From Paecilomyces variotii (lineage: Eukaryota), in assembly GCA_004022145.1 (NCBI GenBank), contig RCNU01000017.1: 64,000 bases of DNA; one strand, 5' to 3'. Positions within the stretch are counted from its first letter, which is position 1. Each line of letters opens with the position of its first letter. The notes beneath the pieces are model-generated. The model was not told where the DNA came from. It did not search any database and was given only the letters and a program-made list of their open reading frames with translations. Below, piece by piece: positions 1 through 64,000 of this stretch. Made by a program: the position numbers and the translations under genes.

Positions 1-1583
1 TATTATAAGAATACTATAATAAATATATATTTAGATATCTTAAAAAATATAAGCTTTATAACTTAATCTTATAAGAATATTACTGGCTAAATATATATTA
101 ATATATAAATTATTAGATCTAGAATTACTATACCTGCTATTATATTATACTCTTAAATAAAGGCTGCTAAAAAGTTTTATACTAGCTCTCTATTCTTAAA
201 TACTTTTAATAAGATATCTTAATAGATTTTATTATTAAACTTATATCTTACTAAGGCTATAATATTATATTAATTATTATAGACCGACTTATAAAAATAA
301 GGCATTTTATTCTCTGCTAGGCTATTTATAATATTAAAAGAATAGCATAATTATATATTTATTATATATAGAAGTTTTATAGGCTACTAAAGACTATAAT
401 ATTTAACTAAAGCCCCTAGTTTATTACTACTTTTTAGAAATATCTAACCTAATATTTAGATATTATAAACTTACTATTTACTACTTACTATTCTAAGATT
501 AATAATTAAATTAAAAAAATAAATATTATTTTAAAATAATACCTGCGCACCTATATTAGCTACTTATAAAATAATTAGGTTAACTAGCTATCTTTAGCTA
601 AGTTTATATTAAACTCCTACTATTTTAAGACTATTAAAATATTACCTTTTTTTGCTAATTATAGGTTTTATCTATATATAGGATTTAAGCCTATTTAGCC
701 TATAAACTAGCCTGCCGCTAAAAATGCTAAAGCCTTTACTAAAAAAATATAAAATATTATAAAATATATCTATACTTAAATCTATATTGCCTAAGCTTAT
801 TATAAAGAGTAGACTAATTATTATTAAATCTTAGCCCGCCGCTATTATATAAGATAGTTTATCTAATTAAATGCTTAAAATATTTATATCTAGCGCCCTT
901 AAAAGAAACTTAATTAGAAGAATCTTAGCCTATTCTATATTATTAAGATTATTAGCCTATATGCCTATTAACTTAACCTATTTACCTTAATATATATCTA
1001 TCTTATATTTAATATTAGCCTGCTTTGCCTTATTATTAAGGATCTTATATCTAGATAAAGATAATCTTTATTACTGCCCATTAAAGTTAATAGCCTTAAA
1101 AAATAAATTATTAAAGATATCCTAGACTCCTAATAAGAATATTATAGGTATAAAGGCCTCTAATTATAATATATTATTAAATAATTAAGTTATAATAACT
1201 TAATTAAAAAACCTGCATATTACCTATAATATGCCTAAAAGATTATTGCTAATTTCTACTGCCGCTACTTAAATAAGCTAAAGCTAGAGAATAATCTTAA
1301 TAAAGCTTAACTTTAAGGAGGGGAATACTATTACAGTGCTAGTATAAGAAATAGAGATCTATCGGCTAATACTTATATAAGATATTATATAATCTTATAA
1401 AGATATCTTTAGCATATAGCTTAATCTAAATTTAAGCTCCTTAAGCTATATCTTATTTACTAAGCCTGCCTGCAATAACCTGTTCTAGTCTGAATTAGCT
1501 AGATAGAGATCCTATAGCTAGTCCTAGTATTAACTACCTTATTCTATTTGTTCTGACCCGCTTCCTGAGCCCGCACCTTAACA
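1..1583 (+). mobile_element. RIP-degraded Ty3/Gypsy (chromovirus-like) LTR retrotransposon, 3' part: integrase, chromodomain, PPT, 3' LTR; runs off the left edge
   Basis: Extremely AT/TpA-rich with no open ORF. Reversing C>T/G>A changes by eye recovers integrase motifs (DISMDFV ~213, VVDRLTKMRHFIPC ~272-318, STAYHPETDGQTE ~478-520, PFFANYGF ~645, RPSKKLDWKNLGPF ~893, HPVFNVSLL ~1000) and chromodomain motifs (EDILDS ~1115, YxVKW-GY ~1170). Confidence 0.85.
1329..1583 (+). repeat. 3' LTR (~255 bp) preceded by a polypurine tract
   Basis: The purine tract AAGGAGGGGAATA (1315-1327) is followed by TATTAC (RIP form of TGTTAC) at 1329. The segment ends TAACA at 1583, giving TGTTA...TAACA termini. 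Confidence 0.7.
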
Positions 1584-1958
1584 CCTTTTATATAGCGATA
1601 TATATAATAATTTATTAATATCTCTAAATTTCCTAAGAGGACGCCTTTATTTTAATAGATAATATTATTATATGCAAGATAAGTAATCTACTCTTAAAAT
1701 TTTAAAATGAGATTATACTTATTAAAGGTAAAATCTTATTTTATATTTTTGCCTTATAATTAAAGTTATAAGGGGAAATTTCACATATTAATATCTTTTT
1801 AGTTTCTTATTAGAACTTATTGGAATTTTTAATATAAGCTATTTAATGTATCTATTTTAATATTATCCATTAAAATATAGGTGTCCCTTTAGAAACTTTT
1901 GAGATATTGATGAATTATTGTATGTACCTTTTGTATGATGACGCCATACAAAAGGTAC
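1583..1958. mobile_element. Small non-coding foldback/MITE-like element with long degenerate terminal inverted repeats
   Basis: 1599-1667 matches the reverse complement of 1858-1926 at 57/69 nt, and 1583-1597 matches the reverse complement of 1942-1956 at 13/15 nt. There is a perfect 14-bp hairpin at 1924-1958. Confidence 0.6.
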
Positions 1959-2742
1959 TTTTAAACTACGGTGGTTTCTTCAACTACGCCAGGGCTCACC
2001 CACGACGGCAGGAGTGGGTGAGCTAACAGTCACGGATACAGCCTAACCGGCGGTATTATTATTCTCGTGGGACGAACATACACAGGGCTATAAATATATT
2101 GCGAACCCCACCCTTTAGAGTCTACCGTATTTAGGGAGCTTCAACCATGGCCAGACTACTACTCTATAGACGGAACTAAGCCATCCAATAAAACGCTACG
2201 GCACACTGCTCGTTAACCCACTACATACTTATCCTACGAAACTCGGATGTGAAATCGAAACAAGTAGGAGTAGCAGGTATTTCTTGATTACGGCTAGAAC
2301 AGACACAGGGAGAAACCGGGGTAACGATTAAGTCCACCCCTAAGATTGACAGCACAGGGCTTTCCCCCAGAAACTCAACGGGTTTTGAGCAACTGGATAT
2401 CTTTCCCTCATAAGTGCCAGTCAATTTTTTGGCCTTGCTGAATTTCCCCCACCCGCAATCAAACGCAAAAAGCGAACATCTAACCGGAATCACTACCATG
2501 CAAGTGACCAGTGCTCATCAGTACTTTTTCTCAGACATAGCTTGTCTGATAAATTTCTTCCAGACGAGGTGGCTAGGGTAGAAAGAACATGTCAAAGAGT
2601 TGGCTGGGAGATGTATGTTGTTTAAAATTTTTTGTTCAAGACGGCTCCGAGAGCATTTTGCGCGAAGCTGCAGAAATGACTTTCCAGGGTTCCATATTTT
2701 TGGTTACTTTTCTCCTCAACGGCACTCCTCATCAGCGACAAT

Positions 2743-3712
2743 CTACCACTTGGTCTCGGTGGGCTGAGCCTCAGCCCAGCTCTCGCCAGGAGCAGCAGCG
2801 GCGGCAGCAGAGCCAGCAGCCCAGTCACCACCGTCAGCCTCCCAGCTGGTGCCAGCAGGGCCAACAGCGCTAGCAGCGGCAAAGGCAGTACCAGGGGCAG
2901 AAGCACCAGCACCAGCAGCATCCCAGCTCTCACCGGCGAATCCGGACTCAATGGCAGCGGGGCCAACCTCCTCAGCGGAAGCAACCTTGGTCTCGTCGAC
3001 GATCTCCTTGTTCTCCTCGGCCTCAGGGTCACGGTAGAAGTACAGGTCAACGGCAACGTCCCACTCAGCCTCGCGGGAGGCAAGGGTACCACGGAGGCGG
3101 AGGACCTCACGGGCGAGCAGCCACCAGACCAGACCGATGGAGTGACGACCCTTGTTGTTGGTGGGAATGGCAACGTCGACGAAGTCGGTGGGGGAGTCAG
3201 TGTCGCAGAGAGCAATGACGGGGATGTTGACGTAGCTGGCCTCCTTGATGGCCTGGGCATCGGTGCGGGGGTCGGTAACGACGATCAGGCGCGGCTCCTT
3301 GAAAGAGCGAGTGATGTAGTTGGTGAAGTTACCGGGGGTGAAGCGACCAGCGATAGCAGTGGCTCCGGTGTGAGCGGCGAACTTCAGGACAGCACGCTGA
3401 CCGTAGGGACGAGCGGAGATCACACAGATGTCGGCGGGGTTGTCAATGGACGCGATGATACGGGCGGCCAGGACAATCTTCTCCCTGAACACGCCGTTAG
3501 ATGCTTCGCCTGCAATTGTCATTCCAATCCAAATTATCCTACCAGGTCTTGCCAATGTTGATGACATTGATGCCATCGGGACGAGTCTTCCAGAGGTAAG
3601 GCTCCATGTGCACCTGGAGGTTCTTCGAGCCGAGGTGGCACTGAGCTGCGAGCAGCATCTCAATGTCCTGGCTGGTGGCATTGAAGATCGGGGGGAGCTG
3701 GGAGGGGGCCAT
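2743..3712 (-). CDS. RPS0: 40S ribosomal protein uS2/S0
   Basis: Exon 1 from ATG 3712 reads [10 protein letters not shown]...[32 protein letters not shown]. Intron 3542-3485 is GT..CAG. Exon 2 reads [18 protein letters not shown]...[29 protein letters not shown]. Confidence 0.97.
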
Positions 3713-4060
3713 GGTGGGCGACTGATATCTGTGGTAGATATGGAATTGAGAATATCAATCGTCTGGCGCTTGTCGCGATGGTGAGAGGAGTGGGAAGGAG
3801 ACGCGGAGAATCCAAAGGGAACTTTTGACGCTTCGGCGCTGGATATACTAGTTAGTTTTTTTCGCTTCGGGTTGTGGGTTAGGGCAAAACACGTGCCAAG
3901 ACTTTCATGTTGCTGTATGATCACGTGCAGGGACAGACAGCGCCAGTGCCGATCGGGGTTAGCGCACCTCCGGCCCGATTTCGAGATTTCGGAGTTGCGA
4001 CAAAGCATCGTGAACTGTCGTTGCGGAGGCTGTTCGAGGTAGACGCCCTCGTTTCCCAAG
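3713..4060. promoter_or_regulatory. Bidirectional promoter between RPS0 and the mitochondrial S15 gene, with TTAGGG and CACGTG motifs
   Basis: 348 bp separate the divergent ATGs. GGGTTAGGG is at 3876-3884 and CACGTG at 3890-3895 and 3922-3927. Confidence 0.55.
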
Positions 4061-5042
4061 ATGCCGCCCCGTATTCTCTTTCAGTCGCCTTTGAAGGCGT
4101 TCGCTGGTATGTGCTGATAGCCCGGAAACCCCCCTATTCTATTCGTGCTCGTACTCACCTTATGTTGCAGGTTCGTCCTGTGTACAGAACCCAATCACGG
4201 CGTTGTCCTTGAGACCATGCAAGACCTCTATCAGAGCCGGCTCGATCGAAGCCAGGGAGCGGAGAAGGCATGACCCGTTCCTCATGGCCCAATCCCGCCA
4301 GCGTAAAGCTGCCAACCTGTCTCGCCAGAAAGCCCTGCGTGAAGAGCGAGAAGCGGCCCTGGGCAACCCTGTCGAGAGCAAACCCACGGCTTTCATCGAA
4401 TCTCTCCAGAGCCTTCAGAAACCGGATGCCACCATTGATCCCAAGTCTGCTGATGCACTCAATTATTTCCTGAAGACCGACGAGCTCAACCAAGCGCTTG
4501 AGTATTCGAAGACCCTCACATCTCCTCTGGAGAACCCGGACCGTGATACTGCAGACCCTCAACTCGAGAAAGAAGCGGCAGAGCGGCACCTGCAGGAACA
4601 TCGAAATGCCCAAGAAGCTATTAGCCGGATCGTCAATCTAGCAAACGGTAACACCAAAGACCGTACTCGAGTCAACATCCAGAAATGCATCGAGACTTTT
4701 GGACGACACAAGACCGATCAGAGTCTCCCGCCAAAACCGGCGGCTATTACACACGAATCCGCGCCGAACCACCCACAGAAGGCACCCCGTGCTGGCCCAG
4801 ACACTGGCTCGCCGGAGGTACAGGTCGCCATCCTCACCACTAAGATTCTGAACCTCTCCCGTCACCTCCAGGGTACGAACAAAGACAAGCACAACAAGAG
4901 GAACCTGAGACTTCTGGTTCACAAGAGGCAGAAGCTTCTTCGGTACCTGCGCAAGAAGGAGAGAGGTGGACCGAGATGGCAGAACCTCATCGAGAGTTTG
5001 GGGCTCTCCGATGCTGCCTGGAAGGGAGAGATCAGCATCTAG
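4061..5042 (+). CDS. MRPS28: Mitochondrial ribosomal protein uS15m
   Basis: ATG 4061 ([15 protein letters not shown], presequence-like) and intron 4107-4170 (GTATGT..TTGCAG) join in frame to ORF 4203. The S15 signature is [13 protein letters not shown]...[25 protein letters not shown]. Confidence 0.92.
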
Positions 5043-6295
5043 GAGGCATTACTTCGTACTTTGAGTTAGATACTCGTGCATCTGCGCTGTCGTATCTAAC
5101 TGGCCCCTGACGTTTATGATTTCATTGTCTGCTCCAATGGGTCGAGCGTCTGCCATTTCTCGCCCCGAGTTTCTTTGCTTTCAAGAGAGCCTGATATCCC
5201 TATGGGTAGCCTTTTGTATAAATATCTTAGTTACGCCCTCGAATGTACAACAAGCATCAGCGAAATCCACCTCTTTATCATTTTAAGTCGTGAATCAATT
5301 ACCCAAGATGTGATCCTAGGTAGTAGATATTGAGAGCCAGAGATGATTCCATTCGAGACACGCCTTCATACCTTGAATCTCCTCCGAACGCCCCCAAATT
5401 CGTCTGTCCATCTGAACAACTGCCCGCTGCTCGGGGCCTTAGCTATTCTCAATTGGTTGCTCTTTGGTGATAGATTTGCCTGCCTCCCTGGCTTGGATCC
5501 CTTACGACACGGTCACTGTCCAGCTGCAAAGTTTCACCATAGATGAAGGGCAGCCAATGATCTATGGCAGCACTCAGCCGTTCCGTCTTGACTCGTCCCT
5601 CGATAATTGCCAGGATTGCCATCGTATTCGCAGCGGCAAGGCGACAACCGCGGGGGGCCAGCCAGCGTGGCGGGCTCACCGCCTTTCAAGGGCAAGACGC
5701 ATTCTGCCGGGACGTCACCATCATTTTCAACTCCTCCAGTCTTCCGCGAAACAATTCGGTCGAACAACACAACGACACAGCAACCCCAACCGGTTGTTGT
5801 TATGACTCCTGTCTCTTCCCCGTAGGGACACGTCTCTTTCAAAACAAAACATCACCACAACCCTCCTCCTCCCTTTTCCTGTTACGACCATCCTTCCTCC
5901 GTTTCTACCACACTCTTCCTTTGCAATCGCAACTTCTTCTTCGTCAAATTTCCGATAGACACGTCTCGTTAGCTATTTCTGGCGTCTATTGAGCTTCCAA
6001 GGTTCTGAATACCTGATCTTGTCTCGAACGCACTGATACGCGTCTCTCGTCTTCAACCCCTCAACAAGGTTCAATCCTTTCCTTAGCAACGTCCCCTGGT
6101 CTCTTCTGTCATCTGTTAAGTTCGGACTCAACGTCTTCTCATCTACGGACTGCGTGGTCACAGAGAACCTTATCTTCTGGGATACTCCTGATTGTCTACT
6201 TCTTTCATAACCTGGTCAATAGCAGCGAGCTCAGTTTTCTCCTTCGCCTGCAGGTGAACGCAGCACGGCTACTGGCACGTAGCTGACTCGAGAAA

Positions 6296-9200
6296 ATGCG
6301 TACTCGCTCACAGCCCGTATCGCCCGGTGGCTTTGTGTCACTCGATACGGCTCGCGCTCCTCGTCGTAAGAGGACGACTACAACTACTGCGTCGAGCACC
6401 ACAAAGGCCGAGAAGAGCGCCCCGAAACAGCAGACGAAGAAGACGACTACTACCAAGCGAACCCGGAAAACAACTGCATCGCAGAAGAAAACTTCAAAGA
6501 AGGCCGAACCAACTAGTTCTGAAGAACCCCAGAGCACAAATGAAGAGGAAACACAGACAGAAACTCAGGTGTCAGTTATCGTCCAGCAGCCGACAACTGA
6601 GACTACAGAGAATACAGAGAATACACAGAATACAGAGAATACACAGAATACAGAGAATACACAGAATACAGAGAGTGAGCACCCTTTTTCTTCTTGTCAC
6701 CCTTCTACCACCCAGGGAACCCAAGAGACCCAGGAATCTAGCCCACAGCGACCTCTACTTGAGGCAGACAGACCCAGTCAGGAAACCCCTTCCACTCCTG
6801 TCCGTTATACTGGCCCCGAAGGAAATCACACTTCTATCCTGGAACCTCCTAGTGCTTCTTCTATCGACACGCCTTCTGCTGGAGCTGCTTTGTATGCCGC
6901 TGCCCATGCAGCTATCTATGCTGCGTCGCCTTTTGAATCAAGACTTGCAGATACCCAGGTTACTCCTACTACACATGTGTCTACAACAGTTGCCTCTCCA
7001 ACCGCAGGACTATCTCCAGACGTCTCTCTTGCCCCCTTTTCTGAACAGCGTACCCCAACTGCTACACGGACTGATCACCATGACTCTTCTGTTTTGGCTT
7101 CACCATCCCTGCCTGCGCATGTCGCCACTGAATTGGCTCAAAACACTTCTCCTGTTGACACCGAAATGTCCGATGCCCCGTCTTTGGAACGTCGTTCTCG
7201 GTTCTGGCATCCCACTTTTCTTTCCCCTATTCTAGAAGAGCAAGAGTCGAGTCCAGCTGCTTCACGGAGTCCGCACGTCACCTTGCGGTCTGCAATCTCC
7301 GAGGCTCAGGATTACCGTTCTTCCGTCTCATCTCCCGCTGTTGATTTGCCATTCACCCCAGTGAGAGCTCTGGCTAGACCAGTCTCTCGTCTGGGTCATA
7401 GAGAGGATGTCTTTCTGTCAAGTTGCCCTGCTGTTGACTCTCCTTTTACACCGATGAGGGCTGCCGCCTTGGCTAGACCAGTCTCTCGTCTGGATCATAG
7501 GGCAGATACCTTCCCACCGAGTTCACCGCACACCCCGTTACGCACACCCATTGTCTCGAGAGCGTCTGGATATAGTGTTTCTCCCGCAGCATTCTCTTTT
7601 TCGTCTTCATCCCCTCTTTCTTCCCCTCCTGAGAACCTATCGCCTGTGCCGCTAAGCACACTCGGGAGTCATCAAACTTCTGCTACCCAGACTACCCCTG
7701 GTTTGCTCCGTCGTCATCAAACCCAATATACCCATCATGGATATCTTAACCAGTGTCATTGTTGTGGCGCAACCCTGCGATGCCCTAATGGACACCCGCC
7801 TGGAAATTCCCAGTCTCGAGACCCTGGATCTTCCCGCAACAAAGCGCTAACAAAGCGAGTAGCACCCATTAGGAAACGTACCCGCGATAATTCGTCCGAT
7901 GATGAAGCGTCCGATATCATCACCCCTTCGAATAAGCGCCGCAACACGGGGCCTCCCGGGAGCACCCCTTTCGCGCGACGGTCTACACCTCTCTCTAGCC
8001 GACTTATCAACAGGGCTATCCCGTTCTCCGAACAACGCCGGCGTCGACTGCTCGAGCAACAAGGGCGCATCGACAAGACCCTCTTCCGCCTTCCCCAGCT
8101 TATTTCTCAAGCTGAATCTGATCGTCAGGCCTCGAATGAGCCCGAAATTGCTCCATGCGAACTGTCTCCGCTGGTTAGACACGTTGACGCAAACAAGGAG
8201 AACCAAGGGTCTGAACCTGATAGCCAACAGCCTTCAACTCCCGAGAACCCCCGGAGAGGTTGGGGCCTTAGTGGACTCTTCAGCTCTGTACCTCGCTCTT
8301 TCTCAAGGATCCTTCCTACATTGGGCCTTTCTCCGGAGCGGCCTGAATCTTCTGGTACGTTCCCCACCCCTGTAAGTGTGTCTTCAACTAAATCATCGCA
8401 GGTACTACAGCGCCTGCTTCGGAACGCATCAGTCGTACGGCAGCTACTAGCCCCGTCTCAGCCCTATCCTTCGGCGTCACGGGTAAAACGGCAACAGCTA
8501 ATAAAAAGCCGAAGGAGTCAAGCCCTCACGATCTCTCGTATTCTTTGTTCCCGGCCCCGATCGATAGAAGCCGATATCTACCAGTGCGCTCCGACTCACG
8601 GGTCGATACAAAGCGGAGGAAGCTGAGTGACGGAAAGAAACTCGTGGTTGAGCAATCCGGAGCTTCAACCACTCCCGAGCCAGCCCAAAAGGAACCAGAT
8701 GCAGATGCAGATGCTAAGGATGGCGGAAAGAAGCGCAAGCGTCCTTCCACCTCTCCTGACGTGATCCCTAACCCTCCCGGGACCAGCTATGGACTGGACT
8801 TAGACTATTTTACCTACGGCAGCGAAAGCGAAGAGGAGAGCGAAGAAGCCCAGCGCACGACGACTATTCCTGATACGCGCCCGGTTCGTAGCATTCTTCG
8901 GCCTCAGCGACCGCCACCCAAGCGTGTCCGCTTCGATACTAGTCCAGAGAATACTCCTTCCAAGCTTCGTCTTCGTGCCACGGATTCCTACACCGGTCAA
9001 CAGTTTGTGGGCGTTCCTGACCTCTTTGCTCCTCGAGACAACGCCACTCGTCAAGCTGCTGTTCCTCATCCAGACACCGCAACGACGGCTGCTACAGTTC
9101 CTGTCAGTCAAACTACCGTTGAACAACCCACCCAGCGCTCCCCAGGCTTCATCCCGAACCAGTCTGGGACGTTCCGCCTTGACTACGACGCGTTTTCCAG

Positions 9201-9789
9201 CGACAGTGAGTCGGGTGGAGAACCCACCCCCGCGCCCTTGACGCCACAAGCCCAGCCGCCTGCGTCTCGAGAGGAGACAGAAGAGTATGTTACCACCTCA
9301 TCCACGAAAGACCGTATTCGTGAACGTACCGCTAACTGTAATATCAGGTCACGCCCCCCGGCGTGGACTCAACCTCCACCACCTCGCCCGACTCCGGCAC
9401 ATGCTGCACTCCCGTCGACGACCGAACCGGCAGTCGACAATCATGCCCTCGCAAAGGCCCGTTCCCAGGCTGAAAAGTACAAGCCAAAGACCCCCTCGGG
9501 GCTTCGTACCGCGAGTCGTTATGCCAGCCCAATGGGCGCTTCACCTTTGGGTGAAATTTCTGCTGGAGATGACGACTTCGCTCGTGATGCGCAGTGGCTT
9601 CTTTCTAACTGCCCGTCTGGGGACCTCAACCAACTCTCTTGGCCGAAGCAGGGAGCTCTGGTCGAGAGCTTGGGCGTCGACCCGGAAGCTGGTCGACTTC
9701 TTGCCCAGCTCTGGGACGAAGAGGAGGTGGAGGAAGGCTACGGCGCCTTCACCCGTAGCCTCGGGGAGTTCGCAGAGACCCTGGCGTAA
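6296..9789 (+). CDS. Large S/T/P-rich disordered protein (~1130 aa), likely nuclear; candidate nuclear-basket nucleoporin (see findings)
   Basis: ORFs 6296 and 8545 are joined by intron 8355-8401, which restores frame; a second, in-frame intron lies at 9285-9347. NLS-like clusters (RKRTR, KKRKRP, PPKRVRF) and many SP/TP sites are present. Confidence 0.8.
6605..6676 (+). repeat. Coding minisatellite, 8 x 9-nt ACA(G/C)AGAAT encoding TEN/TQN
   Basis: Directly visible tandem array with an alternating 18-nt higher-order period. Confidence 0.9.
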
Positions 9790-9880
9790 GCCAGCTGGGC
9801 TCTGTGGCTCCTTAGAGCCAACATAATTCGAGGCTATTGTTGGAATCCGGTGCATTGTTTTTGTTTTGTGCTTTTATTTC

Positions 9881-9985
9881 TTTTTCTTTTTCTTTTTCTT
9901 TTTCTTTTTCTTTTTCTTTTTCTTTTTCTTTTTCTTTTTCTTTTTCTTTTTCTTTTTCTTTTTCTTTTTCTTTTTCTTTTTTTTT
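9881..9985 (+). repeat. (TTTTTC)16 hexanucleotide microsatellite plus T9
   Basis: Perfect tandem array about 90 nt after the stop codon at 9789. Confidence 0.95.
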
Positions 9986-11195
9986 GTCCTTGACCCCTTC
10001 GCCGAAGTTGGGTCTCGGGCCCTTCCTTTACACGGCTGGGCCGCCCTTTCACGGGCATAGGCCCCCGTTGTTTTTTGTGTTTTTTCCAGACAGCTCTCTG
10101 TCATTTTGTAAAGCGAGGAGTACAATAATTGTTGTTTTCATATTTGGCTTGGGCGATTTGCAATTTGTTTCACACACTCACTGCAAGATTTCAGGAGTGT
10201 TGCGTCCCAGGGAATGCATTTGATTGAGAAGCACATTAATAGTAAGCATTTGTTGTGAAGTACGTTTGTTAAAACATTTTCTTCCTACATCCATAGCAGA
10301 AGGTTATAGATTTCTTTGTGTCACAGTAAGACATTCATGCTTCGAGCGAGGCCTTCTCTTAGGCCCTGGGATATAAGACTGCTCTTGCAATTACGAGAAC
10401 CACAGTCCTTGTTAGAGAGGTCGTGGCAGGAAAATATAGTACTAAGCATGTCGGCATAAAACCGTCCAAGTTAGATCTCGTCGGATATCAGCCAGTGGAA
10501 GATAGATACAGTAACCGAACAGAATTAATCAAAATCCTATCCTACTGCCTCTATGGTTGCTTTCCATCGACAGAGCATATAAATGTTTTCTGAGAATACG
10601 CGTCCCCAATGCACTGGTTATCTCAGATATCTTTCTACTAGTTTCTAATGATGACCTATGAAATTAGACGCGCAGACTCCTCATGATTACCATGAAGCAT
10701 TGATATTATCAAGTAGAGGTACGATGCGACTGACTGATTGCGCTTTTCCATATTTATTCATTATATAGCAAGACTAAACCTTAAAGACTCACTATACATA
10801 CATACTCGTTTAGTTCTTCATTGGACGAGATCGAGATCGTCCACAGACATGGTAGCCACCGCTGGCATGATGATGAAGTGCGCGTACCGCGTCAGTCGTC
10901 CCCGCTAGACTAGACAAGGATTCTTTCTTCTGTTTCCATATTCGCTTGATCGTTCGGTCGTAATGTTGAAATATACACATTCTTTCCACGATGTATGTAC
11001 AAGGCACGTAGGATTTTGTTTTTGGCAGAATACGCCAGCAGATCATACCCAGCGAGGGCAGGAAGGGCTGCTCCCACTTCATGGGAGCGAGATAGGTGGG
11101 AATGACGCCGATGATGTCGAGGCACTGACCTCCTTTGATTGATCCGTTTGCAGGCTTAAAAATGGCTTGATAATAAAAAGACTGCGGCTTCACAT

Positions 11196-12844
11196 TCACC
11201 GCGCCTTCTTCAACTTGTTTATCTTGCGCCCTAGTACGTCGCGTCCTTCCTCGATTTCTCCGTTTGCCTCTCGCTTGGCCTCTCCCACCTCTTTCAGAAC
11301 ACCACCACGTACAACCCTTCCTTCGATACTGACGCCTTCTTCTTCCCACTCTACCATTTGGCGGCCGACTCTCTGTTCAATAGCAAGGACAAGTTGCACA
11401 TCTCGCTGTCCAACAAGAGTGACTGCTTCACCGTGGCGTCCGGCACGAGCAGTACGACCGACACGATGGACATAGTCGTCCGGGTTCCGAGGAACATCGA
11501 AATTGATAACTAGACTGACTGACGGAATATCCAAACCACGAGAAGCAACATCGGTGGCTACCAGAAGACGAGCAGCTGCTGCTCTGAAACGAGCGAGGTT
11601 TGCTGTCCGCTCTGACTGAGGGAGCAGACTGTGTAGTGAGGCGGCCCTGTGTCCCAGTCGTCGGAGGGTGCGTTCCAGGAGATCCGCTGTTTTTGTGCGG
11701 TTAACGAAGATGATCGCTGGTTTCGAAGCATTGCCTTCAGTGGATAGAAGGACGTGGAGGAATGCTTCGCGGTGTGTCATGGGGACTTGAAGGTAGGTCT
11801 GTTTCAGGGTTGGTGGAATAGATCCCTGATTTTCAGTAGATATTTCGGTCATGAAGATCGGTGGGCGATTGGCTGGTCGAGGCATAGATTTCAGTGCTCT
11901 GACCTCCGGTGTCACTGTAGCGGTGAACAGGAGTGTCTGGCGTTCACTAGAAGGAGGCAGGGCCGATAGACAGGTCTCGACATCAGGCAACATGCTACCA
12001 GGACCACTGGCAAGTAGTCGATCCGCTTCATCGAGAACCACCATGCGCACACGGTTCAGGCCACAAATAGTATCCTGTCCAGAATTATTGATATGGTCCG
12101 CGAGACGACCGGGTGTTGCAATGATCACATGAGGTCTCTGCGAAAGCGCAATGGCCTGAGGACGCATATCGGTTCCGCCGGTGATTAGGACAGGCTTCAG
12201 GTTTTGCGGGGCAGAGATAGCCTTGAACTGCTCGAAAATCTGCAGAGCCAGTTCTCTTCATGATTATTAGCTCGATATTCATATATGAATCATCCAGATA
12301 GGATCAATGCATACCTAGTCGGCGTCAAGACCACGGCAAACACTCCGAACGGATCCTGCGCCCACTTCTGCAAGATTGGAACCGCAAAGGCAACTGTCTT
12401 TCCGGAACCTGTCCTACTTCCACCAATACAGTCCCTCCCTTTAAGGATCTCCGGTATACATGCTTTCTGAATCGCAGTCGGTCTCTTGATCGCCATCGCC
12501 GACAACGCACCCACTAGCCACGGCGCAACCTCGAGCGACTCGAAACTCGAAGTAGTCGTCTGAAGTCCAATCTCCAAAGCATCTCGACTCGAAACTGGCG
12601 CCTCAGCCTCTGCTGCCTTATCCGCAGTCGCTGTGTCCTTCTTCTTTATTCGTGAAAGTGTAGGAAGCGGTGCTGGCGCAACATATGAATCGTCGGAGGA
12701 CGTTGATAATCTTCTTCGCTTGGTTGCCCGCGGCTGTTCGTCATTCTTTTCATTTTCGGTTTCAGATTCTGAACCTGGCCCAGATTCTGCGGAGGACAGT
12801 TCCGCGTCTTCCATTGCTGGTTCACGAGCCTTGGATGGCGCCAT
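11196..12844 (-). CDS. DBP8: DEAD-box RNA helicase for 18S rRNA biogenesis
   Basis: Q motif (PTAIQ), [17 protein letters not shown] across intron 12314-12256, TPGRL, DEAD, a TAT in place of SAT at motif III (typical of Dbp8), SRGLDIP and HRVGRTAR. Confidence 0.9.
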
Positions 12845-13199
12845 CTTGTTTGATTTGGCCTTCAAAAATTCGTCGTCTAGAAAATAAAGTTGATGTATCG
12901 GAGGAAATTCTGCGGCAGAAAAACCGCAGCGGGCGAAAGCGGTGAGTTGATCACGTGATGATACAACCATTTGCTTTCCTAAACGGGTAATAACTGTATT
13001 GCTTCCATCTGCAGATTATTATTTGTCCAAAGAACCTCGGAGACACAGCTCATCTCTTTATTGTTCGGAATAAAAGTGATTCATAGAGTATAGAATCAAA
13101 CACAAATCACTTCGTATGTTCAGGTCCTATCTACAAGGTTTTTATCGCGATATATACATCAAGCATAACCGAGCGCATGGGTATATAGAGTGCAGGACT

Positions 13200-15614
13200 T
13201 TATGCGCGATGAGAATGGCCCTCCTCAGCAGCATTTGTACTTATTATCCTCGTTATAGATGAATGAGGATTTGGTTGTAATTCGTAAATCTCGCCTCTTT
13301 CCATCCCGTCCTCGACGGATGACTCTGAAGAGCTGCGGGGGTCATTGCTGCGTTCGAAAATGCCAGGATTATTTCCTAGAACACCACCGCCGTGCTTAGG
13401 AGGCTCTTCTTCTTCGTTTATGGTAGTTATACTTTCATCCATGCCGTAAGTGCCGCCGACGCTTTCCATGGTGAAGGGACTTGCGGTCGGTGCGTCGAGG
13501 ACGGATAGTTCCTCTTGAGTGAAATAACGAGGTAGGAGGAATGATCGGACGGGAACCAGGAACAGAATGATCACAGGGAACCCGATGGCTGCGATGGTTT
13601 GTGTGATGGCAAAAGTTCCCCCAAAACCGATCAGTTCGAGTATCACGAAAGCCCAGATTGCGCTTCGGCGTTTGAGTCTCTTCAAGGGGTTAGAAGCGGG
13701 GGTGAACTGTCTATCTTGTGCCAAAAAGATGAGTTTCTGCGTGATGCCGTTGCCTTGCAGAGCCTGGACGCCCATGATGAAGAACAGTCCGGCCATCACG
13801 CCTTGTGGGATCAGATGCAGAACAATTAGGAGGGGGCCAGTCATTGTGCCGAGAGTGAGTAGACCTTGAGCTAGATTGCTGAAACGCTGTTCGACGACAT
13901 GATCTGTGACACGCACAGCCTTGCCCTTGTTCGTTTCATTCTCGTCGGCAATATCGCGGGTGACGCAAAGTGCTGCTGTATGGAACGGCGCCTGGGGAAT
14001 AAGGCCGTTGGGGAACGGGATGCCGAGAAGTCCAGCAACGCCAGTAGTGAGGCCTAACAGCCAAAAGTCCCAATGGAACCCTGCTGGTTTGCGTAGCGGA
14101 AACTCGGTGCCTTGTGCTATCAGTGATGATACTACTCGATGTGTTAGTCCTGGATACAGTTTCGGGGAATCCACAACGTACCATTGTGATCGAAATAAAA
14201 CAAAATAGTGAGTAAGATGGCAAAAGGAATGGCCAAAAAAACATCGCCGACATTGATATCCCAGAAATGAATAAACCAGCCTCGGTCAGAAGTCGGGAAG
14301 AACGATTTGCTCGTAGGAAGAGTCTCAACATGCACATCCTTCATGTGACCGTAGTGGACAAAACCGGTGAAAAACACGATGACCAGAGGAGTGCTATAAT
14401 CCTCGATAAACTTCCGCACGTATCTCTGGAAGAGGCTACTGTTACCGAGTTCGTTGCAGACCCATCCGCTCATAAGCACGAGAAGCGCCACCATGACGCT
14501 AAGGAATGCGGAAGTCTCGCCAGCAAAACCCCATTGTCTGGTCAGGACTTGGATGCCTTTCTGGAGATAGATAAATGCGACGTAGAATCCAAAAATATCG
14601 CATGGGAAACGTGTCACGTATTTTAGGCCGTTGCAAGCATTCGTAATAGCGAGGAACCAATGCATCACAAGAGACCAGCTTTGGAAGGAGTCAGTGCAAT
14701 TCCGATATCACCAGCAATGGGCTATCTTACAGTCCGATCCAGCACATAAAGGCCAGATAATTGGTGCCTCTGGGAGTCATGATATCGTAGACAGTGTAAT
14801 TGAAGACAGTAATAGGACCTTGGGATCCAATTAGCTTGTGTCGTCTTTGACTTCGTGGTCACTAGATCAAGACGTACCAGTCACACCGACGATAACCAAC
14901 GGTTGCGCTGCGAAGAGAGCAAACACAACAGCACCGAGTACGGACGCTAGAAGAACCTCATTTACTCCATAGCTCTGATGGGTCTTCTCGAACATATCCA
15001 AAGAGAAAGCCAGGGCCGGCAAGATACTATATGCATGGTAAGCAATTCCATCGTACAACTATCATGAAATAGTATGTGAAGATGTATCTGGTGGTAAGAT
15101 TATGCATTCCGGCTGCGGCTAGAGGGGGATAGGCGACAATTATTGAAATGTAAAATGGTATACTGGGTTCATAAGGAGAAGAGGGACAAGAGAGAGAGAG
15201 TAATTGCATTGTCGGGCCATACTTCGCAAAATACATGTACACAGTAGCAGGAATGACGCGATAATCCCACGCATCCTTCCAATCGCTCCAATAATATGGC
15301 GCTCGTCTTTTGATATCATTCACCATTCCTCGAAACAGGCGCACTTTCCACCATCGCGCGCTCCTCGCCGTCGCCGTCGCGTTGCTGGTAGCCCGACTGC
15401 GTTCGCGATTGATCGTCTCTTCCGACTCTTGGAATGCCGCTGCTGCATTATTGTTGTGTGAACCGCGAGATCGATCAGATCGAAACGACATGAGGCTCTG
15501 AAACATACGGTATTTCTGCCGCGACTGTGACTCTGATGACTCCGGCAAACTGTGGTGGAAATTTGGGCTTGAGGGCAGACCGAAGTCGCTGCGCGAAGGA
15601 TCTTGCGCCTGCAT
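13200..15614 (-). CDS. BOR1: SLC4/HCO3- transporter family borate efflux transporter (multi-exon)
   Basis: Exons read RRAPYYWSDWKDAWDYRVIPATVYMYFAN/ILPALAFS, AAQPLVIVGVTG, VTRFPCDIFGFYV, YFDHNVSSLIAQGTEFPLRKPAGFHWDF, NGLIPQAPFHT and VVEQR. The start codon is uncertain. Confidence 0.88.
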
Positions 15615-16134
15615 CTTATATATTACTTTTAATCGCACGACAACGTCCTGCAAAAAAAGAAGGGCAAATAATTATGTCATTAATATTAGGAGATATAAGA
15701 ACGCAATGCGTCCTAAGGACTGGACTGGGTGTCTTCTGCTAGTTCCTCCGAGCGCGATGCTATCGCAAAGAGAACATCATAGCGGAGGCCGGTCACGTGA
15801 GAGTAATCTTCTGAAATCGCTATTGCTGATTGGAGTAACGGCACCCCGGATCCACCTCCGCAAAATAATCGGAGAACTGGATGATTTCTACACTACGGAG
15901 TATAAACGACGGTGGAAAAGCACGACAGCACCGAAAAGGTTACTTTTGTTGTTTCTGTAATATTAGTTACACAATTTTATCAGGATTAGCGAGAATAGCA
16001 AGACCATAACCCCCCGACCGTACAAAAGATGCCGAAGAGCAGTATAACGAGACTTAAAAACTAAGTCTATTTCACATCAAAGGCATAGCTTCGCCTCCGC
16101 GGTACGAATCACCCACGGCTAGTTATACACTTGT

Positions 16135-18287
16135 TCAAGCAGGAGGGGGAGGTGGGGGAGGCTGGTCACTGGGCGGAGGAGGAGGAGGTCCTTCACCAGG
16201 AGGTGGAGGCGGTGGGCTGCCCGCACCATAATACATAGAACCCATACCAGGTGGTGGAGGGGGAACAGCAGAAAGGCCTGGAGGAGCTCCCATGTTGGGA
16301 GCTGGTGGTGGGAATGCAGGATATCCACCATATCCATAGCCGGCTTGTCCACCGGGGGGTGGAGGCGGGGGCTGCTGTTGCCAGGGAGCGGCTCCAGGAG
16401 CAGCGTAGCCACCGGCATGGGAGCCATATCCATAGTCGGCACCACCGCGGTTCTGCGCCCACGGGGGAGCAGCGTTGTCTCGAGATCCATAGTCGTCGCG
16501 AGAACGGTCCCCGCGACCTCGCTGCTGCCACGGGGCCACATCGCTTGCGGGAGGACCGCGTTGCCACGGCTTCGCATCACGGTCATAACTATCACCATAG
16601 CCTTGATCGTAGCCACCGGGTCCCCCTTCGATCCGTCGGGGAGCTTCGCCGTTTCCAGATGGAGCACCGCCAGAGAGTTCTTGCATGAGTTGCTGGTGTA
16701 AACGTCAGTATCAACCGATGACCATGGATAGTGTAATGGGCATAAACTTACCTCCATCTCACGATCAACTGCATCTCCGCCACCAATAGCACGCTGAGGA
16801 CCACGTCCATAGCCGTTGTTGCGCCAGTCCGTACCGCGCTGTCTATCAGGGCAATCTCTGGCCATATGTCCGGCATTACCGCAGACACGACAGATGATAT
16901 TGGCGGTGAAGTTACGCTGTTCGGGACAGTCGTACTTGCGGTGTCCGATTTGACCGCCTGAAATATCGAATGTTAGAATATGCTTTGTAGAAAAGACAGG
17001 GGAAGACGCCACTTACAGTTCTGGCAAGCCTGGTTCTCGTCATCACGGAGAGTACCGTTGAGGGCGGCTAGCTCTCGGAGCTGGTTGCGCTTGAGCTCGT
17101 TCTGGCCTTCCGGAATCGAAGCAGCCTAACACATTGTTAGTTAGGAAGAAAATAGAGCAAGATCGGCAGTTGCTACGTACCGTTTCAATAACGTTGTGAA
17201 TCAGCTTCTTGGCCTTGTTAACCTTCTCTTCCGTGTCTGCCATGATCAAACAGTGAAGGTCTTCTTCCTGGTTGCTAGTGTGAGCGGCGTCAGATCGACC
17301 CTTTCCTTCCTTGACGGAGCCTTTGCCTCGAATAGCAATCTTGGCTCCGGACTCAGTCTCCATCTTCTTCAATGTGTTTCCACGGGGTCCGATAAGTAAG
17401 CCAACTTTTAGTAGCAAGGAGCTAAGTGTTAGTATTTTGTATCAATTCAAATAGAGCAAAATGTCAAACATCAAACGTAGTTAGCAAGAAACAAGCTGAG
17501 ACATCGACATGACGTCTCCAAGCTCGGCTCGAGCAAAAGGGAGGGAGGGACCAAAAAATGAGAGAAAACGGTTAGGAGTTAGAGGGTTAGTTATCATACT
17601 GAAGTTAATCTCTGGATAGTCATTCACTGGAACATAGACCTTCTCCTGGGTCTTGGTTGGGCGCCTGTAGTCAGAAGGCGGGTGATAGTTAGGAATCATC
17701 TTCATGGCCTTCTCTACGAGCTTGTGGCGCTCATCTTCGAGGCGCTTCCTGTATCGATATTCCCTGGTGTTTACACGTCTTCCGAAATTATCGTACTGGG
17801 GAGGTGGCGACGGAGACCTGTATCTTGTTAGCAAGCAGAATTCACAGAAAGGTATGCTGACAGGCACTTACCGATCGCCATCCGCGGGGACCACATCGTT
17901 GATGCGAAGCTTCTGACTGATCTCCTCAATACGGAGATGCAGAGTGTATGCTTCAAGCTGCTCGTTGGTAAAGTTGGCCATAATCATCGTGGGTAGACCC
18001 ATGAGGCCAGCGGCCTTATTTTCCTGGGCATCTCCCCAACGGTTGCGCTTCTTGCGCTTCTTCACGCCATCAACGGGAGGATCTGCTGTGAAGAAGTTAG
18101 AATCAATTCTTCATAGATTTCAGGGTTATCTTAGATACGTACCTCGAACGGGGCTCCTGCCTCGCTTGACACCATTGTCAGCAACTGCGGATCCAGGCGT
18201 CGAGCCAGCTTCTTCATCACCCCCGAACCTGCGCCGGCCCAGAGGGATGTTGTTAGAACCAGTAATTCCCTGATTACGCCAAGCCAT
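16135..18287 (-). CDS. MSL5: Branchpoint-bridging protein / splicing factor 1 (KH-QUA2, two Zn knuckles, Pro-rich tail)
   Basis: [11 protein letters not shown]2AF-ligand motif, RSPSPPP, KH domain [25 protein letters not shown]2 [16 protein letters not shown], and knuckles [14 protein letters not shown] and [14 protein letters not shown]. Multiple introns. Confidence 0.95.
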
Positions 18288-18811
18288 CTTGTAACTGTTA
18301 GTGTCACACGCGTAGCTGGTCAAGAAGGCCAACTGCAAAGAAATGTTAGAATGGTGGCTTTTAATAGAGCAAAGGGAGATGCGGGCAGGCATGTGGCGAC
18401 CATATTTTGAAACGATATCACGTGAGATTTTGGTGACTAAGCCGGTCGCCCCTCCTTCAGTCAATTCAGTTAACCAACTATTAGGAAGCCATGGTCGTTG
18501 AAGACATGCTGACACGGTTTCCATGGCTCTTAAAGATCATTAGGTCAATAAGCCTGGTAAGAATAATTATACTTTGTTGTTCTACCTATTTCATATGGTT
18601 GCGTTATGATGACCAACCACCGTTCGGCAACAGCAGAGGCACCAGCGTCCTTCCTACGAGTTACAGTAACTAATACTATCAGGTTATGAAGCTTCCAGTC
18701 GTTTATGCGCTGAAACATCTAAAGCATGTCAAACAGACCTCACATATACAGATCACAATGTATGTGATTTTTATCTCATATACACACCACCTACCCAGGT
18801 TCCCTGTGCAC

Positions 18812-19813
18812 TCAATTCTTCTTATCAGCCTTCATTCCCTTCTGCACCCACTCCCTCGTTTCCGCAGCATGCTTCTCAATCGCCTCCTTATCCTTCATAA
18901 TCTCCTTGAAATAGTGAGGATCGGGTACGTTCCGTCCCTTGTCGACCCCAGGCCTCTCGTACATCCGTTCCTCCCAGGCTTTCAGGTTCGGGAATTCATT
19001 GATGTCCACACCGGCCCAACCCGCGGCAGCAACCCAACCCCAGGTTGAAATATCGGCGATCGAGATGTGGTCTCCGACGAGGTAGCCAGATTTCGACTTT
19101 TCGAGCTGCTTGTCCAAGACGCCGTAGAGACGTCTGGTCTCATTGACGTAGCGGTTGACGCCGTATTCGATGCGCTCGGGGGCGTAGCGGTTGAAGTGGT
19201 TCGCTTGGCCTGTTGGATAGAAACGGTCAGCTCTTCGTACGTATGATATATGTAGGGTCAACAAGATTGAGTGATCCAGTTTTGAAACAAGAAGGGGTCC
19301 AATACGCACCTTGCATCGGTCCCAGGCCCGCATTCTGGAACCACAACCAGTTGTTCATCTCGTAATACTCCCTCGTTCCCTTCGGGTACGAGATCTTGTA
19401 ATCCTTGTCGTACTGCTCAGCCAGATACTGAAGGATGCTTCCGGACTCGAAGAGACGAATCTTCTGGCCATCGGTGAACGTGTCCGTGATAGCGGGAATA
19501 CGTCCATTGGGATTGATTTCCAAGAACCAGCTAGCAAGTGACACTGTCAGCCATCGCTCGTACACCTGCAAACAGAAATCCACTGAGTCGAACCACATAC
19601 TCTTCTTTCTGCGTGTTCTTCGACAGCTCGATCTTCACCGTCTTGTATGGGATTCTGAGTCTCGGTATTAGCTTCTGTCTTGACCAAAATGCAGCAACAC
19701 CATGATCAATGTTCCAGTAATAAGACATACCCCAGCTCCTCCAGCGCGATGGAAATCTTAATTCCATTGGGCGTCTGCGCCGTGTAGAGCGTGATGTCTG
19801 GTCGGTTTGCCAT
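18812..19813 (-). CDS. gstA: Ure2-like glutathione S-transferase (GstA type), multi-exon
   Basis: TLYTAQTPNGIKISIALEELG, INPNGRIPAI, LFESGSILQYL, NAGLGPMQGQANHF and YLVGDHISIADI. The symbol is assigned by resemblance. Confidence 0.88.
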
Positions 19814-20587
19814 GTTGGAGAGCTACCAGTTCGTATGCTGAAAGAATTGATGATCCAATGCGAATATTCACCTTGTAAACTTCCAAGGTGGTTATGGGGA
19901 GAGATCCTTATAGAGGAAGAGAAGATAACTCTTTTTTTTTGGTCTCCCGACACGCCTCGACTTACCCCGCCTTCTGTTATTATAAATACGCGAGCTATAC
20001 CATATATCATCGGGATCGGATAGTTAGTTCTGGCAGCTTGGGTGGGGCAGTGATTTATAATGACGCATTTCCGCAACGATTCGAGATCCCGAACGCTTAC
20101 TTACCTTTCTGTTCAAAGGCCAGAAGCCCGAGATACGGTTGGACCGATAGATTCCCGCTTGAAACCCGTCGATGCGTAGGCTGGAGGTGCCGGGTAAAAG
20201 ATATCTTGAACATCGCCATTTTATTGTCTACAGTTGCTTGAGCTATCTACTGAACCAGTTACATATATGCGCTCTACCTATCATGTGGATTTTCGACCGT
20301 GATGCGCACTCTGAACATAAATGGAGAGAAGAAAACGAGGTGTTTTGAAAAAGATAAACGGTAACCTTCATGAAACCCATACTCGGATGGAATCCCAAGG
20401 ATAGATGGTAAAGAAGATGAACGCAGGGGAGAAAGGCTCTGAGGAGTGAAAATGAAGAAGAAGAAAAGAAACTCACAAAAAAATCGTGTACATGAAAGGG
20501 TAACAAGAATGCCTCACACCTCAAGAGTGGCCATCCGAACAAAAAGAAAGAGAAGATCGTGAGCCTGTCCATTGTTGAGTCTAGGAA

Positions 20588-22430
20588 CTACCAGGAAAAG
20601 CTTTCCTCGATGTAGTCGATGTGAGAACTCGTTTGTCTCTTGCGGCACACGCGTCGTACATCGTCACTGAGACTGCCACTACCGCAAACCATGACGCCCA
20701 TAGCGCCAATCTGGCTCTCGACCTCCATATCGACCAGAGCACCGATATTTGGTCGGCCGGGATACATCTGGACAGTCGCGCTCGGGCTTTGTATCTCCCT
20801 TGTGTTGCGGGGGCGAGTAATAAAGAGCAGAATTCGAAGGACGTCCCGGCGGCGTTCCATTCCCAGGATGCTCGTCATCCACGGTCGAATCCATTCGAGG
20901 TGCTCTGGAGACTGAATGACCCAAACGAGAGTCACGCGTCGAGCGGCGACCGTACCATCAGCGTGGCCAGCAACGAGATGGCGGATGAAGGGGACATGGT
21001 GAGTGATACCCACGCCGCCGGCGAACATCAGGACCGTCCCATAAGAATCAAGTGTGTGAATGCTTCCATAAGGGCCTTCCGCAAAAGCCTTGAGAGCGAC
21101 CTTCCCACCCACGCTCCGCTCAGCGCGTTGATATAACTTGTCAGTAAAGCCGGTTCTGCGACGGACCAAAAGCGATATCGTCGCCTTCTGAAGTGCAAGC
21201 ACATCCTGACGGGTCTGCACCAAACCTTTCTCATCGGTGTAGATCTCCTCCGCCTGGCTCCATGCAACGGAGAACGGGTGCGATGTCCAGAGACCTACGG
21301 AGGGCACGTAGAGGTACATATGTTGGCCTGGCTGGAAACGCCACGGGCGTGCCATCTTCAAGGTAATTCTCATACAATCGCCTGGCAGAGCCTCAACAAC
21401 AGCTGTCGTAGCACCATTGCCCAAGTTCCGATACAACAGAATAGCAAACCGGGTGAAGCGCTCGAGGCCCCAAGCAATGAGTGCAACGAGCACATAAGAC
21501 TGCTGGGGAAATTCTTTGAGATGAACCCACAGGAATCCCATGGCCGCTATCACGAGTAGGATGTGGACATGCAGGAATGTCTCATAGAAGGCGTGTCTCA
21601 GAGCGGAAAACGAATGTAGCATGAGGGCGACGAAAGCAATGACGGCCACCAGACCCGTCGTTATCAGGCTACTACCGTCAATTGACTTTTGAACAACTGC
21701 CCAGCCTCCTATGTAATTTGTTAGACTGATATACAAAAGACAGACATGACGTTTGCTTACCTTCTTCTTGTACTTTGTCGACCATCCAGAACAGCATATG
21801 GGCGACGGCCTCCAAGACAACAATACGCGCAAGCCAGCGATGAAGGAGGTTCCATGTATCGAAGGAGACTCGAAGGAGAGGAATCAACGGGTTGTTCCTC
21901 CCAGCCATAATCAAGAGAGGGATCAGGTTGATCGTGGCGATGGTGCCTGTTCTGTTTCTGAGGACGCCGGCAACCGTACTCTGGGGCTTGGGATAGGGAA
22001 CCGTAACCACGCAGAGGACCACATTCATGACCAGGAGCCCAAACAAGAGGAGCGAATGGAAGCGACTTGGCAGAGTGCCCATGCCAACGGCTCGAGAGAG
22101 CTGAAATTCACGGTTGTGCCGTGTCCTGAATAGCGGAGCGTACAGCAAGTGTTCCTTCAGTCTGGCAATTCTCATGTCTGGCGGAAGGAAGAAGCGCTGT
22201 CTGTCATTGTTGAGGCTTGCAAGGCGTCGAATATGGCTGGAGAAACGAGTTGCCAGTTGCCAGATATAGACAAATGCGGCCATGCATCCCAGAACTAATA
22301 TCGTGAGGCGTGCCATCCTGTCGTCGAGGATATCATAGGGCGACGGTCCCTTTTCTTCTCCGCCATCTTTCTTCTCCTCAGCTGCGACAGTAAGCCCCGC
22401 CAGCATAAACACTGCAAATTGATGCTTCAT
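20588..22430 (-). CDS. Ferric/cupric reductase transmembrane component (FRE family), one intron near 21711-21760
   Basis: Signal peptide, heme histidines (LLHRWLARIVVLEAVAH; FLHVHIL), FAD motif HPFS, EGPYG, NADPH motif AGGVGIT, CGSGSL and C-terminal EESFSW. Confidence 0.9.
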
Positions 22431-25036
22431 GGTGTCTAAAGCAAATTTTCTTCTTCAACAATCAAATCATACGTTGTTTTCGAAGTAGATTCGAGATGTC
22501 TGAGACCAGCTCAGTGAACAAGAACCGCGTAGGATGACGAAAGATTTCTGAACAAGGAGAGATAACTTTCTGCCTATCGCACAGCCACAGGGTCGTATGC
22601 CAGATACTGGATTTGAAGGTCGGATAGTGATATGTCCCGAAAGAGTAGTCGATACAACAGAATAATCACCCGAGGGGACCCTGCACTTCGACGAGAGGAA
22701 AAATGAAGAAGCAGATATGGGAGACTCGATAATCTAAGATCGAGTGTGCCTAGTGGGAAACAGGAACGATGTGGTAAAATCGATCAGATTCAGATCTGCT
22801 TGTGTGCCGTGTGGGCAACGAAAGGAATGTGGTGATGAACCAGCCACCGATGGGACAAGTTGAAGAGAAGAATAATGAAGAAAACCCACGAATGAATGGG
22901 ATCTTCAAGGACAAAAGAATGAACAAACCCCACTGGCACTTGGCCTCCAAGACCTACTGAAGAAAAGAAGAAAAGATCGGAAATCTCCAGAGGAGAAGAA
23001 AGGGTAGTGAGCAGTTAACAAAAAATAATGACTTGGCCGTTCATAGCCCACTACTACGTACTACTGTCCGTCCCATGCAAGTTTCTTGACCCTCCACAAC
23101 CACACCCTCTTGGCTACGTTTCAACCGTAGCAGTGGAGCGAGCGAGCGAACGGTGGAAAAACATCGTTCTAAACGTATCGATCGATCGCGCTGCTCCCGC
23201 AAGGGGACGATGGCGGGATGGTTCCTGGCACCGATGTGGAGTGATATATCAACTGTCGGTCGTCTACTGGTGAAATCTGCTCTCTCACTGGACCAAGCCT
23301 GAAACCACGACGGGACAGCCATACGGACCGCAGCCCTGTCAGCGTCGAAAAGCGACCATGTTTCAACTCTTGAGCATCGCCACCGGCCAATCTTCCTCGA
23401 GTAGACTCGCGATCGCCCGATGGTCCACTGATGCTCGGCTCCGCTGGATGTCTGTCCTGTCTGATTTTCCAGTAGACGACGCCGCGAGACGTGGCCACGC
23501 TGCTGGTCGCCAGCTGTTCCTGAACGAACATTATTGCGCTAACTGGACCTAGAATAGAGGATTTACTCGATGTATTACTGCTCCACCAATTGGAAATCAA
23601 TATCCTCGATTGGCTTGTCCAGCGCTGTCGGTGAGGGTAAATCACTTCGTAGTTCGTACACAAACCGTGATTTTGATCTTCTTATTCCGATAGACATCGC
23701 TCACTCATAATCATCACATGATCGCCTTCCAGTTGCGACTCGTCGTGTGATGATTAAATGTACATTTAATATGTCAGACGATTTTCTGGGCGACATGGAC
23801 GCCCTGGCTTAGAGCACCGGGTGAACTTGCAGTGCACATACCACCGTTACTGCTGGGAGCGTCTACTCTATCTTGACAGAAGAAACATTTCGTGATTCCG
23901 ATCCACATCCCGTCGCAGAATCTCCGAGGTACTAATGGATTCTGCGTGTCATAGGGTTCTCTACCGAAGGCTGAAACAGTGAAACGATCGGGATCAATCT
24001 TACGCCAGAAAGTTCCCACAGTGAACCCTTTTTCTGATGCGGGGCTCGTTCTAGAAACTATAGACGGTGGTCTCTCTCGATTGCATGACGATACTAATAT
24101 TCCCTGAGGCCTTGCGATTTGCCGTGATTGACTGGTTCTGCCATGTCAAAGATGATGATGCTGGTAGATTCTGCGCCTCCATCTCTGGCGTTTCAGATAA
24201 GAGCTACCTCTCCCTGTTGTTATCACTATGACTGTCTTCATGCCCTGTGAAGTCTGAGCCAGGCCAAGAATCTGGAGCAGTTCTGTGTCTGGGGAGACGT
24301 AAACCTATGTTTGGCTGAATCATGTCCAAGCGACTAACTAAACAACTAAGTTAACCAGAACCAACTTAGTTGTAAAGTTGAGATGTCCGCGTCAGCATCG
24401 AAGCTGATATCAAGCAGGCGGTAATAATTTCAACACGAGAAAGAAATCTCTATCACCCAGATTTGGGGGTTGCAGATGCAATTCCTTAGTCCAATCGATC
24501 TCACAGCGACAGCGGATATTGGTGTACTAGTTATGAAGCTGGATAAAACGCACAATTGCCGGGAGTGAGTTTAGGCTTGATGGCGCCGGCTGTGGCCGTC
24601 TGCTAGGGAAGTCCGCCTTTAGAGTACCCAGGTAAGTATGTAGTTATAACAATGACCGACATGAAGCATGGCTGACCTCCACAATCTTTGTTAACTAACC
24701 ATCAGCGGATCAGGGACGCCTAAACACCATTTCTAAAACCATCTCTCCCCTGACCATCTCCATAAATCACCGAGATACCCGTTGATCGGCCCCTCTCGTC
24801 CCGCAGAATGCTCGTTAGCAACACCGCCACAGGCCTTACCGTGGCTGACAGTTCCCGTCTTCGGTTTAGGTTGTTTTCACGTTGGAAGGGCCGGAACGGC
24901 AGGGAAAGACTCAAACGGAGCTGGACAATAATGAACCATTACTGACGTGCTCCTTTTTTCTCCAGAGGTGAGGAAGTTTCCAAGTTGTCCTGCGTGTTGT
25001 TTCTTTTTTGCAATGTCCCTTGCAAGCCAGTAAATC

Positions 25037-26476
25037 ATGTCTGCCGCAGAGAGTTCGGAGCGGAAACACGGTGTCAAGGGGTTCTTCTCCAACGTGCTAC
25101 GCCCCAAAAAGTCCCGCCAGACTCTGCGCAAAAAGGCGCCGGTCGATGGGGTCGAGCAGGTGCCCGCTGTGCCTAAGTTGGCACCTTTGGAGGAGCATCG
25201 TCAAAGGGTGCGCGCAGCAGGACTCCATCTCAACACGCAGCTGGGTGAAAACCTTGACTATACGGAGATTCTGCATAAACTAGGGCTGAATGAGCCCTTC
25301 GATGCAGACGATTCACATTATGCCGTTCAGGACAATCGGCCACCCGGAGAGCCCGCCGTGGCTAGCCTGTCGCCGGAGCTTTGGGGTTGCATCGTCCAGT
25401 ATCTCAACCCCCGCGAGGCCGCCAGCTTGGCCCTGGCTAGTCGAACCCTCTATATGAGGTTGGGATGCACACCGTTCCAGGCTCTCAACCTGGAAGAGAA
25501 TTATCAATACAAGATCGAGTTTCTGGTCTCTCTGGATCGCTACTTTCCGCACCATCTGCTATGTTTTCCCTGCGCGAAATTTCATCGCCGCACGCAAGAG
25601 GGCCGTGAACGTCTTCGGCCAGCCGATGTATTGAATCCTCTGTTCAACTGTCCCAATGCGCGCAATCCGCTGCGGCCTCAGCCACGGCATCGCATCACTC
25701 ATAATTATGTACTGTATTATTCGTTTGTCCAGTTGGTGATGCGAGCGCATCGTTTGGGACCAAGATACGGTCTCTCACCTGACTCCCTCGGTCGTCGCTG
25801 GAAGAGGGATGGATGGAACTTCACTACGAGGTACCACATCCATAACGGCCACCTCCTTATGCGCGTGACCGCCCAGACTTTCGCTGATCCGGGTCTGACG
25901 CCTGCTGCTCAGCGGATGCTGCTGTATTCCCGAGACGACTACTGGCCGTTCTTCTCTGCCTGTGCCCATTGGAGAGACGGCGAACTGATGAGCGTCTGCA
26001 AATGTGCACTATCTCATATTCCTGTTCCCCGACCCACGGAAGGTCTTCAAGGAGTAGAGAATAGGGTCAAAGACATGCTCGCAGCGCCCTCAACAAGGGG
26101 ATCTTCCTCTTCAGTCATGACAGCTAGCTGTGGGAAATGCAGACCAAAAAGACGATGTCCGGAGTGTCCCACAGAATATCTCATCGAGATCAAACTCACC
26201 GAAGATCGGAGTGAGATTAAAAACGTCCATTTCAGGCACGCCATCGTCGTGACCCGCTGGAGTGACCTAGGAGACGGAATGTCGCCAATGTCGCCGGAAT
26301 GGTCTGCCTGCGATGGCTACGGCCCGGAGTATGACTCTTTCACTGCCATTGGTAACCGAGCGATATCCGGTATCTTCGAGGCTGCCTTCACGTTCGACAC
26401 TGTCCCAGGACAACGAGTCATCTCCTTGAATCCAACTGGTGTCAAGAAGGGAGAGGCAGGGAACGATTGGTATTAA
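25037..26476 (+). CDS. F-box-like domain protein with Cys-rich segments
   Basis: 479-aa intronless ORF with LSPELWGCIVQYLNPREAASLALASRTLY (F-box-like), CFPCAKFH and CGKC..CPEC. Confidence 0.75.
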   Translation: MSAAESSERKHGVKGFFSNVLRPKKSRQTLRKKAPVDGVEQVPAVPKLAPLEEHRQRVRAAGLHLNTQLGENLDYTEILHKLGLNEPFDADDSHYAVQDNRPPGEPAVASLSPELWGCIVQYLNPREAASLALASRTLYMRLGCTPFQALNLEENYQYKIEFLVSLDRYFPHHLLCFPCAKFHRRTQEGRERLRPADVLNPLFNCPNARNPLRPQPRHRITHNYVLYYSFVQLVMRAHRLGPRYGLSPDSLGRRWKRDGWNFTTRYHIHNGHLLMRVTAQTFADPGLTPAAQRMLLYSRDDYWPFFSACAHWRDGELMSVCKCALSHIPVPRPTEGLQGVENRVKDMLAAPSTRGSSSSVMTASCGKCRPKRRCPECPTEYLIEIKLTEDRSEIKNVHFRHAIVVTRWSDLGDGMSPMSPEWSACDGYGPEYDSFTAIGNRAISGIFEAAFTFDTVPGQRVISLNPTGVKKGEAGNDWY

Positions 26477-27347
26477 AGGAGTTATTGAATAGGACGGACA
26501 AACTAACCCTTTATTCTCCCCGAACAAAGAAACCTTTTGTTTGACCCTAATCATGATGAAATTTAGGCCGGTAACTGTACCATAACATTCGTTTCGGAAA
26601 GGACTATTGAATAGTCCTTAGCCGCTGGCGCTTTTTTTTTTAATAATCAGAGAAGATATCTTTCATCTTTTCAACTTTTTTATCCCTTTCTTCTCTGCTC
26701 GCTTACTCGAGGGAACCAAAAACAAGGACCCTAATATGGTTAAGAAATTGCAAATGGGAGGATTTACCAAAAACCGCCATCTGTTTCAAAAAAGGAATTT
26801 GGCGTTCGGTCTTTTTTGGTCCCGAATAATAATAGTCAATGTTATTCTGATTCATCCAAAAGCTCTGAAAACCAAAGTAAAACGTAGAACCGTGTTTAAG
26901 GTATCCCATGCATTCGTTATGACAATAATTGCAATAAAGAGTGTAAATCCAATGTTATATAGTAAAATCAAAACCTTTGATCTATGTAAGGTTAGGGGTA
27001 TCAAACATTAATACAACAGAAATAATAATAACAAGCCATTTTGACACATAATGTCTGATAGAGACGAATATCCAAGGATGGTCCTGAATTGTCGGTGTCT
27101 CGTATCCCAATGCGCGGGAGCCCAAATAAGAATAGGAAATGATCCAGTTCCCATAGGAGGAAGAATACCTAAAATAAGCAGTACCAGATAAGGAACCAAC
27201 CTGATGCACTGGGCTAAATCCAACAGCTTCCAACCAAAAACACCGAAAAATGCATATTGTTCCCAAAGGAGATGGTACTCCAAGAACACTAACAACGACT
27301 AGTCCAAAATACCGGCAGCCAAAAGAGATAGGCCATTATGATACTGC

Positions 27348-30080
27348 TCACAAGAAGCTGAGTTCATCCTCGCTGCTGTCGTCTTGTGAGCATGGAATGA
27401 CCAGACTCGTGCGTCGAACGAAAGATGACCGTCGTCGAGTCTTTCTGTTGTCAGATGGTCTGGGCAGGTAACTGCCCGTTGAACGACGGAGGCAGCCACG
27501 CGCGACTCGAACTGGTCTAACGTTGTACTCATCCGCCTTTTTGTGCACGATGACAACTTCGACTTTTGGGCTCTTGCCGCCATCTTCTTGCTTACCTGTG
27601 TCTGGATAATGTCGTGGCCTCCTTTGCTCGATCTCTCGTGAAATGGACGGAGATTCCATCTGCTGATAGTTACCAGATTTCGACGGTTCCCAAAAACTGA
27701 TAGGATCCTCTTCGTCTTCAGTATCGGGTACGAAGTCGTCTGGGCTGTTCTCTCGTGATTCTATAGAGCTTTCACGAGACCTAAACGGGATTGTCCGAAG
27801 CCGCTTCCCTTCCCTTTCTGGGATGTCTTCCTCTAGGGTCCTCTTTAGTGACGACGGTGGAGAAGAAGTAACACTGGTTATATCATCTTCCGAATTTGAG
27901 GACGACTCAACATAACTTGGGAGCGGTGAAGGTGACTGATCTCGACTGGGGACGACAACAAGTGGTTTCGAGGCTGCTATAGTTTGGGAATTCCTAGCCT
28001 TAGGGAAGGGGGTACTTGCCACCCATTCGCCAATGCTTTCCTCCCATCTATATGGTATCCTCGTATGCAGCTCACCTGACAGTCTCTGCGAACCGAGTTG
28101 CGTGTCTGCATGGCAGCAGGCTAGCTTTTCCTGGAGTTCTGCAGCCCGTGCATGGTCCTCAGGATCCTGACTCCTTTCTGCAAGGTCCATGGCTACTTCG
28201 ACGGCGATTTTTCCGAGGAACGAAGATAGACCTTTCTGGGAGCTCGTCGGTGCGAATGAGGAGAACATATTATCAACATATTTCGTGTGGCATCCGTGAT
28301 CGATGATGGCTCGCTCGCAGCAGTGGATCACTTGCTGCGTGAGAAAGGACATCTCTTTCACAACTTCTCGCTGCTCAGCCAGACATCCAAAGAAAGAGTC
28401 GAACCGGCTCGTCATGGCGGTTTCCGTTTCCGCTATTGGTTCTGGAAATTCGCAATGGCTGCATTGTATTAGATAATTTCCAACGAGAACACTGCCACGC
28501 CGGAGTAGTTGCCAAGTTGGGACTGTATCCTTGTCCAGCAGTGGTCGGAGCTCGACTTCACGTTGCACTGTCAGTGCGAGACTTGAAAGGATATCCCGCA
28601 TAATGCTTCTAGTGGTACTACCAACAGCTGAGTCATAAGAACGGACAATGTGCATACTGCAAAGGGCGGTGACAAGGCTTAAAATCATATTGCTTATCGT
28701 GTCTTGAGCGGAAGAGTGTTGAACCGATTTCCCCGTGTGGAGTGCAGACGTGCGCGTCTCCTTCGAAGCGATTATCGAGAGGGTAGAACCGGTCGAGTCC
28801 CTTGAGGTATCCTGGACGCCCACAATACCGCTGGCCCAGAGTATGACCGCTTCTATTAGACGTGTAGCAGCAGCGAAACTAGAGTCCATTTTCGAAAGTG
28901 ATCCAATCGCATCGTGCATGGCCTGATCCCAATTCATTCCGATGAGACCGTGCGGAGGAACGACACCCCACGCCAGCGCCTTTGCTAGCTCGTCAAAGAC
29001 ATACGGACTATGACTGGTGTCGTAGTACCGCTGCAATAGCTTCAGTGAAGTGTGGCATCTGACAAGGTTCACAGATGTCTCAGAGTTCCCATGTTCAGCC
29101 AGATATGTTAATCTGTTTGAAAACAATGTCTCGAAGGCATCGAATTCTTTCAACTCGATACATTCTCGCAAGAGCTGGTGTGTCACCGAGTCAGTGAGCC
29201 AGTTATTCCGTATCATGTCCGACACCAGATGAATGCCCTGAGCGCGGACGGCTTCCCGCAAGGGTTGCCATCCGGTACCGTTGGGTGCGTACAGTGCCTC
29301 TAATTCAGTAAAATATGCGTCCTCCATATCGACATCTTCATCTTTGTCTAATTCATCCTGATTTTTCTGTTCCTGAAAGATAAATTCGGGTAGTTGACGC
29401 GCTGCCATCGATAGCAGCGAACGCGAGCCTTGAGCTGGTCGCTTCTGGGAGTTGTGGACACGGGTTCCCGCCAGAAATGTAAAAAAGACGCGACTAAGCG
29501 ACTGAAGTATCTGCTTCAGATTTTGATCTCCAGACCGATCCAGAGCGTCGTGCCACACAGAGTTCTGCGCCGGGTAGTGTAATTCCCGTGATTTCAATCT
29601 CTTCCCCCTGCCCGTTGACTCGGTCTGTGCAGAAGACTGGTTATCGGATTCCTGAGAGGCTACAGCATCGTTCGAGTACCGGTCCGATAGGCGCCCCGTA
29701 ATGAGCGGCGTCCCAATCTCGATCGCGCCAGGTAATTTTCTCTGAACCTCAGGGCTTCGCAGCACTGATCTCAGCCGACGCCTGCCACTTCCTTCGCTCC
29801 GCGCTGAGTATTTATGCCTAATCCGCCGCTTATCAGTCTTTCCAGGTATCCATGAAGGATCTTCCCTGTCGCTTCCGGCAGCAGAAGATCCATCATCTTG
29901 GTCCGGTTTCTTGCTTAGAGCCGTCACTTGCGTGTAGCTAATCTCGAGCGGTTCGTTCTGTTTCTGCGGCACATCAACGGGCGCTTGGTCGAGCCGATAT
30001 TTCTCCAATCGATGATATATAGACTTCAAAGGGCGCAGCATTCGATAACCCCATTTTGCTGTCGGGCGCACATCTTCCAT
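27348..30080 (-). CDS. Hypothetical 910-aa protein with a helical core and a disordered, basic C-terminus
   Basis: Single long ORF with normal composition and NLS-like clusters; no family recognised. Confidence 0.8.
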   Translation of the reverse strand: MEDVRPTAKWGYRMLRPLKSIYHRLEKYRLDQAPVDVPQKQNEPLEISYTQVTALSKKPDQDDGSSAAGSDREDPSWIPGKTDKRRIRHKYSARSEGSGRRRLRSVLRSPEVQRKLPGAIEIGTPLITGRLSDRYSNDAVASQESDNQSSAQTESTGRGKRLKSRELHYPAQNSVWHDALDRSGDQNLKQILQSLSRVFFTFLAGTRVHNSQKRPAQGSRSLLSMAARQLPEFIFQEQKNQDELDKDEDVDMEDAYFTELEALYAPNGTGWQPLREAVRAQGIHLVSDMIRNNWLTDSVTHQLLRECIELKEFDAFETLFSNRLTYLAEHGNSETSVNLVRCHTSLKLLQRYYDTSHSPYVFDELAKALAWGVVPPHGLIGMNWDQAMHDAIGSLSKMDSSFAAATRLIEAVILWASGIVGVQDTSRDSTGSTLSIIASKETRTSALHTGKSVQHSSAQDTISNMILSLVTALCSMHIVRSYDSAVGSTTRSIMRDILSSLALTVQREVELRPLLDKDTVPTWQLLRRGSVLVGNYLIQCSHCEFPEPIAETETAMTSRFDSFFGCLAEQREVVKEMSFLTQQVIHCCERAIIDHGCHTKYVDNMFSSFAPTSSQKGLSSFLGKIAVEVAMDLAERSQDPEDHARAAELQEKLACCHADTQLGSQRLSGELHTRIPYRWEESIGEWVASTPFPKARNSQTIAASKPLVVVPSRDQSPSPLPSYVESSSNSEDDITSVTSSPPSSLKRTLEEDIPEREGKRLRTIPFRSRESSIESRENSPDDFVPDTEDEEDPISFWEPSKSGNYQQMESPSISREIEQRRPRHYPDTGKQEDGGKSPKVEVVIVHKKADEYNVRPVRVARGCLRRSTGSYLPRPSDNRKTRRRSSFVRRTSLVIPCSQDDSSEDELSFL

Positions 30081-31750
30081 CTTTAAGCATCGGTCGACTG
30101 ACTACCAGGACGCCCTACACTGAGTACACATTAGACTACATGATCCTCTAGATAGAAGGCCCCAAGACGTGTACCATACCTATAATACAATAAAAAGACC
30201 TTTTCTCCTTCTTATCTTGCGTCTTCAACTGCTATCCATGGCTCTCCTCTCCCTATGTGCGCGACGGAGAGCACATCCCACCGCCGGCAAGTGTTCTTGA
30301 GGGAGACGATTAAACAAGAAGTATTGTTCCAATGTATAGGGTGCCGTAATATCCAAATGATTAGGATGCTTGAAAATAAACTGTTGCGCGAAAATTAAAA
30401 TACAGACGCCGGTGGGATGTGCAATGATGGTAGAGAGTCAAGCTTGGAAAGCGGATGTAAACATGAGTTGCGGGATGCGGTCCAGGCAGCCCTACTTACA
30501 ACCGCGCTATTCCTATTACGGCTTCTAGGGCCTATTATTCAATGACATTTTCTTATTATTCCGCAGCTGGTAGTAGTTATCTAGTCTCTTGAACAATTAT
30601 CTCTGCGCCATTGATTAGTAGAAACACGTTATCGCTTATTTGAAGATTTACACTTGTTGTTATCATTTCTTCCCGCAGACTGCTTCACAACCAATACTCT
30701 CTGAAAGAAAGCGTCTCTCGAAATAAATAGCGACTATATATATAGTTACAGTTTCATTATGATCGTACGAGACGTCCAACATACGGAGAAACTCTTAGCG
30801 ATGTTTCTTCAGGACATCAGTAAAAAGCCCACTATAACGGATTCTGACGACGTAGCAGTTCAACGAGTTCAGAATAGAATCAGATAGGCCCGATACAACA
30901 TGGTTATCAGAGCATGATGTGGGAAGGGCATTCGCCGATGTGATTAGGGAGGAATCCTCGTTGGATAGAGCAAATTTGTGAACATATCAGACGGTTAGGT
31001 TCAGATATCGTCTCCCGACTCTGAGCTCGCAGGGTCCTCATCCTCCGTAACTTAGTTATCCCGTTGATGCTTGCGCCTGGATTTCATGGTCCTCATTTAG
31101 CTATAGTTATGTACATACTTGGCCTAAGACACATCCCTCTTCATGGTAATCTCCAACTTATTGATCAACACAACGCCACATAAGCGATTTCGTCATATTT
31201 AGTCCAAGCATCGATATAGCACCAGCGGAATACATCATACTATCAGACACAAGTGGTAAATCGCAGGAAACAGCCGACCTCGTTGAATCAGGATGGCGGA
31301 GCAAAAGAAATCAGTCGCTATTGTTGGAGGTTGATGAAGGTTTCGTTGTATGTACGTATTTCACTGATATACGAGCTAGGTAGAATGCACGTAGCCAATC
31401 GTGTACTGGTGTATATATTAAATGCTAGTAAGATCGTGACTGGTTATCGTGACATTCACCGTTCCACTACCACAGTACTCTAGAAAAAGATTCGTGCATC
31501 ATAATACAAAGCGATTCCTTGATATGGAAACCTGAAGACCGTTGCTATGCAGAGCCCGCATGAAACAAGAAAGGGAAAAAGGTCCCTCATAGCGCGCAAG
31601 AGTAGAGATTCCTACTATACAATTCTTTTTAACCACCGAGCCACCGGACCAAAGACCTCATCCATGACATGTATATAGTGTCGTTGCTAAAACACGTTAA
31701 TATCGGAAATGAAAATTCGGCTCTGCATTGCCCATTTTCGTAATATGAAA

Positions 31751-34700
31751 TTAAGCGTTCACAGCGGACTTCTTGGAACCACGGAGCTTAGGGTTGCTGG
31801 CAGCAGCACGCTTCTTCTGCTTCGATCGAGGAGTACTCGATTCACCACCCTCGATGAACTTCAGCAGCTCCTCAATGCTACGGGAGTCTACAGAGGATCC
31901 GTTCCTGTCCGTGGCGCCAGCTGCTTCCGCGACGGTCTGGCCGACCTGAGGCTGCGGCTTGGCACCAAGCGGAACGCGGCCAGTCAGATTGATGCGGCGC
32001 AGTCGACGAGCTTGGATATCCTTAGCATGCTTGGCAATCGAGACAGCGTTCTGAGTGAGCTGCTCCAACCAGCTCTCAGCTTCCTTGGTGTTTCGGTCCT
32101 CGGGTCCGAGTTCGCTGAGGAAGATGTTGTAGGCATCACGCATCTTGTTGACAGCGGCCTTGGAGTCCTGGTCCAGGGCCAGAGCCTGGGCAAGCTGGAA
32201 CAGGATCGTGGCGGTGTTGATGGACTGCCTTCCGAAGAGTTCTTCGCAGACAGCCAGTGAGGCCTCGAACCATTTCCGCGAGTCCGAGTAGAGCTTAAGG
32301 TGCTGCAACATCACGGCAGCATTATTCATGGTCGTGATAGAGTCGGGGTGGTTGGAGCCGTAGATGATCTTCCAGAGATCCATAGCATGCTTGACGTACA
32401 CCAAGGCGGTCTTGGTGTTGCCGTTAGCATGTTCAAACAGACTCAGATTAAGGTAGCTGAGGATGGTATCGGCGGAGTCAACGCCTAGTGTCCGCTCAGT
32501 GACGATGACCGCCTTGCGCGCCAGTTCCACAGCGGCATCCTTCTCGTCGTTCTGGTAGTAAAGCATTGAAAGCTGGTGGTACAGCTTGGCAACCTCGGGG
32601 TGCAGGATTCCGTAGATCTGTTCATGGAGAGACAGCGACTCAAGGATAAGTTCCTGGCCCAGCTGCTTCTGACCCTGCATCATAGAGATGCGTCCAGCCT
32701 CCAGGGCTTCTTCAGCGAGAGCGCTCCGTGGAGCAGCATCCCTGACGAGAGGCACGATGTTGAGGATGTCATCGGGAACGAAGGTAACAACGGGCTTAAC
32801 CGGTGCAGGGCTGGGCGAGGCACTGTCACCGCCCTTCTTCTTTTTCTTCTTGCCCTCATCGTGTCCGGCTCCGTTGGCGCCGTTAGAGATAGGAGCGGTC
32901 TCCTTGATCTGGGCCTTTGTGAAAGCATATTCACGAGCTCCCAGTTGGAGACCGAGTTTGATGGCAACGTCACGGAGAACCTGCAAACGCCTCAAGGAGC
33001 TGAACCATTCAGACTCCAGAGTGTAGCGGAACCTGGTCTTAACCTGCTTTTCAATCTCGGCCCTCAAGCTCTCGGGAGTGACACTCTCAAACGCGAAATC
33101 GCCTTCCGGGTAGATCTCACGCAGGGACTCGTCAATGTCTGCGCGCGGCTGGGGGTTGACGTCGGTTCCGAGCAGGCAGTTTAGCAAGTGAGAAATGCAA
33201 GAAGGCGCGAAAGGAGCAGGCAGGTAACGCAGGTAGCGATTAGTAACATGCTTGAAAGCACGGACAATCATCTCCTGGTTCGCGAGCACGGTCAGAGCCT
33301 GGAGGCGGGAGCCCTTCTCCTTGGAGAGTGAAGCAACCTTGCCAAGGTAGCGAATGTTGATACCACGCTTGTGCATAAGCTGACTCAGGGACTGTCCATC
33401 CATCGGGAAGCCAACCTCGCCGTCATGGAGATCTTGGATCAGATCAGGAAGAACCTTCGATCTCAGATAGTCACAGGCATCGCGGACCTCCTGCTCATCA
33501 CGAGCCCACTGTTCCTTCTCCTCGTCGGTCTGAGGGACTTGGCCACTGAACACGTCGGGGTTCAGTGCAAACTGGAAGCCGGAGATGTCTACTCTCTCCT
33601 GATCGACAGCCTCTTCGCTCTTCTCAGCAGCAGCCTCTCCCTCAGCCTTCTCGCCCTCGACGGCCTTCTCTTCGGTCGCCTTCTTGGCACTGCGGCGACG
33701 CTCGACTTCCTCTTTCACGTATTGGCTCATCTTGTACCGCCAGTATGACTCGACAAGTTCAAGGCGAAGAATGGACATGCGGTGGGGGTACTCGCTGTTT
33801 CCTTCGTCTTCCTGCCATGCGACATCGAGAGGAGCGATGCGATACAGGTCAAGAACGTACTTCCTGCCATCCGTTCCGAGAAGACCCTTGGTCTCAACGC
33901 TACCTTCGAGTTCGTGACGCTTGCCGTCCTTATCCCAGACGGGGTGCTTCTTCACTCTCAGGGCCTTGGAGAGCTTTTCAAAGACAGGAACGAAGTCAGG
34001 GTGTTCCGCCACGACTTCCTTGCCCTCAACACCACCGTAGTCGATCTGGTGCTCGCCGGGTTCCCGCTGCTTGAAGATACCAGGAACGATACTCTGACCG
34101 ACCATACGCTTACCGAGATAGTCAACGACAACGGTTCCTGGAGTGAACAATCCGGGGACATCCAGCTGGTTTACAGCCTTAATTCCCATGACGTCCTTTC
34201 CGACAGCAACACGGGCAGCCTCATCGCCACCTTCGGAAGCAAACGTGCCAACGCCATCAGCGCCGAAAGAGTAGAAGATGTTGTTGTACACGAAGATCTG
34301 GGCATCTCTTCCTTCCGTGGGATTCAGAGGTGCAACCTCTCCCCTGGCCACCAAGACGGCGCCACGGGCAGCAGCGTCGTTGTAATCGGCGAAGAGCTTT
34401 GAAGTCAGGCGCTCCCGGAACACTCTGTCCTGGACTGCTTCACGAGGTAGCTCTCTCGTGGTCTGGAACTCTTCGTTCCAGTCACGAAGGGTCTCAGCGT
34501 TGTCCACACCGGAGATGAGGAAGTTCTCCTGAGACCGAGCGATGTCGGGCTGGTGAGCGTTGACGCCTGCGGCGTTCTGAGAGACAAGCCAGGGGTTGTT
34601 GGGGATAGCGTTCTGGAAGGGGAAGGTGGTGAGGAGGTCCTTCTTGTTGTTAGATTCCTGCAGAGCCTGGAAGGCCGTGTTGAATGAAGGTGAAAGCTGA

Positions 34701-35765
34701 GCGATCAAGCTGAGCAGAGAATGAGCACTGCAGTTCTTGGGAGCGGGGCGGGGGAAGGGGTCGAATTTGCTGTTGGAGCATTTGTTGACGTAGAATCCCG
34801 ACACGTGGGAGGTGATCTGGTGTTGTTCCCCTTCGTTAGTCGTAACCTGGAGGTACAAAAGGTGACCCTTCTGGCGGAGGTGGTATGGAGGTGGGTTCCA
34901 GGGAGAGAGCGAGATAGACTTGATAGTCTTCGGAGGCGGGTTCTCGGACTTGGGTAGGATCGTCTGCAGGGAACTGGCAGCACCAAGGTCGTAGCGCGCC
35001 AGAGGGTGTTCGTCGCCCGACTTCTGTGCTCCGCTGCCGCTTGTCTCCTCCTCAGAGGCAACAGAGTCGTGCAGAGACAGACCAGCGCTAATACCGTGGA
35101 GATTGTCGATGCGGTCTCCCGACGCTCCCATCAGCTCTCTCATTCTGACCACATGCATGCGGGCCTCCTTTTCGGTGTATGGGTCCTCCACCAGGACGAT
35201 CTCGGAGTCCGCCTTGAGGTCCTTGACCTCGGAGAGCTCGACGAAGTCATTGATGCGCTCCCCGTTGAACTCCAAGTGGAAACAGGTATATTGGAACGTC
35301 CCGGGGAGCTCCACTATGGATTGCCGGACATCTTGGACCTGCTCCTGGCTCGAGACCTGGTGACACAAGTCGATTAGCACAGACCTCGACGATCTTGGCG
35401 AATCGTCAACGCACCATCACCTGGATCTTGTAAGGCTCGTGGGGAAGCTTGACGGAGATCTGGAAAAGACCTGGCGCGACCGGGTTAGCATGACCACGAA
35501 CCCACAGCCATGGTCCAAGCAGATCGATATACCTCCAGCATTCTGATCCTCCTCCGCAGCACCCTCGGGGTGGTTGCCATTGGTAAGCTGTTCCTCCGGC
35601 TGGGTGTTGGGAGACTCTGTGCGAGGCCGCGTGTTAGCTCATGACCTTTTTTTTTGGTGTCCGGTAGGCGGCGTGCACACGCCATCCATTGGAAATAGTT
35701 GATGGATCTGAATTCAAGTCTCCGATACCTTTCGAGTTCTCCAGCTCGCCATTAGTCTGTGCCAT
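31751..35765 (-). CDS. CLU1: Clustered mitochondria protein (Clu domain + TPR)
   Basis: Three short 5' exons (MAQTNGELENSK...; LFQISVKLPHEPYKIQVM) precede a long exon with SPWNPPPYHLRQKGHLLYL, RDWNEEFQ, KGLLGTDGRKYVLDLYR, HKRGINIRYLG and C-terminal TPRs. Confidence 0.96.
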
Positions 35766-37189
35766 TATAGTGGTTTGGTTGAGCGGTTGTGAGCAGGTGT
35801 CCAAAAAATGGATGTCTAAAGAACAACACAACACGCAGGAAACGGGAGAGAAGAGAGGGCGTATAGTACAATCAAGGGAGGGTCAATGGAAACAGAAAAT
35901 GACCCCAGGTCCCCAGGAAGAACGACGACGGGAAAACGAAATAAAGACAAGGGAAGTTATCCAAGCTGGTTCTGGGGGAAGCAGGAGAGTCCGAGTCGCA
36001 GCTCAGAGAAAATTTCGCGGATACGGCATTCCATCGGAAGGCCTCGGGGGGCGGCTAAACTGACTGGTCGGGGAAAAGGCAAACCTCCACAATGGACTGT
36101 TCTCCGAGCCGGCTATCTCGAGCTGTTAATTAAATACGATACGATATTTTGACTGTAATAAGTTATATCTCGCGGGCATCTAGAGGAATTATATACAGTT
36201 AATTATTATTACTGTTTCTGTGCTCAATCGTGGACGAGAGGAAAAACTGGTGCACTTCCTTCCTCTAACTAACTCGTCTTTCTTCCCACAGTCCCTAATA
36301 CAATACACAATAATAGTATTCTTTTCAGGCCTCGTATAAACTATATTATCCAACTCCCTAGGAACAGCAGAAAAACCAACAAATAATAGCATCCACATTA
36401 TTGACGTGTAAAACTTCAAACCGGTGTGGTTATTATTACTACTGGTTAGGCTCACGGTTTAGTTAGCCTCGACGCAACCAAGTCCATACATAGTTTAGTT
36501 AAAACTGCCAACAAAGATCGATCATCGCAGTACATAATATTGTAATACATAATAACTTTAATGCTTGGCGTCTCTGGAAAGCTCCGATCGATCGCCAGCT
36601 GTCTAAGTAATTAATTAATCAATAAACAGTTAGACCAAGTGAGCTCAGCTTCTGCAGCCGCCAAGACGCATCGCATCGTGTTGACCAGCTTGGCGGATGG
36701 GAAACCTCGTTTGGGCGAAGCACTGCCACAAGTTGGCAATCATCACTGACGCCCTTTCTTTTTTTTTTCTTTTCTGCTTCCCTCTGCTAGCTGGACTCGC
36801 CGTCTGCTACAGCTCTCTTCTTTATTCATTTATTCATTTATTTTTTACTTTTTTCTCGTCGCTCATTATTATCGGCTTTTTTGCCGCGGAGAACACGCGT
36901 CAAGTGCCTGTTGTACGATCTTAGTTACTGCTCAGTGCCGTGGCTCTCTCAATTCCAAAGGCGCTCTTGGACGCCTGAGATACATTCGTTGAACCCCCCC
37001 TGTCGCTCGTTCTCTCAGTGCGCTATTAACGTATTATTGTGTCGATTCTTATTTCTTTCCCCTTACTCTCCCCTCCGCATCTCACCGCGACTGCGCCACT
37101 CCTACCGGATTAGGTAGTCTTCCACTGCCTCGATGATAATAAGATATCAATAGGGCCGTTCATCTCATTGTAGCGTATAACGGTGGATA

Positions 37190-39063
37190 ATGTATTCATA
37201 TCGGATGATAAGAGCGCCTCTGGCTTCCAATGTCAGAAGATGTCTAGGCGCATCACGACGTTATCCTACACCATATACTTCGCGGCGATTGGACTCGCAG
37301 TTTGTCGGCCAGCCCGATGACGGTGATAAAAAGGGAGACGATTCCGGGCCTACTCTAAAATCCACCATCTTGAAAATGTTCGAATCGGCCGCTACGACCT
37401 TTGCGTCGATTGCTGTTCTGGGGTATGCAATATATACCTAACTAGCTGCAACATCGAAGGAGAAACTGTCCTAACGGTTCTGCAGGCTCGCTGGATATTC
37501 GTATCATAAATACTACAAGCATCTCGTACTCAAGAAGATGGATAAAGCTTTCCAACCGGGTGATCCAGCACTCACAATGGCAGGAGTCGAGGGCTCAGAT
37601 GTCAATGACCCCGATGACCAGGCAGACCACTGGATCGTGCGCGATGAGCAATCCAGGATCGATGGCATTGTCTCTGGCAAAGAGGGCGGACGCTATTATC
37701 TCATGATCGGCGAGAAAGGAACCGGGAAGGCGTCCATGCTGCTGGAAGCAATGCGCAAGGTCAACGGGGATGGGATTGCCGTGGTCGAGGCACATGCTGA
37801 TCTGGAGATCTTCCGGATACGTCTGGGTAAAGCACTGGATTTCGAGTTCCATGAAGAGTGAGTTTATTTTGTCTGTCTTTTGTCTTTGTCTTCTACCTTG
37901 CGATAGCCCAGAGCGCTGACCCGCCCTCACAGTTACATTGGCAGTCTTTTCAGCATTCGAGGCCCGCGTGACACGACTCCGCTCCTTGATATAGAGCGGG
38001 CCTTTAATAAACTGGAGAAGGTCGCTATTGCACGAAGAGAAAAAGGCCACAACCCTCTCGTTCTGATCGTCAACAGCACCCATCTAGTGAGAGATGACGA
38101 TGACGGTCGTGACTTACTCGAGATGATCCAACAGAGGGCTGAGCAATGGGCCGCCAGTAACCTTGTGACGATAGGTAAGTGGCTTCTTCCTTTTCCACTA
38201 CGATCGTGCGTGCTAATATTGCCTTCAGTTCTGAACAGTGATGACTACTGGGTATACGAACGACTAAAGCGATACGCGACCAGAATGGAGGTGATTCCGG
38301 TGCCAGATCTCAACAAAACTCAGGCCATGGCTGCGCTGAAGCAGTATCGGCGGAAGTACTTTGGGGAGGATCTCTCGTCCGAGATCCTCGAGCAGGTCTA
38401 TGACCACGTCGGCGGTCGTCTTTCCTTTCTGAGCCGGGTCGCAAAGGCCGATGATATGATCAAAATGTGTCACACCATCTGTGCTGCGGAAAAGACATGG
38501 TTCCTGAACAAATGCTGGATCTTGGGAGAGGAAATGGACGATGATGTGATGGATGAGCAGAAATACTCGGTTTGTAATCCCTCTGCTATCGTTGGAGGGT
38601 CGTCCCTAACTCTGTACAGTCTGCAGCCATGGTCCTCGCGCAAGCTCTCGTGGAACGGGAGAAAGAGATGAAGCAAACATATGACCCCGAAAGGGGCTAT
38701 ATCCTCCCAGAAATCCCCCTCCACGAAGCACGACAGATTATGACCAGAGCCGATTTCATTCAAAGCTACGACCATGATAACATCTTCACCATCGACTCCC
38801 GCGCGATGGTGCGGGCTGACTCCGTTCCCATGCAAAATGCCTTTCGAGAAATCTGTTCGCGCCCCGGTTTTGCGGAGCACCTCGAGGCCACCCTTGATCG
38901 TATCAGCGCTATTGAAAGCTTGGGCAGAACTCGTGAACTCACCATTAAAGACCTGTGGGATCAGGGCAAGTACAGAATCGTCGTTCGCGATACCAAGGGC
39001 AGGGAAAGCGGAACAGTGGAGTTCTCCGTGGCCGAGAAAGAGGAGAAAGATGGTGACGAGTGA
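37190..39063 (+). CDS. Probable mitochondrial membrane-anchored AAA/P-loop-like protein (5 exons)
   Basis: Arg-rich presequence-like N-terminus, one TM segment (ATTFASIAVLG/LAGYSY), P-loop-like IGEKGTGKAS and VGGRL. GT-AG introns link ORFs 37190, 37538, 38087 and 38629. Confidence 0.78.
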
Positions 39064-39366
39064 ACTCGAGTGGTTTCCATATTCTGATATCTTCTTGATT
39101 GAAAATGTTTTTTTCCCAGAAAAGTTGGCTATGGGCGTGGCATGTGTGTTGGGTGGATGTATGTATTCTTATTTTACTCGGTATATTTCTGCCTAGGAGC
39201 GCAGTTTCTGTGTTATTATTTTATTTATCTTTATTATCATTCACGAGTTTCCAAACCAGTAGAAACAATTGCTTTATACAGTGAAACTAAAAGCAAAATA
39301 CAATAGAATGAGTTGAAGAATGCCGGTTGCGTCGATTGCCCAGCTTACTGCCGGTGACATCATCAC

Positions 39367-40627
39367 ATGGTCAACGCCGACCGGGAAACAAAAACACACG
39401 CGACAGCCACAGCAGCTCCCCTCGCTCAGCGCAGCTCTCTTCTTCCTCCCCCGATCACGCCGTATGCTATCAGCAAGGTCAAGCCATCGCCAACCAGACC
39501 AGAAAGCAGATTTCGCAATAGCGCCGTCCCAGATCCCACAATGCCGAGCCGCAAGACCACCGTCTCGAACCTGACCAAAACGAGTCGCAAACCCAGCAAA
39601 AATGAACCCACCCCGCAGTCGCACGCAAAGGGAATTCCTGCACCGGCACGATTTGTATTGGTGGTGCTTAGCAGCCTGATTCTGAGTTCGGCTCTCTTCA
39701 CGGTGACCTCTATCGTCACCATTGGTGATCTGGGATTTGTTAGCAAACATCTAGAGAAATGGTGGGAAGTGGGAGGATTGATCGCCTGGCGGGCCGTTGA
39801 GCTGGGATTAGCATGGATGCTGGGATTCGATGGTAAGTTCATGTAGCAGACGAGACATGGGTTGGCAATGCTTTACTGACCATCTCTGGCCAGGCCGGGA
39901 CGTGGCTTTCTTCACTCTAATCACCCATTTGCCGACTTTCTCATTGCTGTCGTCCTTCTACGGCGTCCGACCAACGACCACTCTCGCCTCCTTGGCCATT
40001 ACTCTGATCTCGAACACGGTCCCCTTCATGCTTTTGCGCGGCACCAGATGGGTGCATAACCTGACCAATGCCCCGGTGCACGCTGTCAACAACCGCTCGA
40101 TCCTTCAGGACATTCCGACCGCGATCTACACCTCCGTTGCGGCGTCCGCTATCTACGCAGTGTTTTTATACATCAGCTTCTCGACATGGCTCCCAGCTTT
40201 CCTGGTCGTGCACTTTGAGGATATCCCCGACATTCGCACCGCCCACGCTGGCCCTGCCGGTCTGCCCGTGCTGTTCTTGACTCTAATTCCGCTGGGCTAT
40301 GCTGCGCGCGATTTCCTCTTCGTTAGTTCTACCGGATGGACAGATGCGCCCGATGCGACCAAAGCAGATGCCGTTGTTGAGGGGGAGTTCCTCATCAGTC
40401 AATTGTACCGCAAGACGTGGGGTTCATTCTTCCCCAAGACGAAGATTCTGGTGTCGCGTACGTCACTCCTGGCAGCCGTCGTGCTTGTGAACACGATCGT
40501 TCAGGTTGCAGGCACGGTCAAGGGCGTGGATGTCGAAGGTGCGGCAGGCTGGGGTGCGATCTGGGCCACGGCCACTGTGGTTATCGGTGTGACCTTTGGA
40601 TGGATTGAGGGGGTGGACGGTGTATGA
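39367..40627 (+). CDS. Hypothetical multi-pass membrane protein (2 exons)
   Basis: ORFs 39367 and 39830 are joined by an intron near 39833-39892 (GTAAGT..ACTGAC..CAG); several hydrophobic helices. Start may be 39367 or 39541. Confidence 0.75.
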
Positions 40628-41573
40628 GCATTTTCGCCCAGGAGAGATGAGGCGACAGTAAATTTCAGGCCGGGTAAAGGAGCCACTTGTGCGAGACTCA
40701 ATCTCTCGATCAATATAAAACCTCTGAACCTTGCACGGTGTGTTTCAAGTTTCAATTCTTGTTGTGGCCTTCTTTTCTTATATCTTCGTTGCTCTATGTG
40801 ACTTAAAGTTTTACATTTGGTGATAGCGTTGGCGAAAGGAGCGAAACGGCGCCAGGATGACCAGCAGGGACTGGGGTTGGGGAAGAAAAATGCTGTCTTG
40901 TTTTCTTTTATTTATTTATTTTTCTCTTTTCTGTTGATGATGTTATCCAGGATTGATGTATGTATTGTACCGTACTTGTACTTGCCAGACAAGAAATAGA
41001 TATCAAAGTAACCAGTTGCCATATCCCAATTCTTCAATATACCTAGTTATCAGGCACTCACTCACTCACTCACTAGTTTAACAAAGCACCACAAAACCCA
41101 AGAGAATATGAAAGAAACTAATAATTATTCAAAGATAATTCCAACATCTTCTAGATAATGCGGGAAATAATTGTAAACATAGCAGGGCGTGAAAAACTCG
41201 GAACTTTATCTTATCCGATTCAGTAAATATTGTCAGTAATATAATATGAGAGAAAAAAACAAGAAAAAAAGAAAGAAAAAAGAAGGGCTCCGTTGCGCCA
41301 TGGTATATGCAAATGAGAAATCAGAACTTGAACTTAAGTCAGGTATCATGAGAAAGGAAAAAAAAAAAATCATATAACGATAAAAGGGAAAGCTATATGG
41401 TGTATATGTAGGTAGTTATGCAATGAGAAAGAAAAGGGGAAAGGGGGCGCTGAGATTGTTTATGGGAAAAGCAAGACCTCAGCAAAATCTCGTAATTCGA
41501 ATATCAATGAGAAAAAAAAGGGAAGGGAAGAAGAGAGAGTGAGATAAGTTGCGTAGGAATGAATTAGGTCGGT

Positions 41574-42644
41574 CTATGCATCGTTGAACACAGGCTGTTC
41601 GCTCGATTTGGAAGACATCTCCTGTCCGACGTCGACGGAGACGGTTTTCTGAGACGGGATGAACCAGCCCGGATGGATGAAGTTGAAAATAGCAACGGCG
41701 GGCGCCATCATGGCTCCGTCGAGAGCGATGAAGAATCGCTCGTGGGTGATTAGATATCCGGACCAGCCCTGCAGCAGCTCGATTGTTCGGTAGATACTTC
41801 GGATATAGATGCAGGTGATGGAGAAGGCCATGGCTGCCATTAAGGGGACGACGGTGCCGCTCATGGAGCTCAGACGGTGATGGCGCAGCACGCGACGGAA
41901 AAAGTCCGCAGCGCAAGCCACGAAGATGGTGATGGAGGCCAGTTGGAAGATGATACCTGCGACCATTATATCGGTTCCCGGTTTGGTGCTTGTGTTTTGG
42001 TTCGATTCGGACGAAGCAATGCCACCGCCGATGGCTTGGACGACGAGGGAGACCACATCGCAGGTGCAGAAGATCCAGAGATACATGGCGGGACTGAGGA
42101 CGGAGGAGTTGCGTCCGAAGATCTGAATAAAACGCCCCAGAAGCACATATACACCGGCCGTGAAGAATGTCGGTGCTAATTCGAATGTCAGCGGAACCGG
42201 TCACGAACGAGAGAGACTGGCAAGGAAGGGTTGGTTGGTTGATTTCTTCTTGGAAGCATCGTACCTATGATCAATGTGGATATCTGCATCAAAAAGGCAT
42301 TGCCGTTATAGGGGCATTGAGAGGACCATGTCCTGGCTGCCCATCCCAATACTTCCGCTAAGTATTATACCGAGTCAGTCCGTCGTGTTCAAGATATTCA
42401 TGTATGTATGTAAGTATGTATGTACAACAAGCGCTCACTCACTGATGCATCCGACCACAAAGGTGAAACACCACCAATTCCTCTTCCATAGAGCCTGAAC
42501 TGTATGTACAAGCATCGACAGCCCAAAAAGCACGCAGAAAACAATTCCCGCGGCTAGAGATGGTTGATACCCGTAGGGAGGATCAATGCCAGGAATGAGC
42601 GCATGGCAGGTCAGGCTCAGCGCCTTCTTCTCTGCGAACGACAT
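41574..42644 (-). CDS. RTA1-like 7-TM lipid-translocating exporter (3 exons)
   Basis: YGYQPSLAAGIVF, EVLGWAAR, LIIAPTFFTAGVY, CDVVSLVVQAIGGG, IRSIYRTIELLQGW, HERFFIALDG and HPG motifs. Confidence 0.92.
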
Positions 42645-45563
42645 TGTATGAGATACAAATAGAAAAGAAGATCCGGCGCAAGGAGCGTGGCTGCAAACCA
42701 CAGGGGAAAGAAAAGACAGATCCGGTAATGTGTGGAGGACCGTTATATTATTATATACTTTCCCGCACCGTCGGATATCCCATAGACAGATTAGAATAGA
42801 TCCAACTGGGGTCACACTGGTCAGCAGCTGATCTTTTGTTATCGAGACCGAGAGAGCGAATGGCACAGGCTTTAACCATCTCGGCGCGCGCAGAGTTACA
42901 ACGATCGGAGCCCATCAGAGACTCCGACTCCGTTGCGGGTTCGGCCACGGAGTAGATGATGCGTGGAGACGTCCGAGCCGAGCCATCGTGAGTGGCTCTG
43001 GAGCATCATAGCCGATGATGGAGTTTTCTGGCGCGGAGATTTTATACGATCTGACGAATCGTCGACCCTCGCAACCACTGCCGGACGCAGTCTAGCATGT
43101 CTGGAGTTCCTGGAATCATTCCCACCCAGCCTCACAGGGAGACGAATAGACGACTGACAAGGCGGCTCAGACGGAAAACTGTCTCACCATCCCCATGTTC
43201 GATCTCGGATAACGTCTGGTTCGCGAGTCGGGAGTCGACAGAAGAGGATGGTGGAGGCTGAAGCGAACCTAACCTTGTAAGTACTTAGAACCTTGGATGT
43301 GGTTTCTTTCGCTTTACTTACAGTCTTAGACAGGTTGCCCTAAACTATTAATTTAGATAATTATACTCCATCTGGCAACGCCCTACACGAGTCATGTCAT
43401 ACCTCATCTCATCTCTCTACATCTATGGTTCAGTAGAGAATCCAGGTCCTTAGATTTTTAATATCTTCCAGCAACCGAGGGTGGGACCCAACGTTGATGC
43501 ACACCATCGGGCCAAGAAGAATCTTAGCGAGCAGACCATGGTCAACTACTGTTTGGGGAGCCATACTTACTATCTCGATGTTTCTTTCTACTCTTGGCAG
43601 CCGAAAATAACCTCAGATTGTGTGCGGCCTCCCCCAAGCCCGTTGGACAACAGGATGAGAGTGCCGTAAGCACTTAAGGTCTCCACGATCAGCCACAAAT
43701 AAGGCGTTCCGGTTCCTAACTTTCTCACACGTCTCTTGTTTGCATAGGCGCAAGCTATGCACTAACTGCATCGTCTCGGTCCTATCTTAAGGCCGTCTGC
43801 AATATCTTGCTTTTCGCCCGCAAGCCACGACTGTGTCGTGGCTTGATGCTTGATGCGCTGTCAATTGCCTGGCAGAAGTAAATAGGACTGATCTTACCTC
43901 GATGTTATTATTGGATCTTGGGTAGTTTCTACTACTTTCAGGCCCGTTTTCTATTTTTCGACAATGCTAAAGGCATCTATAGGTATTCGGATTCTGCAAT
44001 TTCCCCAATATCGATATTGTGATTAAAAGAAAGCCACGAAGGAAAAGAATCACGCTAGAGCAACAATTGTTTATTATAACTTAGTCTGCAGACTGCGATT
44101 CCAGCATGGATCCTTGTCTAACAACTTTTAATGTAGAGCGATTAATGTTCTACAATGCTCTATGATGTAGATTTTTGTTTAGGTGATATCTAAATCAGGT
44201 ACTTACGACTTCAACAATCTTTTTTTTTAACATAGGTATCTAACTTGATTACTGGTTTTACCAATTTGAGTTAAGCGGAATAGGATCCGACCCGATTATG
44301 GGGCGAGCAGATAAACCAGCATTAAACTAGACAATATAATATAATATAATATAATACGATATGATGCTATGTCTGGATTGAAGATTGAAATTGGTTTGGA
44401 ATTGAATTGCTGAGAGCTTAAGCATTCATTGGCACAATTGGAGAGCCGGTCGGTACGATGGAAGAGGATGGGATAGGATAGAAAGACGAAAAAAGCACAT
44501 TCCGAGGCGCATTCCCCATTCAGCTGGTTAAGCAGATAAGAAAAAACAAGAATTTTAAAGGAGTATGAAATGAGAGGGAAAAATTAAACACATAAATAGA
44601 AAAAGAAGAACATGAGGAAAGGAAAGGTTAAAGTGGAAATGGAAAAAGTGCGTAACATGGTATCTGACTGATGCCAAAAAGGATGTGATGTCCATGGGAG
44701 TGGGTGTAGGGAAAGAAGAGAAAAGCGTTAAGAATAAAGAAGAGGTTTTGTCCTGGGTGAGTCGTTTCGAACTACCAGTTCAAAAAGGGATAGATGGAGA
44801 GAACGTTAACAAAATAATTATTTCGCCAATGCAAAAGGAAATTACCCCAAGAGGCGTCTCCCCCCCCGGGTCTCCCTTTTTCCAAGGTACCCTCTGCTGA
44901 CCTTCGTAACCGAGACTGGAAAGTAAAGTAAAATGCAACGAGATGATGCCGTTCTGCAGATGCTGCAACAGGAAGCGAAATATCAAATCGTGAGATAAAT
45001 CGCTCCCTTCTCTCGCTCCCCGCACGGACGCCGTCCTCGAAAACACCACCTGCCCGTGATTCTTAAAAGCTTTCCGCGAAACGACGAATTTTCTAAGGAA
45101 GAGCGCAATGAAGAACAAGGGGAAAAAAAAAATAATTATAGCGCAAGGCGGTCAAGCGACCCATGGACGGAGCGCAAATAACTAATGCCGGAAATATAGG
45201 CGCCATTTAGAAAATGAGCACAAGTAACAGACAAGACGTGGAAACAGGTCACAGATACATCGCGGGTATTAAAGGTTAGGGGACCAAAGAAACTATTGAT
45301 ACCCCGCTCCATGCCCGTCCCTCTTCACAAAGCGAATATAATATGTCGGCGGAGATATTGACGCGCAGAATAGACGAAAAGAAAAAGATACACAACGCCA
45401 ACCCCAAGATCAATCCAACCCTCTCGCAGCGAAGACGAACGGAGAAGCGGAGTGAAAAAGGCGGAATCGAGGCTAAGGAGAAAGGGAAGAAGAAATGTAC
45501 AAGTTTGGGTATAATGTGATTTCGGTGGTTTTTTTTTCCAGAGAATTATGTGCTCCGCTCCGC

Positions 45564-48208
45564 CTATAAGCTATCGCCTGCGCCTGTTTCGACACCATCC
45601 GTGGGATATACGTTGGGGTCGAACCCAAAACCGGCGGTGTCGGCATCCGTGTTCAGGAAGGTATCAAAATCGAAGTTCTCCAGGATATCGGGGTTCTCCA
45701 GAGCGCTAAAGTCCAGATTGAATGTTGAAGGCTGTCAAACCAGTCAGTCATTATCCTTCTGATAAAACAAGGACGCACAGATGAATCTGTGCATCAGATA
45801 TACGTACATCCGGGATATTGAGATCGTTAAACGACTGCTGGCTGGGGTCAGGCTGTTGCTGAGCCATAGGCTGCGGCGCCGGGGCGGATGTCGGTTGCTG
45901 GGGAGCAGCATTCGTGACATTCGTTCCACCGGCCTTGTTAAAGGAGTTAGGATGCTGGGGAGTAATTGGCGTAGATGGGGTGGGGGTTGGGGGCGGTTCC
46001 GCTTCAGATGAAGGAGTTGCTGCGGCGTTCGCATTCGCGGCAGCCGTTCCCTTCTTCGGACGCTAGGATCGGGCTCAATACAGATAACATAATGGGGGAA
46101 GAGGGTGGGTGTCATGAGGGATACGGTACCTTTCTGCTATCCTTGGCATCCTTCTTGCCCTTGGGGGGTGGCTTATTCGCCTGCTGCGGCGTCGGCGGCG
46201 CACCGCTGGTCTGGGGAGACGAGGGCTGAGTTCGTCCAGCATTGGCACCACCAGCTGCCGGAGCTTGAGGAGGTCCCATCGCACCCGCTCTGTCCTGCGG
46301 AGTACCAGCGGCCTGGGGCTGGTTGACGGGGGACTGTTGCGGTACCATAGGCTGACCCTGCGGGCCTTGCTGGGCCTGCTGCTGCTGGGCCTGTTGCTGT
46401 TGCTGCCAGTTTCCGCCAGGAACTCGGTTTCCAGCTCCGGCATGCTGCTGGATCGGCTGGCCCATCTGAGGACCGCTGAAAGCCGGGTTCGAGCTAGGAG
46501 GACGCATTCCGTTGGGACCCATCATGCCCTCCTGCATGTTCTTCATAAAGAAGGGTCCGCCCATCTCGGGGGGCATCTGACCGCCGTTGAAGTTCATGGA
46601 AGCCGGGGATCCACGGGCGTCACCAGCGCTGGGCGAACCGGGCGGGAGTCCGGTCTGCGGCATCTTGGGCGTCCCTCGTTTCATTTCGTTCGGATTCGGA
46701 GACGTGCCGGTCCTGCTTCCCTGGGGCGAGGTGCCCGGAGGCAACCCCTGCTGCCCGGGCATAGGCTGGCCGTCGGCACGGGCCATGCTATCTTGTTCCT
46801 GGCGGGCCATCATCAAACGCCGCTTGTTCTGTTGCTCCAACAGCATCAGCTGCATCTGATAGTCCTGGAGAGCGTGGTTCCCGTTTTGACCGCCTGGTGT
46901 CTGCATTCCAGGGCGGACCTGACCCATCTGACCGTTGGCGTTGTAGAAATCACCCATTGGCAACATTCCCTGGCCGTCCGGCATTGGCATCAGGTCTCCC
47001 TGGTTCGGCATCACACCGGGATTCATCAAGCCGTTCGGCATGCCCTGGTTATTCATTGCTGAGCGAGAGTGATGTAGAGCCAAGTTCTGAGCATATACCT
47101 GGATAGATTTCTGCTGAGCAGCCGGACCGGACTGCTGGAAAGCCTGGTACTGTGCCGGATTCATCCTTGCGGGCGTGATACCATTCTGCATCAACAAAGT
47201 CTGCGGGTTCGGGTGACCGGGCATACCCTGTCCCTGTCCGCGTCCGTTGGGCGGCATCTGCTGGCCGTTCATGTGGGCGCCTTCCAGACGAGGCCGTTTC
47301 GAAGGAGATGGCGCATTCTCAGCCGAGGACGGGGACTGCGGGCGGTGCCCATTCATATCCATGTCGGATTGGTCTCGCTGCATCTGCTGCTGCATCATCT
47401 GCTGCTTCTGGAATTGCGCTATTTGCTGCTGGGTTCTGTTCATCCTGTGTGTAAGTAGTGTCACCTGGGGGGATAGGGATAAGACGGAAGAGAAAAAAAA
47501 TAATAATAATGGACACGTACAACGCGGAGTTATTCTGCAGAACCGTCTTCTGCAGGTTAGGGACCATGCCATTGCGGCGCATTATCTGCTGACCCATCTG
47601 GCCAGGCATCATCGGCTGTTGGCGTAATAGATGACTTTGCTGCTGTTCTCTGAGGCGCATCATGTTCTGGTGGCACGAACGTCAGCCCGCGTAGTCGAAT
47701 CCAGCTGGTGGTTCATACATACCTGGGTGTGTTGGAGATACTGTTTAGCATCATTGCTATTGCCCCGCTTGCGCTGGGCCCAGAAGATGTCCCAGAACAG
47801 ACTGAACCAGTCGAGCAGGAAAGACGACTGCTGACTATCGCTTGGCAAGTTGGGACGTGGTAGATCATCGGGGATTTTGATCTTTTCACCGTCTTTGCTG
47901 TCTCCCATCATGGTGTCGCCGTCAACACCGTTCGCGTCACCATCGCGACGGTGACCAGGACTCGTCTTTGTTGGTCCTTCCGTGTTCAGTTTAATCGATT
48001 CGTCTTGCACCAACGCCCTGGCGCAGTCATGATAACCCCGCTTGAGAAAGTAGTCATAGATATACGTGTTGAGATGGTTGATCATTGTCTCCTGGACGTT
48101 ATGCATCGCACCATCGCGGGGGGCCGTCGAAGCGCTGTTTATCATGGGAATTCCACCCACAGGGCCACCAGCCCCGGGATTCATCCCACCTACATTCATT
48201 TGATTCAT
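45564..48208 (-). CDS. somA: Som1/SomA (Flo8-like) LisH/LUFS transcriptional regulator
   Basis: LNTYIYDYFLKRGYHDCARAL (LisH), FLLDWFSLFWDIF, HALQDYQMQLMLLEQQNKRRLMMARQEQD, ATPTPSTPITP and LENFDFDTFL; Q/P/G-rich and multi-exon. Confidence 0.93.
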
Positions 48209-50261
48209 CGTGACTGGCAACCAGCCTGGCCACCGCTAACCCGTTCGTGTCGTCGTCAGAGAGGGGGGGAAGACGACCAGCTCTGTGATCGCAACCTCCC
48301 AACAGCTCCTTCCCACGGTCTCAAAGCGCGTTCACCGTGTTGCGGTGAACGATCTCACCGCGGGTGCAACAATGAGGCGCGCAGGAGGCGTAAACCACAC
48401 GTCGAGCCCGTGGTACCAAACAGCTTCGAGAAAGCCGCGACGAGGTGAAACTGGTGGAAAAAAAATGGGGGTGTCGACAGTCGCTAAGAGTGATGACTGA
48501 TGATCGAACGACGCTACTGAGAATATACAGGAGCAGGTTTGGGAGGCACTGCGACACCAGGAGGGCGGCGAATGCGTTCCGCCCTGGCGGCCTCAGGAGA
48601 CACGGCGACCACAAGCGCGAAGGGAGGAAACTCCGGTCAGGATGAAATGATCGGAGGACTGACGCGACTGCAGAGCGATCAGAATGAAATACAGAGACGT
48701 GGATCGAGCAGGCCTGAGGATGACAGATGCGCGGCAAGATCCATGGAGGATGGGAGCGAGACTTGAGGTTGGGGAGGCGCACGCAGGACCGGATACGGAA
48801 CCGGGCGCTTAGGGGAGCGATCGGGTGCAGGGTATCGGAAAGGCGCGCACGGGCAAAGAAAGCGACACACGAGACGAAAAGAATGCAGCGCAGACAGGAA
48901 AGAGAGAAATGGCAATCGACGTACCTTGATCGAGCAGCCAAGAGACAGAACAGAGGTCGGATGCTTTTTGGGTTGGGGGGGAAAGAGGGATAAGACGGGT
49001 TGAGGGTCCAGGGTGGAGGATCTGACTTTCGGGCGTACTTGGTGGGAGAGAGAGGGACGATAGCGAGACAAGGACAGAGCCGATGGACGCTCTCACTCTC
49101 TCTCTCAGTCAGTCTCTCTCTTGGGAATCGATAATTAAATTCGAGCTGTGAAGGAGTGGCTTCTCTCCTTGCGGCAGTTCGCTGGTCCGGATCGGATTAA
49201 CTGGCGTCGCGTTGCACGGGGAGGCTGGAGGATGCGTGGATGGCGAGTATTTCTGAGCACGCGGGTGATCGCCCTGGCTGGGGGCTGGCGAAATAGTAGT
49301 AGAAGTAGTAGTAGTAGTAATTCAACGTATGTAGTAGTATGTAGTATGTAGTATGCAGTAATAATATGTAATAATATCTTGTATGTATGCACGTATGTTT
49401 GTAGTGATGCAGATAGACTGGCGTGGAGATCCCGTCAAGTAGAGAGTACCGGTACTGTGCTGGAGTCGTCGTAGAGTAGGGATAGCGAGGAGGGGGATCT
49501 GAGGAATGTTCCCGTTGAGGAAAGGCTGTAGATAGAGATGCTGGCTAGTTAGCTCTATCAGATCCAGGACACACGGTCCACCGATGAGATGGATCGATAT
49601 ACGTATATCCCAAATGCAGGAATGGCTGTAGTCAGAAACCCAACACACAACCAAGAACCTGCCAACACACGGGACAGTTGACAAGACGAAGAAGAAGAAG
49701 TGTAAAAAAGAAAGAAAGAAAGAAAGGAGAGAAGAATGAGGCTCGACTCCAGCATTCACGTAGTCTAAATCGGATGCGCGAACGAGGGGGAACGAAGAGA
49801 CACTCAATGACTGCCAGCCTCCGCGCACTCTCCAGCACGCCCGACCGGTCCGATCGCAGTTTGGGTATAGCGTACCTCGTGGCGCCCCTCCGCAGTCGCC
49901 AGATGGACTCAGCAGTTGTCTAGAGAGGTCAAGCTAGCATACAATATAATATTGGATCAATAATTACTCCACGGCCTGATCGTTACCCAGCATACTTGCG
50001 CCCGGGTTCCGTCGGGTCTGGGAAAGGTAACCGCTGCGGCGGCCCCGGCTACAAAAGCAGTAGAATAATTTATATCGCGGCTCTTCCGACTTCTTCCCGA
50101 AGTATAGAGGAATTAGATACATCCGGGACGGAAAGCAGCTCCATGCAAGACACGAAGAACAGCAGGGACGGTTATGATAGAATATCTAATGCTGCCTATG
50201 GACAACGCCTAACGCCTTGATCATCCGGGTGCCACAATTCATTTCGCACATGCGGTCAATA

Positions 50262-51164
50262 TCACTCATCATCGGGCGGCATCTCGTCTTCAATGTAGCG
50301 CACCAGCGATACCCGCATCTCCGTCGTGTCATCCCCTCGCAACACATCACTCACAAAATGGGCTTCCACTTGCATTTGGACCTGGGAGCATTCAGCATCA
50401 TCATCGTCCCTTTTTCACAGAGAGAATATGGAGCAACAGGCAACTCACCATCTCGAGGGCTCCGCGCAGCACCCCGCACAAGATATTCGAGAACCAGAGC
50501 TCGTCCTGAGCTCGTCCATCGTCCGGCAATTCGACAAAGTCCGCCAGCGGATTCTCATCAAATACGAGGGAGAACTGCTTGTTGTCGCTTGTCCAATTCG
50601 TCACGTTGGGCGTGATGTTGAGGAAGATCTTGAATCCGACCTGCATGGCATCCGTCCGGTTAGCGACTGTACATGATGCGCGGGGCTGGGAGAAGGAGAT
50701 ATCGAAATGACCAACACGACAGGCAACCAACCTTTGCGATCGTGTCTGCAGTCTCGCGGAAGTTGGCGCATCGGCCCATGTTGGACTTGGCCAGAAAGTC
50801 CTCGATCAGCCGCATGCCAATGCTGTAGCCCATCTTTTCCAATTGCTTGTTGACTTGTTGGTAGTCACTATCGTAGTCCTGGCACAGCTGGGAAACAATA
50901 GTGCCATAGGTCAAGGTCACGAGTTCGGCATTAACCTTGTCCACCTTCGTCCTACCGCATTACTCCTGATGTCAGCAGATATTCGGGGGGAGGGAATGCG
51001 ATAGCGGGGAAGGACAAGCAGGAATTAGGATATCTATGCGCATGATACTGACTTCCAGATCCTAGGCCCATCTCTGTCAGCTCTGTGCCCAGATATAAGG
51101 AATCATGCGCAAGCAGGTCAACTTACTCTTCCCCTAATCGGGAGGCTTTCGTGGTGGACGACAT
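50262..51164 (-). CDS. BET3: TRAPP complex subunit Bet3
   Basis: [59 protein letters not shown] and [14 protein letters not shown]; stop after MPPDDE. Confidence 0.96.
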
Positions 51165-51577
51165 GGCGGGAGATCAAGGAATCGCCTTCCTTATCTGACG
51201 CAACTGTCTTCAAATATCTAAAGATGCGACTATGGAAAAAAAGAAATGGACACTCCGATTTCGAGATTGCTTGCAGTCCGCATACTCCCCCGCCCAAGAT
51301 GCGTGGATCAACGGAGTCTGGAGCGAGCTCTACTTTATGTGGGCTTTCCCACTCGAGTTAGATCCAAAGTCCGCGGACTCGCGGCTAGCGCGTCTACTGC
51401 CCAATCGATCCTCCGCGCTTATCACCGCCAGTGGAAGAAGCTCCACCAGCAGGTTTGCTCCGCGGCGTTCGTCTCCAGAGCTGTCTGGACCTCTCGCGCG
51501 GCGGCCTGAGTCGACAAGACGCGACTCGAGATACCTGACGCAATAGTCTCTTCCCACTTGACAGATTCAGCTCACAG

Positions 51578-52926
51578 ATGTCGACAATGTCGGGAGACAA
51601 GCGCCCTGCTCAAGAGGGCTTTGGCTCTACCACTCAGTTGGTCAAGCGCCAGAAGCCCGAGACGACCAACACTTCCAGCGCGGTCGTGACCAGCTCAAGT
51701 CAGAATGGGACTCTTGTGCAGGCAGTAAGTGATTGCACGGGCTGGAAAATCCGGACTACATCCCAATGGCTGCAATTCTGGTGGGCGAAAGATGCACTAA
51801 CTCGCTGCACAGGTTCCTCGAACAAGTGGGCTCGACGCTCCGATTATGGAGCTGACAGGTTGGTCGAATTGGCTACATTGGGGATAATCAGCATTAACTG
51901 ATCATTCTAGGACACTCTGGGGAGGTCTTTGCCGTCCGGTTTGATCCTACAGCGCAACATATAGCATCTGGTTCCATGGATAGGTCCATCAGTATGTTGC
52001 GAGACCTCTCCCGAAAATCTCCATCTCGATAGGATCTTCGCTGACAGCCTCTCTTAGTGTTGTGGAATACCTATGGAAAATGCGAGAATTACGGAATCCT
52101 AAGCGGCCACAAGGGAGCTGTCCTCGACCTACATTGGTCCCGCGACTCGCGGGTGATATTCTCAGCATCCGCAGACATGACACTAGCCAGCTGGGATTTG
52201 GGGTCCGGACAGCGGATTCGTCGTCATGTTGGACATGAGGAAATCATCAATTGTCTGGATATCAGCAAGAGAGGGCAAGAACTGCTGGTCAGCGGGAGTG
52301 ACGACAGTCATATCGGAATCTGGGACCCGCGACAAAAGGACGCCGTCGACTTCCTGGGCACGGATTTCCCCATCACGGCGGTTGCCTTGTCAGAAGCAGG
52401 AAATGAGATATATAGCGGAAGCATCGATAACGACATCAAGGTGTGGGATATTCGGAAGCAGGCGGTGGTCTACACGATGATCGGGCACACAGACACTATC
52501 ACCTCCCTGCAGGTGTCTCCGGACTCCCAGACTCTGCTCTCCAACTCCCATGACTCGACGGTTCGCACGTGGGACATCAGACCTTTTGCGCCCACTGATC
52601 GCCACGTTAAGACGTATGATGGCGCGCCTGCAGGTATCGAGAAAAACCTCATCCGAGCCAGCTGGGACCCCAAGGGCGACAAAATTGCAGCAGGAAGCGG
52701 AGACAGAAGTGTCGTCGTCTGGGATGTCAAGTCTGGGAAACTCTTGTATAAGCTGCCCGGACATAAGGGCACGGTTAACGATGTCCGGTTTTCACCGAAC
52801 GATGAGCCTATTAGTGAGTTTATCTCCGACGCCGCTATACACTTGTGCTTGATAGTTACTAACTATGCAACAGTTGTTTCTTGTTCGTCCGATCGAAATC
52901 TTCTTCTAGGAGAACTAGGAAAGTGA
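51578..52926 (+). CDS. U5 snRNP 40-kDa WD40 protein (SNRNP40/Spf38-like)
   Basis: PRTSGLDAPIMELTGHSGEVF, LWNTYGKCENYGILSGHKGAVLDLHW, WDIRPFAP and LYKLPGHKGTVNDVRF, ending LLGELGK; four introns. Confidence 0.9.
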
Positions 52927-54987
52927 GACGCCAAGTTCATGGATCAGATACCATCCCTATCTATAGCTCTTCCGCTCCCCCAGAGAAAAGAAAAGAAGGT
53001 TCATCGGCAAGCAAGTCTGTTTCGTTCGGTTGGACCTTGACACCAATGGCGCTGTGGTGCCTTCTGAAGCAAAAGCGAACAGTCAAGTCCATCGTGACGA
53101 ATGTTGCGGGCGAAATTGCCACGATCGAGCAGTGTCGGACCACTGTCGCAGAGTGATCAACAATCCGATCATGAGGGCGTGTCTGGATACAACCCACGCA
53201 TCTGTGGAGATGTGACGCATCAATGATTCGGGGTCTCATCACGGACCAGATAAGCATCTACTGCATTTTGTACTCGGTATCTCTGTATCATTAGCGCGTT
53301 GTTCTTTTTCCAGACTCACTGGAGTACTAGTTGGTAGTCTACCTAGTTTACGGTCGGTCCAGCATCTCCGAATACAAAATACAAGCTTCGCCCAGCATCC
53401 GCTGCAAATCCACAACACGTCGTAAAACCATCCAGTTTCAGACGAACTCGCAAGTCAAGTAATGGGATCATTTAACATATCCACTAAACCAATCCTGGTA
53501 GTGAAATACGCTACAACTATTCCCAGTATGGTGCAACGTGCGAGTTTCGAGGAACTGGTGAGGGGACCCTGAAACATCAACCGTGCCGGATATTATTAGT
53601 TACTACGTAGTCAACCCTTGCCATCCCGCATTATTCGCTTCGTTATCATTCTTCTCTTAGTTATGAACGAACGCATCGTGTAGAGAGAGTATCAGCCTTC
53701 GTCTCGTGGGAAATCTTCCGTGCGCGAACTTGTTTTTATCGGATCATTTTGCCGATGATGATGAGTATAGAGTAATGATGTAGTTAAACCGGATATCCGG
53801 AGGCAGGCAGGTACATAGGCATTAATATTGTTAATTCCCTACTAGTCTAGACAGGCTTACGTTCAAGGGGTTATGCTCCGTAGGTAAATAATTAACTATG
53901 CAAGGCCGCCAGGTGTATCCCGTACTTACATCTAGTTCAGTTAACTAGTCTCAGCCTCTGCTTCAGTAACAATGATTGGAATAACTTTGAATGAATAATA
54001 ATAATGCCGATTCGACCACCTACCTACGCAGCCCATATTTCCTAGTACAGTAACTCCGGACTGTAGTTTAGCAGCCAGTTCCTCGGAGTTTTGGGGGGGC
54101 AATGTCTTAGATTATCCCTACTCTTAGTTTAGTTTAGTTAAAACGTGGATGTGCCTCCCTCCTGTTTATCTGTCTCTGTCTCTAGTTAGCTGCTTGCTTT
54201 GCTTCTTCTATCTATTCATCCATCCCTCTTCCGTCCAATTTTAGGATTGCTAGTCTAGTCTTCCTGTTTTCTTTTCCCTTCTCCCTTCTCCACTGGTTTG
54301 GCTTGGTTTCCTGTCTTCCGCTCCTTCTCTCTTTCTCCCTTCTGATCTTTTCTCTTGTTCTTTTCCCAAGCGCGATTGCTGCTGCTGTTGCTGCGGGTGT
54401 CAACTGTACAGTGTACAGTATACAGAAATAGACTGCTGGGCAGTTTATCTTTTCTTTTCTTCTTCTCCAAGTGGCGCGAGCGCTGTGCTTAGTTCCTTTC
54501 TCGCCTTTCCTTTTCCTTTTGCTTTACTTTACTTTACTCCGCATCACTCTATTACGTCTTGTGGCTGGCCGCTAGAAGGAGAAGACGCTATCCATTCCTT
54601 ACTTACTTCAAGTCTATTCACCGCCGACATCCCTTCTGGCTGCTACTAGCCAGAAACCGGTCCACTGGTTGGAATCGCTGAAAGTCATTTTTAAACGTGC
54701 GCTCGTTATGGATTTTTAATCAGGGAGTATAGATAGGACCACTATTCGGGAAGTACGGACGCTGCTTGGAAGGAGAGGAAGAACGTTATTTTTCGATTAG
54801 ACGACGTCGACCGAAAACGCTGTTTAGAACTGGTTGCATACTGCCAGTCAGCTGGAAAGAGCAGATCGGCGGTTTAGGACGAGCATAGGAGACGCAGTCG
54901 ACAGAGAATTCCATACCATTGCGGCCACTTCTTATTTCTCGCGAAAGGTGTTGACTCGATGTCACCATCGAGGTGACGAAGACGAGT

Positions 54988-56206
54988 ATGGAACTTCCCA
55001 CGCCTGCAACCACTGGAACCCCTGCGCCCAGCAGGTCACGTATGGCGAATCTGCGCATCTTTGGCAGACGATCACCTATCCATGCACCGGAGGCACAACC
55101 TCCTATGACGGAAGCTCCGCGCCGTTTTGGATTGCGACCTTTTAGGAACCAGTATGCCTCTGGGGAGGACAATGGAGGTCTGCCTCGCAGATTGTTTTTG
55201 CCGGGACGGCACCGGAATAGAGACCGGTCAGGGTCAGATACACCTAGTCGACCGTCGACACGGTCTAATGCATCGAGTCGATCAGGGAGTCGACCGAGCT
55301 CCAGCGGAGCCTCTTCTATGTCATCCGGGGCTTCAGTATGGAGAACAAGAGGAGGATATCTGCGATCATGGACCGAAGGGTCTGGAAGATTGCCTTTCAA
55401 ACAGGCCATAAAAGACTCGTATACTCGAAGGAAGTTGATCAACACCAGTATAGCGGGTCTAGTGCTTGCTCTGGTTTTGGCTATATGTATGGTTTATATC
55501 ATCCAGTTTAACGTGTAGAATCAGTGGCTAACTTCTTTTGTTAACAATGTTTACAGATCTTGCATTCACACTTACCAATTCTCTCATCGGGGAGGAATTC
55601 CGTGTGATGCTGATCCTGCTGACATTGATCGTTGCGGTATTCTTCCTCCATTCCGTGATCAGGTTTATCATAGTATTATTTCGAGGCCCACCGGAATTTT
55701 CAGACCGACCACCAAGCCAGGCAGGGCCGATGGGATACGCGACTCCTCCGCGGCCGATACATGTCATCCTAGCCCGTGACGAAGAGTTGGGAGAAGATGT
55801 CAGAAATGCAGGGAACAAAGTCACTCATCCACCACCAGCGTATGGTCTGTGGAGAAGCAGTGTGGTTAGTTTGTTCCACCGCTAGTGAGCATATGCGATA
55901 CGAGAATTATCTAACTATTTCACCCAGAGAATCAATCCGAATCTCCTCTATTGGCAACGGGTGGACGAGGCGGTGCCGAAAGTGGAGGATGGCAACAGCA
56001 ACAGCGAAAGCAACGGCAACAGCAATAACAATAGCAACGACAACGGTAATGGCAACAGCAGTGGCAATGGCAATGGAGAGAGCAGGCCGGCTACTGCATA
56101 TCGTCCTCCAAGCTACGTCTCTGACATCGGGGTTGACTATGTTCTCAATGCGGAACCACGCTCGATTGCACCTAGAGGTCAAAACAACACAGCGCCCCCA
56201 AGCTAG
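54988..56206 (+). CDS. Hypothetical two-TM membrane protein with PPAY/PPSY motifs (3 exons)
   Basis: ORFs 54973, 55538 and 55961 are linked by GT-AG introns; two hydrophobic helices, PPPAYGLWRSSV, RPPSY and an N/S/G low-complexity tract. Confidence 0.72.
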
Positions 56207-56995
56207 CAGTTTTGATTCTCTACCTAGTCAGCAATGCCCGATATGTATAGTCTTAGTCAGATGTCCGGAATGTAAATATAATGCCCGTTTCTTTATGAGG
56301 ACCTTGAAATGAGGTTCCAAGGTTATACTAATCCCAGCGATACCGTCAAATGAAATCGACGAATAAATAGTCTCCAAGTTTGCGTTGGATGATTAGAAAT
56401 GCGCCTAAACTGTGGGATAACTACCTAGGTAGTTCCGTTTAACTAGGTAAGTAATACTGTACATTGAACGAATTCAGCCAGGCAAACTGGACGCATAAAG
56501 ATGGCACTAAACGAATCCGATTAAACAAAGCACATGGCAAGAATAGTATTCTAAAAAGTGAGTCGAGTCAATCACGATCAATCCATTTGAAATAACTCGG
56601 GGTGGCGCCTCCATGTGATAGTCTCGATGATAGTTCGTCTGAATTAGTTAATTATATCCTTTTGCTGATGTAAAACGGAAGCGGATTAGATTATGTGGCC
56701 ATCTCTCTCTCTCTCTCTCTCTTTCTCTCTCCATCCAGTCATCACTTAATAATACATTCCATTTTTAATCACCTTTAGCTCACATGCGATCCTCGTCCTA
56801 TGAAAAAGGCGAGGAGCATCGAAACGTATCTGACACCCAATCTGCACTCGTCGTGGGGGAGCTTGAAAGGGCTAAACTAAAACCGCGGGCCTGGGATTAT
56901 CATAACTAACCTACCTAAACCGGGGGAAAACTTGGCTCCAGACCTCCCAACGCTCCCATGCTCCCCATAAGTGCTTCGCATCTGAGCTTCCGGTG

Positions 56996-59900
56996 ATGGG
57001 CTCGCGATGCCGGTGCTCGCTGAGACCCGGCCTCCGCTCAGCATGGATAGTGGCTTGTTTCCTGCTGCTGTCCTCGTGGCTGTCGGTCGCATATGCTATG
57101 AGGGAGAGCCAGATTAGGGATTTGAGGTGAGTTCGGTTGTTTTCTTCTGGTCGCGTGTGCACTTTCTTTCCTAGGGGTTTCTTTTTCTAACGCGCAAAAT
57201 ATGACGGACACATAGGAAGGAGACGGAACATATGTTCTATCATGGCTTTGATAATTATATGAAACATGCCTTCCCCGAAGATGAACTGCGGCCTCTTACC
57301 TGTCGTCCGTTGACGCGTGATCGCCTGAACCCGGCGCATATCGAATTGAACGATGTCCTTGGGAATTACTCCCTTACCCTGATCGACAGTCTATCGACGC
57401 TCGCGATCATGTCCTCGAGCGAAAGCGCGGGGTCGAAAGCATGGTTATACTTTCAGGATGGCGTTAGGGATTTCGTGAAGCTATATGGAGACGGTTCGGA
57501 TGGGCCCTCAGGGCGCGGGGAGAGGAGTCGCGGGTTCGATATCGATAGTAAAGTGCAGGTGTTTGAGACGGTCATCAGAGGTCTAGGTACGCGGGAGGCT
57601 CATAATTGCGGTTGCGAGGTGTATGTATACGGATTACGGCTGACGATGGGTTCAGGTGGCTTGCTCAGTGCGCATCTCTTCGCTGTTGGTGACCTGCCTA
57701 TTCGGGGGTACGCTCCTCCAGAGGAAGAAGCGACTTTCGCGAAAGCGTGGGATAAGCGATCTTTCTTCGCAGACAGTCACGGCATCAAATGGGACAACGG
57801 GTTTGTCTATGACGGTCAACTCCTTCGGCTTGCTGTTGATCTAGGTAATCGCATTCTGCCGGCGTTCTACACCCAAACAGGCCTCCCGTATCCTCGCGTC
57901 AATCTACGACATGGAGTACAATTCTATGCCAATTCACCGCTGCATGCAGCTTTCTCCGATAGTCGTGACGAGGCTCGTGGGAACCGCCGGCAGCTGATCC
58001 CTGAAATCACCGAGACCTGCAGCGCCGGCGCTGGCAGCCTCGTCCTCGAATTCACCGTCTTGAGCAGGCTCACCGGAGATGGCCGCTACGAGGAACTTGC
58101 CAAACGTGCCTTTTGGGCTGTTTGGGCTAGAAGAAGTGACATTGGTTTGATTGGCGCTGGTATAGACGCGGAGTCAGGGAGATGGGTCAATTCATATACA
58201 GGGGTGGGTATCCGTACTACGGACTCGTCATTATGTTAACGGAGCTGACGTCTTGCCAAGATCGGAGCCGGCATCGATAGCTTTTTTGAATATGCGTTCA
58301 AGTCATATGTATTGCTTTCCTCTGGGCAGCGCCCAGAGTTTGATTCCAACAGTCCCTGGAGCATTTTAGACGGTTACTACACGCCTCTCAGTGACCACGA
58401 GCATTCTGCGGACGCTTTTCTTGAAGTCTGGCGTGAGTCTCAAGCTTCTATCAAGCGTCATCTCTATCGAGGAGCAGGGTATCAGCACCCTCATTTCATC
58501 CAAGGCGATATATATACAGGTGCAACCAGAGCATTTTGGATTGACAGTCTGAGTGCATATTATCCAGGTCTCCTGACTCTGGCTGGTGAGATCGACGAGG
58601 CTTCTAAAGTTCACTTGCTGGCTACCGCTCTTTGGACACGGTTTTCAGCCCTTCCGGAGCGGTGGAACGTCGCTACGGGCAACATCGAAAATGGCCTCAG
58701 CTGGTGGGGAGGCCGGCCGGAGTTCGTCGAGTCCACTTACTATCTATATCGAGCCACCAAAGACCCGTGGTACCTCCATGTGGGTGAAATGGTTCTCCGC
58801 GATATCAAGCGCAGATGCTGGACGAAATGCGGCTGGGCCGGTCTTCAGGACGTCCGAACCGGTGAGCTGAGCGATCGAATGGAGAGCTTTTTCCTTGGAG
58901 AGACTGCCAAGTACATGTTCTTACTCTACGATCCGAGTCATCCATTGAACACTTTGGATGCTCCTTTTGTCTTCTCTACAGAAGGGCATCCACTGATTAT
59001 CCCGAAAGCCCCAACTACAAAGGCCGCAACGGATCGAAGACCGGCACAACAGCCGGATGAAATGTCTACCACAGTCAGTATATGTCAGAAGCCGCCTATC
59101 CCTCCATCACTTACTGGGTCCTCGACCGCAGCACGCGGCGACTTGTTCCATGCAGCGAGCTTGGCCCGGTTACATCTCATGCCGTCGAGGGGCCAGGTTG
59201 AAGGGGCAATTCTGGACTATGCGAGTGACCATCCCAGCGTCTCGCTGTCGGATCTTTCTTCGCCTTCTAATTATACCCTTTATCCTTGGACTTTGCCTCC
59301 AGAGTTGGTGCCATATGATGCCACCAGTGCGCCAATGGCAATACGTCCTACACTCGATATCTCATTCCCTCCTCTTCCGAGTATGGTTCTCGGTCCCGGG
59401 TCGCTGGAACGCATCCGGGATGGAATCTTGATCAAATCTATTGGAGGTCTTCGTCTGGGTCTTATCCAGGACGTGCCACCGGAAGACATGACTATGGCAC
59501 CTTCAGTGGATAGCTTTCGAATTCAGGTGATCAACAATCTTCCTCTGGGTAAGGATGAAAAGGTCTATCTGTCTCGGGAGATAGTGTTTGATATTCTAAA
59601 CCCAGCTGATCCCAATTTCACCCGGATTCGCGACTCGACCATGCTGGATATTGTCGTGGATGTTAGTCCGGAGATATCTCGTCGGCGAAATGCATCGACA
59701 GCCGCCCAGACCAGTGATGCCGCGGCGGAGCATCGCGATACCCTTGCTCGCGAGCAACCCCTTTCTTCATATTCAGATCAGAAACTGGGAAGTGCGTACG
59801 CCCATGCTTCTAGCGTGAGGGCTGCTCTTTCGACGTTGATGGATCATGTGTCCTCCATGCTGCGAGATGATCCTGCGACCTCTCTTCCGTCGGGACCATC

Positions 59901-60525
59901 ACAGTCAAAGGTCTCTACTGTACGCCTTGCTATTCCAGCAATTACTTCTGCTGGCCGGGGCTCCGGTCCTCTTCCTGACGTTGAGGAGGCAACCTTGTTT
60001 TCGCAATCCGGGAAGCCATCTCTGGAGCGCCTCACATGGAGCACTATCTACTTTTCCGACGAGACCTGTGACGAGCGGCTTCCACTCAATGTGGTGCGCA
60101 ACCACCAGGTTATTGTCATGAAGCGCGGCGGCTGCAGCTTTTCTCAAAAGCTGAAGAACCTCCCAGCATTTCGGCCAGGTCGCTCTGCGCTCCAGATCGT
60201 CATTGTAGTCTCGTACGACGAGATGGATGATGTCTTCGGCATGGGTCATAGCCGCTCCGATCCATCTCTATTTGATGAGTCCGCGCTGCCTGCTCTTCTT
60301 TCGCAGGCTGCGGTCCTCGCTGGACCGTACCTCAGCCGACCGCATCTCGACGAGTTCCAGGTCACAGCAGGAGGCACCCCGCGTCAGCAACCCGTCAGCA
60401 TGGTCATGGTGGGCGGTGGAGACGATACCTACGAACTGCTCCGCAGCGCCGCAGCAATCGGTATCAAGAGGAGGTACCATATGCGCTCGCAAGGGATACC
60501 AATCAGCAATCTGTACATTATTTGA
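56996..60525 (+). CDS. MNL1: EDEM/Htm1-like GH47 alpha-1,2-mannosidase-like ERAD protein with a PA-like domain
   Basis: Signal-peptide exon from ATG 56996, then MFYHGFDNYMKHAFPEDELRP, VQVFETVIRGLGGLLSAH, ETCSAGAGSLVLEF, IGAGIDSFFEY, RPEFVESTYYLY, MESFFLGET, FSTEGHP and KRGGCSF. Confidence 0.92.
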
Positions 60526-60718
60526 ATGATCAATGTTTGCACTTATATATAAGGAATCGACGTTCTCGTTTTTTCCCCGACAGTACATGAAGCGATTCTA
60601 TAGAAGGTTTGTATATAGAGGGAGATCTCTCATGCATTATGGGGTCACGTGACTATATACATCTTACACCCCCTGACATTATTATAGACTAAAAACAAGC
60701 GTAAGCTTACTACACAAA

Positions 60719-60797
60719 GGCCATATGGCTCAGTGGTGATAGCGTCTCACTCGTAAGATTGATGAGAAGATCCTTTGTTTGGCTCAAGGTATGGGCT
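60719..60797 (+). pseudogene. Degenerate tRNA-Thr(CGT) gene, probably a pseudogene
   Basis: A-box TGGCTCAGTGG; anticodon stem TCTCA/TGAGA with CGT at 60752-60754 and a 6-nt insert after position 37; acceptor stem GGCCATA/TATGGGC with a G-G mismatch; T-loop TTTGGCT instead of TTCGANT; downstream T-run. Confidence 0.75.
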
Positions 60798-61579
60798 GGG
60801 GAGTACCTTTTGAGAGTTTTTTTAGTATGTGTCCATGAGAGAGTTTTAAGCTCTACAGATCAGTTAGTTATCCTCTACCAGTTTCGGGTAGAAAGTGACG
60901 ATTCTTTTTTTTTTTTCTCCTTTCTTTTCGCAGTGGTGCTGATGTCCTTCATCATTATCTTTCGCTGGGCTGGCGTATAGGGGAAATCGAACGGTGAGTT
61001 ATAACTCTCCTGCCTTCCTTCTATATACATATAAATATATAGAAAACCTAGCTTAGCTTAGTTTAGCCCAGAAATACACAAAGCCGACATGTTTATGTTA
61101 ACTCCAGCTTATCATGGACTATTTCATGACATTCCTCCCGTACATCGAATCAAGCGTGCTCTCATTCTGAGCGCGCCCTCATGCCCGTGTCCGAATAACC
61201 CGTCTTCACTGTTATGGGGAAACGGGAGACTCTTAATGAGATTTCTGACCAGGTCGATGTATGAAGGGTATGTTGGGCATCGGGCAGTGACTGCATGCGC
61301 AGCCTTTAAAGCGAGTGCGTTGAATGGTGTTTCGCTCAAGAATAGTTCAGCAGCGCCTATGGAAGCGACGTATGTTGGTGATAGAACGTCTATTGCTAGA
61401 TATACTGTTGCGGAGTGGGTGCTGGGTTGAAGTAGAAAGGAACTTGTGAAATGAATCGATGATACAGACCACTGAACACTTCATTGATTCCTAGATCACT
61501 TGAGCGCCAGGTTCACCGATTGTATATGTATAGTTATTGTAGAATTCTTACAATCTGAATATTCCTCGTGTAGATATTG

Positions 61580-62674
61580 TCAACTCTCCAAACGGACAGA
61601 AACAGGCCCCATCTCCAAAAGCACTTCCTCTGTACGTTTGGGAGCCACATTAGAGGTGGGATTCTCAAGATCAACCCGACTGGAATCATGATTATCACGA
61701 GATAGAGATTCCATCTTCTTTTGTCTTGCTTCCCGCTTCTTTTCCATCGCTTCCTTCCTCCTTTGTCTCCTTTCCCTCTCCTTTGGTCCCGCTTCCTTTG
61801 TATTTTCTATCGTTTCCCAAACCGTCGTTACTAGAAGCACCAAACCCAAAAAGGCCGGAATAAGCTGTCCTGTCGAATCCAACCGATTGACACCTTGGAT
61901 TTGATTCCAAGCAATCATCATCTCTGCCCCGACAATCATCAAAATCAAATTTATAAGGCCGATACCGCCGAATAAAACTCGAAATGCTGTATCGATGGTT
62001 TCTTTGATCATGATGGCCTTGCTGAGATATCCATCGTCCTCCTCATCATCATCACCCACAGGCGTCTTATTCTTTCTCTTCCATACTTTATTCAGTATAG
62101 GATATCTCGCCCAGAGAAGATCCGGAATATGAAATATCCATATTACCAGAAACACAACTGAGCCCAAAACCGCAAATACCTTTCCTAGCGTGCGGAACCA
62201 GCCGAATAGATCGACTTTGGCGAAGAAGAATGCAGTTTGACCGAATCCAGACCCAGATCCAGACTCAGGAGGAAGACGAATCATCACATCCATCCCCGAC
62301 CAGAAATACCACATAATATACCCCATCATAGCGGTATAAATAACCACTCGAAGAATCGCTTCATTGATACCGCTTTTTATTTGGATGGCAAGTAGAATAA
62401 ACGGCCACGCGGCGCCGAATACGATGAATAAGACGATTAGGGGTTCTATAGCGTATACTTGGGGTCGGTGGAATGTGAAGAGGAGTAAGCCTGCGAAGTT
62501 GGCAATTAGGAATATGGTGTTTGAGGTGCGTATTGTTCGTGCGCTTCGTGTTCGTATTGTTGTGGCTAGGAATGTTGCAAGCCATTGGAGGTAAATTCCG
62601 AGACGGACGCCGAGGCCGTATGTGTCTGAGTCACCGGTGAATTTGGTTGTTGTTGTTGTGTTATTTGGAGTCAT
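61580..62674 (-). CDS. Hypothetical multi-pass membrane protein
   Basis: 364-aa intronless ORF with GDSDTYGLGVRLGIYLQW and EMMIAWNQIQGVNRLDSTGQLIP motifs and about 7-8 TM helices. Confidence 0.8.
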   Translation of the reverse strand: MTPNNTTTTTKFTGDSDTYGLGVRLGIYLQWLATFLATTIRTRSARTIRTSNTIFLIANFAGLLLFTFHRPQVYAIEPLIVLFIVFGAAWPFILLAIQIKSGINEAILRVVIYTAMMGYIMWYFWSGMDVMIRLPPESGSGSGFGQTAFFFAKVDLFGWFRTLGKVFAVLGSVVFLVIWIFHIPDLLWARYPILNKVWKRKNKTPVGDDDEEDDGYLSKAIMIKETIDTAFRVLFGGIGLINLILMIVGAEMMIAWNQIQGVNRLDSTGQLIPAFLGLVLLVTTVWETIENTKEAGPKERERRQRRKEAMEKKREARQKKMESLSRDNHDSSRVDLENPTSNVAPKRTEEVLLEMGPVSVRLES

Positions 62675-63784
62675 ATTTGGGGAAGAGATATAAAAGGATG
62701 AGGGGATATGTTAGATCAAGAGGGCAGGGTCTTTGATTTAAAATATTTGAGCCGAAAGAGGCTCAGCTTAGCTTCGTGCAATGATATAACTAGTAAGATC
62801 GTTTCCTTAAAGTAAGTAAGCAACTAGTTAAACAAACCTGCGCTAGCTAACTACGTGAATAATACCATCGTGGGGTCCAAAATGCCCTCTATCTACAGTA
62901 CTTCTTTTGGAGATGGAAGGTTCAGCCGTACTGAAGAGCGATCTGATCGCAGAGGATCGGTGGAGAGAATTAGTTACTTTGTCTGCTGTTTTTAATGCGT
63001 GTCCTCACACTATCTACGCCACTTTAGACTTATGTTGTCGGCCATTCGCCTGCTATATGCAGACTTAAGATTTATCCATTTAATGCCAATTTCATATTAT
63101 CATCGAAACTCTTGTTAACAGTAAACAACCGAGGTAATTCTACATGTAATGCAAGGCAGTCGTTTTGTCGCTTCTTGTATGTACATGCAAAAGGATATAT
63201 ATCTATTACATATCCTTTTCTTTAGATAGTAGACAATGGAGTCCTCGATAAAGTAGCTGGTATATTTTGCATTCTACAATCGTGTATATTATCTGGTCTA
63301 CTGTAGTGTAGGTGGGGATGGACCCCAGCACTGATACTGAGCAAATCAATTGGCAATAACTATGCAGCTAGGCGCTGGGTATACTTTTTGGGTTTATTTT
63401 GTTTTCTATAGATTCATTATACTCATTATGCCCGCAGAGCGAGACGGAGTATCTAGCAAGGATGGTCGTTGTTTGACCCATCCAAAAAGGTCAGATAATA
63501 GTATCAGCCAGACCGTGGCGTACTCTGCAGGTCGTCCCCTGGATATCGTCATGCACAGAGGCAACCTGCCACTGTAGTTTTCTGGACCGCCGCATAGCCA
63601 ACTCAGCAATATTCTGTTCAGGTTGCTGCTTTTTGAGCGTGTTTTCAATAAGCAAGAATATCAGACGCCGCGAGGCAACAAAGATTCTATGGTGGGCGGG
63701 ATTTTGCGGACCACTAGTTCGAAGAGTGGACACAGACAAAGGAGACCGGTTCTTTCGAATTAATTGGGAGTCGAAACGAAAGAA

Positions 63785-63939
63785 TCACACCTTGCTCTCC
63801 TGCCCGGTGAGAAGGGTGTAGACCGGTGCCGGGAGCTTCTCCCTTCCCTTGAGGAAGTCCAGCTCCATGATGAACACAAAGCCTAGGAGGGTAGCGCCCA
63901 TCTTCTTGACGAGATTTCCGGCGGCATATGCGGATCCAC
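63785..63939 (-). CDS. APT1: Adenine phosphoribosyltransferase, last exon (gene continues beyond the window)
   Basis: After ACTAAC..CTGCAG the exon reads GGSAYAAGNLVKKMGATLLGFVFIMELDFLKGREKLPAPVYTLLTGQESKV*, the end of the PRPP loop plus the APRT C-terminal ELxxLxG motif. Confidence 0.85.
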
Positions 63940-64000
63940 CTGCAGAACGAACAATGTTAGTTTAGTTTCTTTTTCTTTGGTCTATCCAGATATGCGGGGG

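Follow-up and report, generated by a model that had tools for sequence, protein, structure and literature searches.

Several systems are known in which a splicing signal or an RNA-binding protein affects the splicing of a particular intron, and we summarise the closest of them from the available parts of the articles cited. Genes for splicing factors are known for unproductive splicing, which yields retained-intron or poison-exon isoforms with premature stops. In fungi, the SRSF5/srp2 gene carries a retained intron that is long against the short-intron trend; a sizeable share of its transcripts keeps this intron, which brings in an in-frame stop, and sensitivity to NMD has been demonstrated for srp2 in Neurospora (PMC4379411). 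In animals, the KH-QUA2 protein Quaking (QKI) recognises ACUAA-type sequences and acts on its own transcripts, and its competition with SF1 at ACUAA branch sites is a case of splicing influenced by the occupancy of branch-site-like sequences (PMC5695090, PMC13004596). The part of PMC13004596 available to us contains no statement of self-regulation by SF1. In yeast, the RPL7B ribosomal protein inhibits the splicing of its own intron, a long one in which a "zipper stem" brings the splice signals together (PMC12311795). Look-alikes of splice signals inside an intron can also engage the machinery without productive splicing, so that the intron stays in the RNA; examples are the diversion of U2 from the IgM branch point by PTB (PMC3964906) and the intron detention described for OGT (PMC12017769). 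Finally, in yeast ACT1 constructs a second branch-site-like sequence, bound by Msl5-Mud2, changes U2 recruitment (PMC8464032).

Here, we analysed the third intron of the gene encoding the branchpoint-binding protein BBP/SF1 in Paecilomyces variotii, which shares traits with each of these systems. Like the srp2 intron, it is a long intron of a splicing-factor gene, retained with an in-frame stop in a sizeable share of transcripts. It differs in that the retained srp2 intron is described, in the available text, as not notably conserved among Aspergillus, whereas intron 3 of BBP holds sharply conserved arrays, and the motif repeated there is the very splice signal that the encoded core factor recognises (PMC4379411). 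While QKI is an accessory regulator of animals, the candidate regulator here is the constitutive branchpoint-binding protein, and its sites are arrayed at the donor and over the acceptor of a single intron (PMC5695090, PMC13004596). The sensor in RPL7B is an RNA structure; in BBP intron 3 it would apparently consist of linear splice-signal repeats, along with a hairpin of moderate support (PMC12311795). Compared with the PTB/IgM and OGT cases, the branch-site decoys lie less than 30 nt from the donor, and the candidate reader is the product of the same gene (PMC3964906, PMC12017769). The extra site in ACT1 is experimental and supports splicing, whereas BBP intron 3 has several such sites, which occur naturally, are conserved and go with retention (PMC8464032). 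In the literature that we searched, in which subscription journals were thinly covered, we found neither a self-regulated intron in BBP/SF1 nor branch-motif arrays beside a donor.

The gene lies on the minus strand of the window, i.e. the whole stretch of 64,000 nucleotides that was analysed, with its CDS running from 18287 to 16135. Its model comprises seven exons and six introns and gives a protein of 557 aa that is letter-for-letter identical to an NCBI Paecilomyces variotii protein (P0024); all six exon junctions were found in RNA contigs. Searching the exons against Pfam, we identified an SF1 helix-hairpin domain in exon 3 (PF16275 SF1-HH, E 1.4e-24), a BBP-type KH domain in exon 4 (PF22675 KH-I_KHDC4-BBP, E 7e-21) and, after the KH domain, a CCHC knuckle in exon 6 (PF00098 zf-CCHC, E 4.6e-11), and the translation shows two CX2CX4HX4C motifs. 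Exon 4 shares 97-100% identity with proteins named branchpoint-bridging in many Pezizomycotina. The features of the locus are collected in Table 1.

Table 1. Coordinates of the BBP/SF1 gene and of the elements of its third intron (positions in the window).
Feature	Position	Strand	Basis
BBP/SF1 (branchpoint-binding protein) coding region	16135..18287	-	gene model, Pfam, protein identity, RNA junctions
Exon 3, end of SF1 helix-hairpin domain and first base of the split codon	17600..17817	-	
Exon 4, KH domain, GLLIGPRG...	17181..17404	-	
Intron 3 (195 nt), in phase 1, interrupting the KH domain; conserved, long, often retained	17405..17599	-	
5' splice site GTATGA, non-consensus A at +6	17594..17599	-	63 distinct orthologous introns
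Array of three CTAAC at +10, +18 and +25, candidate BBP decoy sites	17571..17590	-	
Pyrimidine-rich stretch after the array, 86% C/T	17534..17570	-	
Predicted hairpin in the variable middle of intron 3	17493..17524	-	-19.2 kcal/mol for 47-nt segment
Mid-intron GCTAAC, nearly invariant in relatives; contains in-frame TAA 17483-17481	17480..17485	-	
TACTAAC, probable true branch site; its branch A precedes the 3' splice site by 24 nt	17428..17434	-	
ACTTAG, with a conserved AG 7 nt downstream of the branch A	17422..17427	-	
ACTAAAAG, branch-site-like motif overlapping the 3' splice site	17405..17412	-	

Intron 3 extends from 17599 (G of GT) to 17405 (G of AG). The original prediction, made by a model from the sequence, had described it as 195 nt long, about three times the length of the other introns of the gene, and this agrees with our measurements (57, 54, 55, 59 and 59 nt for the other five); the spliced peptide that it had proposed across the intron 3 junction is also that of the gene model. 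Counted from the donor, CTAAC starts at +10, +18, +25, +116 and +168 (17590-17586, 17582-17578, 17575-17571, 17484-17480 and 17432-17428), so that the three copies announced within 30 nt of the donor are present, and the TACTAAC at 17428-17434 and the GCTAAC at 17480-17485 lie where they had been placed. Three CTAAC starts within 20 nt occur only once in the window, on either strand, for a chance expectation of about 0.009 (Poisson, from the window's own CTAAC rate). The motif corresponds to the BBP binding site according to the abstracts of PMC4338336 and PMC3378887. Many of the database proteins are partial BBPs of 130-260 aa that start within or near the KH exon, and intron 3 explains why gene prediction often cuts BBP short or divides it at this place.

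We compared intron 3 with its counterparts in metagenome loci, 76 of which have both flanking exons; the nearest named relatives of these loci belong to several classes of Pezizomycotina, at least four or five. The intron is present in 74 of the 76 loci, in 63 distinct forms with a median length of 187 nt, compared with medians of 50-54 nt for introns 2, 4 and 5, which served as controls. At least two CTAAC are found in the first 40 nt of 55 of the 63 distinct introns 3, whereas a 5' part with CTAAC was seen in none of the 130 distinct neighbouring introns (0/55 for intron 2, 0/50 for intron 4 and 0/25 for intron 5). The same contrast appears against the remainder of the loci, for which we scanned 568,450 nt on both strands in 80 related loci, outside intron 3: the 63 introns hold 286 CTAAC in 11,585 nt, and the background 418. 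Of the 63 introns, 50 contain CTAAC pairs within 12 nt and 27 contain triples within 25 nt; the whole background has 8 such pairs and no such triple. The CTAAC cluster is thus conserved above other introns, as would be expected under the original prediction. Indeed, the binding motif of the gene's own product is found in the region that would be regulated and is conserved beyond neutral expectation, a trait of autoregulatory unproductive splicing.

Of the 61 distinct long introns, 50 have their first CTAAC at +10 and 46 their second at +18, and the spacing between motifs is 7-9 nt in 71 of 86 intervals. Motif number and spacing nevertheless vary between lineages, one of which has CTGAC, and the motif is kept throughout this turnover, which argues for selection acting on the motif itself and not on any single sequence. 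The decoy copies are distinguished from the true branch sites by the base before CTAAC, which is A in 36 of 147 decoys and in 60 of 61 branch sites. The branch-site core ACTAAC is invariant or nearly so in the alignment, and its branch A precedes the 3' splice site by a median of 24 nt. More generally, the conserved blocks of intron 3 are splice-signal-like motifs, and its middle is the variable part.

The splice sites themselves are also unusual. At donor position +6, the 63 distinct introns 3 have A in 50 cases, G in 7, C in 5 and T in 1, and 62 of them are therefore non-consensus, whereas T is found in 43/55 introns 2, 41/50 introns 4 and 19/25 introns 5. The 30 nt that follow the array have a mean pyrimidine content of 0.76, compared with 0.59 for the remaining interior of the 62 long introns. 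At the other end, ACTAA is found in the last 9 nt of 39 of 62 introns 3, with a full CTAAC in 15 of the 62, and in 58 of 62 the branch A is followed 5-7 nt later by the first AG. Two loci without a cluster (L023 and L059) have short introns 3, of 97 and 52 nt, with GTAAGY donors, indicating that cluster, length and donor type travel together. Intron 3 has been lost altogether in the L031 lineage; together with the two cluster-free loci, this implies that the device is not indispensable. Loss is frequent among the neighbouring introns, intron 4 being absent in 18 of 79 loci and intron 5 in 42 of 74.

We also looked for the retained intron in RNA, the evidence consisting of assembled contigs that have one mean depth each and from which rare forms are dropped. 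Contigs with retained intron 3 come from three studies (X2, X9 and X13), at depths comparable to those of the exons. Contig ends in X9 and X13 fall exactly on 17404 and 17600. Both runs contain the spliced 17404/17600 junction, with depths of 1745 (X9) and 3.7 (X13), and a 255-nt contig holding the entire intron 3, with depths of 1326 and 9.4, respectively. In both studies the binned depths of the five short introns exactly equal the zero-cover prediction, so that the retention suggested by the original prediction was recovered and, in these two, is specific to intron 3. In X2, a contig covering 17280-17618 at depth 201 keeps intron 3, and introns 1, 2, 4 and 5 are joined. Intron 6 is unspliced too in this study, with no cover at 18399-18450, and a spliced 17404/17600 contig was not seen in X2, where a gap in contigs proves nothing. 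We set aside a further contig, from X1 (16050-17756), as evidence of retention: it is unspliced throughout and may represent DNA or another strain, with 6 differences that all lie in intron 4. Among the related loci, three mRNA-sized contigs (L001, L005 and L035) have none of the other mapped introns and keep intron 3, and their nearest relatives do possess introns 2 and 4.

The retained transcript would end, as had been predicted, at the TAA at 17483-17481, after 231 residues, and retention leads to an in-frame stop in 61 of the 62 distinct long introns, the one from the window included. A premature-stop isoform, another trait of autoregulatory unproductive splicing, is thus present in the contigs of X2, X9 and X13. 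This retained RNA is very abundant, unlike what efficient NMD would leave, and its high level fits nuclear detention at least as well as NMD, suggesting detention or weak NMD. Other uses of the intron's signals were also considered. Use of the AG 7 nt after the branch A as an acceptor would give T-P-C-Y-stop, and no junction at this AG was found in the RNA contigs. Neither did we find a junction that would make the 5' array a branch site for an upstream donor, by skipping of exon 3 or use of a cryptic acceptor, in contigs from which rare forms are dropped, so that such use may still occur at a low level. We also rejected a stwintron or other nested intron: the internal GT sites (GTTTTC, GTCCCT, GTCATG, GTCGAT, GTCTCA, GTTTCT and, twice, GTTTGA) are neither consensus-like nor conserved as donors, and RNA gives the single junction 17404/17600.

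Taken together, these results lead us to propose, with a probability of roughly 0.55, that intron 3 is a conserved regulatory intron through which BBP limits its own synthesis, occupancy of the decoy sites blocking productive splicing. The intron would present one optimal branch site, TACTAAC at 24 nt from the acceptor, and four to five weaker copies of the motif at places where their use as branch points for intron 3 would be impossible: two to four copies spaced by 7-9 nt from +10 of the weak donor, followed by the pyrimidine-rich stretch, one further weaker copy in mid-intron, and one overlapping the acceptor. When BBP is low, only the best site would be occupied and intron 3 would be spliced. 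When BBP is high, the weaker sites would be occupied too, and BBP, probably with U2AF65/Mud2 on the pyrimidine stretch, would sit against the U1-bound donor and over the acceptor. Intron 3 would then stay in the RNA, to be held in the nucleus or degraded, and no functional BBP would be made from this RNA since its stop precedes the KH domain. We infer the binding of BBP to the decoys, the inhibitory direction of its effect and the fate of the retained RNA, and judged from its sequence the architecture, with branch motifs and a pyrimidine tract beside the donor, fits a detained intron. Of the original reading of an autoregulatory intron, the conserved CTAAC cluster, the intron-specific retention and the premature stop are borne out, and the reading as a whole is partly supported. 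The conserved non-consensus base at donor +6, the pyrimidine-rich stretch, the near-invariance of the mid-intron CTAAC and the motif overlapping the acceptor, on which the original argument did not draw, point the same way.

The extra motifs could also help splicing, by analogy with yeast, where Msl5 on a second branch-site-like sequence can support U2 recruitment (PMC8464032). They would then be splicing enhancers, with BBP-Mud2 near the donor and in mid-intron recruiting or stabilising U1 and U2, since the length of the intron and the weakness of its donor would be too great for the intron definition of filamentous fungi. Retention would then simply reflect hard splicing, and either BBP would promote the splicing of its own transcript or the array would do no more than offset intron length. 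The available parts of the literature describe cross-intron bridging contacts of BBP-Mud2 with U1 snRNP (PMC4338336, PMC3378887) and an Msl5-bound cryptic branch site needed to rescue a mutated yeast branch site (PMC8464032), and it is true that the donor is weak, that intron 3 is long and that the hairpin may shorten it. We nevertheless consider this explanation unlikely. It does not account for a long weak-donor intron kept in 74 of 76 loci while its short neighbours vanish, nor for a branch-site-like motif on the acceptor itself; the 40-70% of unspliced RNA would be unexpected if the enhancer were efficient, and positive feedback on a core splicing factor would be an unusual design. Similarly, the trans-acting factor at the decoys could be U2 snRNP or another protein instead of BBP. 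The array might be read by pairing with U2 snRNA or reflect general spliceosome availability, either as a gauge of splicing capacity or as a pseudo-3'-splice-site module trapping U2 snRNP/U2AF by the donor. Indeed, array and pyrimidine stretch (0.76 vs 0.59; 86% in the window) together resemble a 3' splice-site region, diversion of U2 pairing from a branch point is a described form of inhibition (PMC3964906), and decoy splice sites have been linked to detained introns (PMC12017769), in the parts of these articles available to us. A general sensor could however be located in any gene, whereas this element lies in the gene of BBP and its motif is the BBP site. Moreover, the decoys mostly lack the A before CTAAC (present in 36/147), and a missing A weakens U2 pairing too. 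We hold this explanation to be as improbable as the previous one, and it overlaps with self-limitation by BBP, because BBP and U2 act successively on the same sequence.

Two further explanations assign a product to the retained intron. The retained mRNA might itself be functional and encode a truncated BBP, made up of some 197 residues and a short tail, acting as a modulator that keeps the N-terminal helix-hairpin region and has lost KH-QUA2 and the zinc knuckles. The abundance of the retained form, the median of 43 intron codons read before the stop and the end of the SF1-HH domain in exon 3 would suit such a protein. Conservation of the tail as coding sequence was however rejected: only its first few residues are conserved, the peptides diverging after about 8, and the frame and the stop vary, the latter from 17 to 63 codons; it is the nucleotide motif and not the reading frame that is conserved. 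Since this proposal also leaves the acceptor motif and the weak donor unexplained, we regard it as very improbable, and it could in any case coexist with autoregulation. Least probable of all, and close to negligible, is that intron 3 hosts a small or structured RNA, be it a snoRNA, a riboswitch-like element or another ncRNA, with CTAAC present incidentally. The interior of the intron does fold somewhat better than shuffled sequences (mean z -1.22; 15 of 61 below -2), and in one clade a similar two-part hairpin is predicted for 10 sequences, in which 90% of cells are paired and both partners have changed in 4 pairs; together these few compensatory changes lend the predicted hairpin moderate support. 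Against this, RNAalifold found no structure common to 62 introns except 5 nearly invariant pairs, in which the branch-site CTAAC pairs with the first bases of exon 4 (-1.36 kcal/mol, no covariation), Rfam gave no match in 16000-18500 of the window at E up to 1 and none at the gathering score in 12 related loci, and the conserved blocks are splice-signal-like and the middle variable. The sole Rfam match in the 64-kb window is a tRNA at 60719-60797.

Self-limitation by BBP through the decoy sites of intron 3 is the reading that we consider most probable. BBP/SF1 is the first factor to meet the branch point of each intron, and its level should therefore affect splicing efficiency and branch-site choice genome-wide. 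We know of no account of how the concentration of BBP is set in fungi. Intron 3 is a concrete candidate for such a homeostat, whose cis-element consists of a handful of 5-nt motifs open to individual mutation. The intron is found in loci resembling at least four or five classes of Pezizomycotina, classes to which model, industrial and pathogenic species belong.

A broader and more tentative proposal, which we consider possible but doubtful, is that most Pezizomycotina set their level of branch-point recognition by an array of BBP sites of graded affinity placed on both splice sites of this intron. The retained RNA would then be no waste product but a nuclear reservoir and sponge: each molecule, with its five to six BBP sites, would act as a buffer for free BBP and could be spliced when needed. 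If true, BBP would be the first core constitutive reader of a splice signal titrated by copies of that signal in its own transcript. In any case, intron 3 offers a natural system for studying how BBP bound beside a donor or on an acceptor affects spliceosome assembly, and how sites of graded affinity may make a constitutive factor its own sensor.

Re-analysis of intron 3, the long intron of the gene for the branchpoint-binding protein BBP/SF1, upheld every observation of the original prediction. The gene has six GT-AG introns of 57, 54, 195, 55, 59 and 59 nt, so that intron 3, which splits the KH domain, is 195 nt long versus 54-59 nt for the other five. Counted from its first base (+1, the G of GT), CTAAC copies start at positions 10, 18, 25, 116 and 168, and the reading frame of the retained intron ends at a TAA, 231 residues in. 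Three CTAAC starts within 20 nt are found in intron 3 only, in 64 kb and on both strands, for a Poisson expectation of about 0.009 calculated from the window's own CTAAC rate. The Pfam domain search was run on the unaltered exon sequences, and the KH exon shares 97-100% identity with proteins named branchpoint-bridging protein throughout Pezizomycotina. The NCBI protein P0024 from Paecilomyces variotii is identical to the 557-aa spliced model; public annotation and our gene model thus agree. Many database "proteins" of 130-260 aa possess a KH domain without the SF1 helix-hairpin and start in or near intron 3, such as a 132-aa entry matching the window ORF 17043-17441; these entries are apparently artefacts of gene calling across the long intron.

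Features of the BBP/SF1 gene and of intron 3, with the one Rfam match of the window
Feature	Position	Strand	Basis or content
BBP/SF1 gene	start codon 18287, stop codon 16137-16135	minus	gene model
SF1 helix-hairpin domain	exon 3	minus	Pfam 1.4e-24
BBP-type KH domain	exon 4	minus	Pfam 7e-21
CCHC zinc knuckle	exon 6	minus	Pfam 4.6e-11
Intron 3	17599-17405, 195 nt, phase 1	minus	splits ...EINF / I / GLLIGPRG
Predicted hairpin in intron 3	17524-17493	minus	folding
GCTAAC	17485-17480	minus	
TAA ending the retained frame	17483-17481	minus	
TACTAAC	17434-17428	minus	
tRNA gene	60719-60797	plus	sole Rfam match within the window (33.3 bits)

Scanning metagenome contigs with the KH exon gave 80 loci, of which 76 were mapped; L015, L021, L028 and L070, whose sequence starts so near the KH exon that exon 3 is not covered, were left out. 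An intron lies at the same phase-1 site in 74 of the 76 loci, representing 63 distinct sequences of 52-264 nt (median 187 nt), and none is present there in L009 and L031. As predicted, the CTAAC cluster is conserved: at least two copies lie in the first 40 nt of 55 of the 63 introns (none in 2, one in 6, two in 28, three in 26 and four in 1), versus none of 130 controls. The latter are distinct GT-AG introns from the same genes, namely 55 introns 2, 50 introns 4 and 25 introns 5, with median lengths of 50-54 nt; no CTAAC was found in their 5′ part (0/130). They contain 0-1 CTAAC each in total, except for one intron 4 with two; 55 of the 63 introns 3 contain 4-6. Altogether, the 63 introns 3 hold 286 CTAAC in 11,585 nt, with pairs (within 12 nt) in 50 and triples (within 25 nt) in 27 of them. 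Outside intron 3, the 568,450 bases scanned on both strands of the related loci hold 418 copies, 8 such pairs and no such triple. Neighbouring introns are less well retained in evolution, intron 4 being absent from 18/79 loci and intron 5 from 42/74, four of these absences being transcript-like contigs. Six neighbouring introns that end in AG start with GC (e.g. GCATGT, GCAGGT, GCACGT, GCAAGT) and are probable GC-AG introns: intron 2 of L026, intron 4 of L057, L061 and L069, and intron 5 of L068 and L073.

Loci were placed, approximately, by their best tblastn match to named proteins and the classes assigned to these. On this basis, the nearest relatives of cluster-bearing loci are Eurotiomycetes, Leotiomycetes, Dothideomycetes and Sordariomycetes, and further such loci are closest to Lichinomycetes-, Lecanoromycetes- or Sareomycetes-like taxa. 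L031, with introns 2 and 4 in place, is a true loss of intron 3. The introns 3 of L023 (97 nt) and L059 (52 nt) are devoid of CTAAC and have the donors GTAAGT and GTAAGC, indicating that cluster, length and weak donor go together. The proteins of these three loci are the most divergent (54-63% identical to their best named relative), and the loci may belong to lineages that branched early or that have abandoned the device.

An alignment (A1) of the window and 61 distinct long introns 3 with 12-nt exon flanks, L023 and L059 being left out, displays five conserved blocks separated by variable sequence. The donor is GTAYGR; among the 63 distinct introns, +6 is most often A (50), followed by G (7), C (5) and T (1). 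By contrast, +6 is T in 43/55 introns 2, 41/50 introns 4 and 19/25 introns 5, showing that the donor of intron 3 is kept non-consensus. Among the 61 distinct long introns, +10 is the start of the first CTAAC in 50 and +9 in 8, the second copy begins at +18 in 46, and a third begins between +24 and +28 in 35; of 86 copy-to-copy intervals, 71 measure 7-9 nt, which would correspond to about one BBP site per copy. Copy number and spacers vary by lineage, with CTGAC in the L024/L027 lineage; what is conserved is the motif and not a single fixed sequence. Two variant layouts were noted: L064/L078 have a GTATAC donor overlapped by the first CTAAC from +5, and L024/L027 have the donor region GTATGCTAAC followed by two CTGAC in place of CTAAC. 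The stretch after the array is pyrimidine-rich (0.76 vs 0.59 in the interior of long introns 3; 86% in the window).

The variable middle of the intron tends to fold (mean z -1.22; 15/61 below -2). A two-part hairpin of one 10-sequence clade extends exactly to the mid-intron motif, with 90% of cells paired versus 16-61% when partners are slid; in four of its pairs both sides have changed, a count that 34 of 500 shuffles also attain. This is moderate support for a hairpin and not proof. Further downstream, the mid-intron (C/G)CTAAC, GCTAAC in the window, is nearly invariant, and the branch-site core ACTAAC is invariant or nearly so. The base preceding CTAAC is A in 60/61 branch sites and in only 36/147 of the other copies (decoys), most of which are therefore sub-optimal. 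From the branch A to the acceptor, the median distance is 24 nt; ACTTAGCT directly follows the branch site and the first AG occurs 5-7 nt past the branch A in 58/62. A further ACTAA(A/C)AG overlaps the acceptor, the last 9 nt containing ACTAA in 39/62 and a full CTAAC in 15/62. The four bases after the branch site are ACTT in 29/61, which presumably extends complementarity to U2 snRNA and would make the true branch site especially strong. Many lineages conserve a TTTGAT-like block (A1 columns about 305-316, near 17455-17445 in the window) that precedes the true branch site by 10-15 nt. Moreover, A1 columns 331-335 could pair with 369-373, that is, the branch-site CTAAC (17432-17428) with GTTGG (17405-17401), made of the last intron base and the first four bases of exon 4; this pairing is worth only -1.36 kcal/mol, displays no covariation because the pairs are nearly invariant, and involves exon bases fixed by the protein sequence.

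The gene is contained in 18 public runs, seven of which are recorded as RNA, and we mapped four runs from four studies (X1, X2, X9 and X13) onto 16050-18450. All RNA data are assembled contigs, with one mean depth per contig and rare forms lost. X9 and X13, single-organism runs labelled "RNA?", are RNA since they contain spliced junctions: long contigs connect the exons over introns 1, 2, 4, 5 and 6, where binned depths are exactly those predicted for zero intron cover (bin 16941-17021: 778.5 in X9, for 2863 x 22/81 = 777.6 plus a minor contig of depth 4.8; 2.2 in X13, equal to 8.11 x 22/81). At intron 3 the path forks, with contig ends precisely at 17404 and 17600. The spliced junction has a depth of 1745 in X9 and 3.7 in X13, and the whole intron is carried by a 255-nt contig (17375-17629 in X9, depth 1326; 17377-17629 in X13, depth 9.4). 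DNA contamination is ruled out as its source, the other introns being without cover. Taken at face value, these contig depths give a rough retained share of about 43% in X9 and 72% in X13. In the metatranscriptome X2, a contig at 17280-17618 (depth 201) is unspliced at intron 3 and introns 1, 2, 4 and 5 are joined; the spliced 17404/17600 contig was not found in this run, in which intron 6 is also unspliced.

X1, unspliced over introns 3-6 and possibly DNA, was dropped as evidence of retention. Its contig differs from the window at six positions, all in the 55-nt intron 4 (17133-17172) and none in the 195-nt intron 3; X13 has two differences in intron 3 (17487 and 17507), both outside the CTAAC motifs. 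Small as they are, these numbers fit intron 3 being under stronger constraint. In X2, two contigs terminate in A runs when read in gene orientation: one at 17602, two bases short of the exon 3 end and adjoining the intron 3 donor, the other at 16725, within intron 6. The genomic sequence beyond is not A-rich, and such ends, seen in one run only, could be adenylated 5′-exon or decay intermediates, premature polyadenylation or assembly artefacts.

Introns 2, 4 and 5 are all missing from four metagenome loci. L009 looks like a fully spliced transcript, as intron 3 is missing too, and L001 (1853 nt), L005 (2195 nt) and L035 (2254 nt) keep an intron 3 of 207, 245 and 189 nt. L005 and L035 each contain one open frame extending from the start codon to ...EINF and another that begins at GLLIGPRG and continues to the stop codon; the flanking sequences are short, about as long as UTRs. 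The nearest relatives of the three intron-3-bearing loci have introns 2 and 4; among Sordariomycete-like loci, for example, intron 4 is present in 8/8 and intron 2 in 7/7 mapped. The simplest reading is that the three are assembled mRNAs of three other lineages retaining intron 3 alone. Alternatively, these species lost every intron except intron 3, which would likewise argue for its selective maintenance. In L001, the reading frame shifts exactly at the intron 5 position (exon 5/6 junction), pointing to either an alternative junction or misassembly.

The extra CTAAC sites might instead help the splicing of a long, weak intron, and in yeast constructs Msl5 at a cryptic branch site supports U2 recruitment, according to the accessible text of PMC8464032. 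We consider this unlikely, as it leaves unexplained the maintained weak donor and long intron, the motif on the acceptor and such high retention. Similarly improbable is that the sites are read by U2 snRNP or report general splicing capacity rather than BBP, since the location of the device in the BBP gene would be left without explanation. It is very doubtful that the retained mRNA encodes a useful truncated protein, the tail being without conservation, and a structured or small RNA within intron 3, which neither Rfam nor the global consensus fold supports, is less probable still. A twin intron was rejected from the internal donor sites, the conservation in A1 and the RNA junctions.

Splicing factors that limit themselves via an unproductive isoform of their own transcript are well known. 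One fungal example is srp2, the SRSF5 homologue, in which a long intron is retained and transcripts are NMD-sensitive; its intron sequence, in the part of the article available, is described by the authors as not notably conserved among Aspergillus species (PMC4379411). Quaking, a KH-QUA2 relative, binds ACUAA and regulates its own transcripts (PMC5695090, in excerpt), and competes with SF1 at branch sites (PMC13004596, in excerpt). The present case differs in three ways: the candidate regulator is the very factor that constitutively reads branch points, the cis-element consists of arrayed copies of the splice signal read by this factor, located on both splice sites, and conservation of the device extends over loci that resemble several Pezizomycotina classes. 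No description of it was found in the full-text literature covered, which leaves aside most subscription journals and supplements, nor in the accessible text of two fungal conserved-RNA-element screens (PMC5640933, PMC8216456) and a Fusarium transcriptome survey.

According to the accessible text of PMC4338336 and PMC3378887, the KH-QUA2 region of BBP/Msl5 binds the branch-point UACUAAC and, with Mud2, bridges to U1 snRNP at the donor. Intron 3 has one optimal site in the right place and four to five weaker copies where branching is impossible for it: within 10-29 nt of the donor, in the middle of the intron and over the acceptor. This architecture, its conservation, the weak donor, the premature stop and abundant retention specific to intron 3 are all observed. 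They are best accounted for if intron 3 is a BBP concentration sensor, for which we infer BBP binding, the sign of its effect and the fate of the RNA. The optimal branch site would fill with BBP first and support splicing; surplus BBP would then occupy the weaker sites and, lying against a U1-bound weak donor and over the acceptor, would keep the intron in. The pyrimidine stretch could recruit the U2AF65/Mud2 partner, forming a pseudo-3′-splice-site complex too near the donor for use. The retained RNA has a stop before the KH domain in 61/62 cases, and its abundance suggests that it may be held rather than rapidly degraded. Rutz and Seraphin reportedly found in 2000 that yeast BBP acts in nuclear retention of pre-mRNA.

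The original proposal of autoregulation is thus partly supported, conservation and retention, its two computable checks, having come out as predicted. We give negative autoregulation by BBP via intron 3 a probability of roughly 0.55, and regard it as very likely that retention of intron 3 is functional and regulated, with the copies of the branch motif as its cis-elements.
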